Part shown: piece by piece, positions 1 through 64,000 of the stretch | Position numbering within the stretch: position 1 is the stretch's first letter | Layout of the letters: every line of letters starts with the position of its first letter | Origin: Pocillopora damicornis | Taxonomy: Eukaryota | Direction: 5' to 3' | Assembly (NCBI RefSeq): GCF_003704095.1 | Contig: NW_020844645.1 | Coordinates: 186,001 to 250,000 of the forward strand | Length of the DNA stretch: 64,000 bases | Notes under the pieces: generated by a model | The model's database searches: none | What the model saw: only the letters and a program-made list of their open reading frames with translations | Told to the model about the DNA's origin: nothing | Made by a program: the position numbers and the translations under genes

Positions 1-1139
1 AGCGCACAAAAAAATGCTAGTTACACAGGCTTATGCTGTACACAGACCTCAAAATTGTCTCTTTTCAATTTGTTTTCGTGTCGCACCTACTCAGCTGTTT
101 TTATTCTTGTTTTTTCTCAGGATTTGCACTGTCTGTTCAAACACAATACATCTTGACGGCATGTCTTGTTGTGTTCTTCTTCGTATTAATTGCCACAGTC
201 GCTCTGGTTATTCAAATTGCTTTACTTCACAAGTCCTTGAAAAAATTAAAGGCTAAAAGTCACCGTTAGAAGCCAGGATCCTTACAACGAAGGCAAATAT
301 TTCCTCTCAGTTTTTTCTATCAAATACGAATAGGTTGTTAAAAACAGTTTTATGTAATGACGTATAGGGTGAGCCGCTCGCTTAGGAACTGTAATTATTG
401 ATAGGAGGGTAGGTTTGAAAAGGGTTACCAACTTAAACGCAGGGAAAAAGAAGGAGCACAGAAATAATACAAGAATATTCCTTAAGGAAGCTTTCAGTAA
501 ACCTGAAGTATGTGAGGTGAAGGGGAATCAGCCAAAATTTACCTCTCACCTCTGATTCCCCCTGTTTTCTCGTTTTCTCCCCCCGTTTAGAGATCAATGC
601 CCTGTTGTTTATTCCGCAAGGGTTGGAAGCCCTGATATTTTCTCTTTATATTCTTCGAGTCTCAGTTAAAGAAATGATTTTGTAAAAGCTGTTATTACAA
701 TCATTCTTTTGATTTAAGGAACATAAATGTTCTACTCTAACTGAATTAGTAAAAATTTTTATGACTCCTGAACGCCTTAATTAAAAACCCTTTGCCTTCT
801 CAGATTGGGTGGGCTCCTCCCTTGTAGCTTCCATGACAGCTCAAAGTAGATTTTTGTAATGAAAACAATTAAGTGCTTTATTAGCATTAAACCCTCTATT
901 CTCATTATCTGCTTGTTGGATGATGTATTGAGTTAATAACAGCTTACAATTTAACAGGGTTGAAAATGTTTTCTCTCCTTTTACATGTGGACACGTTGCA
1001 TTCAGAGACATTAGCAAAGAGATTTTTGTACCCTCTTTTGGCTGTATCTGTCTATACGTTTCTATTCTTATTAAGTTTTGTCTACCAGACGCGGGCATTT
1101 TCTTCCTTCACTGACGCTGGTTCTTAGTCTTATAAAATC

Positions 1140-1280
1140 TAGACTACGTGCAGTCCCTCTGCGCGCCTCACTTCCTCGTTCTACGCGGCGCGCTTACATT
1201 AATTTTTTTCACTGATTTTTATTTTATTTTTTGACTGGTGTGTGTGACTTCGTCAAAAAGGAGGGACTGCACGTAGTCTA
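1140..1280. mobile_element. MITE with perfect 20-bp terminal inverted repeats
   Basis: tagactacgtgcagtccctc (1140-1159) is the exact reverse complement of gagggactgcacgtagtcta (1261-1280); TA at both ends; no coding capacity. Confidence 0.8.
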
Positions 1281-1470
1281 TATAAAAATTGCAGTCACGA
1301 GCTTTAGACTCATATTTTATTTAAGTATTATATTCAACTTGGTTTATTTTTAGCTAGTTGACTGATTACTACAGGGCTTTGTAATATCTGGAAAGGCAAA
1401 ATAAAATGTAGTAATTATTAAAGATTCCTTTTTTGTCGCGTAATATCTTGAGTAAAAAAAGCTAACTCCT

Positions 1471-1540
1471 TTGACGAAAGGCTAACCCTCGAAACGAAGC
1501 TTTAGACACTCTCTGCATACCGTGGCCAATGAACATCATC
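1471..1540 (+). repeat. Dispersed repeat with a degenerate hammerhead-ribozyme-like core (Penelope/retrozyme type)
   Basis: (T)TGACGA-aaggctaaccctc-GAAAC resembles CUGANGA..GAAA; a second copy lies inverted at ~55365-55448. Confidence 0.45.
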
Positions 1541-2784
1541 AACTCAAACGAAATTATCTTACAACCCCTTCCCCCCCTCCCACCACTTCACCACCTACTA
1601 AACACAGCAGCAGAGTTTCTTTAGAAATTTTCCCTCATTACTCCTCTGAGTTTGGAACTTTGTGGTTTATTGCACTACCACGTTTATTTGGTTATGCCTG
1701 TCTCTTAAAGCTTTTTTAACTTTTCAGAATAACACGCTTTAAAAATGTATTACTTTTATCATTTTCTACCATCATTTATATTATATCTCTCATTTTCTTT
1801 CTAATAATCTCTCTAGAGTTGTGGTATTTTCAGGGATGAGAGGTTACGGAAAACCTAGGAGAATCTAAAAAAGAGTGAAGAGATCTTGATTAGACATTTT
1901 CCTCACGCGTCTAATCCATGCAGCGTCCATCAGCAGCAGCAGTCCTTGTTCTGCTCATGGCTGAACGTTTCTGGAGCTTGCGTAGTCAAAGTTTCGTGGT
2001 TCTAGATGGCTGACATTCTTATAGCAAGCCAAGTTTTTCGATTTTCTATTTAAATGGCGTGACATTAGTTAATATTTTCAAAGTTCTTGTTTGTCGAGTC
2101 TCGAATAGTAAAGTCACACATGAAGATTCATTGACGGATATTTTTGGAGTCATAGTACAAACTAATACGTTCCCTTTCAGTTCCGTCCTTTCGTAACTTA
2201 ACTGCGGTACGCAGGCGTGGCCAGTAAAAAAGTGTCATCTGCTGTGCAATAATTTTCATGCTGCGTGATAGCCTTCCCAGGTGTTCAATTAGTAAAACGA
2301 AGTGCGCCAGTAAACGGCACGATAAGAGCGGAGGAGTGAAAGAACGAAGGGGGGCTTGGTTCGGGTGACTGCGGCTTCCAATGCTCCCGTCATCCACAAT
2401 CTAGGAATGCCTTCTCCTCTAGGATATATTCATTCTCCAAGATAACACCCAACTCAGTCATTTGCTTGAATATTCTTTTGACGAAATGCACTGCAATGGG
2501 TAACGCTGCAGATTTTCTGCGCATGCCCAGCGAAGAGACCGCGCTAAAATAGGCATCTTCCTTTTTACAAAATTTTGTGCCTCACGAAACTAGTTAGTGA
2601 TAAACCATGAAGCAAAAGTAACGCACCCACAAGAAACATAGCAACAGATCGCTTCTAAATAAAAGACGTTACATTTTATTGCAACAATCCTTCACTAGCT
2701 TCTTTGAAGTTCTATGAAAGCTATTTTCATTGATAACCCTTTTTTGGGGTTACTAGTGATACTATCAGTATTTGGAGTTATGTA

Positions 2785-5547
2785 CTAAGAACAGGTTCCA
2801 GTTTTGGCCATTGTTTCAATCTTTTCTGCCAACTCGAGGCAGTAAAGCACTCGTTTCTTGTCTTGAGCAATTTCATCAGAGCTGCGCTCCCCCCGTACCT
2901 CAGAGAGAAATATCTCTAGATCCCTTGCAAACAGTCCCTTGTGGCCAGGGGGAGGTGGACCAGGGGGTTTGGAAACAGGCGCTGGTGTCACAGTAGTACC
3001 ATCTTCAAATTTATACTCCTGGGATGCTTGCCTTGGTTTCCCACCACGTACTCGTTCAATTATCCAAGTTAATGGCCTACAAAATGATTTATAATCAAAA
3101 AATAATTCAGTTGGGCAAAATGCAGCCCCAGTAACCATAACCTTCAACATAACTTTTGGAGACACCCTGCTTTTTTTCAATAAAAAATAACAATTACAAA
3201 ACTTCCCCCTTCTCATTACGACAAAATTTGCCTTTTGGTATGTATGAAGGGGGAGCAATTGAAGGCAAACATGGAATATAGTCATATATTCTTCCACAGA
3301 ATTGCTTTCAAAACATTTTTGCCAAGAGTATGTTCATCAATCAGCCCACATAATATAAATATGTCCACTGCAATTTGTAATAGATAAAAATTGTTACTCT
3401 TTCACGACAAAACACCCCACTACATTTTTTTCATTTTTGCACTCTCTTCTTAAGGGGTCTGGAGTCATGCTCCCCTGAAAAAAAATGAAATTTGAAACTC
3501 TCTAAAGACAATTTCTAGCACTCTGGGACAGATTTGAATTGTGTAACTTTCTTTAGCCGGACAATTGTATCACAATCAATAAAAGAGGCTAATTTTCTGA
3601 AATGTCTAACTTACCTGTTGTCTAAGGTGTGTAATTTACAAGTAAGGCGATGAAGATCAGTTTCATGTTCAAAGTGAGCTTCTTGTAATGATAGCTCACC
3701 AAACAAATCATACAAAATCTCCAATTGTGAAATTCCAGAGAAACTTGGAAACCCAGCTCGCCTTATGTCAGCGATCCACTCCTTGAGAAATCTGGCATCT
3801 AGACGAATGGTACCCTCAATAAAAGGAACATTTTTGTTTTGAATAGCGTGCTTCATATCCTTGTGGGAATCAAGAAGAAGAGCTATGTCTTCAACATGAC
3901 AGGTCAACCCTGAAAACCGAAGAAAAAAACTTCAAAACCATTCCACAATATGGCTCACTGAATGGAAACTCTACTTTGTTTCTAGGAGGGAATTTTACAA
4001 TCTTAGCCAACACAACCACAAACCAAAAACAAGGGGGGTGAAAATGGAAATTAAAAGCAACTGGCAGGAAAAACGGCCCTTATAGTAACTTATTTAAGAA
4101 CATAAAAATAACAGTTCAAAAAATGCTGTGAAAATGAACAGGTTGCAGTCCCCTATTACCAGGCCCTTCTAAATCAGCTTATACAAACAGACCATTAGTT
4201 CCAGTAGCCATTTTATATAGTCTTGACATAATATTTTTCCCCACAAGATCTCCCATACTATACAACGTCACAAAAAGGAAGCAGAAAATCAAATTATTTC
4301 TAATTCTCAAATTATTTCCACGCATAAAATATATCATGAAGAAACATCTGTATATTAAGTAAGCCTGATGTAAATTATTTCACATTCTTATCACACCCAA
4401 GGACACACATTAAACCTATAACTATATTCAGGTATTTCACAGTTATATACAGAAAATTTTATGTACATACCTTTACTTTCTGCTAAATTAAAGATCTTTT
4501 TACCACCCTCCGCTGTCAAACATAGAGGAAAATCCACTAAAACATGCTTTCCATGTTCTAGGATTTTTCTGTAAAATGAAAATTGTGCTATAAGAGAATT
4601 GGCCAAAAGGAAATAATAAGGACACAGAAGATAGAGCCTTCCACAATACCTATAACATATGCTAATTAACCACTACATTATTACATCTCCCAAGTTTTGA
4701 TGAATTAGGAAGAAGAAAAAGTCATTTATAAGATCATGATCACCTGGCATACTCTTCATGGGTGTCATTTTCTGTACAAATGACAAAAGCATCCACATCA
4801 TCTCTTGTCAAGGCTTCGTCCCAGTCTAGAACAGGTAGATCATCTTCTACTTGCCTCCTATTAAAATTATTAAATAAATGAAATCACCTAAAAAGTATAA
4901 TCAACTACACAAAATAAACCATCCACAGAACTAAATAGAATTAATTTAACCTATTTCATTCAAAAATAACTTTAAGCATACCTTCATTCATGCAAAGGTA
5001 ACTGTGGGTGACTAAAAAATATCACAGACTTACTTGAATACTTCTGATCAAATTTGTGCTGTAGGCAGGGTCAAAAGACTCACGGGTTTTAAAATCCTTT
5101 TTAAAACAGTAAACTAAATTACATTCTTCTCAGCTCTCTTTCAATGGAAACTAACTCGAGATCAAAGAATTAAACTACCAAACCCTACTACACAGCAAGC
5201 TGTTTAAATCATCATAACATGCGATGGAATATCCGTCCTCCATCCTTCACACCCCTCCTCCCCATTCCCGCCTGTCATGAACTCTAGATGGGCTTTTAAA
5301 GAGCTATATAATTCTGGGGTTGCTTCCGCCATCTACTTTGAGGGAAAGAAGCAAACGATTATGAAATGGCGTGCGTAAGTGTATTACCCAATAAGTTAAC
5401 AAACACTGAATCCGATCAATCTCACCTGGATATCACTCCACGAAGAACAACACTGTCTCCTAAAACGTTCTGCTTCAAATCTCTTACTCTGACTTTTCCA
5501 GCGATTCCCAATCCAACAACCACGATACCTAAAGGCTTTTCCGTCAT
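2785..5547 (-). CDS. BLVRA: Biliverdin reductase A; exons 5547-5426, 4857-4744, 4568-4471, 3909-3615, 3076-2785
   Basis: Spliced frame MTEKPLGIVVVGLGIAGKVRVRDL..VISRRQV..AFVICTENDTHEEYARKILEHGKHVLVDFP..RPLTWIIE..LFARDLEIF is collinear with BVR-A; GT-AG introns with compatible phases. Confidence 0.9.
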
Positions 5548-6031
5548 ATCTATTCAATCTCCACCTTCCTCCTCTTGAAAGCCACACGAAAAATTAGCGT
5601 CGTCACATTTTCCGCTTTATAAAGACATCTTACATAACAATATCAGCTGTGAACCTTGTTATTTTGAGGCCAATTTTTTTAATATACAGCTGTGCACACA
5701 AGATCAAGATGAAAAAAAAAGAAAATAAACTATATTTCAGGAAAATGACAAAGCTGTTGTACTAAAAAAGTCGTCTTTGTGCCAACCTATGAATTTTAGC
5801 TGGAAATTTGTGCTCTAGTTGCGTGACTTCGTGACAGGGGCGAACTTGTTCCAACTCTCCTCGGTAAGAGATCGTCCCCAGAATGCTCCGGCCTCGGAGA
5901 GCTACATGAACACCGCACCCTGTTGGAAGAAGTGAAGGAAGTTGGATTGTTTGACGGAAATTTAAGATCGCGTGATTTCTTCAGCCTGGCAAGAAGTGAT
6001 TGTACTTTCGCCTCAGCAATGAGTAGTCGCC
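5548..6031. promoter_or_regulatory. Putative bidirectional promoter between BLVRA and the NLR
   Basis: Divergent start codons at 5547(-) and 6032(+), 484 nt apart. Confidence 0.45.
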
Positions 6032-9000
6032 ATGGAAGTCGTGAAGGAGTATTTACTCGCAAAATACTTCAGTCCTTTTGGATATATTGTGGCAGTTTTC
6101 CATCTTTTAGCATTGACAGCACTTACCACAGCCGCTGGAGTCTTAAGAACGAGCGAGCGTCGAAGATTCAGCTGTCCTTCTTCTCCTGATTCTAAAGACG
6201 ACTGTCTAAGGCAATATGACAAACTGGTCTACTCTGGTTTGCCATTCTATGGATTTGTTCTGTTTTGTTTTGCGTCCGTTTTGACAGTGTGTATCGCCTA
6301 CTCCTGGTGTTTTGTGAAATCGCGAGTCGATGAGATTGAAATCGCCTTGAAACCAAATCCAGAAAGCCCTCGCCGTCGGCCTAGAGTGAAAACCCGCCGA
6401 GTGTTCTGGTCTTATTTTGTTCATCTTATTTTGCGATTTTTTGGGGGGATTGTGTTCATTATTTTGCAGAACTCTGTGTTTTATTTAAGTGGATTTCCAG
6501 CAGAATTTGTCTGTTTTACTCAAACAGTGAAGGGGGCAGCAAATTCCACAAATGTTAGTACGACCAAAGAAAATTCCTTAGCCATCAACTGTGATAACTC
6601 CATTGCATCTGACAATGCTGTCTACGCGAGAGGAATTTGGATAGTGAACATTCTATTTACGTTGCTTGTGTTTGGAGAGATATGCTATCTTTCGTTGCGA
6701 GCAATACAGAGAAAACAGTTCATCTTCGATTCCGAATTCTGTGAGAGGCACTTTTTTAGCAAGGGTAGGAACCCTATTGCGCTGAGCGAGTTGACATTCC
6801 GGACGAGACAACGAATACGCGAAGAAACAGAGATCCTTGAACCTTTAATTGCTCAGCCAGAAATAGAGAGAGTCAGACTTTTGGATGACGCTTTTGTCGA
6901 TCTTGTTATTTACAGTGGAAGAGCATGTAGCGAATTCGCTGACTTGTTGAAAAGACACGAAATATATGATATATATTTAAAGCCCCAGTATGGATCAATA
7001 GCCATAAAGAAAGTTGATGAGCTTTTTCTTCCAAATGAAGATACTCGAGATCCCCGCAAAATTCTCGTGGTTGGTCGCCCCGGCATCGGAAAGTCTCTGC
7101 TTTGCACGAAACTGTCGCGTGACTGGAGCAAGAGTGATCTTTTGCGTGACAGTGACAAAATCTTTCAACATCTGTTTGTGTTCCAATTCAGATGGTTCAA
7201 TACCGAGACAATAGAGAAGATATCTCTCAAACAGTTGTTGAGTCGTTTGTATTCAGAAGGTAGCATGGACAGTGAAGTCTTACAGCATATTTTAGACAAC
7301 CCTGAGCGAGTGCTATTTGTTTTTGATGGCTTGGATGAATTTAAATACCACGAACGCATTCTGGAGGATGAAAGGGCACATGCTGGAAACAGTGCAACAG
7401 AAGAAATGCCATTTTCAGCTCTTTACGTGAAGCTGATGAAAGGAAAGCAGCTTTCTGGGGCCACGATTTTGACCACGTGTAGACCAAATGTTGTGCAGAG
7501 TGTTGCACATTTGCCATTTGACAGGAAGGTTGAGATTATGGGATTTACTCCAGAGAAAGTCCACAAATATGTACTTAAATTTTGTGCACATGATCCAGAG
7601 ACAGTGAACAGAATATGGGGTCATATCAGCAGCAATTTAGAACTGCTCTCTTTGTGCTACATTCCTGTCAACAGTTTTATTATCTGTTCCCTTTTAGAAA
7701 AGTTGATCAAACTTCAACAACATTTAGGAAATACTCTACCAGCAACTTCAACTGACATTTATGAAGGAGCTCTGAGGCTGTTCATTTTCAAGCATCACCC
7801 AGAATTTAAGAGGAAGTTTTTAACAAAGGATTATCTTCTTGGAAATGTGGGCCTCCCTGATCAAGTTGAAGAAACTTTGAACCGGGTTGGATCATTGGCA
7901 AAAACAGGAATTCAGGAGAGACGACTGATGTTTGACTCAGTGGAGGTGAAGGGAATAGAAGACTGTGGGTTGTTCAATCGTATGCCAGATTGTGAAGTTT
8001 TACCTTTCAAATTGAAGTCCCAATTCTGCTTCATTCATTTGACTCTTCAGGAATTTCTTGCTGCCAAAGAAATAGTGAAGATGGATTCCAAGGACATTAG
8101 TAATTTCATCCTCACAAATGCTTCAGATCCAAAGTGGCACTTGGTACTTCAGTTTGTGGCTGGCCTTCTGCGTGGACAAACAAATGAGGCAGTCAGCAAT
8201 TTTGTAAACCTCCTTTGTGACTCTTTAACATACATAACTCTTTGTGACTCTTTAACATTTAGTAGTAAATCCAAACAAGAAGCTGTTCTTATGATGAAAT
8301 GTTTGCATGAGTACAATGATGCTACAATTGTGGAAAAGGCAGCATCACTTCTACAGAAAAATGAAACTTTCAACAATAAGATAGATTTATCTTATTCTGA
8401 AATAACACCTGTTGACTGTGCAGCAATTGTTTTCTTTATTAACAAACTACACAACCTTATGGAGTTGAACCTGTCCTCTAACAATATATCAGACCAAGGT
8501 GTTTCATTCCTGTGCAGTGTAGTTAGAGATGGACACTGTAATCTCACCACACTACACCTTGGTTTCAATGACATACAGGACCAAGGTGTTTCACAACTCA
8601 GTGAAGCTTTAAGGGATGCTAACTGTAAACTAACTAAGCTGAGGCTTCCTGGTAACTACATAACATACCAAGGTGCATCACATCTGCAGGATGCACTTAA
8701 AAATGCAAATTGTAAACTCACCAAGTTGGACCTTGGTGGCAATAGTATGGGGGATATAGGTGTTTCACGGCTGAGTGAAGCACTCAAAGATGTAAATTGC
8801 AAACTTGAAAAGTTAAACCTAGATGAAACTGATATTACAGACCAGGGTGTTTTCCATTTGTGTGAAGCAATTAAAAATGTAAATTGTAAACTGACCAAGT
8901 TAGACATTAGTGGAAACATGATATCTTTCCATGGTGCATTAAGCATGTCTGTTGCACTTAAAGATGTGAACTGTAAACTTACAAAAATGAATCTTGAAGT

Positions 9001-10030
9001 AAATGACATCGGTAACTTGGGTGTATTTCACTTAAGTGATGCACTTAAAGATGAAAACTGTAAATTTACACGGTTAGATCTTACTGGTGTTAAGATGGGA
9101 GATGAAGGTTTAGCACATCTGTGTGATGCTCTGATAAATGAAAATTGTTTAGTTACTGATTTGAACCTAAGTCACAATGCAATAACAGGGCAAGGTGTTT
9201 CCTACCTGCAAACTGCGCTCAGAAATAAGAATTGTAAGCTTTTGCAGTTGAACCTAGCTATGAATACACTAAGGAACACTTCATATTTAATTAGGAAACT
9301 TACTGAATCACTGATCAAGGGGGATTCATTGAATTTTTATGGTGAACAAAGTGTTCTGTTCCCAATGTCTAGCGCACTCAGAGATGAAAATTGTAAACTA
9401 GTGAAGCTTGATCTGATATCAACTGGTGTGGAAGATGGTGACTTATTCTACTTGTGTGGTGCACTGAAAGACATGAATTGTAAACTCACTGTGTTGTACC
9501 TTGGTGGCCATCTCATAACAGATGAAGGTTTGCAACACCTGTGCAGTGCACTTGAAGATGTAAATTGTAAACTCACTGAGTTGTTACTCATGAGTCGCAA
9601 TATAACAGATCAAGGTGTTCCCCTTTTTTTTACTGCAATTAAACATAAAAATTGTAAACTCACCAAGTTGAAAATTGAGTTTCCAGAGGTAACAGATGAA
9701 GGTTTTTTACACCTTTTGGTTGCTCTTAAAGATGTAAATTGTAAACTCATCAAGTTGAAAATTCAGTTTCCAGAGGTAACAGATGAAGGTTTTTTACACC
9801 TTTTGGTTGCTCTTAAAGATGTAAATTTTAAACTCACTAAGTTGTCACTAGAGGGAAATGAGTTAATGGATCAGTTCATACCACATCTGTGCTCTGCACT
9901 TGAAGACCCAAACTGTAAACTCATTAACTTAGACCTTACACAAAACAAATTTACAAAGCAAGGTAAAAACATGCTACATCAAGCACTAAAAAGTGCGAAT
10001 AGAACAAGTCATATCAAAGTCGAAGTATAG
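6032..10030 (+). CDS. Intronless NLR: N-terminal 4-TM connexin-like domain, NACHT NTPase, ~18 ribonuclease-inhibitor-type LRRs (1332 aa)
   Basis: gccATGG start; four hydrophobic segments in aa ~15-222; Walker A GRPGIGKS (7073-7096); Walker B LFVFDGLDE; LTTCRP; CYIP; winged-helix FIHLTLQEFLAA; 29-aa LxLxxNxIxDxGxxxLxxAL..NCKL repeats. Confidence 0.95.
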   Translation: MEVVKEYLLAKYFSPFGYIVAVFHLLALTALTTAAGVLRTSERRRFSCPSSPDSKDDCLRQYDKLVYSGLPFYGFVLFCFASVLTVCIAYSWCFVKSRVDEIEIALKPNPESPRRRPRVKTRRVFWSYFVHLILRFFGGIVFIILQNSVFYLSGFPAEFVCFTQTVKGAANSTNVSTTKENSLAINCDNSIASDNAVYARGIWIVNILFTLLVFGEICYLSLRAIQRKQFIFDSEFCERHFFSKGRNPIALSELTFRTRQRIREETEILEPLIAQPEIERVRLLDDAFVDLVIYSGRACSEFADLLKRHEIYDIYLKPQYGSIAIKKVDELFLPNEDTRDPRKILVVGRPGIGKSLLCTKLSRDWSKSDLLRDSDKIFQHLFVFQFRWFNTETIEKISLKQLLSRLYSEGSMDSEVLQHILDNPERVLFVFDGLDEFKYHERILEDERAHAGNSATEEMPFSALYVKLMKGKQLSGATILTTCRPNVVQSVAHLPFDRKVEIMGFTPEKVHKYVLKFCAHDPETVNRIWGHISSNLELLSLCYIPVNSFIICSLLEKLIKLQQHLGNTLPATSTDIYEGALRLFIFKHHPEFKRKFLTKDYLLGNVGLPDQVEETLNRVGSLAKTGIQERRLMFDSVEVKGIEDCGLFNRMPDCEVLPFKLKSQFCFIHLTLQEFLAAKEIVKMDSKDISNFILTNASDPKWHLVLQFVAGLLRGQTNEAVSNFVNLLCDSLTYITLCDSLTFSSKSKQEAVLMMKCLHEYNDATIVEKAASLLQKNETFNNKIDLSYSEITPVDCAAIVFFINKLHNLMELNLSSNNISDQGVSFLCSVVRDGHCNLTTLHLGFNDIQDQGVSQLSEALRDANCKLTKLRLPGNYITYQGASHLQDALKNANCKLTKLDLGGNSMGDIGVSRLSEALKDVNCKLEKLNLDETDITDQGVFHLCEAIKNVNCKLTKLDISGNMISFHGALSMSVALKDVNCKLTKMNLEVNDIGNLGVFHLSDALKDENCKFTRLDLTGVKMGDEGLAHLCDALINENCLVTDLNLSHNAITGQGVSYLQTALRNKNCKLLQLNLAMNTLRNTSYLIRKLTESLIKGDSLNFYGEQSVLFPMSSALRDENCKLVKLDLISTGVEDGDLFYLCGALKDMNCKLTVLYLGGHLITDEGLQHLCSALEDVNCKLTELLLMSRNITDQGVPLFFTAIKHKNCKLTKLKIEFPEVTDEGFLHLLVALKDVNCKLIKLKIQFPEVTDEGFLHLLVALKDVNFKLTKLSLEGNELMDQFIPHLCSALEDPNCKLINLDLTQNKFTKQGKNMLHQALKSANRTSHIKVEV
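9650..9845 (+). repeat. Near-identical 87-nt (one LRR unit) tandem duplication within the NLR
   Basis: caagttgaaaattgagtttccagagg.. at 9664 recurs at 9751; KLKIEFPEVTDEGFLHLLVALKDVN / KLKIQFPEVTDEGFLHLLVALKDVN. Confidence 0.9.
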
Positions 10031-10424
10031 CACGTAAAAGAGAAAGCAATTTGAAATTACCATGATTGAGGTGCAGCTCTGTGTCAAGAGCTTAGCAAAC
10101 CAGTCAGTGCAACACTAAGACCAGATTTCATAAGCATATAATGAGGTTTCATGGTGTTATATTGGTAGTTCTTATCTTAATATACTGTACAGGTGTTCAT
10201 GTACACTTGTCATGAGATTGTATGACACAGAATGTAATTATGTAATTATTCTGTTTGTCATAACTTTTAAAATTATAGTCAACAAAGATTGGTTTACTGA
10301 TTATAATAAAGTGACATGTAGAACATGTATTTCTTAGTGATGTCTGTGCTGTTGGTGTTGTGTAAAGTCAATCAGGTATCAGCAGTGGCTGCTACCATAG
10401 GGGAAGCTTATGTGTCCTTCAATT

Positions 10425-22195: not shown

Positions 22196-25074
22196 ATGAC
22201 CAGCTTTCCAGTCATCCAAGTAAAAGAAGGGGAATGGAGGTCACGAAACTTCTTCGAAGTCTTGGGAGTGAAAATTCCATCTTATTTCACAACCGATCCA
22301 CAATTACTTAGCGACTTCATCTCGGATTTCCATCCGAGAACGGACGATGTTTTGTAAACGAGATGTTGTATGTTGCCTGGTACTTGTTGAGGACAGGATT
22401 TTCATGCTTCATGATGCAAACATTTACTTGGTAATAAAAAAACCAATGGCTTTAACAACGGTTTACCTTCTGGACTATCACGCTATCAGTTTAGTCTCCT
22501 TCGCTGCAGTTGTTTGGTCTTGTCACGCAGCGCGTTCTCTCTCTCAAGAATATTGGTGAAATGATAAGGAGAGTAAATACTGATAGTGATGTAAGTATGG
22601 TATTCTGACAAAACCAAACAACGGTGGCAAAGGAGACTAAAATCAGTTAAGTGGATCATAGATGTGAGCAGCTGTTTCCTAAGGGGGGGAGGGGGTGGAT
22701 GGGAGGGGAAGCCTATTGCATAAAATTTGAACAAACAACTGCATAGGAGACTACAACCCCCCTATAATCACTTTTATTTACCTTTATTATCATTTTATTC
22801 ATATCTTTTGTTAATTTTTTTTAAAATTCCAATTAGAAAACTGCTATTAGGGACTTGTCATGTCTTGCAAAATTAAGATAAGAGTTTTTTTTTTCACAAA
22901 ACATGTTTTGTTATCAACTAGTTTCAAAAAATTTTTTCCAGCTTCCTCAGCTTTGTTAACATTTTGCTGGTAATAATTAAAGTCTACTCTCCTTATTGAT
23001 ATACCTCTGCACTGTAATAAATTGTATCAATTATCCACTACAGTTGAAATAAACTTGCTTTTGTTTGTTTAGGGACAACTTGGGTGCAAGAGATTGTCTG
23101 GCAGATCTTTAATGGAGGAGAAGTGAACAGTGACTCAATTTCTAAAAGAATTGCATTCCTAGATACTCTAACTTCGCCACACTTTCCAATACAAGTTTCA
23201 GAGATCAACTCTTTGCCAAGTCCTCGCATTTTTAAGACACACTTACCTTACAAAATTATTCCCAAAGGTGCAAGCAATAACACCACTTGTAAATATATTT
23301 ACATTGCCCGCAATCCTAAAGATGTTGCTGTGTCATACTTCAAATTCATTACAAGCTCAAATTTGATTGGAAATGGATATAGTGGACCCTGGGAATTTTG
23401 TGCCAAGCTGTTCATTGAAGGAAATGGTGAGATTGAAGAAACTGAAGTTTGCTGTAATTTAAAGAGCGTTGTTAATGTTCATGTTTTTCTTGGCTGTGCA
23501 CTCCAATTCTTACCTCTGAACTATGGAGAACACACTTAACTAGGTTCATTGTGTTTGTTTAGGAGAATAGTGGAACACCTGAGTCTTTTTTTGCCACCTA
23601 CTGAAATTTTCTGCTGCCTATTTGTGAAGTTCATATTTCAGATCACTTTTGTGTGTTGGTGTTCAATTAGCAGATTTGAAGAAATTTTTTACCCAAATTT
23701 TCTTTCATTTGGACTTTATCCAACTGAAAAGGAAGAATTTACTTGTAGACAATAAAGGAGTACAGGAGGGTTTGTTATACACACCCTGCCAAGAGTGACC
23801 AAACAGGAATTTTGCCTTGAAATATCAATACTTTTTCAAGCAGAATGATGTTAAGAAGGAAAAAAATATCAGCAATAGTATTTTTGTTTCTTTATAGCTT
23901 CTAAATTCTCAGAGCTAAAATTCTAAGTAATGTGTGGCAGAAATAGCAGAAAATTTAGACATAGATCTTTGGAGTCAAGAAATTATGGCATGGTATTTGG
24001 CAACTGTCCTTGGGATTTTTGACCCTCATTGTAAGTCACTCGCAAAGGAGAGGAACAACAACTTCTTTTTTTACTTTGAAATGGAAATACTTGTTCTGAA
24101 TGAAATTTTTTTCTCTATGTTATAATCAGTTGGATTTAACCATTGGAATGACCATGTTCTGGGCTGGTGGGAGCAGAAAGATGATCCGAACATCTTGTTT
24201 CTCAAATATGAAGATATGCACAAGGTTTGTTGGCTCCTAAATCGTTACAGTGATTTAAATTCAGATAGGCTAGTTCACGTAGTTTGTTTCCTAATTTAAG
24301 GAACCGATTGAAAAAAAAACTATGATTTAAGACCCTATTACGGAAGCCGAAAAGGGAAAATCCAAAAATATTTTGCGAATCCCAAAAAATATTAAGAATC
24401 GATATCTTTTTGACAAATCGCTTTTGAAAAGTTTGTCAAATCGAGAAAACAGTTTCAAATCATGGTTTAATTCATACATCCACAAATAACTTTTACGAAA
24501 ATAATTTACAATCTAAGAATCTTTCGAAAATCCAGAAAATTTTCGCAGATCGAGAAAAATATTTTGTCGCATGACACTTGCGCCAGTAGTCGGCACTTTG
24601 TCACGATACAGCACAGTGTGTCGCACTAGGTTGCACTAGGTCGACTTAGAGTAACTACGCGAACGGACCAAATTGTACCAAGTGTATTGCGATGTTCTGC
24701 TACAAATGGGGAAGAGAATTTGTGAGTAATTTGCTATTCTTATTTAAAACTTGTTTAAAACTTGTATTAAAAACTTGTTTAAACAAATGTGATCAAATCT
24801 GCCCTAGGATCTTCTTTCCCATGTTAGAATAATCGCCAACTTCCTTAACAAGTCGCTGTCAGAGGATGTCCTCTGTCGCATTGCTAAACAGTGCAGTTTC
24901 AGTGGAATGAAGAAAAATGCTTCAAGTTACGCGACCAGCGATGGTGGGACTTCGCTGCTACGAAAAGGCGTGGTAGGAGACTCGAAGAATTACTTTACTC
25001 CAGAGCTAACTGAGAGATTTGAGCGGGAAGTTTTGGCAAAATTACATGGAAGCGGATTGGAATTTGAGATATAA
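22196..25074 (+). pseudogene. Cytosolic sulfotransferase copy A, probably pseudogene; exons 22196-~22357, 23073-23426, 24130-24224, 24808-25074
   Basis: SULT motifs (GTTW, FKTHLP, YIARNPKDVAVSY, LKYED) present, but exon 1 ends ..TDDVL-TAA without YPKSG or a donor; RKGVVGDSKNY has W>S. Confidence 0.75.
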
Positions 25075-26503
25075 TCTCTATGAACAATACCATGTTCTTT
25101 CCAAATAGTTTTGCGGAGAACGAATGTTTCAGAATGAAAACTGATGTTCAAGTGGCCTGTGAAGCAGACATTTGGCGAGAATATGAGTAACACGCGAAAC
25201 GAGGGAGAACGCCTCGCTCGCGTGTGCTGGTCCTAAATCACTCGCGCCTACATAAATAGCGCGTCTGTCTCGAATATTCCCTAACCATTTAGTGGAATAC
25301 TGAATAATTAAGAAAAAGAAATGACTTATTTCTAAGATACGTCTCTGGATAATCCATAGTCATTTAATAGACCCACGTTGCATAACTAAATTCTTATTAA
25401 AGTTAAAACAAATCTCAGAACATTATTAGTTATGAACAGCCAAGTTCGCACCATTTTTTGCTTTAAATCGCATTTTTTCCCCAGCCAATGAGGGGGCTAC
25501 ACTAAAAACAAAACAACCAATCAGATTTCAAGGATTGTTTAAAGTAACCAATCTAATTGCAGGAAAATGAAAGACAAAGAGTATCGTCGCAAATTTTGCA
25601 ACTTTTGTTTCCAAAACTCTTATTCTTCATCCCCCCCTCCCAAAAAAAGGATGATTTTAATTTCTAACCGGCTCAGTACTGCATCAATAAAATGTTTTAA
25701 CTTACCAAGTCCCGTACTTGGGTGATTTCAAAATGGATGTAATAAAGTGGTAATTGAACCTCATGTCGTGCAATTTTGGTTTGAATTCATACTTGTGATT
25801 TCAAATCGAACGAGCGGTTCAATTACCCTTATTAATCGCATGTGCTGTGGGGTAATTGCGGTCAAATTTCAGTCTCCACCTGTTTCCCTCGTGGACACAA
25901 AACGCGCGACATAATTCGATATGATTAATTTATTTTTTAAATCAGTCTCATATGAGTTCATCACAAGTGCAATACAGACTAATACATATCTTAGTACGAT
26001 GATTTATCGTCTGAGAGACCCAAATTTTAAAACACTTCTACCTTGTTCCTAGCCTCATTCAGACTTGCGTTGTTTTCTGATATGTAACTGACTGTAATAT
26101 TTTAATCCTTCAGTAATTATTGATAGCCTCCCTTTAAATTACAGGTAATGTTTTGTGGAAAATAAATAGATAAAATAGCATAAATGTTTTTGCGAATCAG
26201 CACACTAATCAAGCGTCTTCCTTAAATTCTACAACGTATAAAAATTTGCTTCGATGGATATTGAATGTTTGGGTGACTAATTAATAAAACTAGCGACCCC
26301 ACCTGCACTTAGTTAAAGGAAGAATTCTGCCTTTTCTAAAACAACGCCTTACTCCATGTGGGGCGCCATCGTTTTTCATTAAAGAATTGCATGAATAATG
26401 AAATGCGATGTTATAACGGAAATTTTTCTGAAGTGTCGAACAAATGACACCTTCGCGTTTCGAAATTTCCCGTGGCTCAGTTTCGGCGTAATTCCTGAAA
26501 AGT

Positions 26504-27621
26504 ATGGCGTCTTACCCGATCATTCAGGAACGTGAGGGGGAATGGACCTCCAATGAAATGATTGAAATCCTAGGCTTTAGAATTCCAGCGTTTTTTGTGT
26601 ATGGCTCTCAAGGTCCTGAGTTGCTGTGCGACTTCATCACTAATTTTCAGACGAAATCTGATGATGTATTTATTGTCAGCTACCCCAAGTCAGGTGAGCT
26701 AATTTTTAATAGTGTATGACTCAGAGCTTGGAAAGATTTTCGAATAATTCCATACTATTCTTTGAAAAGCTGCATTCTCAAAGGTGTCTTATCGCTTTAG
26801 CCTTTGTTTTCATTTATCCAAGCATTGCATACGCAAATGTTGCCCAGAGCTTTTGTGAATAATCTTAAACCCGACGTTGCTGGCAACACAATTGTCTCGA
26901 TGTATTTTTTAATTTAAGGGACCACTTGGGTTCAAGAAATTGTCTGGCAGATTTACCACGATGGCGAAATCAGTAATAAAGTTCTTGGAGATCGCGTCTT
27001 GTACATAGAGAAAGCTTTATTACCAGAATCAACTCATCTTGATATTAAAAGTATGCCAAGCCCTCGTCTATTTAAGAGCCACCTGTCTTATGATGCNNNN
27101 NNNNNNNNNNNNNNNNNNNNNNNNNNNNNNNNNNNNNNNNNNNNNNNNNNNNNNNNNNNNNNNNNNNNNNNNNNNNNNNNNNNNNNNNNNNNNNNNNNNN
27201 NNNNNNNNNNNNNNNNNNNNNNNNNNNNNNNNNNNNNNNNNNNNNNNNNNNNNNNNNNNNNNNNNNNNNNNNNNNNNNNNNNNNNNNNNNNNNNNNNNNN
27301 NNNNNNNNNNNNNNNNNNNNNNNNNNNNNNNNNNNNNNNNNNNNNNNNNNNNNNNNNNNNNNNNNNNNNNNNNNNNNNNNNNNNNNNNNNNNNNNNNNNN
27401 NNNNNNNNNNNNNNNNNNNNNNNNNNNNNNNNNNNNNNNNNNNNNNNNNNNNNNNNNNNNNNNNNNNNNNNNNNNNNNNNNNNNNNNNNNNNNNNNNNNN
27501 NNNNNNNNNNNNNNNNNNNNNNNNNNNNNNNNNNNNNNNNNNNNNNNNNNNNNNNNNNNNNNNNNNNNNNNNNNNNNNNNNNNNNNNNNNNNNNNNNNNN
27601 NNNNATGAAGACCTGCAGAAG
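26504..27621 (+). CDS. Cytosolic sulfotransferase copy B, exons 1-3 (26504-26693, 26919-gap, gap-27621); last exon not adjacent
   Basis: MASYPIIQ..DDVFIVSYPKSG|TTWVQEIVWQI..PSPRLFKSHL; EDLQK|gt after the gap. Confidence 0.75.
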
Positions 27622-30600
27622 GTATGAAAATTTCCCTCTTACTTCTGTATCATGATTACCACAGAGTCCTTAACCTTTCATCTGTTCTCATCGACACACT
27701 TTTTTATTTACATTTTCAGATAATCAATATTACATTGGCTGACCCGCAAATAGCTACATTTTGTCTAACGCGGGTCATGTTTAATCTTAAGTAGTTGCGT
27801 GAACTACTAAAATATTAAACAAATTTTTACTACCAAGAAATATGTCGAAAAGGAAAATATCAGGTGAAAACTTATATAGTCAACTACTATATACCTCAGT
27901 GGCTTGCGGTGGATATTTACCGAGCCGCGAAGCGTCAACGTAAATATTCACCGCTAACCACCGACACTGAGCTATAACATCCCACTGTTTTAGTATATAC
28001 TAAAACAGCTCCAAAAGATGATTTTAATTCACTTTTACCTGCAAAGATTAAAATATTTTCGCGTGTAAATCCAGCGCGAGTTGCTCAGAGGTTGATGCTT
28101 AGGAACAGGAGCCCCGGGCTCCTGTTAGCAATTATTCCATAAGCGTGCGTTGGATCTGAGATGGTGAAAAATAGTCAATTTGGTACCCAACAAGTGCGAA
28201 TGGACTAGTTATTTTATCAAATTTCATTAAATCCTGAACGGTTTGATAAATGGAGTTTTTTTAGCTCCGCAAAATTGGCGTAATGCATTTCCATGTAATG
28301 TAAATCTGAATATGTGCTGATAACCGGTGTAAGGTGAACCAATCAGGACACTAGAATATACAATATTCAGAGTTGAAATTTTAATTAATAACAAAGGATA
28401 ATCGAAGCGCGCCTTCAACGCTATCCACTATTTTTGTATTTACTAAAACATTCTAACCAGTTTTAAGCGATCATCCGGGGGATGGCGGAGAAATGCATAA
28501 TACATAACCGCTTGATACAACTTCCCCAGTATAGGGGTATAATAGAATACGATGAAAACATCATTCTATGCCATGATTGATCACTTCATGTACAAAAACT
28601 CGCTAAAACGTACTACTAACATTGATTTCAGGGGATAAACAGGATTAAATTTTACTTACAGTACAATGACAGTAGGTAAAGGAAACATTTTAGGAACTTT
28701 GAAAACCTACCGCGAAATACGGAGTGAACGCTTAGTACAGTACCGCTCAATATAGGTTCGATTGTACCACTATTCACCTCAGTGTTAGAATTTTAGTATT
28801 TAAGTTATGGACTTTGTTTGCCAGGATGCTCAACAAAATATCATGGAGTTTTGTCCAAAAAGATTTTCTTGGTTGGTCTCCTAGGCAGGATACTCACTCA
28901 TTCCACAGCTTGATATTCATGGTAGATAAGACATTTTTTTTTATTTTTTGACAAGTTCATTTTTTGAGGAGGAAGATCGCGTGTTACGAGAATGAGAATG
29001 AATGTTTGCGTCCAATGCGTTGGTGAATTCCTGCAAGATGTTAGATGGAACACAATTATTAGTGGCCAAAAAAGCGAGTCAAAAACAAAAAAATCACTGA
29101 AAAAAAACGTGATGTTATCGCGCCGCACGGAAATCTGGGACAGAGGCGCACGTAAAAGGTGTGTACTACTTTTATGTGCGCCTCAGTCCCAGAGTTCCGC
29201 ACGGTGCGCTAACATTAATTTTTTTTTTCTTCGCCGTTTCTATTTTTTTTTCTTTGACTCGCGCAACGGAATTTACCCGGAAAAGAAGGAAGTTCTCGTA
29301 GTCTCAAATATTAGCCACGTCAAGCATGAAATAAGATAATAATGACTTCATAGTATAGAAAGTTTATAGGTAAAACATCAGCGTCGATAAAGAGAGAAAC
29401 AGAATGATAGTTTCTGTCAGTGTATATGAAGCGCAGGGCTCTGTCAGTGTATATGAAGCGTAGTGCTCTTTCTTTGTAGAGTTAAGATTTTGTTCAAATG
29501 TGTCTGACTGGCAATAACTATGTGGGCTCAGGAGCTAATCGTGCTCGTAGTTAAGTTCATGTCATTTAGAGTCTGTGCGAGTAAAAGAGGAAAATATTAT
29601 TGCCCCAGACCGAATCAACAGTCAGGGTCTAAAAATAACTGAATAGGACGTGCTGTCTTTGCTAGCTATGAAATCTTCAGATCGGGTTAGACGTCTTAAG
29701 CTTCTCGGGTAAAGACGAAACACCGTAGGCCCCGTCTCCTGTATCTCCTCTGTACTGGTTTGNNNNNNNNNNNNNNNNNNNNNNNNNNNNNNNNNNNNNN
29801 NNNNNNNNNNNNNNNNNNNNNNNNNNNNNNNNNNNNNNNNNNNNNNNNNNNNNNNNNNNNNNCCATGAATATCAAGCTGTGGAATGAGTGAGTATCCTGC
29901 CTAGGAGACCATTCAAGAAAATCTTTTTGGACAAAACTCCATGATATTTTGTTCAGCATCCTGGCAAACAAAGTCTATAACTTAAATACTAAAATTCTAN
30001 NNNNNNNNNNNNNNNNNNNNNNNNNNNNNNNNNNNNNNNNNNNNNNNNNNNNNNNNNNNNNNNNNNNNNNNNNNNNNNNNNNNNNNNNNNNNNNNNNNNN
30101 NNNNNNNNNNNNNNNNNNNNNNNNNNNNNNNNNNNNNNNNNNNNNNNNNNNNNNNNNNNNNNNNNNNNNNNNNNNNNNNNNNNNNNNNNNNNNNNNNNNN
30201 NNNNNNNNATGGCATAGAATGATGTTTTCATCGTTTCCTATTATACCCCTATACTGGGGAAGTTGTATCAAGCGGTCATGTATTATGCATTTCTCCGCCA
30301 TCCCCCGGATGATCGCTTAAAACTGGTTGGAATGTTTTAGTAAATACAAAAATAGTGGATAGCGTTGAAGGCGCGCTTCGATTATCCTTTGTTATTAATT
30401 AAAATTTCAACTCTAAATGTTGTATTTTCTAATGTCCTGATTGGTTCACCTTACTCCGGTTATCAGCACATATTCAGAGTCACATTACATGGAAATGCAT
30501 TACGCCAACTTTGCGGAGTTAAAAAAAACTCCATTTATGAAACGGTTCGGGATCATCACCTGATATTGAAAATTAATGACCGGACGCGCATGGTAACGTA

Positions 30601-30864
30601 CGTTAGCTACTTGAAAATATCTCTTTGTCGGCAGTGAAAGGGAATTTTGCGGTCGCGTCGCATTACAGAGGCGTCTGTGCGTGTCATTAGAATTTCGGCC
30701 CGCGTTAGACTAAATGTAGCTATTTACTGGTCAGCCAATGTAATATTGATTATCTGAAAGTGTAAATAAAGAAGTGTGTGAAAAAAGTGTGTCAATGAGA
30801 ACAGATGTAAGATTAAGGACTCTGTGTTAATCATGATACAGAAGTAAGAGGGAAATTTTCATAC

Positions 30865-32122
30865 CTTCTGCAGGTCTTCATATTTAAGGAACAGAACGTT
30901 CGGATCATGTCTGTGCTTCCACCATCCAAGAACATGATCACTCCATTTGTTGTAAACTGCTGATTAAAGGGAATTTATTCCCCTGATAAGCACTCAAGCT
31001 GAACGGCAAAACAAATGTTTTAAACGTTCTGGCAATACTGAACATAGTTCCAGCGAGGAGCAAAGGATTTCGTTAACTACCTGATTCACGGAATAACTAA
31101 TATTAATTAAGGAAAAGAAGAGGAAAATAAAAAAGTTTATCAAACTGATAGCCTGCAGTGCTGGCTTATTGTTTGGGCGAGTTACCGTTAAGAATCTCGT
31201 GATTTTATATTTAACCGGCAATGTTTGATTCTGGAAGTAAAGGCGGCGATAGGGGTGAGGAGGCTGTGAAAGGTCTACCATGACCAAGGTTCTCCTCTGT
31301 GGTCGAAATAAACACAATTTGAAAACATTTCATGTACTTACTTTTACCCTCGATAAATAGTTTCGCATAAAATTCCCATGGTGCATTCATTCCGTTTGTG
31401 CCAAAGCTACCCATAAATTTGTAGCTTGAGACTGCAGCATCCTTGGGGTTGCGAGCGACGTAGATATATTTACAGGTTGTCTTGGCCTCGTCTGTACTCT
31501 TAGGAATCGCATCATAAGACAGGTGGCTCTTAAACAGACGAGGGCTCGGCATACTTTTAATATCAAGATGAGTTGATTCTGGTAATAAAGCTTTTTCTAT
31601 GTACAAGATGCGATCTCCAAGAACTTTATGACTGATTTCACCATCGTGGTAAATCTGCCAGACAATTTCTTGAACCCAAGTGGTCCCTTAAATTAAAAAA
31701 TACATCGAGACAATTGTGTCGCCAGCAACGTCGGGTTTAAGATTATTCACAAAAGCTCTGGGCAATATTCGTTTAGAATCCCATACTTCATTGCGTACGC
31801 AATGCTTGGATAAATGAAAACAAAGGCAAAAGCGATAAGATACTTTTGAGAATGCAGCTCAGCAAGAATAGTATGGGATTATTCGGAAATCTTTCCAAGC
31901 TCCGAGTCATACACTATTAAAAATTAGCTCACCTGACTTAGGGTAACTGACAATAAATACATCATCAGGTTTCGTCTGAAAATTAGTGATGAAGTCGCAC
32001 AGCAACTCAGGACCTTGAGAGCCATACACAAAAAACGCTGGAATTCTAAAGCCTAAGATTTCAATCATTTCATTGGAGGTCCATTCCCCCTCACGTTCCT
32101 GAATGATCGGGTAAGACGCCAT
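30865..32122 (-). CDS. Cytosolic sulfotransferase copy C, exons 32122-31933, 31686-31342, 30959-30865; last exon not seen
   Basis: Near-identical to copy B; YPKSG, YVARNPKDAAVS, WSDHVLGWW, LKYEDL; canonical splice sites. Confidence 0.8.
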
Positions 32123-33218
32123 ACTGTTCAGGAATTACGCCGAAACTGAGCTTCGAAAAATTTCGAAACGCGAAGGTGTCATTTGTTCGACACTTCAGAA
32201 AAATTTTCGTTATAACATCGCACTTCATTATGCATGCAGTTCTTTAATGAAAAACGATGGCTCCCCACATAGAGTAAGGTATTGTTTTAGAAAAGGCAGT
32301 ATTCTTCCTTTAACTAAGTGCAGGTGGGGTCGCTAGTTTTATTAATGAGCCACGCGAACATTCAAAATCCATCGAAGCAAATTTTATACGTTGTAGAATT
32401 TAAGGAAGACGCTTGATTAGTGTGCTGATTCGCAATAACATTTACGCTATTTTATTTATTTATTCATTTGCCACCAAACATCACCTGTAATTTAAAGGGA
32501 GGCTATCAAAATTACTGAAGGATTGAAATATTTCACTTATTTACATATCTGACAACAACTAAAGTCTGAACGGGGATAGGAAGAAGGTAGATGCTTATAG
32601 AATTTGGGTCTCTCAGACGAGAAATCATCTTATTAAGATAAGCACTAGTCTGTATTGCACTTGTGATGAACTCATATGAAACTGATTACAAAAATAAATT
32701 AATCACAACGAATTATGTCGCGCGCTTTTGAAAGAGTGTCCACGAGGGAAACATTTGGAGCCTGAAATTTAACCGCAATTACTTCACAGCACATGCGAAT
32801 AATAAACAAACTGGGCTGCTAATAGCTAAATTGTTCTGAGATTTTTTAAAATTTTAGTAAGAATTGAGTAATGCAACGTGGGTCTATTAAATGACTATGG
32901 ATTATCCAGAGACGCATCTTAGAAATACGTCATTTCTTTTTCTTAATTATTCAGTATTCTACTTAATGGTCAGAAAATTTTCGTGACAGACGCGCGATTC
33001 ATGTGGGCGCGAGTGATTTTATGTTGTTTGTTCTCGTCAGAATTGCATACTTACATCACTATCAGTAACTGCTCTCATTATCATTTTACCTATTTTCTCG
33101 TAAGAGAGAACGCGCTGCGTGATAAGACCAAACAACGGCAGCGAAGGAGACTAAACTGATAGCGTGATAGCGTGATAGTCCCAAAGGTAAACGGTTGTTG
33201 ACGCCATAGGTTTTTTTT

Positions 33219-33383
33219 AGCAATGAAGATGTCATCCGGTCTTGTCCAGAGGTTCTTGATGAAGTCACTTAGTAGCTGAGGATCAGATGTGAAATACGCT
33301 GGAATTTTCAAGCCCAAAACTTTACGGAAGTTTCCTGTCGTCCAGTCACCTTCCCTTACTTCAGTGACTTCAGAACTCGTCAT
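33219..33383 (-). pseudogene. Truncated sulfotransferase exon 1 (copy D)
   Basis: MTSSEVTEVREGDWTTGNFRKVLGLKIPAYFTSDPQLLSDFIKNLWTRPDDIFIA, then homology breaks before YPKSG; no downstream exons. Confidence 0.75.
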
Positions 33384-34432
33384 GATCAGCAGAGCGCACG
33401 GCAATGATAACGGGTCACGTACCATGAATCAGTGCTGCACATCGTTCTGTCTAACAGCCAATACAAGACGACCGCTGACGTATATTGTGACACAGAGAGC
33501 GAGGGCGCAAAACTAATTTTGGTGTGTTCATGTTCATTTGTTTGTTTGTTTTCTTTTTTTAGGATTATTATCACAAATGAACGAAATAATCCATATTTTT
33601 CCCTGTGGAAGACAATGAAAACGAAATGATCGTCATCATGGAGCTTCAAGAAATTGCAGCAAAAAATTTGCCTCGTGCCCAACATAAGGCTTGCTAACTT
33701 GGTAATAGCGCCAACTTGTAACAGGTGGGCACGAGTTGCATCACCGTCGAAGTGTGTTCGAAGGCTGATATTTTAAGGCTTCTTTCCTTGCAATCTCTTA
33801 CCAGTTAGAATAACTTTGTCATTTAAAATCATACGCAGGTCGCTGAAAATCTGATTTATTTCGGCAATTGGTAACTTCTATTCAAAATCATTGTACGAGT
33901 GTTGGAAACAAGGCAACAATAGCTGGCTTCAAATTCAAAATATCCGCAACGAATTCAACAATCAATAAGACAGACGCAACGCAATAAAATCAGTGACACA
34001 TTTACCTGCGGTCAGCTGTGCAGCACTCTTTTATTCAGTTACACGGTTTGATATCATCTTTGATCAATAACACATCACACAGGGCACTATGGAACCTACG
34101 TGTTAAATGAAAGAAACGTCCTAAGAAAAAAAAACACTTATTGTCCGGTAGAGATCCAAGCTGCCTCTCGTCCATTGTATTTTTTTGGTCATTCAGCCTT
34201 TCCTTCTCCTTTTTGCAGTTACATCTAATGTCTGGATGTAATCCTTATTGATTGAAATCCCGGGCTTAAAGTGAGTTTTCGTGCGATACTAGGATTTAAA
34301 AGACTGATACCAAGTCACGTGACCTTAGGGAGTAAACATATTTTTATTTCCTTCTTTGTCTCAGTCGTTAAATTTACGTAGCGTCTTCACAACCGAACAT
34401 CCACTACGAAGAGATTACCTATGAAAATCCAA

Positions 34433-34711
34433 TTATAACTCAAAATCAAACTCCAATCCAGTTCCTTCTATTGTTGACAACACCTCCTTCTCAAATCTCT
34501 CATTCAACTCTGGAGTAAAATAATTCTTCCAGTCTCCGACCACGCCCTTCCGAAGAATCGAGGTTTGGCCTTCATTGAAGCGCACCGTGTACCTCGATAA
34601 ATCTTTTGTCATCCCATTGAAACTGCACTGTTCAGCAATACGATTAATGATATCCTCCGAGAGCGGCTTGTTAAGGAAGTTGGCAGTCAATCGAACTCGT
34701 GAAGGTAGATC
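34433..34711 (-). CDS. Orphan last exon of a cytosolic sulfotransferase
   Basis: ag|DLPSRVRLTANFLNKPLSEDIINRIAEQCSF..LRKGVVGDWKNYFTPELNERFEKEV..FEL*; intact reading frame. Confidence 0.8.
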   Translation of the reverse strand, partial: DLPSRVRLTANFLNKPLSEDIINRIAEQCSFNGMTKDLSRYTVRFNEGQTSILRKGVVGDWKNYFTPELNERFEKEVLSTIEGTGLEFDFEL

Positions 34712-35660
34712 CTGAATAAAATATACATTATGATTTAAAATCTGTTCTCAGGGCTGTTTATTACACCTTTTGCTGTTCATTTACGCAAAATGTACATTCA
34801 TTTACGTCAACAGTTGAAACTATACGGCAAGTATACATTCATTAGCACTTCCATGAACTTCATTAACGCGAACGAACTTTCAACAACGCTATTTGCAAAT
34901 GTATTAACATTCAATAGCATCAACGGATGAACAATTGCACCTTTGGACAATCAAACATAACAAATATATTTTCAATCTCGCGCAGTGGTTGATCATTAAC
35001 ACTGATAGAAAATCAATTGCCAGTATGACAATCAATTGCATCTAAGAGACATACAATAATATAATTTGCCTAGAGACGCACAATCAATTGCACCTTCATA
35101 CAATCGTTTATTCAAAATGGTCAATCATTAACGTGAACAGACAAACGTGTGTAGTAATAACAATCAACTAAGGAAAAAGAAATTTCAAAAGTGTTCTATT
35201 ACAGTGCATTGTAATGTAATGTTTNNNNNNNNNNNNNNNNNNNNNNNNNNNNNNNNNNNNNNNNNNNNNNNNNNNNNNNNNNNNNNNNNNNNNNNNNNNN
35301 NNNNNNNNNNNNNNNNNNNNNNNNNNNNNNNNNNNNNNNNNNNNNNNNNNNNNNNNNNNNNNNNNNNNNNNNNNNNNNNNNNNNNNNNNNNNNNNNNNNN
35401 NNNNNNNNNNNNNNNNNNNNNNNNNNNNNNNNNNNNNNNNNNNNNNNNNNNNNNNNNNNNNNNNNNNNNNNNNNNNNNNNNNNNNNNNNNNNNNNNNNNN
35501 NNNNNNNNNNNNNNNNNNNNNNNNNNNNNNNNNNNNNNNNNNNNNNNNNNNNNNNNNNNNNNNNNNNNNNNNNNNNNNNNNNNNNNNNNNNNNNNNNNNN
35601 NNNNNNNNNNNNNNNNNNNNNNNNNNNNNNNNNNNNNNNNNNNNNNNNNNNNNNNNNNNN

Positions 35661-36094
35661 CCTTGCTCGTCCGTGACTTCTTGCCGTCCAAATATTGTAC
35701 CCACACTCGTCTACAAATATACTTTGATTCACTACAGCATGGCGCATGAACCAGTGGGCATAGTCGACTCTTTTTTGCAGGACATCAGGGCGGTTTCGTT
35801 CAACTCGGAGTGCCCTTGCCAATTTTACACGATACAACATACCTTCAAGTGTTCTTGCTACTGCACGGTCATGGATTGTTGGTTTTCTTGGAAGAAGCTT
35901 TCTCAATTCTTGATTTATCTGTGCTAGTGTTAGCAGGCAATTTCGGTTCAAAATGTCATTCAGGCAATTCCTCATTTCATCATCTACTCGAACATGATTT
36001 GCTCCCCCTCGTGGTCTCTCCGCGATCCTTCCCTCTCGCTGAGACTGGGGCGAGGTATGCACGAGTGAAGACGTACGTGTTTCCCTCCCGGCTG
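35661..36094 (-). mobile_element. IS630/Tc1-type DDE transposase fragment between two gaps
   Basis: HTH-like LTLAQINQEL..HDRAVARTL followed by IFVDECGYNIW (first catalytic D). Confidence 0.8.
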
Positions 36095-36384
36095 NNNNNN
36101 NNNNNNNNNNNNNNNNNNNNNNNNNNNNNNNNNNNNNNNNNNNNNNNNNNNNNNNNNNNNNNNNNNNNNNNNNNNNNNNNNNNNNNNNNNNNNNGCCAAA
36201 CATTTCTCACTACACCTTATTCCAGAATGGCCGCCAACCGGTAAAAGCTGAGGCGAGTGGCACGAAAACGAGGTCATGAGGGCCAAACCTAAGAAATTTT
36301 ACAGTTTTTAATAAGAAGTTTTCGACAAACGTATCATTTAGTAACGAACCCTTCCGGTCAGGAAGAGAATACTTCTTGCTTTAT

Positions 36385-37900
36385 ATGGACTGCGTTTACT
36401 AACCGAAGAAGATATTTCGGGAAGTTCGCTTGCTGGAAGAAAACCCTCAACACTGAAGAACTCCGAATTGGAGTTTTGGTTGCGCTGTCGCGGCGACTCG
36501 TGCAAAGGTCTGTCAACTAAAGCCCAGCTCGTAAAAAGGTAAGACTTATTGAATATTTAGGATCGTTTGCCGTGTGCGTTATGTAGAATTATGATTTGTA
36601 TTCTTTTATTTCAGGGTAGAGGAATATGTAAGCAGAAGGTTGGATCAAAATATTGTCGATCCAGATCCCGAGATGATTTACACGAAACGGAAGCTTCACC
36701 GTATGGGTGCGAATTCTTATAAAACGGCGGACGATGCAAGTGATATGGCAAGCTCATCAACACCATCACCTGGGACACAGTGGAAACCGAAAATTACATC
36801 GGACGGCTGGGGATCATCCCTTGAAAAGGCGCTTCTTTTTACAAGGGCAGAGATGGACAGACATATTGGAAAGTCTGGGAAACATATCGGTGGGGATAAA
36901 CATGCACATCATTCTGTTCCCATAGGCTTTAAAAAGGCTAAAACCTACCTTGAAGACGAATATTTACACGATATTCACACAAACTTTGACCAGCAGTACT
37001 TTTATTATCGTTGCAGATGCTTTCGTAGTTTTAAAAGGTACGAAAGCCCTCACAATTTAATTATTGCTTTATGCTTGATTTCTGGAGAGGTTGTTTATGC
37101 AAATTGTGGCCCCTCGTGTGCTGCCGGGAAATCCGGTTTTTGCAATCACGTTTTAGCTTTAATGCTGAAGATATGCTCGTACACTCTTTATAACTGTAGA
37201 AGTGTCACAGAACTACAGCATAAGGCAGACGAAAACTGTTCAGCAGCATGCACCTCAAACTTGCAGAGATGGCATCAACCCCACGTCGAAGGTATTTCAT
37301 CCTGCCCTGATATATTATGGAAGTTTCTGTTTCCAAAATACAAGTAGAGGGAGAGCACAAAAGTTGTGGTATTACAAGTCTGCTTTATGAAGCAAGAAAA
37401 GTCGATAGGAAATCAAAACTAAATGATTTTGTGGAGGCTGTACAAAAAAATAGATCCAACTCTGAGGTTGGTACAAACTTGTGAATTGAACACTAATGAC
37501 CCTGTTGACACAAGGTTTGGGGAAAGTCCTGCAGGGTCATTTGGATCTTACCAACTTGCATTCCAGGAATCTAACTTTAAAGTTACATGTAACTTAGCTC
37601 CAATTCAACCAGCTTCAAGAGCATCAAATTCCAAACCTTCTTATCCTTCACTGCCATTAGATGATTTGAATGATGAATTTGTGTTAGATCTGCCTGATGA
37701 TCTGGATATACTACAGAATAAACTATTAGATGAACTTAAGGTTATTATGCCTGATGCAAAAAAGATAGAAGAAAATACCAGGGATCAGCATAATTGTAAT
37801 GCTTGGACTGAAGAACGCAGGTATAGATTTACAGCTTCAAATTTTGGAAAGGTGTCAAGAAGAAAAAGAAATCATGAGAAGTTTTGTAATGACTTTTTTG
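36385..37900 (+). pseudogene. Transposon accessory gene: SAP-like + SWIM finger + YqaJ/lambda-exonuclease N-terminal part, frameshifted and truncated
   Basis: ELEFWLRCRG..TKAQLVKR|intron; CGPSCAAGKSGFCNHVLAL; IEENTRDQHNCNAWTEERRYRFTASNFG. Confidence 0.75.
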
Positions 37901-37959
37901 TGTACATGAGCAGGGGGCTTAGCATTGAAAGAATACACTTTGATGAAGAGCACTGGAAG

Positions 37960-39369
37960 AAAAACAGAGCAATGGAGGAAGGTTTAGCCCAATGCCTGGA
38001 GGGAGCAGGTCCTGCACTGTAAATCCCTTGTCTGCCATTACTGAATCTCCATTCTCAAACTTTTGATCTAAAATACCACTGTGTAGAACAATTTCCCTGT
38101 CTGAGATGTGTCCAGTGTAAACCTGGCTCACAAATGACAGTGCCCCACCTGGGGTTATTCCAACAAGGGCTTTCAGAGTGGTGTTATTTTTACAGGTACT
38201 AAAAAGTTCACTATTTAAACAAAGGCTGCAAGGCATTTGGCATTTAACTTTGGTGCAGTCTATTGTTATTCTAGTTGAGGAATATTTTTCTTTAAACTGC
38301 TCTGGCATGTGTTTGTTTATTTTTTCTCTAGAGGGCCACATGGGTACATCCTTAAGCCTTAAATATAAAAGGTTGACCCAGGTTATTATTATCCTGCTCA
38401 TTGTAGCTTGAGATATTCCATAGAGATGAGCAAGATGTTCCTCTGCGAAACCTTGTCTTAATCTAAACAAAGTAATAAAAAGTTCCTCTTTAGGATGCAG
38501 TAACCTTGGTCTTCCAGGCTTTGGAAATGTTTCTATGTATTCATCATTTTCTCTAAGAACAATTGTATCCTGGCCTGTGGATGATGAGTGCCAATAACGA
38601 ATATTTTCGCCATTCTCACCAGGGTCACATAAATTGTATAACGCATCAAATATTTCTTCATTAGCGAATCCAGTGTAAAACCACATAGACTTACTAAACC
38701 GATCTAAGGAAAAAGATTTCTTCTCCAAGTGATTGTACCGGGATGTCAAGTTGACAAGTTGTTGTTTTACTTCATTCAGTTTTATCACCAGGGCATTTGT
38801 TTTCTCCTTTTGTTTTTCAAGTTTATTTATCAACTCCACTACTTGTCTTTTCAGTTAATTCACATGCTTTCTTCTTGCGAAGTTCTAGACTCTTGAAAAG
38901 TACAATCGACCGCTAGGACTTCGTACGCCTTGTCAACATTCAAGCTAGTGTTACATGTATTTACTTCGAGCTTTTCGTCGGCAACCTTGTCAACATTTAA
39001 GCTTGTACCATTTACCTCGAGCTCTTCGTTGGCAACCTGAGGCCCCGCTTTAGAGACTACATGCCGGAGTTTTGGTAGTTCTCGCTTCTTAGGAGAATTT
39101 TTCTTCCACGAAAAAATGGAAGAAACAGCGGTAGGATGAAGTGTTCTTCTGCCAGCAAGTGTGCTCTGAAAATCTGAATCCTTGAAGTGTCTCGAGCAAA
39201 CCCTCGTGTGCCAAGATATCCTGAAGTGGCGACCAACATCTCTTCGAACAGCTCGAATCCATGCAGCTAATAGGTCTTTATTTTTTGGAAATTTGTGGAA
39301 AGATATATTCCAGTCTTCCTCCCGATAGACCTTTTTCGTGCAATTCGGAACACAGCAGTTTTACGGCAT
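37960..39369 (-). pseudogene. THAP + HTH + Harbinger-type DDE transposase, disrupted
   Basis: MP*NCCVPNC..SFHKFP..WIRAVRR..RVCSRHF (THAP, stop at codon 3); LFITLFRLRQG..LAHLYGISQAT; IDCT; MADKGF; C-terminus missing. Confidence 0.85.
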
Positions 39370-39581
39370 TTTGTTTACAGAACAAACACAGATGGCCCTT
39401 ATGACCTCGTTTTCGTGCAACTCGCCCCAGCTTTTAACGGTTGGCGGCCATTTTGGAATAAGGTGTATTAGGTGACTTAGAGAAATTGACCCTGCTTTCA
39501 ACACAGTCACGTAACCTTTCGTAGCCATATCAGAGGCCAATTGCTGTTGAATCATATAATCGCATTGCTTACACAACGGGA

Positions 39582-42500
39582 ATGGAAAGTTTGCCTGTAT
39601 TCCAAGTGAAAGTAAACGAGTGGACATCGGAGAAGTATTTTGATGTTTTAGGCATGAAAATTCCAGTATTTTTTACTCCTAACCCTACGTTACTGTCCGA
39701 CGTCATCTCCAATTTCCAAACGAGAGCTGAAGATGTGTTCGTGGTTACCTACCCCAAGTCAGGTTTGTGAAAATATAAAAAAAGGTTTAACTTTCAAACT
39801 GTGCCAAAACGCTTGGTCATTGCGAACCAGATACTTCCCTTGAAGTTTTATCGTTTCTTCGTTGACCCCGTGTGATCGCATCGTTGTTATAACCTAAAAG
39901 TGGAAGAAAAACTTGCCGCCTAAATAAAAAAGCGATTNNNNNNNNNNNNNNNNNNNNNNNNNNNNNNNNNNNNNNNNNNNNNNNNNNNNNNNNNNNNNNN
40001 NNNNNNNNNNNNNNNNNNNNNNNNNNNNNNNNNNNNNGTATATTACAAAGAAACCTCCAAGTACTAAAAAGTGAATGGCAAAGTTTGATTCGACTACAAA
40101 GTATGACTAGATACAAATATTTCGCAATCATTTACAGCGTACTTGCACTATTGCAGATATATACACGTTGCATGTCTTTCTATGTGCTAGGTACAAGATA
40201 CAATTTAAAAAGGTACTAATTTTTCTTCCAATTCTTAAACAATGGCTTTTTTATTCATCAACAAACGATACTGCCAATGGAGAGACGATTCCATTTTCGC
40301 CACAGGAGCTACGCGTTATTTGCGTGACCGTTAGGAACCAGATCATACATGTTCGCCTTCATTGCGCCGCATATTAAGTAGTCTCCGTCACAGTCTCTCA
40401 TGCGCGAATTGGATTAGAAACAAGGCAACAACGAGTAAAGCATTTTGATTTCTTTCTCTTGTAGTTATCAATCTTGCTTATATCTATTTCTGTTAAATCC
40501 TTCAACCGCAATTGAAATGGCTAAAAAAAACATACCCTTAGCAGTAGCACGCAGTGACAAGCGAGCTCCAGAGGCAGATTTGTCATGACTCCGCTAAAAA
40601 TTGGGTGTAGTACCCTTTCCGATCAGATTTTCGCGTCAACTTGAACGAAAATCGTTTCCCTGTAGATGTCTTTTACAGATTAACTGTAATTTCGAACCAT
40701 CAGCAGAGCGAACCCCAGGAGTCTGGCTATCTCGTAATGGCTCTGCTCTCCACAGAATCTCACTGGCTCTGGGTGAACCAATTTTGAAACAAAAGTGGGG
40801 AGGGGGGCAACCTCCCCTATAAAATTTTGAAGTTGTGATCTCGAGGATTAATCTGCAGTGAACCAAACTTTTTTTTATCGCTTTCTCATCCTCTGTCTTA
40901 TCTTCTTCATACGTACTTCATACTAAACCAAAAAAAAAAAATTTGTCCTTGCAAACAGGTGGGTGGCTAAATCCCCACCACCCATCTTCGCCATCGCTGG
41001 GCTAGTAGGCAACATAATAAGGACTTAAAGGTCAAAACCACGGTCGCTGGAACTTGCAATTTATGTCGGTTTAACAATATTTCACTTTTTTGAAATCTTG
41101 CCATAATACTATCTCTTGGTTTTGCCCGATACACCTTACATATCATAACTAACACACAGCTTTTGATGTTATTTACTTTTTCAGGGACAAATTGGCTTGC
41201 AGAAATTGTCTCGCAAATTTACAACGAAGGCAACCTGTCAGAAAAACGAGGTTTCCTCCTGGAAAGAGCACTACACTCACACCAACCAAATTCCCCAACG
41301 CCTGATCTCAGCGCCCTGCCAAGTCCAAGGATTTTTAAGACACATCTACCTTACAATGTGATCCCTAAATCACCTAACAAGGACACGGTGTGCAAATACA
41401 TTTACGTTGCTCGAAATCCAAAGGACGTTGTGGTATCTTATTATTTTTTCTGGTCAGGCATTTCATCATCGCGGCGTGGGCCGTGGGAATTTTTTGCCAA
41501 ACTATTCGTTGAAGGAAATGGTAGGTTCTTTACGTTAGAAAAATTATACATTTAGCCTTATTTCTGCTATCTTCCGATTGTTTTATTCTCTGATTTTATT
41601 CGACAGCTGTTAGCTTTCAAAAAGCCCCCTCCTCACACCCCTCTCCACCCCCAAAACATCCTCTCCTCTTATCTAAAAACCACCCCCACCAAATGAGGAA
41701 CAGTTTAAGAGGAACAAACGTCTTTCTACTCAACGAAGTTGGTTGTTTCTATTTTTTAAGTCCCCTGGAACCACTGGAATGACCATGTTCTGGACTGGTG
41801 GAAGCACAAAGATGATGCTAACATCTTGTTTGTTAAATATGAAGATCTAAAAAAGGTTTGTTGTAGTCTTAAGAAACCCCTCAATTCCACAACCGATCAA
41901 CATGTCAGTTATCCTCACTATCTGATTCAGTGGACTGGTGGCGAGAATAGACTGACGTTAAGTGTCAGTTCATGTCAATCTCCCGAGTGGCGCGGAGTGC
42001 AACGTTTATTCTTTCCCACCAATAAGCGCCAGCCAATCAAATTTTACCCCATAAATCTCGACAGCAGTTCCTGGAAATTCTAAAAAATATGCGAATTATT
42101 TCATCTAATATCCTTCTAGAATAAGATGGCGATCTGCCAACGACACAAAAATGTTGCACCCGAAGTAACTTCAACAGGCAATAACCTCGGCATTATCAAC
42201 AGGACAGTTAACCCACCATTTGGCGACCGTAAATCAAACTGGCTATGACCGCCATTATGAGAGAATACACTTTGCCCAATACAACAGGACATACTTAACC
42301 GCTGTCCGCACGAATTGTTTTTGGAAACGTCGAGAAAGAACAGAACAATAAAACACCAATATGCTTACCTCACTTTGACTTTAGATTGTGAAAATGAGTT
42401 ATTAGAACGTCTCAAATTGTTGCATGACTGCCGAACACAGGCCGCCAAATTGCTGACTTACACTCCAAATTTAGTCGCCATTTTTTTTTACTTTAGTCGC

Positions 42501-43019
42501 CAAGGTAGAGACCTTCACGGTGACCTCTCGGAGCGCCGGTTTTACGTATTATTTGATAATTCATGGGTTTTGGTTGGTTATAACATTGATACTGATATTT
42601 CAAAGCATAAGTGCTGTTTAATCTCTTTGACCCTGGGAGAGAGTTTTGCCCTACTGCTGGCTAAATACCAAACATTAATCGTGCAAATTAGGAACAAGTT
42701 CGTATACAAAAGAGCAAATCCCCTTGTCTTTTAGGATCTACTCTCCCATGTTCGGTCAATCGCAGACTTCCTCAACAGGCCACTGACTGATGATATTATC
42801 AGTCGCATCGCTGAGCAAAGCAGCTTCAGCGCAATGAAGAAAGACCGTGATTCAGTTCTTACAGTTCCATTCAAGGATGGCCGAAATGTGCCGATTCTTC
42901 GGAAGGGCGTGGTCGGTGACTGGAAAAATTACTTTACTCCGGAGTTGAACGAGAGATTTGAGAAGGAGGTGCTGGCAAAATTACAAGGAAGTGGACTAGA
43001 GTTTGATTTTGAAATATAG
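39582..43019 (+). CDS. Cytosolic sulfotransferase copy E, intact; exons 39582-39762, 41185-41520, 41761-41855, 42735-43019
   Basis: VVTYPKSG|TNW, FKTHLP, YVARNPKDVVVSYY, KYEDL, RKGVVGDWKNYFT; all splice phases compatible. Confidence 0.92.
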
Positions 43020-44293
43020 AAGGATACAGAACAACGACTGTAGCAAACAAAGAATAACTTAGATCAGAGAGCATGGAGTCGATGTTGAAATCCCACTGAA
43101 ATTAATGTACCTGTCTGATCAACAGGACATGAAACAGAATCTTTTCGAGAAATGCCAATTTTGTTAGAAATCTATGCTTAGTGATACTTGCAAATGCCCG
43201 TTTACACGAAAAAAAAATTATTTCAAAAAAATTATTTCAAAATCCAGTAACCATGAAAATTGTAAGAATGTTGATGGTGTTATGGTCTCAAAGGAATTCC
43301 CAGCTTCCTATTTTGTAAATTATACGTACATAAGCACATGAATATGGGAAACAGTTCCCTAGTGTATTGCATTTGACCTGAAATGGGTAAACAAAATATA
43401 CCAGCTTTACCCAATTTTCAAGCTTTTCAGGTTAAGGTATCACTTCAGACTCCCCATTTTATTGCAAATACATATTTATTACCATACTCCTTTTGGTCAT
43501 TGCTTCTTCCTGACAAACTAAAAAGAAATTTTCCTTTATCATCGCGCCGTTTCTAAAAACGTATTTTGTTAAGGAGAACCCTCGCGGTTAAGCTCACTCT
43601 CCACTCTTCAATCTCTCTCTGAAAACCTACTTCATACTGAAAGCTGTAGATCTATTTCAGGTTTAGACTAGGTAACTATAGCATAATAAACTAAAATAGA
43701 ATAAAACTAGCCGTTCATGCTACAAGTCATAAATTTTATTTTTGTTGCCCTCTAGTTGGGCTTCCCTTCCCTAGCATCAGAGATGCAGTACTGTAAACAC
43801 TCAATTGCAAACGAAACCTTTCAAGAAAGATTGTTTTGATGAACATACTCCAGCTTCAATCGCAGGCAGCTCTCTTACCCAAACACCCTAAAAATGACAA
43901 AAAGGTGTCCACAACTGGGGTAAGCTGCTCGCGATGCGCTATGAGGAACCAGTCATTATTCATGGCCTGGGGGCTGAAGGATTTTTCTCAGGGGGGGTTG
44001 AATAGTTTTTGAGGAGGAACGGAGAGGGATTAGTTGTAGCACAATATAACAGAGCATAAAGGGTTAACCTCCAATGAGGGAGGGGAAGGGGTCACAAGAA
44101 TATGACAGAGCCTTATGGGGGGGGGGGGGGGGGGGGGGGGGGGGAAATCAGGTCAATTTCATTGTGACACATACAGAATCCTCAACCTCCCCAAAGGTGA
44201 TAAACACTTCCATGTTGATTATACTGTAGAAACTTGGACAGCACTTTTATAATTGTCAGACAAAGAATAAAGGTAACTAGAATTTTGAGTCCA

Positions 44294-49366
<5,073 letters not shown>

Positions 49367-50768
49367 AACTCGAGAACAATTGATATTGTTTTGTGTCCTT
49401 GGAACCCCTTGCGCAGAACCACCTACGCACGGCCCAAGACGAGGAACTTGTACTAGCAGTGCACTCTGGGATATCGTTATCTGCTCAGAAGAAGACGCCT
49501 TGATTTTTTCGTTCGTCTGAGATCTTGGCTAGGTAATAATCATCTCGGAACTGAATCTTAGAGCGTTTAAATCGTTCAATCGCTTTCTTATGATGGAAGA
49601 TTTGGGGAAGTGAGTGAAACTAGTGTTTGTATAGTCGTGGAATTGAGAAAATACAAAGTTGTTTTTGAAATTTGTAGCGTGCAGGCGCTCTGCGCTATCA
49701 CTTTGCTATGATTTACACTGCGCTTCGATTTAGTTGCCGTCGTTCATCTGGATTTGAGGTATGATTGCTAACTACCAAAAATGTGCGTTTGTCTCTCAGG
49801 GAATCAGAAGATCAGGCTGGTGTGAATGAGATGCAAGAAATAAATTCTCTAAAATGGTTGACAAAGAAGGTTTTCGAACAGACTTCTCGAAAACTGAAGA
49901 AAAAGCCATCTCAAACGCGTTTGCACCTGGATTTGGAACAGGTTGTGTCTTCTTTGAAAAGTCAATCTGCTAAAGATACCGTAAGCAGTCAAATAATTGT
50001 GTTTTCATTTATTTCACTGTCTCGAAAGAACATATTTCATGATTAGGAATATAAACGTATTACCACAAATGTCGTTACACGTTTGTACTACTATGATTGT
50101 TACGAGCTTTTATTAAATATAAAAAATGCAACTCAGTTCTCTCTGTTAGCAGTTAAAAGGAATGTAGGGGAAAAGGGCCTGCATAATTAAGGTCTCTGAC
50201 TATTTCCCTGAAATGCAAACTCCCTCACAGTAAAGGTAAAATTTCATCATGATGATATGTGATTGGCCAAAGGCTACATTACACGTGTTGTGTAAACTGC
50301 CTTTTGTTGCAAGAAATCAAGCTAGATTTAAAGTACTTTTACCTGAAGTTGATTTTGACTAATGGTACACAACATTTCATTTCATTCTGTGCCTTATCAT
50401 TTCTGTTGAATATTCTTTAACCACTTTAAATTTTGTATGTTTATTGAAGGTCTTGAGGCAGGATTCTTCAGCAGGTACACCCAAAATGTGAGTTCTATGC
50501 ATGCATTCCCCCATAAAATTAATGAACTGTAGGCTGTTGGATCTGCACTGCACATAAAATTGCTTAGAATTACATGTAAAATTGTATGGCAGTATTGCAC
50601 GAGGTAGATATTCTTACCTTTGGTCAAGAAGGATTCTTAAAGGATGTGAGATTTTTTTACAAAATAGAAAGCTTCCTTGTCAGTTACTTCACTTTCGATC
50701 AGTATGTTTTTAATGATATTAATGATAGTAATTATTGCTATTGTTAAATTACTATGTTTTGCAGCAAA

Positions 50769-53700
50769 ATGACACGTAAGAGAACTCCAACCAAATTGAC
50801 AAATAATGAAGTTAAAGAATTTTACAACTTCATCTTAAACAAGAGAGATGGAAGAAGAAAACTGAAACCAAAACTGAAAAACCAAGATGGAGGAATGGAT
50901 GGTGTAACAGATCAGAGCTCAGAAGCTTCTAGTACAACAGCAGCTAGCTCGGCAGAGTGTGCATCAACAGATCTCCCTGTTGCTGGATTAACAGCAGGTC
51001 CTCAGTTGCCAGCACCTGTAATGATTACTGTTGATGCCCAAGGCAATCCAATTCAGTTACCTTTGATGACACCACAGCTTCTGCCATTAACCGGTGGCAC
51101 ACAGCCTGCTCTTGTGTTTTTCTTGGGGCCATCTGGCATGGTTCCTTCAGGAGATTCTCCACTTGTTTCTAATGCTAGTTCTAATGCACCACTTGGAAAT
51201 GCAGTGTACTTCACTCAGCCAGTTACTCTGAATGTCATTCCTCAAGATGCATCCTTAAATGGAGGAGTTATAGAGAAAGCTTTGGAACTTGCACAGTTTC
51301 AATCAAATCCTGAACAAAGTGATCCTCAGCTGCCATCACAGAACATAACAACAGAGTTGATGATCTCAGAGGGAAATAGCTCTATTCCCTCCAATATAAC
51401 TAGTTCCAATTTGCAAGGATCGTTTCCCATTGATCACTCATTTGGCTCTATGCCAAATATTTCTCAGAATGTAGTCATAACACAGTCAGTTGCTGCTGGA
51501 GAAAGTGTACCCATTGAGAATGTATCAGAGTCTGTTACTGTGAAAACTTCGCAGATCATGCAAAATCAGGGTTTGTTTGATTTGCGGCCTATTTTGGACG
51601 AAACACGAGCACAATTGGCAGATTCAGCAGATACCAGTACAGAGACTGCACCAGAAAACTTTGCAGATGATGTACCTAAACTTGTTTATAGGAAAAAAGT
51701 CTTACAAATTCGTGAAGTAATGACTCAGACAGGTGGTGAATCAGAGGTGTACATTGTCAGTGAAAGAAAACTGGATTGTGAGGAAGATACACCTGTTGAT
51801 GGGCCACTAGAAAATGAAAATACAGACAGTAACTCAAAGAAACCAGGTTTGTTTTGTTATTGTACCTAGTAATATGGGAACTTTGTTTCTTTGTTTAGGC
51901 AACAGAACAACTAAAACATATCAAATAATAGATGGGAACCCCACCTGTTCATGTACTCTGCACTCTATACCCTCTATCAAAGCCAAGATCATAGATCTGA
52001 TATGAATTTTTGGGATTTCATAATGTATATCTGGTCATTGACCGAAGGCTGAATTTCCTCTTTTCTCAGCAAGAGTAAAGCAATTTGGGTGTGACAAATG
52101 TGAGAAGAAATTTTACACAAACAATCTCCTAAGACGCCACCAAACCAGTCACCAAGAGGCAAGACCTTTTAGCTGTGAGGTAACATACTGAAATTGAGTT
52201 TTTGGTGTGAATAATAATTTATTTTTTCACAGTTGGCAAATGCAACATGGGAAGTCCAGGTGTATTTACACTGTACACCTGTTTCTTTGTTATGCTTATT
52301 AAATTAAGACTACCTGGTACATATGCCAATAATAAGACTGCAGATACTAATTATCTTGTTTAAGCAGACATTTTTACTTGATACTCTCAGAAAACGTAAA
52401 ATTAGTGTTTATTTCTAAATGAAAATTGTGAAATGAAAATTGTTATTTTTGTATTAAGCATTGTAATTGAACAAAATAAAAATTTCATGATCAGATGATG
52501 TTTTGCAAGGTACGGTTGAGAAATTACACAAACCCTTAAAAAGCAGTTACAGCCATTTCTGTGCTCACCAGCTATGATATTTTTCTGTGAAAACCTCAGT
52601 GTTGGTCCTTGAGTGTGAAAAATAAGATTTCAGCACAACCAATTTCTGTTTCTTTCAGGAATGTCAGAAAGGATTTAGAACTTCTAATGAGCTCACTATC
52701 CACAAGGCCATTCATGTGGAAGTCAAGCAATACAAATGCGAATTCTGTGGAAAAGAGTTTAGGACTAAAGGATGTATTAAGTCACACATCAAGTATCACA
52801 TTGGTGAGAATCAGATTTTTGTTTGTTATTAACCCTTTGATTCTCCTATCAATCTGCTACAGTACATCCACTGTATTTCCTTGTAAATTAGTTTTGAGAA
52901 TTTGGTGTTAGAATAAGGTAATAACTCTTTCTTGATAAGATTGAGCACTTTCATTGGTTGTTTGCCAGTTAAGATATGGATATTATAGGGAGAAGTGACA
53001 TATTAGTCACTTGGAGTGAAGGGATTAATAGTTTTTTGTTTTTTTTTGGATAACTATTTGCGAAAGTACGATTGTTGATGGAAAGTAGTTCTTACCAATT
53101 GTAACTGCTGGATTTGACTGATAATACATATGAAAGGAAAAATATTTCTTTCAACTTCATCATCACAACACTGAAAAGCCATTTTCACCAAATAGTCTTT
53201 ACAAATGCTAGGTTGTTGCACATATCAACAGTGAAGTTTTGAAACAAACAAAGTCAAGCAATGATAGCATATAAAGTTTGCATCAATCACATACAACAAT
53301 GATGGAACTTGAAACTTGGGTATTAATTTGTCAGCATTAGTGGTCTATCAACTTAAAGTGACTTTGATGGTCGTTTAACCCTTAAATCTTTAATAGTGAC
53401 TGGTTTTTAATTCTCCTTACAGTATCATGCTTGAATCAAATGGAAAGGTCATGAGATTTAAGGGAGTGATCATTAATTTTGGAATTAAACAAATTTCCTT
53501 GTGACTACCAGAAATTTAAAGAGAACATTGTGAAGAATAGGAATAGTAATTTTAGAGTTTGTAGGATTGATGTGCCTTTTGTTTCCAGGTGTAAATCCAG
53601 AGAATATAGTAAGGTATCATTGCGAAGAATAAAATCTTGGTTAACTTATCTTTTAGAACATTTGTATTCACTGATCATCTAATTTTGATCCTGTATTGTT

Positions 53701-54737
53701 TTTTAAGGAGACAAAAGGCACAAGTGCACAGATTGTGGCAGAGCATTTGTCAAAAGTGCAGATCTCAAACGACATATGGCAGGACACAGAAATGAGAAGA
53801 AGTTTGTGTGTGAAGATTGTGGTTCAGCCTTTACGCGTCGAGATAACTTGAAAGCACATAGACTCCTGCATACCAGGGAGTCTGTGGTTACATGTGACTT
53901 GTGTTCCAAGGAGTTCATCAATGCAGTTTACTTGAAGAGACATATGCACATACACAAGCAGGCTAAGAAGAAACCCTACGAGTAAGTCAGGTCTCCATGT
54001 ATGCAGTTGTAGGTAACATCTAAGAATTGAGATTTTATGTGAGGTACTACAACAACACAATGCAAGCACAGCCACCCATGGAATTGCTGGAACAAGTAAT
54101 TCAAACTTTGAATGTTTCAGGTGCTTGAGATAATCTATAGATGTAGGCCTTTGTACTTCATGGTCTTTATATAAGACTTGGTCTTTTTTTTTATAAGTGC
54201 ACAGTTTTTCTAAGTTATTTCCCAAGATACAGTGTAACACACAAATGACACGTTTGCATTGAAAATTCAATTGGACACATGTTAAACAACTTCCCTCTGA
54301 TGGGAAATGTTGATGTTTGAAATGATCTCATAGTTGTAAAACAAGTATCTCACTAGTTGTAATGCTAGGATAATCTGAAACCATAGAAGAACTTAAATCT
54401 GTTCATTAAGTTGTTCTGTAGTTCCAACATATGAGTTAACAAATAAAGAAGTAAGACAATTTTGAAATGAATAAGTTGTCAAAACTGTGGAATTGTTTGG
54501 AAAATTTTGTAGCTTTAAAATTTTCCACTTCCTGTGCTTTACTTATGCAGGTGTCAGTGGTGCCCAAAGACATATGAACAGCTGGAGGGATTGAGACGAC
54601 ACATTCGCCAACATGTTGGGGATGAAAAATTTGTTTGTAAAGATTGTGGAAAAAAGTTTATAACCAGCATCCAACTCAAACGACATCTTTGGCTATCACA
54701 TGATCAAGACAGTCCTTACAGAAGATCTATTTTGTAG
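50769..54737 (+). CDS. C2H2 zinc-finger protein (8 fingers, long low-complexity N-terminal region); exons 50769-51846, 52070-52179, 52659-52803, 53708-53981, 54551-54737; start uncertain
   Basis: Spliced fingers CDKC, CEEC, CEFC, CTDC, CEDC, CDLC, CQWC, CKDC, each with F/Y..L..HxxxH-type pattern; phases compatible. Confidence 0.85.
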
Positions 54738-55364
54738 AGACCTAGGATATGAACCTTGTGAAATGATACTTAGTGATTTTTTGAATTTACATGTACCACC
54801 TGCACATAAAGATACACCATTGAACAAAAAGAACAATTACTTTGATAATAGTGATAAATTGCTGTTTTGCACCAAATTTAAAACCCTTTGCAGAGGTTAT
54901 CATAAAGTGTTACAAGTTTGTTTTCCTTACTCAGTACATAGTACTAAAAATGGACCACCAATATTTAATCCTTTGGAGGGTGCCATTACCTCAGTACATT
55001 TACATCCTATGGCATAACGCTTTCTTAGACAGGCAAGAGTAGTTCACCAATTACTAGTTTCTGAAAGATTTTGATACTAAACAAACAATATACTCAATAG
55101 TACAGTATTTCTATTTAGATTAAAATTAAATGGGAACGAATTCAAACAAGTTCAGTACTGTAAGTAACACTTCAAAGAATAAAACTTGCATAATGCTTTC
55201 TTTCTTGTTTTCTTTATTATTACATTTCCACTAACTCACATCTCATGGAGCCACATATTGGTCTGTGCCACTTTTTCCAGTCCTTCTCATGCTATCTTGT
55301 AGGGCCATAATACAAGGAATTTTTTTTATGTGTTTCATATGGTCATGATAGGTAATTTAGTGTT

Positions 55365-55448
55365 AACAACTGGGTTGAAAATGTAAATTAGCCACTGTAA
55401 AGGGTAAAAAAACTGACATTTTGAGCGTTAGCCCTTCGTCAGAGCGAT
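55365..55448 (-). repeat. Second copy of the hammerhead-like dispersed repeat
   Basis: Minus strand ct-CTGACGA-agggctaacgctc-aaaat-gtcag..gtggctaat; related to 1471-1540. Confidence 0.5.
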
Positions 55449-56450
55449 AGAAAATGATATAAATGATATAAATGTATACACTTACTGACTGAATAGTAAG
55501 GATACAAATATGAAAAATTTTCCCATTCCCATTTCTTTCTTGAAAATTTGTCGTTCTCTTTTTCCACTTAAGACTTAAAGCTTCGCTGAAACAAAACACT
55601 TCACTGGCCACATGTCACCATTATCAAGTGCAAAATTTTACAACACATGAAAAAGTTGAAGCAAAATGAACAGTTCCACTGATGTAATTTCAAAAGTTAT
55701 ATCTTTATTTACAGTATATCGTTCTTAGCCTCTCATTCCTTGCATTTGACAATAGTGACATTAAAACCTAAGCATCTCATTCTATATAGCAACTTTTTGC
55801 TCAGCCTAGTAAGGCTGGAGTGATCAAAGGCCAAATATTTTCCTCTCCAACCTGCAGTGACTCAGTCAATAAGCATATCATTATTGTAAGACAGCTGTTC
55901 TTCCTCTTCCTTCTTCTTTGTTTCATTTTTTTACATGAGGCCCTAATCACATTATCACATACAACCCCTCTATGGAGATTTTTCATTACGTTCTTCATTA
56001 ATAAAGCTTATAAATGGGAGAATTACTCCCTGTTGAACTGAAAAGTTTGTGCCACCAACACCTGCCTTAGGAGAGTAATTTTGTGGCTGATGGTAAGGTC
56101 TGTTCTTGAGCAACTCGTGTCAGGAGGAAGAGCAATTTCACCCCAGAGTAGTTTTTTTTCTTGTGAAGGAGAGATGCAAATCAGAAACAAAGCAAAACTT
56201 GCCAGTTTCTTAAGTGTTAACATATGCCACATCTGACTTTCTTAGTTCCATCATGACATGTAAAACATTCATTTGAGACACATCAGGCAGAGAAAACCTG
56301 GGAGATTGCTACTCCAAAAATGGGCAGAAAAATAGTGTGGCAGAAAGGTTGAAATTTCTCCACCAACTTCAGTACACCTCTTTCAAAACTGCTTTAATAA
56401 TCTTTATCTGTGATTCCATACCATGTACAATTTTGAATCTCATGAATGAC

Positions 56451-58046
56451 TCAGACTTCTTCAGATAATTTGCTAGAGTCTTTTATAAAGCCATCTGCCT
56501 GCTTGGCCTCTTGAATAAGCTGCTCCACTGTTCTTTCATATTCAGCTTTTCTATCTTTGATAAAAGACATTTGGGGAAAGCGAGGTCGAGTGGAATAGGC
56601 AGGAAGAAGCTTCCTAAGGGTGAAAAGTAAAGTAATACTCACTCATAAATCTAGCAGGTCCACCTTTTTGGCAAAGTCCGTAGCACAAGTAAAAAAAATT
56701 TAATTTAATTTACATTCAGAGCTGCTATGAGGCAGAAAAAGTGCTTAAAACATTCTAGCTACCTGATGTGGTCCCTGTTTTCATTTAACAACATCTGAAC
56801 ACTCTGTTCACTGCCTTGTAATTCATCTGCAACTCTCCAGAATACAGAGGCACTTCTAAGGTTTGGAGTCATTTTAACCTGGGTGAAAAAGTTCAAAATT
56901 AATTTCAATAAAATACATATTTATCAAATTATACCTGCCTCATGTAAAAATTAACATAAACCACAAAACAAAGAAAAAAGCAGGGAAATTGTGGAAGAGA
57001 GAAAGACAGCAAGCACAACAAATCAGAAAAATTTCACACCCTGTCTTTGACCCTGAAAAACCACACCCAGTTTAGTGGCATTTCCACTCCTGGAGCTAAA
57101 TAAATAATCCAGCACATATTACTTAAAACTGACTTGTGCTCATAATTGGGACAGAACAGGAATTTTACTAACAGTACCCGTGTAATCTCCACATGGAAAT
57201 TTCCCAGGACAGGACGCAGAGCAGGTTCCATCTCTGGACCATTCAGCACATCCTGAATGACTCCAAGCAAAATGTCAGACACTGCACGCTGTCTGACAGT
57301 GTCTGGGATGTTTGGTGCATCATCTCCCTTTAAGGGGTCCAACTCAAAGACATCAATCTGTTTCCATGATGGTGACAGCTGGGTTTAATAAAGAATCAAA
57401 GTGAACAATGATCATAAAAATATATTTGCACTGGTAAATTATCATTAGACCATAGCCAAAGTGGCATAAAACATTTATAAATTGTTTAGTTCTTTGCTAT
57501 GGAAAATGAAGGGGATGCTTATAAAAAACACTTTGGTTCTGCTCAGACATAACAATATCTTTATAGAACTAAAATGGCAGCCAGGCATACTATTTTCATT
57601 TCAACATTATAGAATCATTACCTTCCTCCCTTNNNNNNNNNNNNNNNNNNNNNNNNNNNNNNNNNNNNNNNNNNNNNNNNNNNNNNNNNNNNNCACACCC
57701 CACCTAGGTCTTCAGGTTTGTCCAGCCCACTTTCAACTTTCACTCATCCCCTAAGGAAACAGTTTAAGTATTCAGTGGCCTTCCATATATCATAAAATAT
57801 TCAAATTTTCCCTTCAGTTTCTTGTTCAAAAAGAAAAAAGTATAATACATTTAACAGGCTTCAGCTAACTTACTTTGTGTTTCTCTTCTTTGATCCAATC
57901 GCAAATTTGTCTTTATACTTTGGTGTGGAGAGAGCGGAAAATATCCTTTGAGGAATAAAATGATTCTCGAAGTTCTCCAGAAAGATTCTAGGGTAGGTGA
58001 ATATCGCAAAATTAACCAATAGTCTAGATCTCCAAAGACACCTCAT
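56451..58046 (-). CDS. RBFA: Mitochondrial ribosome-binding factor A; exons 58046-57874, a probable gap-containing exon ending 57622, 57378-57178, 56878-56763, 56613-56451
   Basis: RQRAVSDILLGVIQDVL..VEITRVKMTPNLRSASVFW..LNENRDHIRKLL..RFPQMSFIKD follows the RbfA KH-like pattern; basic N-terminal presequence. Confidence 0.8.
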
Positions 58047-58137
58047 TCCTTCTCATTTTTGATACAACCTTTTTCAAACTTCTTCATGAAATGAGTAACC
58101 GCGCTCTTCTGCCTTGTGACCAGGCATCAGGTTCAAA
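58047..58137. promoter_or_regulatory. Very compact head-to-head junction RBFA / C5orf22
   Basis: Only 91 nt between the inferred divergent ATGs. Confidence 0.55.
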
Positions 58138-61100
58138 ATGGTGGACGAAGACAAGAATTTTCCCAAGCCAAAAAGAGCCAAGAAAGAGCCACGTAAATAT
58201 CCTAAAATGCCAATATGGATATGCGAAAATCACGATGAAGTCCTCTACTATATTCATAGAGCTATTGCATCAAAGCATATCGCATACGAAGGAGTTACTG
58301 TCCTTCATTTTGACTCTCACCCTGATCTCACAGTTCCCGTGAAGATGAAGGGCCACACCGTGTTTGAGCAAGAAAAACTCTACGAAGAGATTAGTATTGC
58401 GGACTGGATTCTTCCTGCTGTCTTTGCAGGACATATAAATAAGGTTATCTGGGTCAAACCACCGTGGTCAGATCAAATCAAAGAAGGTGTATTTCACTTG
58501 AAGGTTGGCCAACACAAGGAAACTGGCTTTATTAGGTAAGATACGTCTTCGACTTTGCATGTCCAAAATGGGTTAAAGACATTTAAATATTCTACGCCTG
58601 AGCACTTTACGAGTGACCAAAATCCATGTTGACGAGACCCACGTCCGTGAAACGGCAAAACGTATTCTGAACTACCCTTGTCACATCAGTAATGAGTTTT
58701 GACAGCTTGGAAATTCAGTTTACTTGTTGAGACGTATGAGCATCCACAGACTGAGGATTACTAAATCATAACCAAAACTTGAATAAAACCCTCAATGATT
58801 GATCCACTGGTCAAGAAAGCAATTTTCCAAGCCACAATTCTTCTATTGCTATTTTGAGCCAAAAAAACTCCCATCACTTTTCAATTAAATTTACCACAAA
58901 ATAATTATTTCAAACCCATCCTAAAGATGTTTACTGTAACCTGCTTTGAAAGAGTTAGGTAGGTTGAGTCTGCACTCAAGCCAGGTGGCCCTTCTAGCCA
59001 GAGCTAATCCCAGTTTATGCAGCTCTAATGGACCACAAATAATGCCACTTCCCCTTGGATGCACTACTAGTCTGTCACAGACTACCTGCCAGCATTTCAT
59101 CAGACTTCCTTGACAGTCCCCAGTACCTCTTTATACTCCTGGGTGGAGAGAAGCATTGTGAGTGGAAAGTGCCTTGCCAAAGAGCAGCACCTCAAACCCA
59201 GACCTCTCCCCCCAGAGTCTAATGCACTAAATGTTAGGCCACCACATCTCTGCATTGCCCTGAAAGAACCCTGGTTTTGTTTGACTATTATTGCTGGTTC
59301 CTAGGAAGTTCAAACTAGACTACAGTTACAACAATTTAACATAATGGTCTTTGTAAATCAGACTGCCCTGCATGTAGTCAGCAGTTGTATTTATTCAGTA
59401 AATTATGTGCATAGCCTTTTTTTCTGATTTTTCAGGGTGACATGCCCAGAGACATATTTTGTGGAAGAGCTACTTTATGCAGATGAAGCATCACTAGAAA
59501 ACTGCAAAGATTTGGAACTTGTTGTATTTACTCTTGAAGCTGGTTCAAAAGAAATCAAGGAACACACTGCTGCCCTGGAGAAAGAAAACAAAGTCTCTAA
59601 GGCATTAGATGTGGAGAATAATGAAAATAAAGTTGCCAAAGTGAGGGATCATAAACAGAGCAAAGATGCATTTGAATCATTACTTCCATCAGGCAAATCA
59701 ACTGCTCTTGAAAATAACTTTATACTTGATATAGACATGGACTTTTTTTCAACCCAAAACCCTTTCAAGCTGCTTTACACAGACGTAAGTAATAACTCAT
59801 AGGGTTCTGTTATTATCTTTTCACAAGGTGACTTACACAGCAGTTGTGTTCCATTTTAGGAAGAGTTCCTGTGGCTCAGAGATATTTATAGATTTGAAGA
59901 ACCTCTCTCAACAAGTAGAGAGGTAAGAAATTTAAAAGATGGCACTATTGTTTTGATGATTAATTTAACTACAGTCAGTTAAAGGGCAGTGACATCAGCC
60001 ACTGATTATTCAGTGGTTAGTATGAACTGATGTCAAAAACAGTAATGTGGTAATTTTTAAAGAGCTATAGAAAAAAATCAATAAATGAAGTCTAATAAAT
60101 AACTCAGTGAATAAATACCCTCATAGTTTTCAGTCATTGTTAATTTGAATTTTTGAGACATAATATGACCAAATTTGTGGCAAATTCTCTGGAGGTCCTT
60201 GCAGATTAGCTAGGCCCTTGATTTATTATGAAAAGTTTGGGAAAGACTGTACAGTTTATCTTCTGCTGTTAATAGTATATTGTGTTGACTTTCCTGGTTT
60301 CAACTTTTATTTTTTAAGTGTGCACCAATTATTCAGCAGTATTGCTGTGGTAACCAAAGTTTGTTTAGTAATTGATTTTTTATAAATCCTCAGGATTTAG
60401 AGAGCTGTGTAACATTACGGAAAGCTCAAGTGGAAAAAATTGAGGCAACTTATTCATATCTGCAACATCAATCTTCTCCTGGCAGTGAGGAGAAGTTATG
60501 TGTTGAAACATCATCTGAATGTTGTCTGAACCAAGATTTGGTTACACTAATAGAAACGATCAAAAGTCACAAAAAAGAGGAGCCTGATTATGAAATGGTA
60601 TTGTTGCTTTCTATGTATAAAATAAATGTTTTGTTGATAATAGTATGGTTAGAGTCCCAGGGCAGTGAGTGGGCAAGGGTAAGTCCAAACAGCTGCAGAA
60701 AATTTTTAGTCATGAAGAACAGCAAATAAAGATATCGTTGTTTCATTGTTTACAGAGAATAAAGGAAAAGGTTCATAATGCCGACATATTCATATCTCCT
60801 GATCAACATGATTTGCCCAGCTTTTCCCTGTTAGTTCAACATTGCAACGATATTCTGCTTAAACTTGTTTATTTGCAAAAGGGCCTTATTAAACGTCTGA
60901 GTGAGAAACTAGATTCATGTTACTGTTGTGCATCTGTTCAGTAAAAGAGCATAAAATGTGAGGCACAGGTGATTATGTCACTCACATTCTCTCTCTACAT
61001 TTTGTTTTCTCTCTGGTTTACCACTGAACAGAAACTAGGCAATATGAGAACATTTATTTTGTGTCCTCACTGAAGTTTTTGAAAAATAATTATAAACTAA

Positions 61101-61997
61101 TTTTTAAGAAATACCTATTAACCTATTTGACCTTTTTAGCTGCACTTTTCTGGGATGTCAGCAGATATTCCTCATCATGTGAGTTCTTCAGAAATGATTG
61201 ACAGTCTGATGCAATCTATGGCAGCCATGTTGAAATGTTTTCCAAAGCCAACCTTCATCACTATGGCTAGGTACAGATGCTGTTTTATCCTACCTTTGTT
61301 GTTTTCTCTCCCATATCATAGTAAACCTAACAAAAATTAACCTTTTTTCCAGGGCCACTGTACTACTCTCTCCTCCCCCGCCCACTCAGAAATTTGGTAG
61401 CAATACTTCTACTCCATTCATGTTGCTCTCTGTTTCTCCTGACCAGTGGATGTCTTGCTAAGCATATTGAAGGGAACAAAAGGTTACAAGTGAGAAATGG
61501 GATATCGAAAAAATAAAAACCACCTCTGCCTTTTCCAACTTTAATTGCTCACCCTCCCTTAAAGAAATCATCTGGTAAGACTGTAATGGAGCTAAGTGTA
61601 AATTCTAGGCAAGAATAATCTCAGCAGATATGATAGGTCGATCTCGTCTCAGACTTATAGACTTGTACTTTTTATTGGCTCGGTTCTCAGATGGTCTTAG
61701 GAGAGAAGATAGAGAACGAAAAGGCAGCCTCATACCCCAATAGTATCAGAATTACTTTAACACTGCCATTTCATGTTTTTCTTATTCTCTAGAAAGGCTT
61801 CAGAAATCTTTATTAACAGTTTTTTATCTATAAATTTACAGTTAACAAGGTTTACTCAGTCACTTTGATTTGACTTTAGGTCGTCATATGATGAATATAC
61901 CCCTCCAGATCAAATAGAGCACATTCAGTCATGTCTTCTGAGAGTTATGTCAAGTCTTTATGGTGAAGACATAGCAGTAAACAAGTGCTATCAGTAA
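58138..61997 (+). CDS. C5orf22: UPF0489 protein C5orf22 homolog; exons 58138-58535, 59436-59784, 59860-59922, 60394-60597, 61140-61270, 61880-61997
   Basis: ENHDEVLYYIHRAI, HFDSHPDL, ISIADWILPAVFAGH, WVKPPWSDQI, ILDIDMDFFSTQNPF, DIPHHVS, ITMARSSYDEYTPPDQ. Confidence 0.9.
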
Positions 61998-62200
61998 ACA
62001 AACGATGTGGATATTTAGTTTGAATTGAACTGGATCTTCTGCTTGGACATTGGATATGTTTGTAGGATCTCACACATGATTTCAAATGAAATAAATCTCT
62101 CAATGAACCATGTTTCGTCTGCGTTGAGTTTCTTGAGTTTTCAGCGACTGAACATGTCTTTAATCGGTCTAGTGTGTAACAGCGCGGGAACTTACATGTT

Positions 62201-62872
62201 TCTTACTAACCTCGTTTTCTTTGTCCGTACTGTAAGTTTCGGACAGAGGTTTCAGTTTCTCTTGGATTTATGACCCAAGCGCGAAGCGCGCGATCTACAA
62301 ATGCGAGCGGAAAAAAACGAAGTTCCTTATATTATCGAGGTTCCTTATATTATCATACGACCCGTACCGGCTCCGCTTTCGCAATCCCATAGAAAACCAA
62401 AGTGGAAGATGACTTAAGTATCGCCGGACGTGTTGGCGTGAGCCGGTACGGAAAAAGCCGTCCGGCGCTAGTGCGCTTGTACGGCTTTGTTGCAAAAAAA
62501 GAAAAGACACAAAAAAAAATATATCTATATCTTCTTCGCTATTGTTGCAAAATTTGAGTGACAGCAGTGAACAGAAATGAGAAAATAAGTCGCGTTTTTC
62601 GATGAATTGTGAATCTCTTGTTCTGACTCAAAAAAATTAGAGGGAAAATTTTAACATAGAACATCTTTTCCGCCCGCGCCTGTCTATCACGTCCTATTTC
62701 GGTTAAAACAAAATTTTCAAAGTCTTGAAAATTAAGTCAGTGGGCATATGATAAAATGCTTATTAATTGAGTGGGAGGGCCTGACGGGAAAATATTTCGC
62801 TCGAGGTCAAGTCAGGGCGGGAGAGCCTTCCACTCAGTCAATGAGTACATAGAGAAAACGAGGTTAGCAAGA
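62201..62872. mobile_element. MITE-like element with ~20-bp TIRs, apparently carrying nested repeat sequence
   Basis: tcttactaacctcgttttct (62201) versus agaaaacgaggttagcaaga (ending 62872), one mismatch. Confidence 0.6.
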
Positions 62873-64000
62873 TATTTATTGTATCTTTAGGTTCAAATAG
62901 AGGGGGAATTTTCAATTCAAACAACTTTTTGAATTTAGTTGTCAATGAAATATGGCCCGCACAATTGACCGACTTTTATAGGTTCCCATAGCGCGGGAAA
63001 ATGTGCAAAAGGCAAATTGGGTTTGGTTTAGATAGCAAAAGCGCCGGTAAATACGTCAAAGGTAAAGTCCGATTTGTTTAAGTTACAATATCATTGGAAC
63101 ATTTGAAATTCATGAGTCACTGTTGCAGCTGAAATTCACGATAGTTTGTCTAATGGTCCTGGGTCCTGGGTACAAGTGGTTGACCACGGCTAAGGTGTGA
63201 GAGCAAGTCGTAGGTGATCAGTGAACAATCATGATTAACATTAAATTTATTATTAAAGATAATAAGTGAAGAAATTTTTACAAAAGGAAGAAGTTATAAA
63301 TCGTGAAAGTTTGGATGTAGTCATTTTATGAAGTAAAAACGGACTTTGGAAAAAAAGAACAAAAAAATTTGAATATTATTTTTCCAAGAAAATAAATACT
63401 GGTTGTTTCTAAGCAACATAAGTTGAAAATAAAGTATCCATCCTCCACTGTACGTCCTCTATGGAGGATAGGTGAAAATAACATCTTGTCTTCCACAGTT
63501 TTAAATAAGAACATGAAATAAACTCTAAGCAACCTAAGAGATCCATCCGTTATGTTTCGAAAAGTTATCATGACAAGCTCGAAAGCGCCGTCTTTCCATC
63601 AATTCATTTCCCTTGTTCCGAGTGTTCCGAGTCAGACGTTTGATTGTAAATTGTTCTATTCTTGTAAATTGTGCAACTCAAATGCTAACGGAATTTCCGA
63701 ACTACTTTCTTTTGAGCAAGGCATGTTCTTGTGCATAGTTGCAATGAATTTTGATTGTGGTGCGGTACATAAAGAAGTGTCTGAGCGAATGGCCAAAATT
63801 GAGCTATGGGACGCCATTGTGCTGAGACGAATTCTATTTTATCTCTATATTTTGCAATATTTTAGGGTTCTTCTCAGGCAAGCGACTAAAACTGGCGCGA
63901 GGAAAGCACGAGGGGTGAGACACCCGTGCGTCCTTTTCGTGTTCGCCTCGCTTTTACCGCGCGCGCCCGAAAAACGCGAATTAAAAGAAAGAACACGACA

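What the first reader, a model, noticed from the sequence alone, without database searches (positions are those of the whole stretch)
6032..10030. Connexin-like four-TM domain fused to NACHT-LRR: candidate NLR-gated large-pore channel
Seen: one ORF joins a ~225-aa 4-TM N-terminus to an intact NACHT and ~18 LRRs, with no CARD/PYD/DEATH domain. By-eye comparison with connexin 26 (recalled sequence): loop 1 E42-RRR-F-S-C48..K..C58-LRQ-Y vs E-QAD-F-V-C..K..C-YDH-Y; TM3/loop 2 VFWSYFVHLILRFF..F..Y..GF..FVC vs LWWTYTSSIFFRVIF..F..Y.GF..LVKC; TM4 C-DNS-IASDNAVY..IWIVNILFTLLVFGEICYLSLR vs [34 protein letters not shown]. Established: connexins form hexameric large-pore channels and are regarded as chordate-restricted; NLRs oligomerise through NACHT; plant ZAR1 resistosomes form channels; LRRC8 couples a pannexin-type pore to LRRs. 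TM-bearing cnidarian NLRs have been reported, but I do not know whether the domain is recognised as connexin-like. Inference: ligand-induced NACHT ring assembly builds or gates a pore (ion/ATP flux, cell death), a one-protein sensor-effector that also bears on the origin of connexins. Four-TM topology puts NACHT-LRR in the cytosol, as required.
Basis: partly seen in the sequence, partly recalled or inferred. Interest (0 to 1): 0.95.

Follow-up and report, generated by a model that had tools for sequence, protein, structure and literature searches.

The report
Coral connexin-like channel fused to NLR
This coral gene really does join a connexin-type membrane channel domain to a NACHT-LRR immune receptor, but a June 2026 preprint already describes the family, tested some of its members, and lists this exact protein, so the scan has rediscovered a known thing.

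Summary
Window 6032-10030 (+) is one intron-less 1332-aa ORF of Pocillopora damicornis (pdam_00014791, UniProt A0A3M6U6Q1). It has a 4-TM N-terminal domain of about 235 aa, an intact NACHT, and 17-18 LRRs of 29 aa. There is no CARD, PYD or DEATH domain.

The connexin reading is supported by tests.
- A 44-sequence family profile hits only connexins in the PDB: the top 34 hits, best Cx31.3 at E 5.5e-10, with the next family at E 0.15.
- 30 of 44 family members hit Pfam Connexin, and two paralogues score above the gathering threshold.
- A pLDDT-90 model gives connexins only in the Foldseek rows shown to rank 48 (E 1.5e-5), and Cx50 first by VIA (Z 15.7, 2.8 Å).
- RNA contigs from four studies are collinear across TM, NACHT and LRR.

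It is not new. Butler et al. (bioRxiv 10.64898/2026.06.13.731801) describe anthozoan connexin-like NLRs and show hemichannel activity. One tested channel is pmCxL30, which appears to be this genome's paralogue L011. Their Supplementary Table 1 lists A0A3M6U6Q1. The scan had also noted this family on other DNA of this genome.

Still open: no LRR-bearing full-length CxL-NLR has been assayed, so NLR control of the pore is untested. Specific to this gene: the CO2-sensing lysine is replaced by R123, and one LRR unit varies in copy number.

The parts
5768..6031 (+). Probable 5' UTR. The RNA contigs begin at 5768 (X1), 5812 (X13) and 5936 (X6). The start codon sits in a strong Kozak context, gccATGG.
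6032..10030 (+). Single-exon CDS of 1332 aa: CxL-NACHT-LRR (pdam_00014791 / A0A3M6U6Q1 / XP_027039693.1 family)
6032..6736 (+). Connexin-like (CxL) domain, aa 1-235: N-terminal helix, TM1-TM4 and two extracellular loops
6035..6067 (+). N-terminal helix, aa 2-12, with four charged residues (E2, K5, E6, K11). It is the counterpart of the pore-lining, voltage-sensing NTH of connexins.
   Evidence: role inferred
6074..6145 (+). TM1, aa 15-38
6146..6232 (+). Extracellular loop 1, aa 39-67, with the family-invariant C48 and C58. E41, R43, F46 and Y62 are conserved among the paralogues.
6233..6319 (+). TM2, aa 68-96, with invariant P71 at its start
6398..6484 (+). TM3, aa 123-151. R123 occupies the position of the carbamylated K140 of pmCxL30. 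Y128 is conserved across the family, and Q146 among the paralogues.
6485..6604 (+). Extracellular loop 2, aa 152-191: a beta-hairpin, Cys C161 and C187 (C187 family-invariant, C161 in at least 90% of members), and the only two N-glycosylation sequons of the domain (N171, N174)
6605..6709 (+). TM4, aa 192-226, with conserved N206, E216, Y219 and R223
6710..7057 (+). Cytosolic juxtamembrane helices and the linker to the NACHT, aa 227-342. F230 is invariant among the paralogues.
7058..7591 (+). NACHT NTPase domain, aa 343-520. Walker A is at 7073-7096 and Walker B at 7310-7339.
8036..8335 (+). NLRC4_HD2-like helical domain, aa 669-768 (weak Pfam match, E 1.3e-5, below the cut-off)
8447..9997 (+). 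LRR array, aa about 806-1322, with an 87-nt / 29-aa period and about 17-18 units. One unit is disrupted (aa 1067-1119).
9603..9844 (+). Recent tandem duplication of one LRR unit (87 bp, 2.8 copies, 87% matches). This is the site of all the 29-aa length differences between the 1303-, 1332- and 1362-aa forms.
10305..10310 (+). AATAAA polyadenylation signal. The RNA contigs end at 10224-10315.

Best explanation
The gene encodes a membrane-embedded NOD-like receptor. Its N-terminal 'effector' module is a connexin-superfamily (CxL) channel domain instead of a CARD, PYD or death-fold domain. The four helices insert with both ends in the cytosol, so the NACHT NTPase and the LRR sensor hang beneath the membrane. 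The two extracellular loops are tied together by two disulfides and loop 2 is glycosylated. By homology with tested paralogues, the CxL domains assemble on their own into a large-pore hemichannel, probably a hexamer or heptamer. This channel does not dock into gap junctions. It opens on depolarisation and lets ATP and glutamate out. The most likely role of the fused NACHT-LRR is to couple a cytosolic danger or microbial signal to this pre-assembled channel, or to use the channel ring as a ready-made oligomerisation platform. The result would be a one-protein sensor plus danger-signal release device in coral immune cells. Shown here: the architecture, connexin homology, connexin fold, expression, and conservation across Scleractinia. 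Shown by others on paralogues: membrane localisation, hemichannel permeability, and voltage/CO2 gating. Inferred: that this particular protein conducts; that it is CO2-insensitive, because the carbamylated Lys is Arg (R123); and that NACHT-LRR modulates the pore.
For: Architecture. Connexin homology by sequence: all 11 paralogue domains hit Pfam Connexin, and L010 and L011 score 41.6 and 41.8 bits against a gathering score of 31.3. 30 of 44 family members hit it at E<=0.01. The family profile against PDB sequences gives connexins only in the top 34 hits: Cx31.3 at 5.5e-10, and Cx32, Cx46 and Cx43 around 1e-6 over TM1-TM4. The next family scores 0.15, and no innexin, pannexin, LRRC8 or CALHM appears. 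Fold: with the AF2 model (pLDDT 90.3, pTM 0.83), every Foldseek row shown to rank 48 is a connexin, with E 1.5e-5 to 2.8e-4 and TMt up to 0.76. VIA gives Cx50 at Z 15.7, 2.8 Å over 170 of 177 residues. One transcript: collinear RNA contigs cover 5768-8321 (0 mismatches), 5500-8320 and 6590-9695 in different studies, with ends near an AATAAA signal. Topology: four hydrophobic segments only, and the sequons lie only in loop 2. Conservation: the CxL domain is 60-72% identical across scleractinian orthologues, similar to the NACHT, while the LRRs diverge fastest. Function of paralogues: pmCxL30, whose quoted N-terminus matches L011 in this genome, and the NACHT-bearing pmCxL62 and edCxL50 form voltage- and/or CO2-gated hemichannels (ATP and glutamate release was shown for edCxL50). 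No gap-junction coupling was seen in the three cnidarian constructs tested for it, pmCxL30, edCxL50 and plCxL60. This exact protein is in their list.
Against: The window protein itself scores only 13 bits on Pfam Connexin. Its membership rests on the family profile and the model. No construct carrying LRRs has been assayed (Supplementary Table 7), so a full-length protein might be held closed or might not traffic to the membrane. The homo-oligomer prediction gave no answer. A six- or seven-fold channel ring need not match the stoichiometry of NACHT rings, which are 5- to 12-fold in solved NLR/STAND assemblies (established knowledge). RNA contigs cannot by themselves prove a single transcript or exclude DNA carry-over (caveat stated).
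Confidence: 0.7

Rival explanations
1. Resistosome-like model, the reader's 'builds a pore' version. CxL protomers stay unassembled until ligand-bound NACHT domains oligomerise, and only then does the ring of TM domains form a channel, as with plant ZAR1.
For: NLRs generally work by induced oligomerisation (established knowledge). The NACHT has intact Walker A and B motifs. No LRR-bearing construct has been tested.
Against: The standalone CxL protein (pmCxL30) and the NACHT-bearing CxLs form functional channels in HeLa cells without any immune ligand. Connexins assemble through their TM and extracellular domains. The CxL domain keeps those parts.
Confidence: 0.12
2. Anchor or scaffold only. 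The CxL domain merely tethers and pre-clusters the NLR at a membrane and has lost conduction. Signalling goes through NACHT-LRR partners.
For: This subfamily (the window protein and L002) is the most diverged from connexins in the genome, at 13 bits on Pfam against 20-42 bits for the other paralogues. The CO2-sensing Lys is lost.
Against: The channel-typical elements are under purifying selection: the charged N-terminal helix, the loop cysteines, and the conserved polar residues in TM3 and TM4 (Q146, N206, E216). The CxL domain is as conserved as the NACHT across coral families.
Confidence: 0.12
3. The 4-TM domain is not a connexin. It is an innexin/pannexin/LRRC8/CALHM-type domain or a convergent four-helix bundle such as claudin or tetraspanin.
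For: There are two cysteines per loop, as in innexins and pannexins, not three. With the first, poor model (pLDDT 64), LRRC8A and pannexins tied with connexins. With the good model, VIA still places LRRC8A and pannexins at Z 12-15.
Against: The sequence profiles find only connexins and no innexin, pannexin or LRRC8 hit at E<=1. Foldseek with the good model shows only connexins down to rank 48. Identity and coverage are highest for connexins. Claudin-like folds appear only at Z about 8. The preprint's network analysis separates CxLs from innexins.
Confidence: 0.03
4. Assembly or annotation artefact. The TM part and the NLR are separate genes joined by chance in this assembly.
For: None found.
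Against: The ORF is uninterrupted. More than 100 orthologous proteins with the same architecture come from independent assemblies of Pocillopora, Stylophora, Oculina and Desmophyllum. RNA contigs span the junction in several studies.
Confidence: 0.01

Closest known systems
Anthozoan connexin-like NLRs (CxL-NLRs) of Butler et al. 2026, bioRxiv 10.64898/2026.06.13.731801
   Same: It has the same architecture (N-terminal CxL, NACHT, LRR), the same single-exon structure, the same two cysteines per loop, and the same genus. The exact UniProt entry A0A3M6U6Q1 is in their Supplementary Table 1. The 13 copies they count in P. damicornis equal my 13 genome matches.
   Different: This member was not tested functionally. 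It carries Arg (R123) where pmCxL30 has the carbamylated K140, so it lacks the published CO2 motif. It is one of the two paralogues in this genome that are most diverged from Pfam Connexin.
pmCxL30 (A0A3M6TUS9), the standalone coral CxL hemichannel; locus L011 in this genome
   Same: The CxL domains are homologous (about 25% identity, E 1.4e-8). Both have a charged N-terminal helix, four conserved Cys, and the TM4 Arg partner (R232 / R223).
   Different: pmCxL30 has no NACHT-LRR (257 aa). It has K140 and is CO2-sensitive. It passes the Pfam Connexin gathering score (41.8 bits).
Vertebrate connexins (Pfam PF00029; e.g. Cx31.3/GJC3, Cx26, Cx32, Cx43, Cx50)
   Same: Four-TM fold with an N-terminal helix, a helix in E1 and a beta-hairpin in E2. 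The TM3-E2 and post-E2/TM4 sequence motifs are shared. Profile E reaches 5.5e-10, Foldseek E 1.5e-5 and VIA Z 15.7. The best sequence match, Cx31.3, is itself a hemichannel-only connexin.
   Different: It has two Cys per loop, not three. By the HMM alignments, the first and last E1 Cys positions and the last E2 Cys position are kept. Loop 2 is longer and glycosylated (Cys-to-Cys span 27 aa here, family median 25.5). No gap-junction docking was seen in cnidarian members. The C-terminal tail is replaced by NACHT-LRR.
LRRC8/VRAC (a pannexin-type pore fused to cytosolic LRRs)
   Same: A large-pore 4-TM channel with a C-terminal cytosolic LRR domain on the same chain. LRRC8A is a strong structural neighbour (Z 14.9).
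   Different: There is no detectable sequence relationship. LRRC8 has no NACHT NTPase, and its pore domain is of the pannexin/innexin lineage.
Plant ZAR1 / CNL resistosomes and other pore-forming NLR effectors
   Same: An NLR directly coupled to a membrane conductance.
   Different: In ZAR1 the pore is made only after oligomerisation, from soluble coiled-coil helices. Here the channel module is a constitutive integral membrane domain of an unrelated family.

Membership tests
Connexin superfamily (PF00029 / IPR038359) | Significant sequence-profile similarity to connexins | tested here: met
   The family profile A2 against the PDB gives Cx31.3 at 5.5e-10, and the top 34 hits are all connexins. 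30 of 44 members hit PF00029. The window protein alone scores only 13.2 bits (E 0.076), below the gathering score of 31.3. Its paralogues L010 and L011 are above it. UniProt carries IPR038359 on this protein.
Connexin superfamily (PF00029 / IPR038359) | Connexin fold: N-terminal helix, four long TM helices, a helix in E1 and a beta-hairpin in E2 | tested here: met
   The AF2 model has pLDDT 90.3. Every Foldseek row shown down to rank 48 is a connexin. VIA gives Cx50 at Z 15.7, rmsd 2.8 Å, 170 of 177 residues aligned.
Connexin superfamily (PF00029 / IPR038359) | Three conserved cysteines in each extracellular loop | tested here: not met
   There are two per loop (C48, C58; C161, C187), and 38 of 44 members have 2+2. 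According to the preprint, the vertebrate epsilon-clade connexins also have two, so this feature is not universal.
Connexin superfamily (PF00029 / IPR038359) | N and C termini cytosolic, loops extracellular | tested here: inconclusive
   Four hydrophobic segments, and N-glycosylation sequons confined to loop 2 in 37 of 42 members, fit this topology. It has not been measured.
Connexin superfamily (PF00029 / IPR038359) | Hexameric large-pore (hemi)channel activity | not testable with these tools
   The complex prediction gave no answer. Activity has been shown experimentally for paralogues and homologues only.
Connexin superfamily (PF00029 / IPR038359) | Head-to-head docking into gap junctions | not testable with these tools
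   The three cnidarian CxLs tested did not couple cells. The long, glycosylated loop 2 here argues against docking (inference).
NLR (NACHT-LRR) receptors | Central NACHT NTPase with Walker A and B | tested here: met
   PF05729 at E 2.6e-26, aa 343-520. GRPGIGKS at 348 and VLFVFDGLDE at 427.
NLR (NACHT-LRR) receptors | C-terminal leucine-rich repeats | tested here: met
   LRR_6 at E 3.8e-35. About 17-18 units of 29 aa.
NLR (NACHT-LRR) receptors | N-terminal death-fold effector (CARD/PYD/DED), as the public name 'NLRP12-like' implies | tested here: not met
   No PYD, CARD or DEATH match at E<=10. The N-terminus is the CxL domain. The database name is a naming artefact.
Innexin / pannexin / LRRC8 | Sequence-profile similarity to these families | tested here: not met
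   No such hit at E<=1 in the PDB profile search or at E<=10 in Pfam. Only fold-level similarity was found (Z 11-15).

The most novel reading that the evidence does not exclude
The NACHT-LRR is an allosteric gate of the connexin-type pore. Ligand recognition by the fast-evolving LRRs and nucleotide exchange in the NACHT would rearrange a ring of six or seven cytosolic modules under a pre-assembled hemichannel and open it. That would give pathogen-triggered ATP/glutamate release or ion flux from a single polypeptide. It would be an animal NLR with a built-in channel effector, mechanistically between LRRC8 gating and plant resistosomes. No published construct has contained the LRRs, so this is untested.
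Probability: 0.3. Interest if true: 0.8.

Novelty: already known. Interest (0 to 1): 0.3.

Why it matters
Connexins were long taken to be a chordate invention. Their presence in corals, welded to an innate-immune receptor, moves their origin back to the cnidarian-bilaterian ancestor and suggests an ancestral immune role for hemichannels. That case has now been made and partly tested by Butler et al. (2026). What this locus adds is modest. It is an independent, tool-based confirmation on a member that falls below Pfam's own threshold. It gives evidence that this member is expressed as one intron-less transcript. It predicts that this member is CO2-insensitive, because the sensing Lys is Arg. 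It also shows that its sensor array gains and loses one LRR unit between alleles or species. The question that really matters is still open and directly testable: does the NLR part control the pore?

Tried and rejected
1. A single-sequence phmmer search of aa 1-245 against PDB sequences gave only a chance topoisomerase match at E 0.68. The homology shows up only with profiles.
2. The first AF2 model, from 11 paralogues, was poor (pLDDT 64). Its Foldseek matches were weak (E about 1e-2) and did not separate connexin from LRRC8 or pannexin. A 44-sequence alignment replaced it.
3. Complex prediction with four copies of aa 1-235 returned 'no answer' (score 0.00). The alignment was not used and the controls were not run. 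This is no evidence either way.
4. PF27087, a precomputed Pfam tag on most homologues, is not in the local library. It is absent from homologues that have the N-terminal domain but lack LRRs (P0065, P0073, P0109), so it is not the CxL domain.
5. I looked for flanking direct repeats as signs of retroposition or TE-mediated copying. I found only a 26-nt chance pair and a hairpin repeat 3' of the gene.
6. Literature searches for the earlier papers that annotated connexin domains on cnidarian NLRs (the preprint's refs 32 and 33) returned nothing further in the held library. Its reference list is not held.
7. Neighbouring ORFs in the window are unrelated to the finding: a short-chain dehydrogenase fragment and a DDE transposase.

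Full report
**What is there.** The window carries one uninterrupted ORF at 6032..10030 (+) of 1332 aa. Pfam assigns NACHT (aa 343-520, E 2.6e-26), LRR_6 (E 3.8e-35) and a weak NLRC4_HD2-like helical domain. No CARD, PYD, DEATH or TIR appears even at E<=10. Walker A (GRPGIGKS, 348) and Walker B (VLFVFDGLDE, 427) are intact. The C-terminus is a very regular array of about 17-18 LRRs with a strict 29-aa (87-nt) period. The first about 235 aa hold the only four strongly hydrophobic segments of the protein. Exact-sequence look-up places the window in Pocillopora damicornis. Public records call the gene pdam_00014791 / UniProt A0A3M6U6Q1 / 'NLRP12-like' XP_027039693.1. The 'PYD' in that name is an annotation habit and is not a feature of the protein.

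**Is the N-terminal domain connexin-like?** On its own, the domain's only Pfam match is Connexin at E 0.076, which is sub-threshold. A single-sequence search of PDB sequences finds nothing meaningful. The genome holds 13 matches to the domain. I aligned 11 of the paralogous domains (A1).
- They share four invariant cysteines, two per predicted extracellular loop, and conserved polar residues in TM3 and TM4.
- All 11 hit Pfam Connexin. L010 and L011 score 41.6 and 41.8 bits, above the curated cut-off of 31.3.
- The A1 profile searched against PDB sequences returns 20 hits, and all are gap-junction proteins.

A profile search of 1.84 billion cluster representatives found 324 related clusters. 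The domain almost always starts at residue 1-8, and the proteins range from about 240 aa to about 1300 aa. From these I built a 44-sequence domain alignment (A2).
- Its profile gives Cx31.3 at E 5.5e-10, and Cx32, Cx46 and Cx43 around 1e-6, over TM1-TM4.
- The top 34 hits are all connexins. The first other family (rhodopsin) scores E 0.15.
- No innexin, pannexin, LRRC8 or CALHM hit appears.
- 30 of the 44 members hit PF00029 at E<=0.01.

**Fold.** The first AF2 model (11 sequences, pLDDT 64) matched only large-pore channels, but weakly, and it did not separate connexins from LRRC8 or pannexins. With A2 the model reached pLDDT 90.3 and pTM 0.83.
- Every Foldseek chain shown down to rank 48 is then a connexin, with E 1.5e-5 to 2.8e-4 and target-normalised TM up to 0.76.
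- The Foldseek-independent VIA search puts Cx50 first (Z 15.7, rmsd 2.8 Å, 170 of 177 residues), followed by Cx26, LRRC8A, Cx32, Cx40.1 and the pannexins.
- Unrelated helical bundles score Z 10.5 or below.

The HMM alignments keep the first and last E1 Cys positions and the last E2 Cys position of connexins. C161 lies beside the first E2 Cys but is not aligned to it. From my own knowledge of the Cx26 structure, which I did not test here, this fits two of the three inter-loop disulfides, C53-C180 and C64-C169.

**One transcript?** I laid contigs from four RNA-seq studies on 5500-10500. They are collinear with the genome: 5768-8321 with no mismatch (X1), 5500-8320 (X9) and 6590-9695 (X6). No joint separates the TM part from the NACHT. 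The breaks fall in the repetitive LRRs. Coverage ends at 10224-10315, just at an AATAAA signal (10305-10310). The start codon has a strong Kozak context. Contigs cannot prove a single molecule, but together with the continuous ORF and more than 100 orthologues of identical architecture, a chimeric artefact is very unlikely.

- It reports connexin-like (CxL) domains in anthozoans and two protostome phyla, mostly as N-termini of NACHT-LRR proteins and typically in single-exon genes.
- It validates the homology by HHpred (6L3U, 99.95%) and Foldseek.
[quoted passage not shown] The three cnidarian constructs tested for dye coupling formed no gap junctions.
- Its Supplementary Table 1 lists A0A3M6U6Q1, this very protein, with the InterPro connexin superfamily signature.
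- Its count of 13 CxL genes in P. damicornis equals my 13 matches.
- Its tested channel 'pmCxL30' carries a P. damicornis accession, and its quoted N-terminus MDAEALKKI is that of my locus L011, a 257-aa standalone paralogue.

The scan itself had already noted the family on other pieces of this genome. One follow-up reached the same verdict.

**What is specific to this member.**
1. The residue that aligns with the carbamylated K140 of pmCxL30 is R123. This is the same change as the K140R mutant that abolished CO2 sensitivity. The partner Arg (R232) is kept as R223. By inference, this channel is voltage-sensitive but not CO2-sensitive.
2. The N-terminal helix carries four charges, as in pmCxL30.
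3. Both N-glycosylation sequons of the domain lie in loop 2, and 37 of 42 family members have one there. The Cys-to-Cys span of loop 2 is 27 aa here, with a family median of 25.5. This fits a non-docking hemichannel, as with glycosylated pannexin 1 (established knowledge).
4. The 1303-, 1332- and 1362-aa variants differ only in the copy number (1, 2 or 3) of one recently duplicated LRR unit at aa 1207-1265.
5. Across scleractinian orthologues, the CxL domain (60-72% identity) is about as constrained as the NACHT (64-85%), while the LRRs evolve fastest (33-62%).

**Mechanism.** The best-supported reading is a membrane-embedded NLR whose effector is a pre-assembling connexin-type hemichannel, with NACHT-LRR in the cytosol. 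Standalone and NACHT-bearing CxLs conduct without immune stimulation. This makes a ZAR1-like 'assembly builds the pore' model less likely than allosteric modulation of an existing pore, or use of the channel ring as a scaffold. None of the published constructs contained LRRs, and my oligomer prediction gave no answer. Coupling between the NLR and the pore therefore remains an open and testable hypothesis.

**Verdict.** The connexin-NLR reading is supported. The gating mechanism is untested. Novelty is 'already known'. Interest is low to moderate as a discovery, although the biology is remarkable.

Noticed in passing
L011 (G000:C2122:354702-358406), ORF 1444..2217 (-): A 257-aa standalone connexin-like protein that begins MDAEALKKI. 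This is the N-terminus the preprint quotes for its functionally tested channel 'pmCxL30' (accession A0A3M6TUS9_POCD...). So the tested protein seems to be a P. damicornis sequence, although the preprint labels it P. meandrina.
   Followed up: partly
window 9603-9844: An 87-bp tandem duplication of one LRR unit. Homologues of 1303, 1332 and 1362 aa differ only by 1, 2 or 3 copies of this unit. NCBI's 1303-aa 'isoform X2' on the same contig may be a predicted 87-nt intron, an allele or a collapsed repeat.
   Followed up: partly
window 10448-10590: An inverted repeat with 53-nt arms (83% complementary, 37-nt loop) just 3' of the gene. RNA depth jumps about tenfold from about 10420, and many contigs with different upstream sequence join there. 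It is probably a small interspersed (MITE-like) repeat.
   Followed up: no
window 5500-5763: A stretch with very high RNA-contig depth (630 in X1 against 54 over the gene), separated from the gene's contigs in three of four runs. It could be a repeat or a separate abundant RNA just upstream.
   Followed up: no
window 37919-38839 (-): An ORF with HTH_Tnp_4 and DDE_Tnp_4 domains (E 3e-15 and 5e-21): a Harbinger/PIF-type transposase.
   Followed up: no
window 17256-17822 (+): An ORF with a short-chain dehydrogenase (adh_short) domain, E 6.7e-17. It is probably one exon of an SDR gene.
   Followed up: no
one search hit list: Most homologues carry precomputed Pfam tags that are newer than the local Pfam copy (PF27087, PF28571, PF25372). 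I could not look these up. PF27087 tracks with the presence of LRRs, not with the CxL domain.
   Followed up: partly
window 6019-6021: An out-of-frame upstream ATG lies 13 nt before the main start codon, in a weaker context. It may be a short uORF.
   Followed up: no

What the first reader, a model, noticed from the sequence alone, without database searches (positions are those of the whole stretch)
6155..6610. Cysteine pattern and glycosylated loop-2 insert predict a non-docking hemichannel
Seen: loop 1 has C48 and C58, loop 2 has C161 and C187. The 25 aa between C161 and C187 (FTQTVKGAANSTNVSTTKENSLAIN) hold two N-glycosylation sequons (N171-S-T, N174-V-S). Established: typical connexins have 3+3 Cys paired C1-C3', C2-C2', C3-C1', and extracellular glycans block docking in pannexins. 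Inference: the mutually bonded middle pair has been lost from both loops. That covariation supports real homology, and the docking segment is replaced by a glycosylated insert, so the protein would act as a single-membrane pore rather than a gap junction.
Basis: partly seen in the sequence, partly recalled or inferred. Interest (0 to 1): 0.75.

Follow-up and report, generated by a model that had tools for sequence, protein, structure and literature searches.

The report
Coral connexin-like channel loops with sugar sites
These are the two outward-facing loops of a connexin-like channel domain fused to an immune receptor gene in a Pocillopora coral; a 2026 preprint already showed that coral proteins of this family form single-membrane pores, so only the conserved sugar-attachment sites on loop 2 add something.

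Summary
They lie in a 1332-aa single-exon gene, window 6032-10030 (+), with a four-helix N-terminal domain, a NACHT domain and LRRs.

- **Conservation:** each of the four Cys is kept in 108-110 of 110 homologues under 80% identity. 103 of 110 have a sequon between the loop-2 Cys, 11-fold denser than in the rest of the domain.
- **Connexin homology:** a family profile hits only connexins in the PDB at E<=0.001, best Cx31.3 at 4e-11. The alignment puts the four Cys on connexin C1, C3, C1' and C3', so the middle pair is missing.
- **Already in print:** bioRxiv 10.64898/2026.06.13.731801 describes anthozoan connexin-like NLRs with two Cys per loop. 3 of 3 tested formed hemichannels, not gap junctions.
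- **Against the reasoning:** Cx23 has the same Cys pattern yet forms gap junctions. This genome's copy of the non-docking pmCxL30 has no loop sequon.

The scan noted the same pattern on another piece of this genome (s1-777655).

Verdict: a new member of a known kind. The hemichannel reading is probable; the glycan-block mechanism is unproven.

The parts
6032..10030 (+). Single-exon gene for a 1332-aa connexin-like (CxL) NACHT-LRR protein; the end coordinate includes the stop codon
   Evidence: The ORF has no internal stop. Pfam finds NACHT at E 2.6e-26 and LRR_6 at E 3.8e-35. PolyA RNA-seq contigs are colinear with it: X1 over 5768-8321 and X4 over 5904-9707, with no joint at the CxL/NACHT boundary. 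A 99% identical protein is named from Pocillopora verrucosa.
6032..6751 (+). Connexin-like four-helix channel domain (aa 1-240)
   Evidence: AF2 model with pLDDT 92 and pTM 0.84. The family profile against the PDB gives 25 of 25 hits at E<=0.001 as connexins, best 6l3t Cx31.3 at 4.1e-11. Every Foldseek PDB row listed (ranks 1-50) is a connexin. This protein alone reaches Pfam Connexin only at E 0.087; 19 of 33 aligned members reach E<=0.01.
6146..6235 (+). Outward loop 1 (E1, aa 39-68) with C48 (6173-6175) and C58 (6203-6205)
   Evidence: Searches give the positions. C48 is kept in 108 of 110 and C58 in 110 of 110. They align to connexin C1 and C3.
6473..6631 (+). Outward loop 2 (E2, aa 148-200) with C161 (6512-6514) and C187 (6590-6592)
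   Evidence: C161 is kept in 110 of 110 and C187 in 109 of 110. They align to connexin C1' and C3'. The model has strands at 158-164 and 182-189.
6515..6589 (+). 25-aa segment between the loop-2 Cys; residues 165-181 form the hairpin tip, about 15 aa longer than in connexins
   Evidence: The spacing is most often 25 and ranges 5-36 across 110 homologues. Cx31.3 and Cx36 take gaps of 3+12 here. The tip has lower confidence, with block means of 78 and 64. It is no more variable than other segments.
6542..6559 (+). Two predicted N-glycosylation sequons, N171-S-T and N174-V-S, at the hairpin tip
   Evidence: Searches give the positions. The N171 sequon is kept in 53 of 53 sequences at 90% identity or more and in 63 of 69 at 50-90%. 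The second is kept in 51 of 53. 132 of the family's 177 sequon Asn lie in the third and fourth fifths of the insert.
7058..7591 (+). NACHT NTPase domain (aa 343-520), with a Walker A match starting at aa 348
   Evidence: Pfam PF05729 at E 2.6e-26; the G-x4-G-K-S match is at 348.
8447..9991 (+). Ribonuclease-inhibitor-type leucine-rich repeats (about aa 806-1320; limits approximate)
   Evidence: Pfam LRR_6 has 6 stretches, the best at 806-828, and LRR_4 matches 924-963. The far limit is judged by eye from the repeated motif in the translation.
10305..10310 (+). AATAAA polyadenylation signal
   Evidence: Read. The RNA contigs end at 10315 (X1) and 10325 (X4).

Best explanation
Positions 6155-6610 encode the two outward loops of a connexin-like (CxL) channel domain. 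That domain is the N-terminus of a membrane-embedded NACHT-LRR immune receptor of a Pocillopora coral.

Shown here:
- The domain is a connexin relative by profile and fold.
- Its four loop Cys are family-invariant and fall on connexin positions C1, C3, C1' and C3'.
- The loop-2 hairpin tip is about 15 aa longer than in connexins.
- The tip carries positionally conserved N-glycosylation sequons.
- The gene is intact, is held by polyA RNA libraries, and has no intron between channel and NACHT.

Inferred by homology: two inter-loop disulfides, C48-C187 and C58-C161, staple E1 to the E2 hairpin, as C1-C3' and C3-C1' do in Cx46. N171, and probably N174, are glycosylated in the ER.

Inferred from experiments on relatives: subunits assemble into a hexameric or heptameric large pore in the plasma membrane. 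[quoted passage not shown] The NACHT-LRR hangs in the cytosol.

The enlarged hairpin tip is the likelier cause of non-docking. The glycans probably add to it, and may also serve folding or trafficking, but they are not required in the family.
For: - Profile of 33 family members against the PDB: 25 of 25 distinct sequences at E<=0.001 are connexins and 34 of 39 at E<=1. None is an innexin, pannexin, LRRC8 or CALHM.
- Residue alignments to Cx31.3 and Cx36 give the Cys correspondence.
- Pfam Connexin matches 19 of 33 members at E<=0.01; no member matches an innexin or pannexin family.
- AF2 model with pLDDT 92. Foldseek ranks 1-50 are all connexins. VIA-align gives connexins Z 13.0-15.5.
- Cys are conserved in 108-110 of 110.
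- Sequons: 103 of 110 have one or more, 177 observed against 77 expected, and 3.73 against 0.33 per 100 aa.
- The N171 sequon is kept in 53 of 53 close and 63 of 69 middle-distance relatives.
- Cx46 disulfides are C54-C192, C61-C186 and C65-C181 (PMC9266770, Methods passage).
- A monophyletic clade of 6 (support 0.99), nested five nodes deep among 2+2 sequences under midpoint rooting, gained one Cys in each loop together. The loop-1 Cys sits three residues before C58, as connexin C2 sits before C3. This fits inter-loop pairing at that spot.
- Preprint 10.64898/2026.06.13.731801 (Results and Discussion read): anthozoan CxL-NLRs are single-exon with two Cys per loop. pmCxL30, edCxL50 and plCxL60 reach the plasma membrane of HeLa cells and show no plaques and no dye transfer. 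The anthozoan CxLs assayed for release let ATP out (glutamate too where measured) on depolarisation or raised CO2, including edCxL50 and pmCxL62, which carry NACHT domains.
- Expression: RNA contigs from 4 runs in 3 studies, ending 10-20 nt after AATAAA.
Against: - This protein itself has not been expressed or assayed. It shares only 25% identity with the tested pmCxL30.
- This protein alone misses Pfam's Connexin threshold (13 bits against 31.3).
- Fold alone does not separate connexins from LRRC8A (Z 14.7), pannexins (Z 11.5-13.3) or INX-6 (Z 11.0).
- Disulfide geometry was not measured, because the tools return no coordinates.
- Glycosylation is predicted from sequons only.
- Glycans cannot be the general cause of non-docking. 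The pmCxL30 copy in this genome has no sequon in E1 or E2, and 7 of 110 homologues have none between the loop-2 Cys.
- The read-laying tool warns that contigs in an RNA library do not by themselves prove transcription.
- A search listing (PMC9171361) reports cell-cell channels made by glycosylated pannexin 1, so a glycan block need not be absolute.
Confidence: 0.7

Rival explanations
1. The glycans on the loop-2 tip are the specific cause of non-docking, as in pannexins. Removing N171 and N174 would let the channel form gap junctions.
For: Sequons are conserved and concentrated at the hairpin tip: 103 of 110 have one, and 132 of 177 Asn lie in the central fifths. They exceed composition-matched shuffles. 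The pannexin precedent is in PMC8769644.
Against: The pmCxL30 copy in this genome has no loop sequon, and pmCxL30 did not couple HeLa cells (preprint). The preprint attributes non-docking to larger, more elaborate loops. The connexin segment between C1' and C3' is expanded by about 15 aa regardless of glycans.
Confidence: 0.2
2. The four-helix domain is mainly a membrane anchor and oligomerisation platform that places the NLR at a membrane. It may sit on an internal membrane such as a phagosome or symbiosome, with the loops facing the lumen. Conduction would not be its function.
For: NLRs signal by oligomerising, and a hexameric or heptameric membrane domain would pre-arrange them (inference). 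Luminal loops would carry disulfides and glycans just as extracellular ones do. The location of this protein was not tested here.
Against: NACHT-bearing relatives edCxL50 and pmCxL62 released ATP, and edCxL50 also glutamate, when expressed in HeLa cells. Plasma-membrane localisation is stated for pmCxL30 and dpCxL52 (preprint). The channel-type fold is kept at high confidence.
Confidence: 0.12
3. It docks after all and forms gap junctions, homotypic or heterotypic, between coral cells.
For: The same 2+2 Cys pattern is compatible with docking in Cx23. Protostome CxLs ofCxL40 and laCxL27 formed gap junctions (preprint).
Against: 3 of 3 anthozoan CxLs tested showed no plaques and no dye transfer. 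The tip is extended and carries conserved sequons.
Confidence: 0.05
4. The domain belongs to the innexin/pannexin/LRRC8 lineage rather than to connexins. It has 2+2 Cys, a glycosylated loop, and a fusion to LRRs as in LRRC8.
For: VIA-align scores LRRC8A:C at Z 14.7 and pannexins at 11.5-13.3, close to the connexins. 2+2 Cys is the innexin pattern (preprint).
Against: No innexin, pannexin or LRRC8 chain is among the 39 PDB sequences at E<=1 with the family profile, while 34 are connexins. 0 of 33 members match an innexin or pannexin Pfam family at E<=0.01, while 19 match Connexin. Identity in the structural alignments is 14-23% to connexins and 7-14% to the others. The preprint reports the same result by HHpred and clustering.
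Confidence: 0.03

Closest known systems
Anthozoan connexin-like NLRs (CxL-NLRs), Butler et al., bioRxiv 10.64898/2026.06.13.731801 (June 2026)
   Same: The N-terminal connexin-like domain is followed by NACHT and LRRs in a single coding exon, with two Cys in each outward loop and enlarged outward loops. The family has many copies in coral genomes. This genome has 23 profile matches, 11 of them full-length without stops.
   Different: This gene was not among the proteins named in the text I could read; Table 1 is an image and the supplements are closed. The main text does not mention glycosylation or disulfides (0 occurrences). The conserved loop-2 sequons and the assignment of which Cys pair is missing therefore go beyond the main text.
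pmCxL30 of Pocillopora meandrina (tested hemichannel). Its copy in this genome is at G000:C2122, L001 346-1119 (-)
   Same: It belongs to the same family and has 2+2 loop Cys (C51, C71, C178, C196). The L001 ORF matches what the preprint says of pmCxL30: the N-terminal nine residues, K140, R232 and about 30 kDa.
   Different: It is only 25% identical to the window's domain. It has no NACHT-LRR, a 17-aa segment between the loop-2 Cys instead of 25, and no sequon in either loop.
Vertebrate connexin Cx23 (GJE1, epsilon clade)
   Same: It has four outward Cys because the second Cys of each loop is absent (PMC4729916). That is the same pair missing here.
   Different: Cx23 is reported to form gap junction channels as well as hemichannels. 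Nothing I read reports a loop-2 extension or glycan for it, and I did not examine a Cx23 sequence.
Human Cx31.3 / GJC3 (PDB 6l3t)
   Same: It is the best sequence-profile match (E 4.1e-11) and the first Foldseek match. It was solved as a hemichannel, per the entry title.
   Different: It has the full 3+3 Cys, a short loop-2 hairpin and no fused cytosolic NTPase (alignment).
Pannexins
   Same: They are four-helix large-pore channels with 2+2 Cys, and their outward-loop N-glycans hinder docking (PMC8769644). The fold is similar at Z 11.5-13.3.
   Different: No sequence-profile relationship was detected here. This would be a convergent solution, not shared ancestry.

Membership tests
Connexin superfamily (connexin-like domain) | Four transmembrane helices with N- and C-termini on the same (cytosolic) side and two outward loops | tested here: met
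   There are four hydrophobic segments and a K/R-rich middle loop. The AF2 model has four long helices plus a loop-2 hairpin. Sequons are confined to loop 2 within the domain.
Connexin superfamily (connexin-like domain) | Significant sequence similarity to connexins | tested here: met
   The family profile gives E 4.1e-11 to Cx31.3, and 25 of 25 PDB hits at E<=0.001 are connexins. 19 of 33 members hit Pfam PF00029 at E<=0.01, best 7e-8. The window protein alone reaches only E 0.087 and 13 bits, below the 31.3-bit cut-off.
Connexin superfamily (connexin-like domain) | Connexin fold | tested here: met
   Foldseek ranks 1-50 are all connexins, with TM-scores normalised by target of 0.58-0.74. VIA-align gives Z 13.0-15.5. 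LRRC8A and pannexins score nearly as high, so the fold alone is not specific.
Connexin superfamily (connexin-like domain) | Three Cys in each outward loop (C-x6-C-x3-C and C-x4-C-x5-C in the connexins aligned) | tested here: not met
   The pattern is 2+2 here and in 100 of 110 homologues. The missing ones are C2 and C2'. Cx23 lacks the same pair, so this feature is not universal within the family.
Connexin superfamily (connexin-like domain) | Inter-loop disulfides C1-C3' and C3-C1' | not testable with these tools
   The model's coordinates are not returned. The pairing is inferred from the alignment and the Cx46 pairs.
Connexin superfamily (connexin-like domain) | Hexameric large pore and head-to-head docking into gap junctions | not testable with these tools
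   No multimer modelling or assay was available. The preprint reports pores but no docking for 3 of 3 anthozoan relatives.
Anthozoan CxL-NLR (Butler et al. 2026) | An N-terminal CxL domain followed by NACHT and LRRs in one coding exon, with two Cys per loop, in an anthozoan | tested here: met
   RNA contigs show no joint across the CxL/NACHT boundary. The organism is Pocillopora.
NLR (NACHT-LRR) | A NACHT NTPase with a Walker A motif plus C-terminal leucine-rich repeats | tested here: met
   PF05729 at E 2.6e-26, LRR_6 at E 3.8e-35 and a weak NLRC4_HD2 match. The Walker A match starts at aa 348.
Innexin / pannexin / LRRC8 | Sequence similarity to innexin or pannexin profiles | tested here: not met
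   None appears among 39 PDB sequences at E<=1. 0 of 33 members match at E<=0.01 in Pfam.
Innexin / pannexin / LRRC8 | 2+2 loop Cys and (in pannexins) an N-glycan on an outward loop | tested here: inconclusive
   The pattern is present, but Cx23 shares it. The glycan is only predicted.

The most novel reading that the evidence does not exclude
The conserved glycosylated hairpin tip may be more than a docking block. It could be an outward-facing sensing surface of a transmembrane NLR. Binding of microbial lectins or glycosidases to the glycan crown would change the channel ring and, through TM4, the packing of the cytosolic NACHT-LRR. A connexin-family pore would then double as an outside-in immune receptor. 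Nothing here excludes this, but the tip shows no excess variability, which speaks against a diversifying recognition surface.
Probability: 0.06. Interest if true: 0.75.

Novelty: new member of a known kind. Interest (0 to 1): 0.3.

Why it matters
Connexins were long held to be a chordate invention and are not known as glycoproteins (recalled, not tested here). The June 2026 preprint already moved their origin back to the cnidarian-bilaterian ancestor. It also showed that coral members act as hemichannels fused to immune receptors.

This window adds three things:
- It pins down which disulfide pair is missing. It is the same pair as in Cx23.
- N-glycosylation sequons at the tip of the docking hairpin are a conserved trait of most of the family.
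- At least one experimentally non-docking member lacks the sequons, so glycans cannot be the whole explanation.

That turns 'why do coral connexin-like channels not dock' into a clean mutagenesis question.

Tried and rejected
- **Contrast with gap-junction-forming protostome CxLs (ofCxL40, laCxL27):** I wanted to see whether they have short, sequon-free loop 2. The preprint's Table 1 is an image and the supplements are closed. A word-indexed search with the family profile gave 29 proteins, the only named one from a coral. Two cluster look-ups returned coral names or none. I dropped this.
- **Identifying the tested edCxL50, plCxL60 or pmCxL62 among my hits by size and Pfam:** no caspase domain and no names were found. 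L002 (G000:C3136) holds a CxL-NACHT frame of about the right size for pmCxL62, but a masked run interrupts it. I make no claim about it.
- **Loop-2 tip as a hypervariable recognition surface:** variability there is like that of the other segments, 0.026 among close and 0.301 among middle-distance relatives. Rejected as unsupported.
- **Apparent co-loss of C48 and C187 in P0262, and loss of C48 in P0173, as natural covariation:** both have a Cys one to three residues away, so these are alignment shifts. Not used as evidence.
- **Extra Cys in loop 2 of 25 sequences without a loop-1 partner:** most sit at the start of TM4, outside the hairpin. Not part of the loop pattern.
- **One RNA contig of run X8 skipping 7638-8412:** it has AG..TG ends and only 21 letters on one side. 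I treated it as an assembly artefact or a paralogue, not an intron.
Full report
**What is there**

Window 6032-10030 (+) is one open frame of 1332 codons with no internal stop.
- Pfam finds a NACHT domain at residues 343-520 (E 2.6e-26) and ribonuclease-inhibitor-type LRRs (LRR_6, E 3.8e-35). A Walker A match starts at residue 348.
- The first 240 residues hold four hydrophobic segments: 16-38, 69-95, 124-147 and 201-224.
- The finding's coordinates, 6155-6610, are residues 42-193. That covers the two loops on the side of the membrane opposite the K/R-rich middle loop (10 K+R in 96-123) and the NACHT-LRR.
They are the only sequons in residues 1-240.

**Organism and expression**

- A 99% identical protein is named from Pocillopora verrucosa, where NCBI calls it 'NLRP12'. 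Relatives come from Stylophora, Oculina and Desmophyllum.
- The window's assembly has 234,350,878 bases in 4393 contigs.
- PolyA RNA-seq contigs from 4 runs in 3 studies lie colinear on the gene. Examples are X1 over 5768-8321 with no differences and X4 over 5904-9707. None has a joint between the channel domain and the NACHT domain.
- The contigs stop at 10315 and 10325, just after an AATAAA at 10305-10310. That fits a polyadenylated single-exon mRNA. The tool cautions that contigs in an RNA library are not proof of transcription.

**Is the pattern more than chance?**

I aligned the domains of 208 homologues with the query and kept 110 rows under 80% identity.
- The four Cys are kept in 108, 110, 110 and 109 of 110. 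The few exceptions have a Cys one to three residues away and look like alignment shifts.
- With tight loop windows, 100 of 110 are strictly 2+2.
- Between the two loop-2 Cys, 103 of 110 have at least one sequon and 68 have two or more.
- The total of 177 compares with a mean of 77 (sd 7, maximum 100) in 2000 shuffles of each insert. The excess is therefore not explained by N/S/T-rich composition.
- Sequon density is 3.73 per 100 aa in loop 2 against 0.33 elsewhere in the domain.
- 132 of the 177 sequon Asn sit in the central two fifths of the insert.
- The N171 sequon is kept in 53 of 53 sequences at 90% identity or more, and in 63 of 69 at 50-90%.
- This asymmetry supports the topology in which loop 2 faces the ER lumen and then the outside.

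**Is it a connexin relative, and which Cys are missing?**

- The window protein alone barely touches Pfam Connexin (E 0.087, 13 bits against a 31.3-bit cut-off).
- A profile of 33 family members (A1) finds only connexins in the PDB at E<=0.001: 25 of 25 distinct sequences, best Cx31.3/GJC3 at 4.1e-11. At E<=1, 34 of 39 are connexins and none is an innexin, pannexin, LRRC8 or CALHM.
- 19 of the 33 members reach Pfam Connexin at E<=0.01.
- The AF2 model is confident (pLDDT 92, pTM 0.84). Its Foldseek matches at ranks 1-50 are all connexins.
- An all-against-all structural search gives connexins Z 13.0-15.5. It also gives LRRC8A:C 14.7, pannexins 11.5-13.3 and INX-6 11.0. The fold alone does not decide; the sequence profile does.
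- In the printed alignments to Cx31.3 and Cx36, C48 and C58 fall on connexin C1 and C3. C161 and C187 fall on C1' and C3'.
- Connexin C2 faces a non-Cys position, and C2' falls in the stretch where the connexins take gaps of 3+12 residues.
- The middle pair is therefore the one missing, and loop 2 is about 15 residues longer than in connexins (25 against 10 between the outer Cys).
- Since Cx46 pairs C54-C192, C61-C186 and C65-C181 (PMC9266770, Methods passage), homology predicts C48-C187 and C58-C161. I could not measure these distances because no coordinates are returned.

**A natural experiment**

- Six sequences form a clade (support 0.99) nested five nodes deep among 2+2 sequences under midpoint rooting. 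They carry 3+3 Cys.
- Their extra loop-1 Cys sits three residues before C58, exactly as connexin C2 sits before C3. Their extra loop-2 Cys sits three residues after C161.
- Both loops gained a Cys together. That fits a third inter-loop bond at the connexin middle position.
- It is one evolutionary event, so it is suggestive only.

**What is already in print**

bioRxiv 10.64898/2026.06.13.731801 (Butler et al., June 2026) covers the family. I read the abstract, Introduction, Results and Discussion. It reports:
- connexin-like domains at the N-terminus of anthozoan NLRs, in 4-100 copies per coral genome, mostly as single-exon genes;
- 6L3U as the top HHpred hit;
- plasma-membrane channels that release ATP and glutamate;

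The words glycos-, disulfide and disulphide do not occur in its main text. A search for connexin + NACHT + cnidarian found only this paper.

- The Cys pattern does not predict non-docking. Cx23 lacks the second Cys of each loop and is reported to form gap junction channels and hemichannels (PMC4729916, passage citing Iovine 2008).
- Glycans are not required for non-docking. At G000:C2122 this genome encodes a 257-aa, 29.8-kDa protein. It has the N-terminal nine residues, K140 and R232 that the preprint gives for pmCxL30. It has 2+2 loop Cys but no sequon in either loop.
- The established premise that pannexin glycans hinder docking stands (PMC8769644, passage). One listing reports cell-cell channels from endogenous pannexin 1 (PMC9171361, listing only).

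**Most likely mechanism**

- The domain assembles into an undocked large pore.
- Two disulfides staple E1 to the E2 hairpin.
- The extended tip (165-181, lower model confidence) carries one or two N-glycans and projects where connexins dock.
- The NACHT-LRR sits in the cytosol.
- I put 0.7 on this, 0.2 on the strict version in which the glycans alone block docking, and less on an anchor-only role, on docking after all, or on innexin/pannexin ancestry.

**Verdict**

The conclusion is probably right, but its Cys argument is wrong and its glycan argument is unproven.
- This is a new member of a known kind. The family in this genome has 23 profile matches, 11 of them full-length without stops.
- The scan noted the same pattern on another piece of this genome (s1-777655). 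I saw that note only after reaching my own reading.

Noticed in passing
Related proteins P0083, P0091, P0092, P0099, P0101, P0114 (loop 1 and loop 2): A monophyletic clade of six coral homologues has 3+3 loop Cys. Each loop gained one Cys, and the loop-1 Cys sits at the connexin C2 spacing from C58. The clade is nested among 2+2 sequences, so this looks like a re-gain of the middle pair.
   Followed up: partly
L001 346-1119 (-), that is G000:C2122:355800-357300: A stand-alone 257-aa connexin-like gene matches the preprint's description of pmCxL30 (N-terminal nine residues, K140, R232, 29.8 kDa). It has 2+2 loop Cys, 17 aa between the loop-2 Cys and no loop sequon. Its only sequon, N215-G-T, lies in TM4.
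   Followed up: yes
L002 333-1946 (-), that is G000:C3136:303800-306100: This is another connexin-like + NACHT frame with one loop-2 sequon. A masked run interrupts it and reads X in translation. I left it untouched.
   Followed up: no
window 5600-5716: RNA contigs here are far deeper than over the gene (458-630 against about 54 in run X1) and are separate records. A different, highly expressed transcript probably ends just upstream of the gene.
   Followed up: no
window 7638-8412: One contig of run X8 skips 773 bases with AG..TG ends and only 21 letters on one side. No other run shows it. It is probably an assembly artefact or a paralogue.
   Followed up: no
Alignment to PDB 6l3t: The best PDB relative, Cx31.3, was solved as a hemichannel. 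It has an N-L-S triplet directly after its third loop-2 Cys. Many coral homologues have a sequon two residues after C187, but this protein does not (N189-S-I).
   Followed up: no
window 11832-15037: Another first-stage note on this window proposes a selenoprotein MsrA with a SECIS element. I did not examine it.
   Followed up: no
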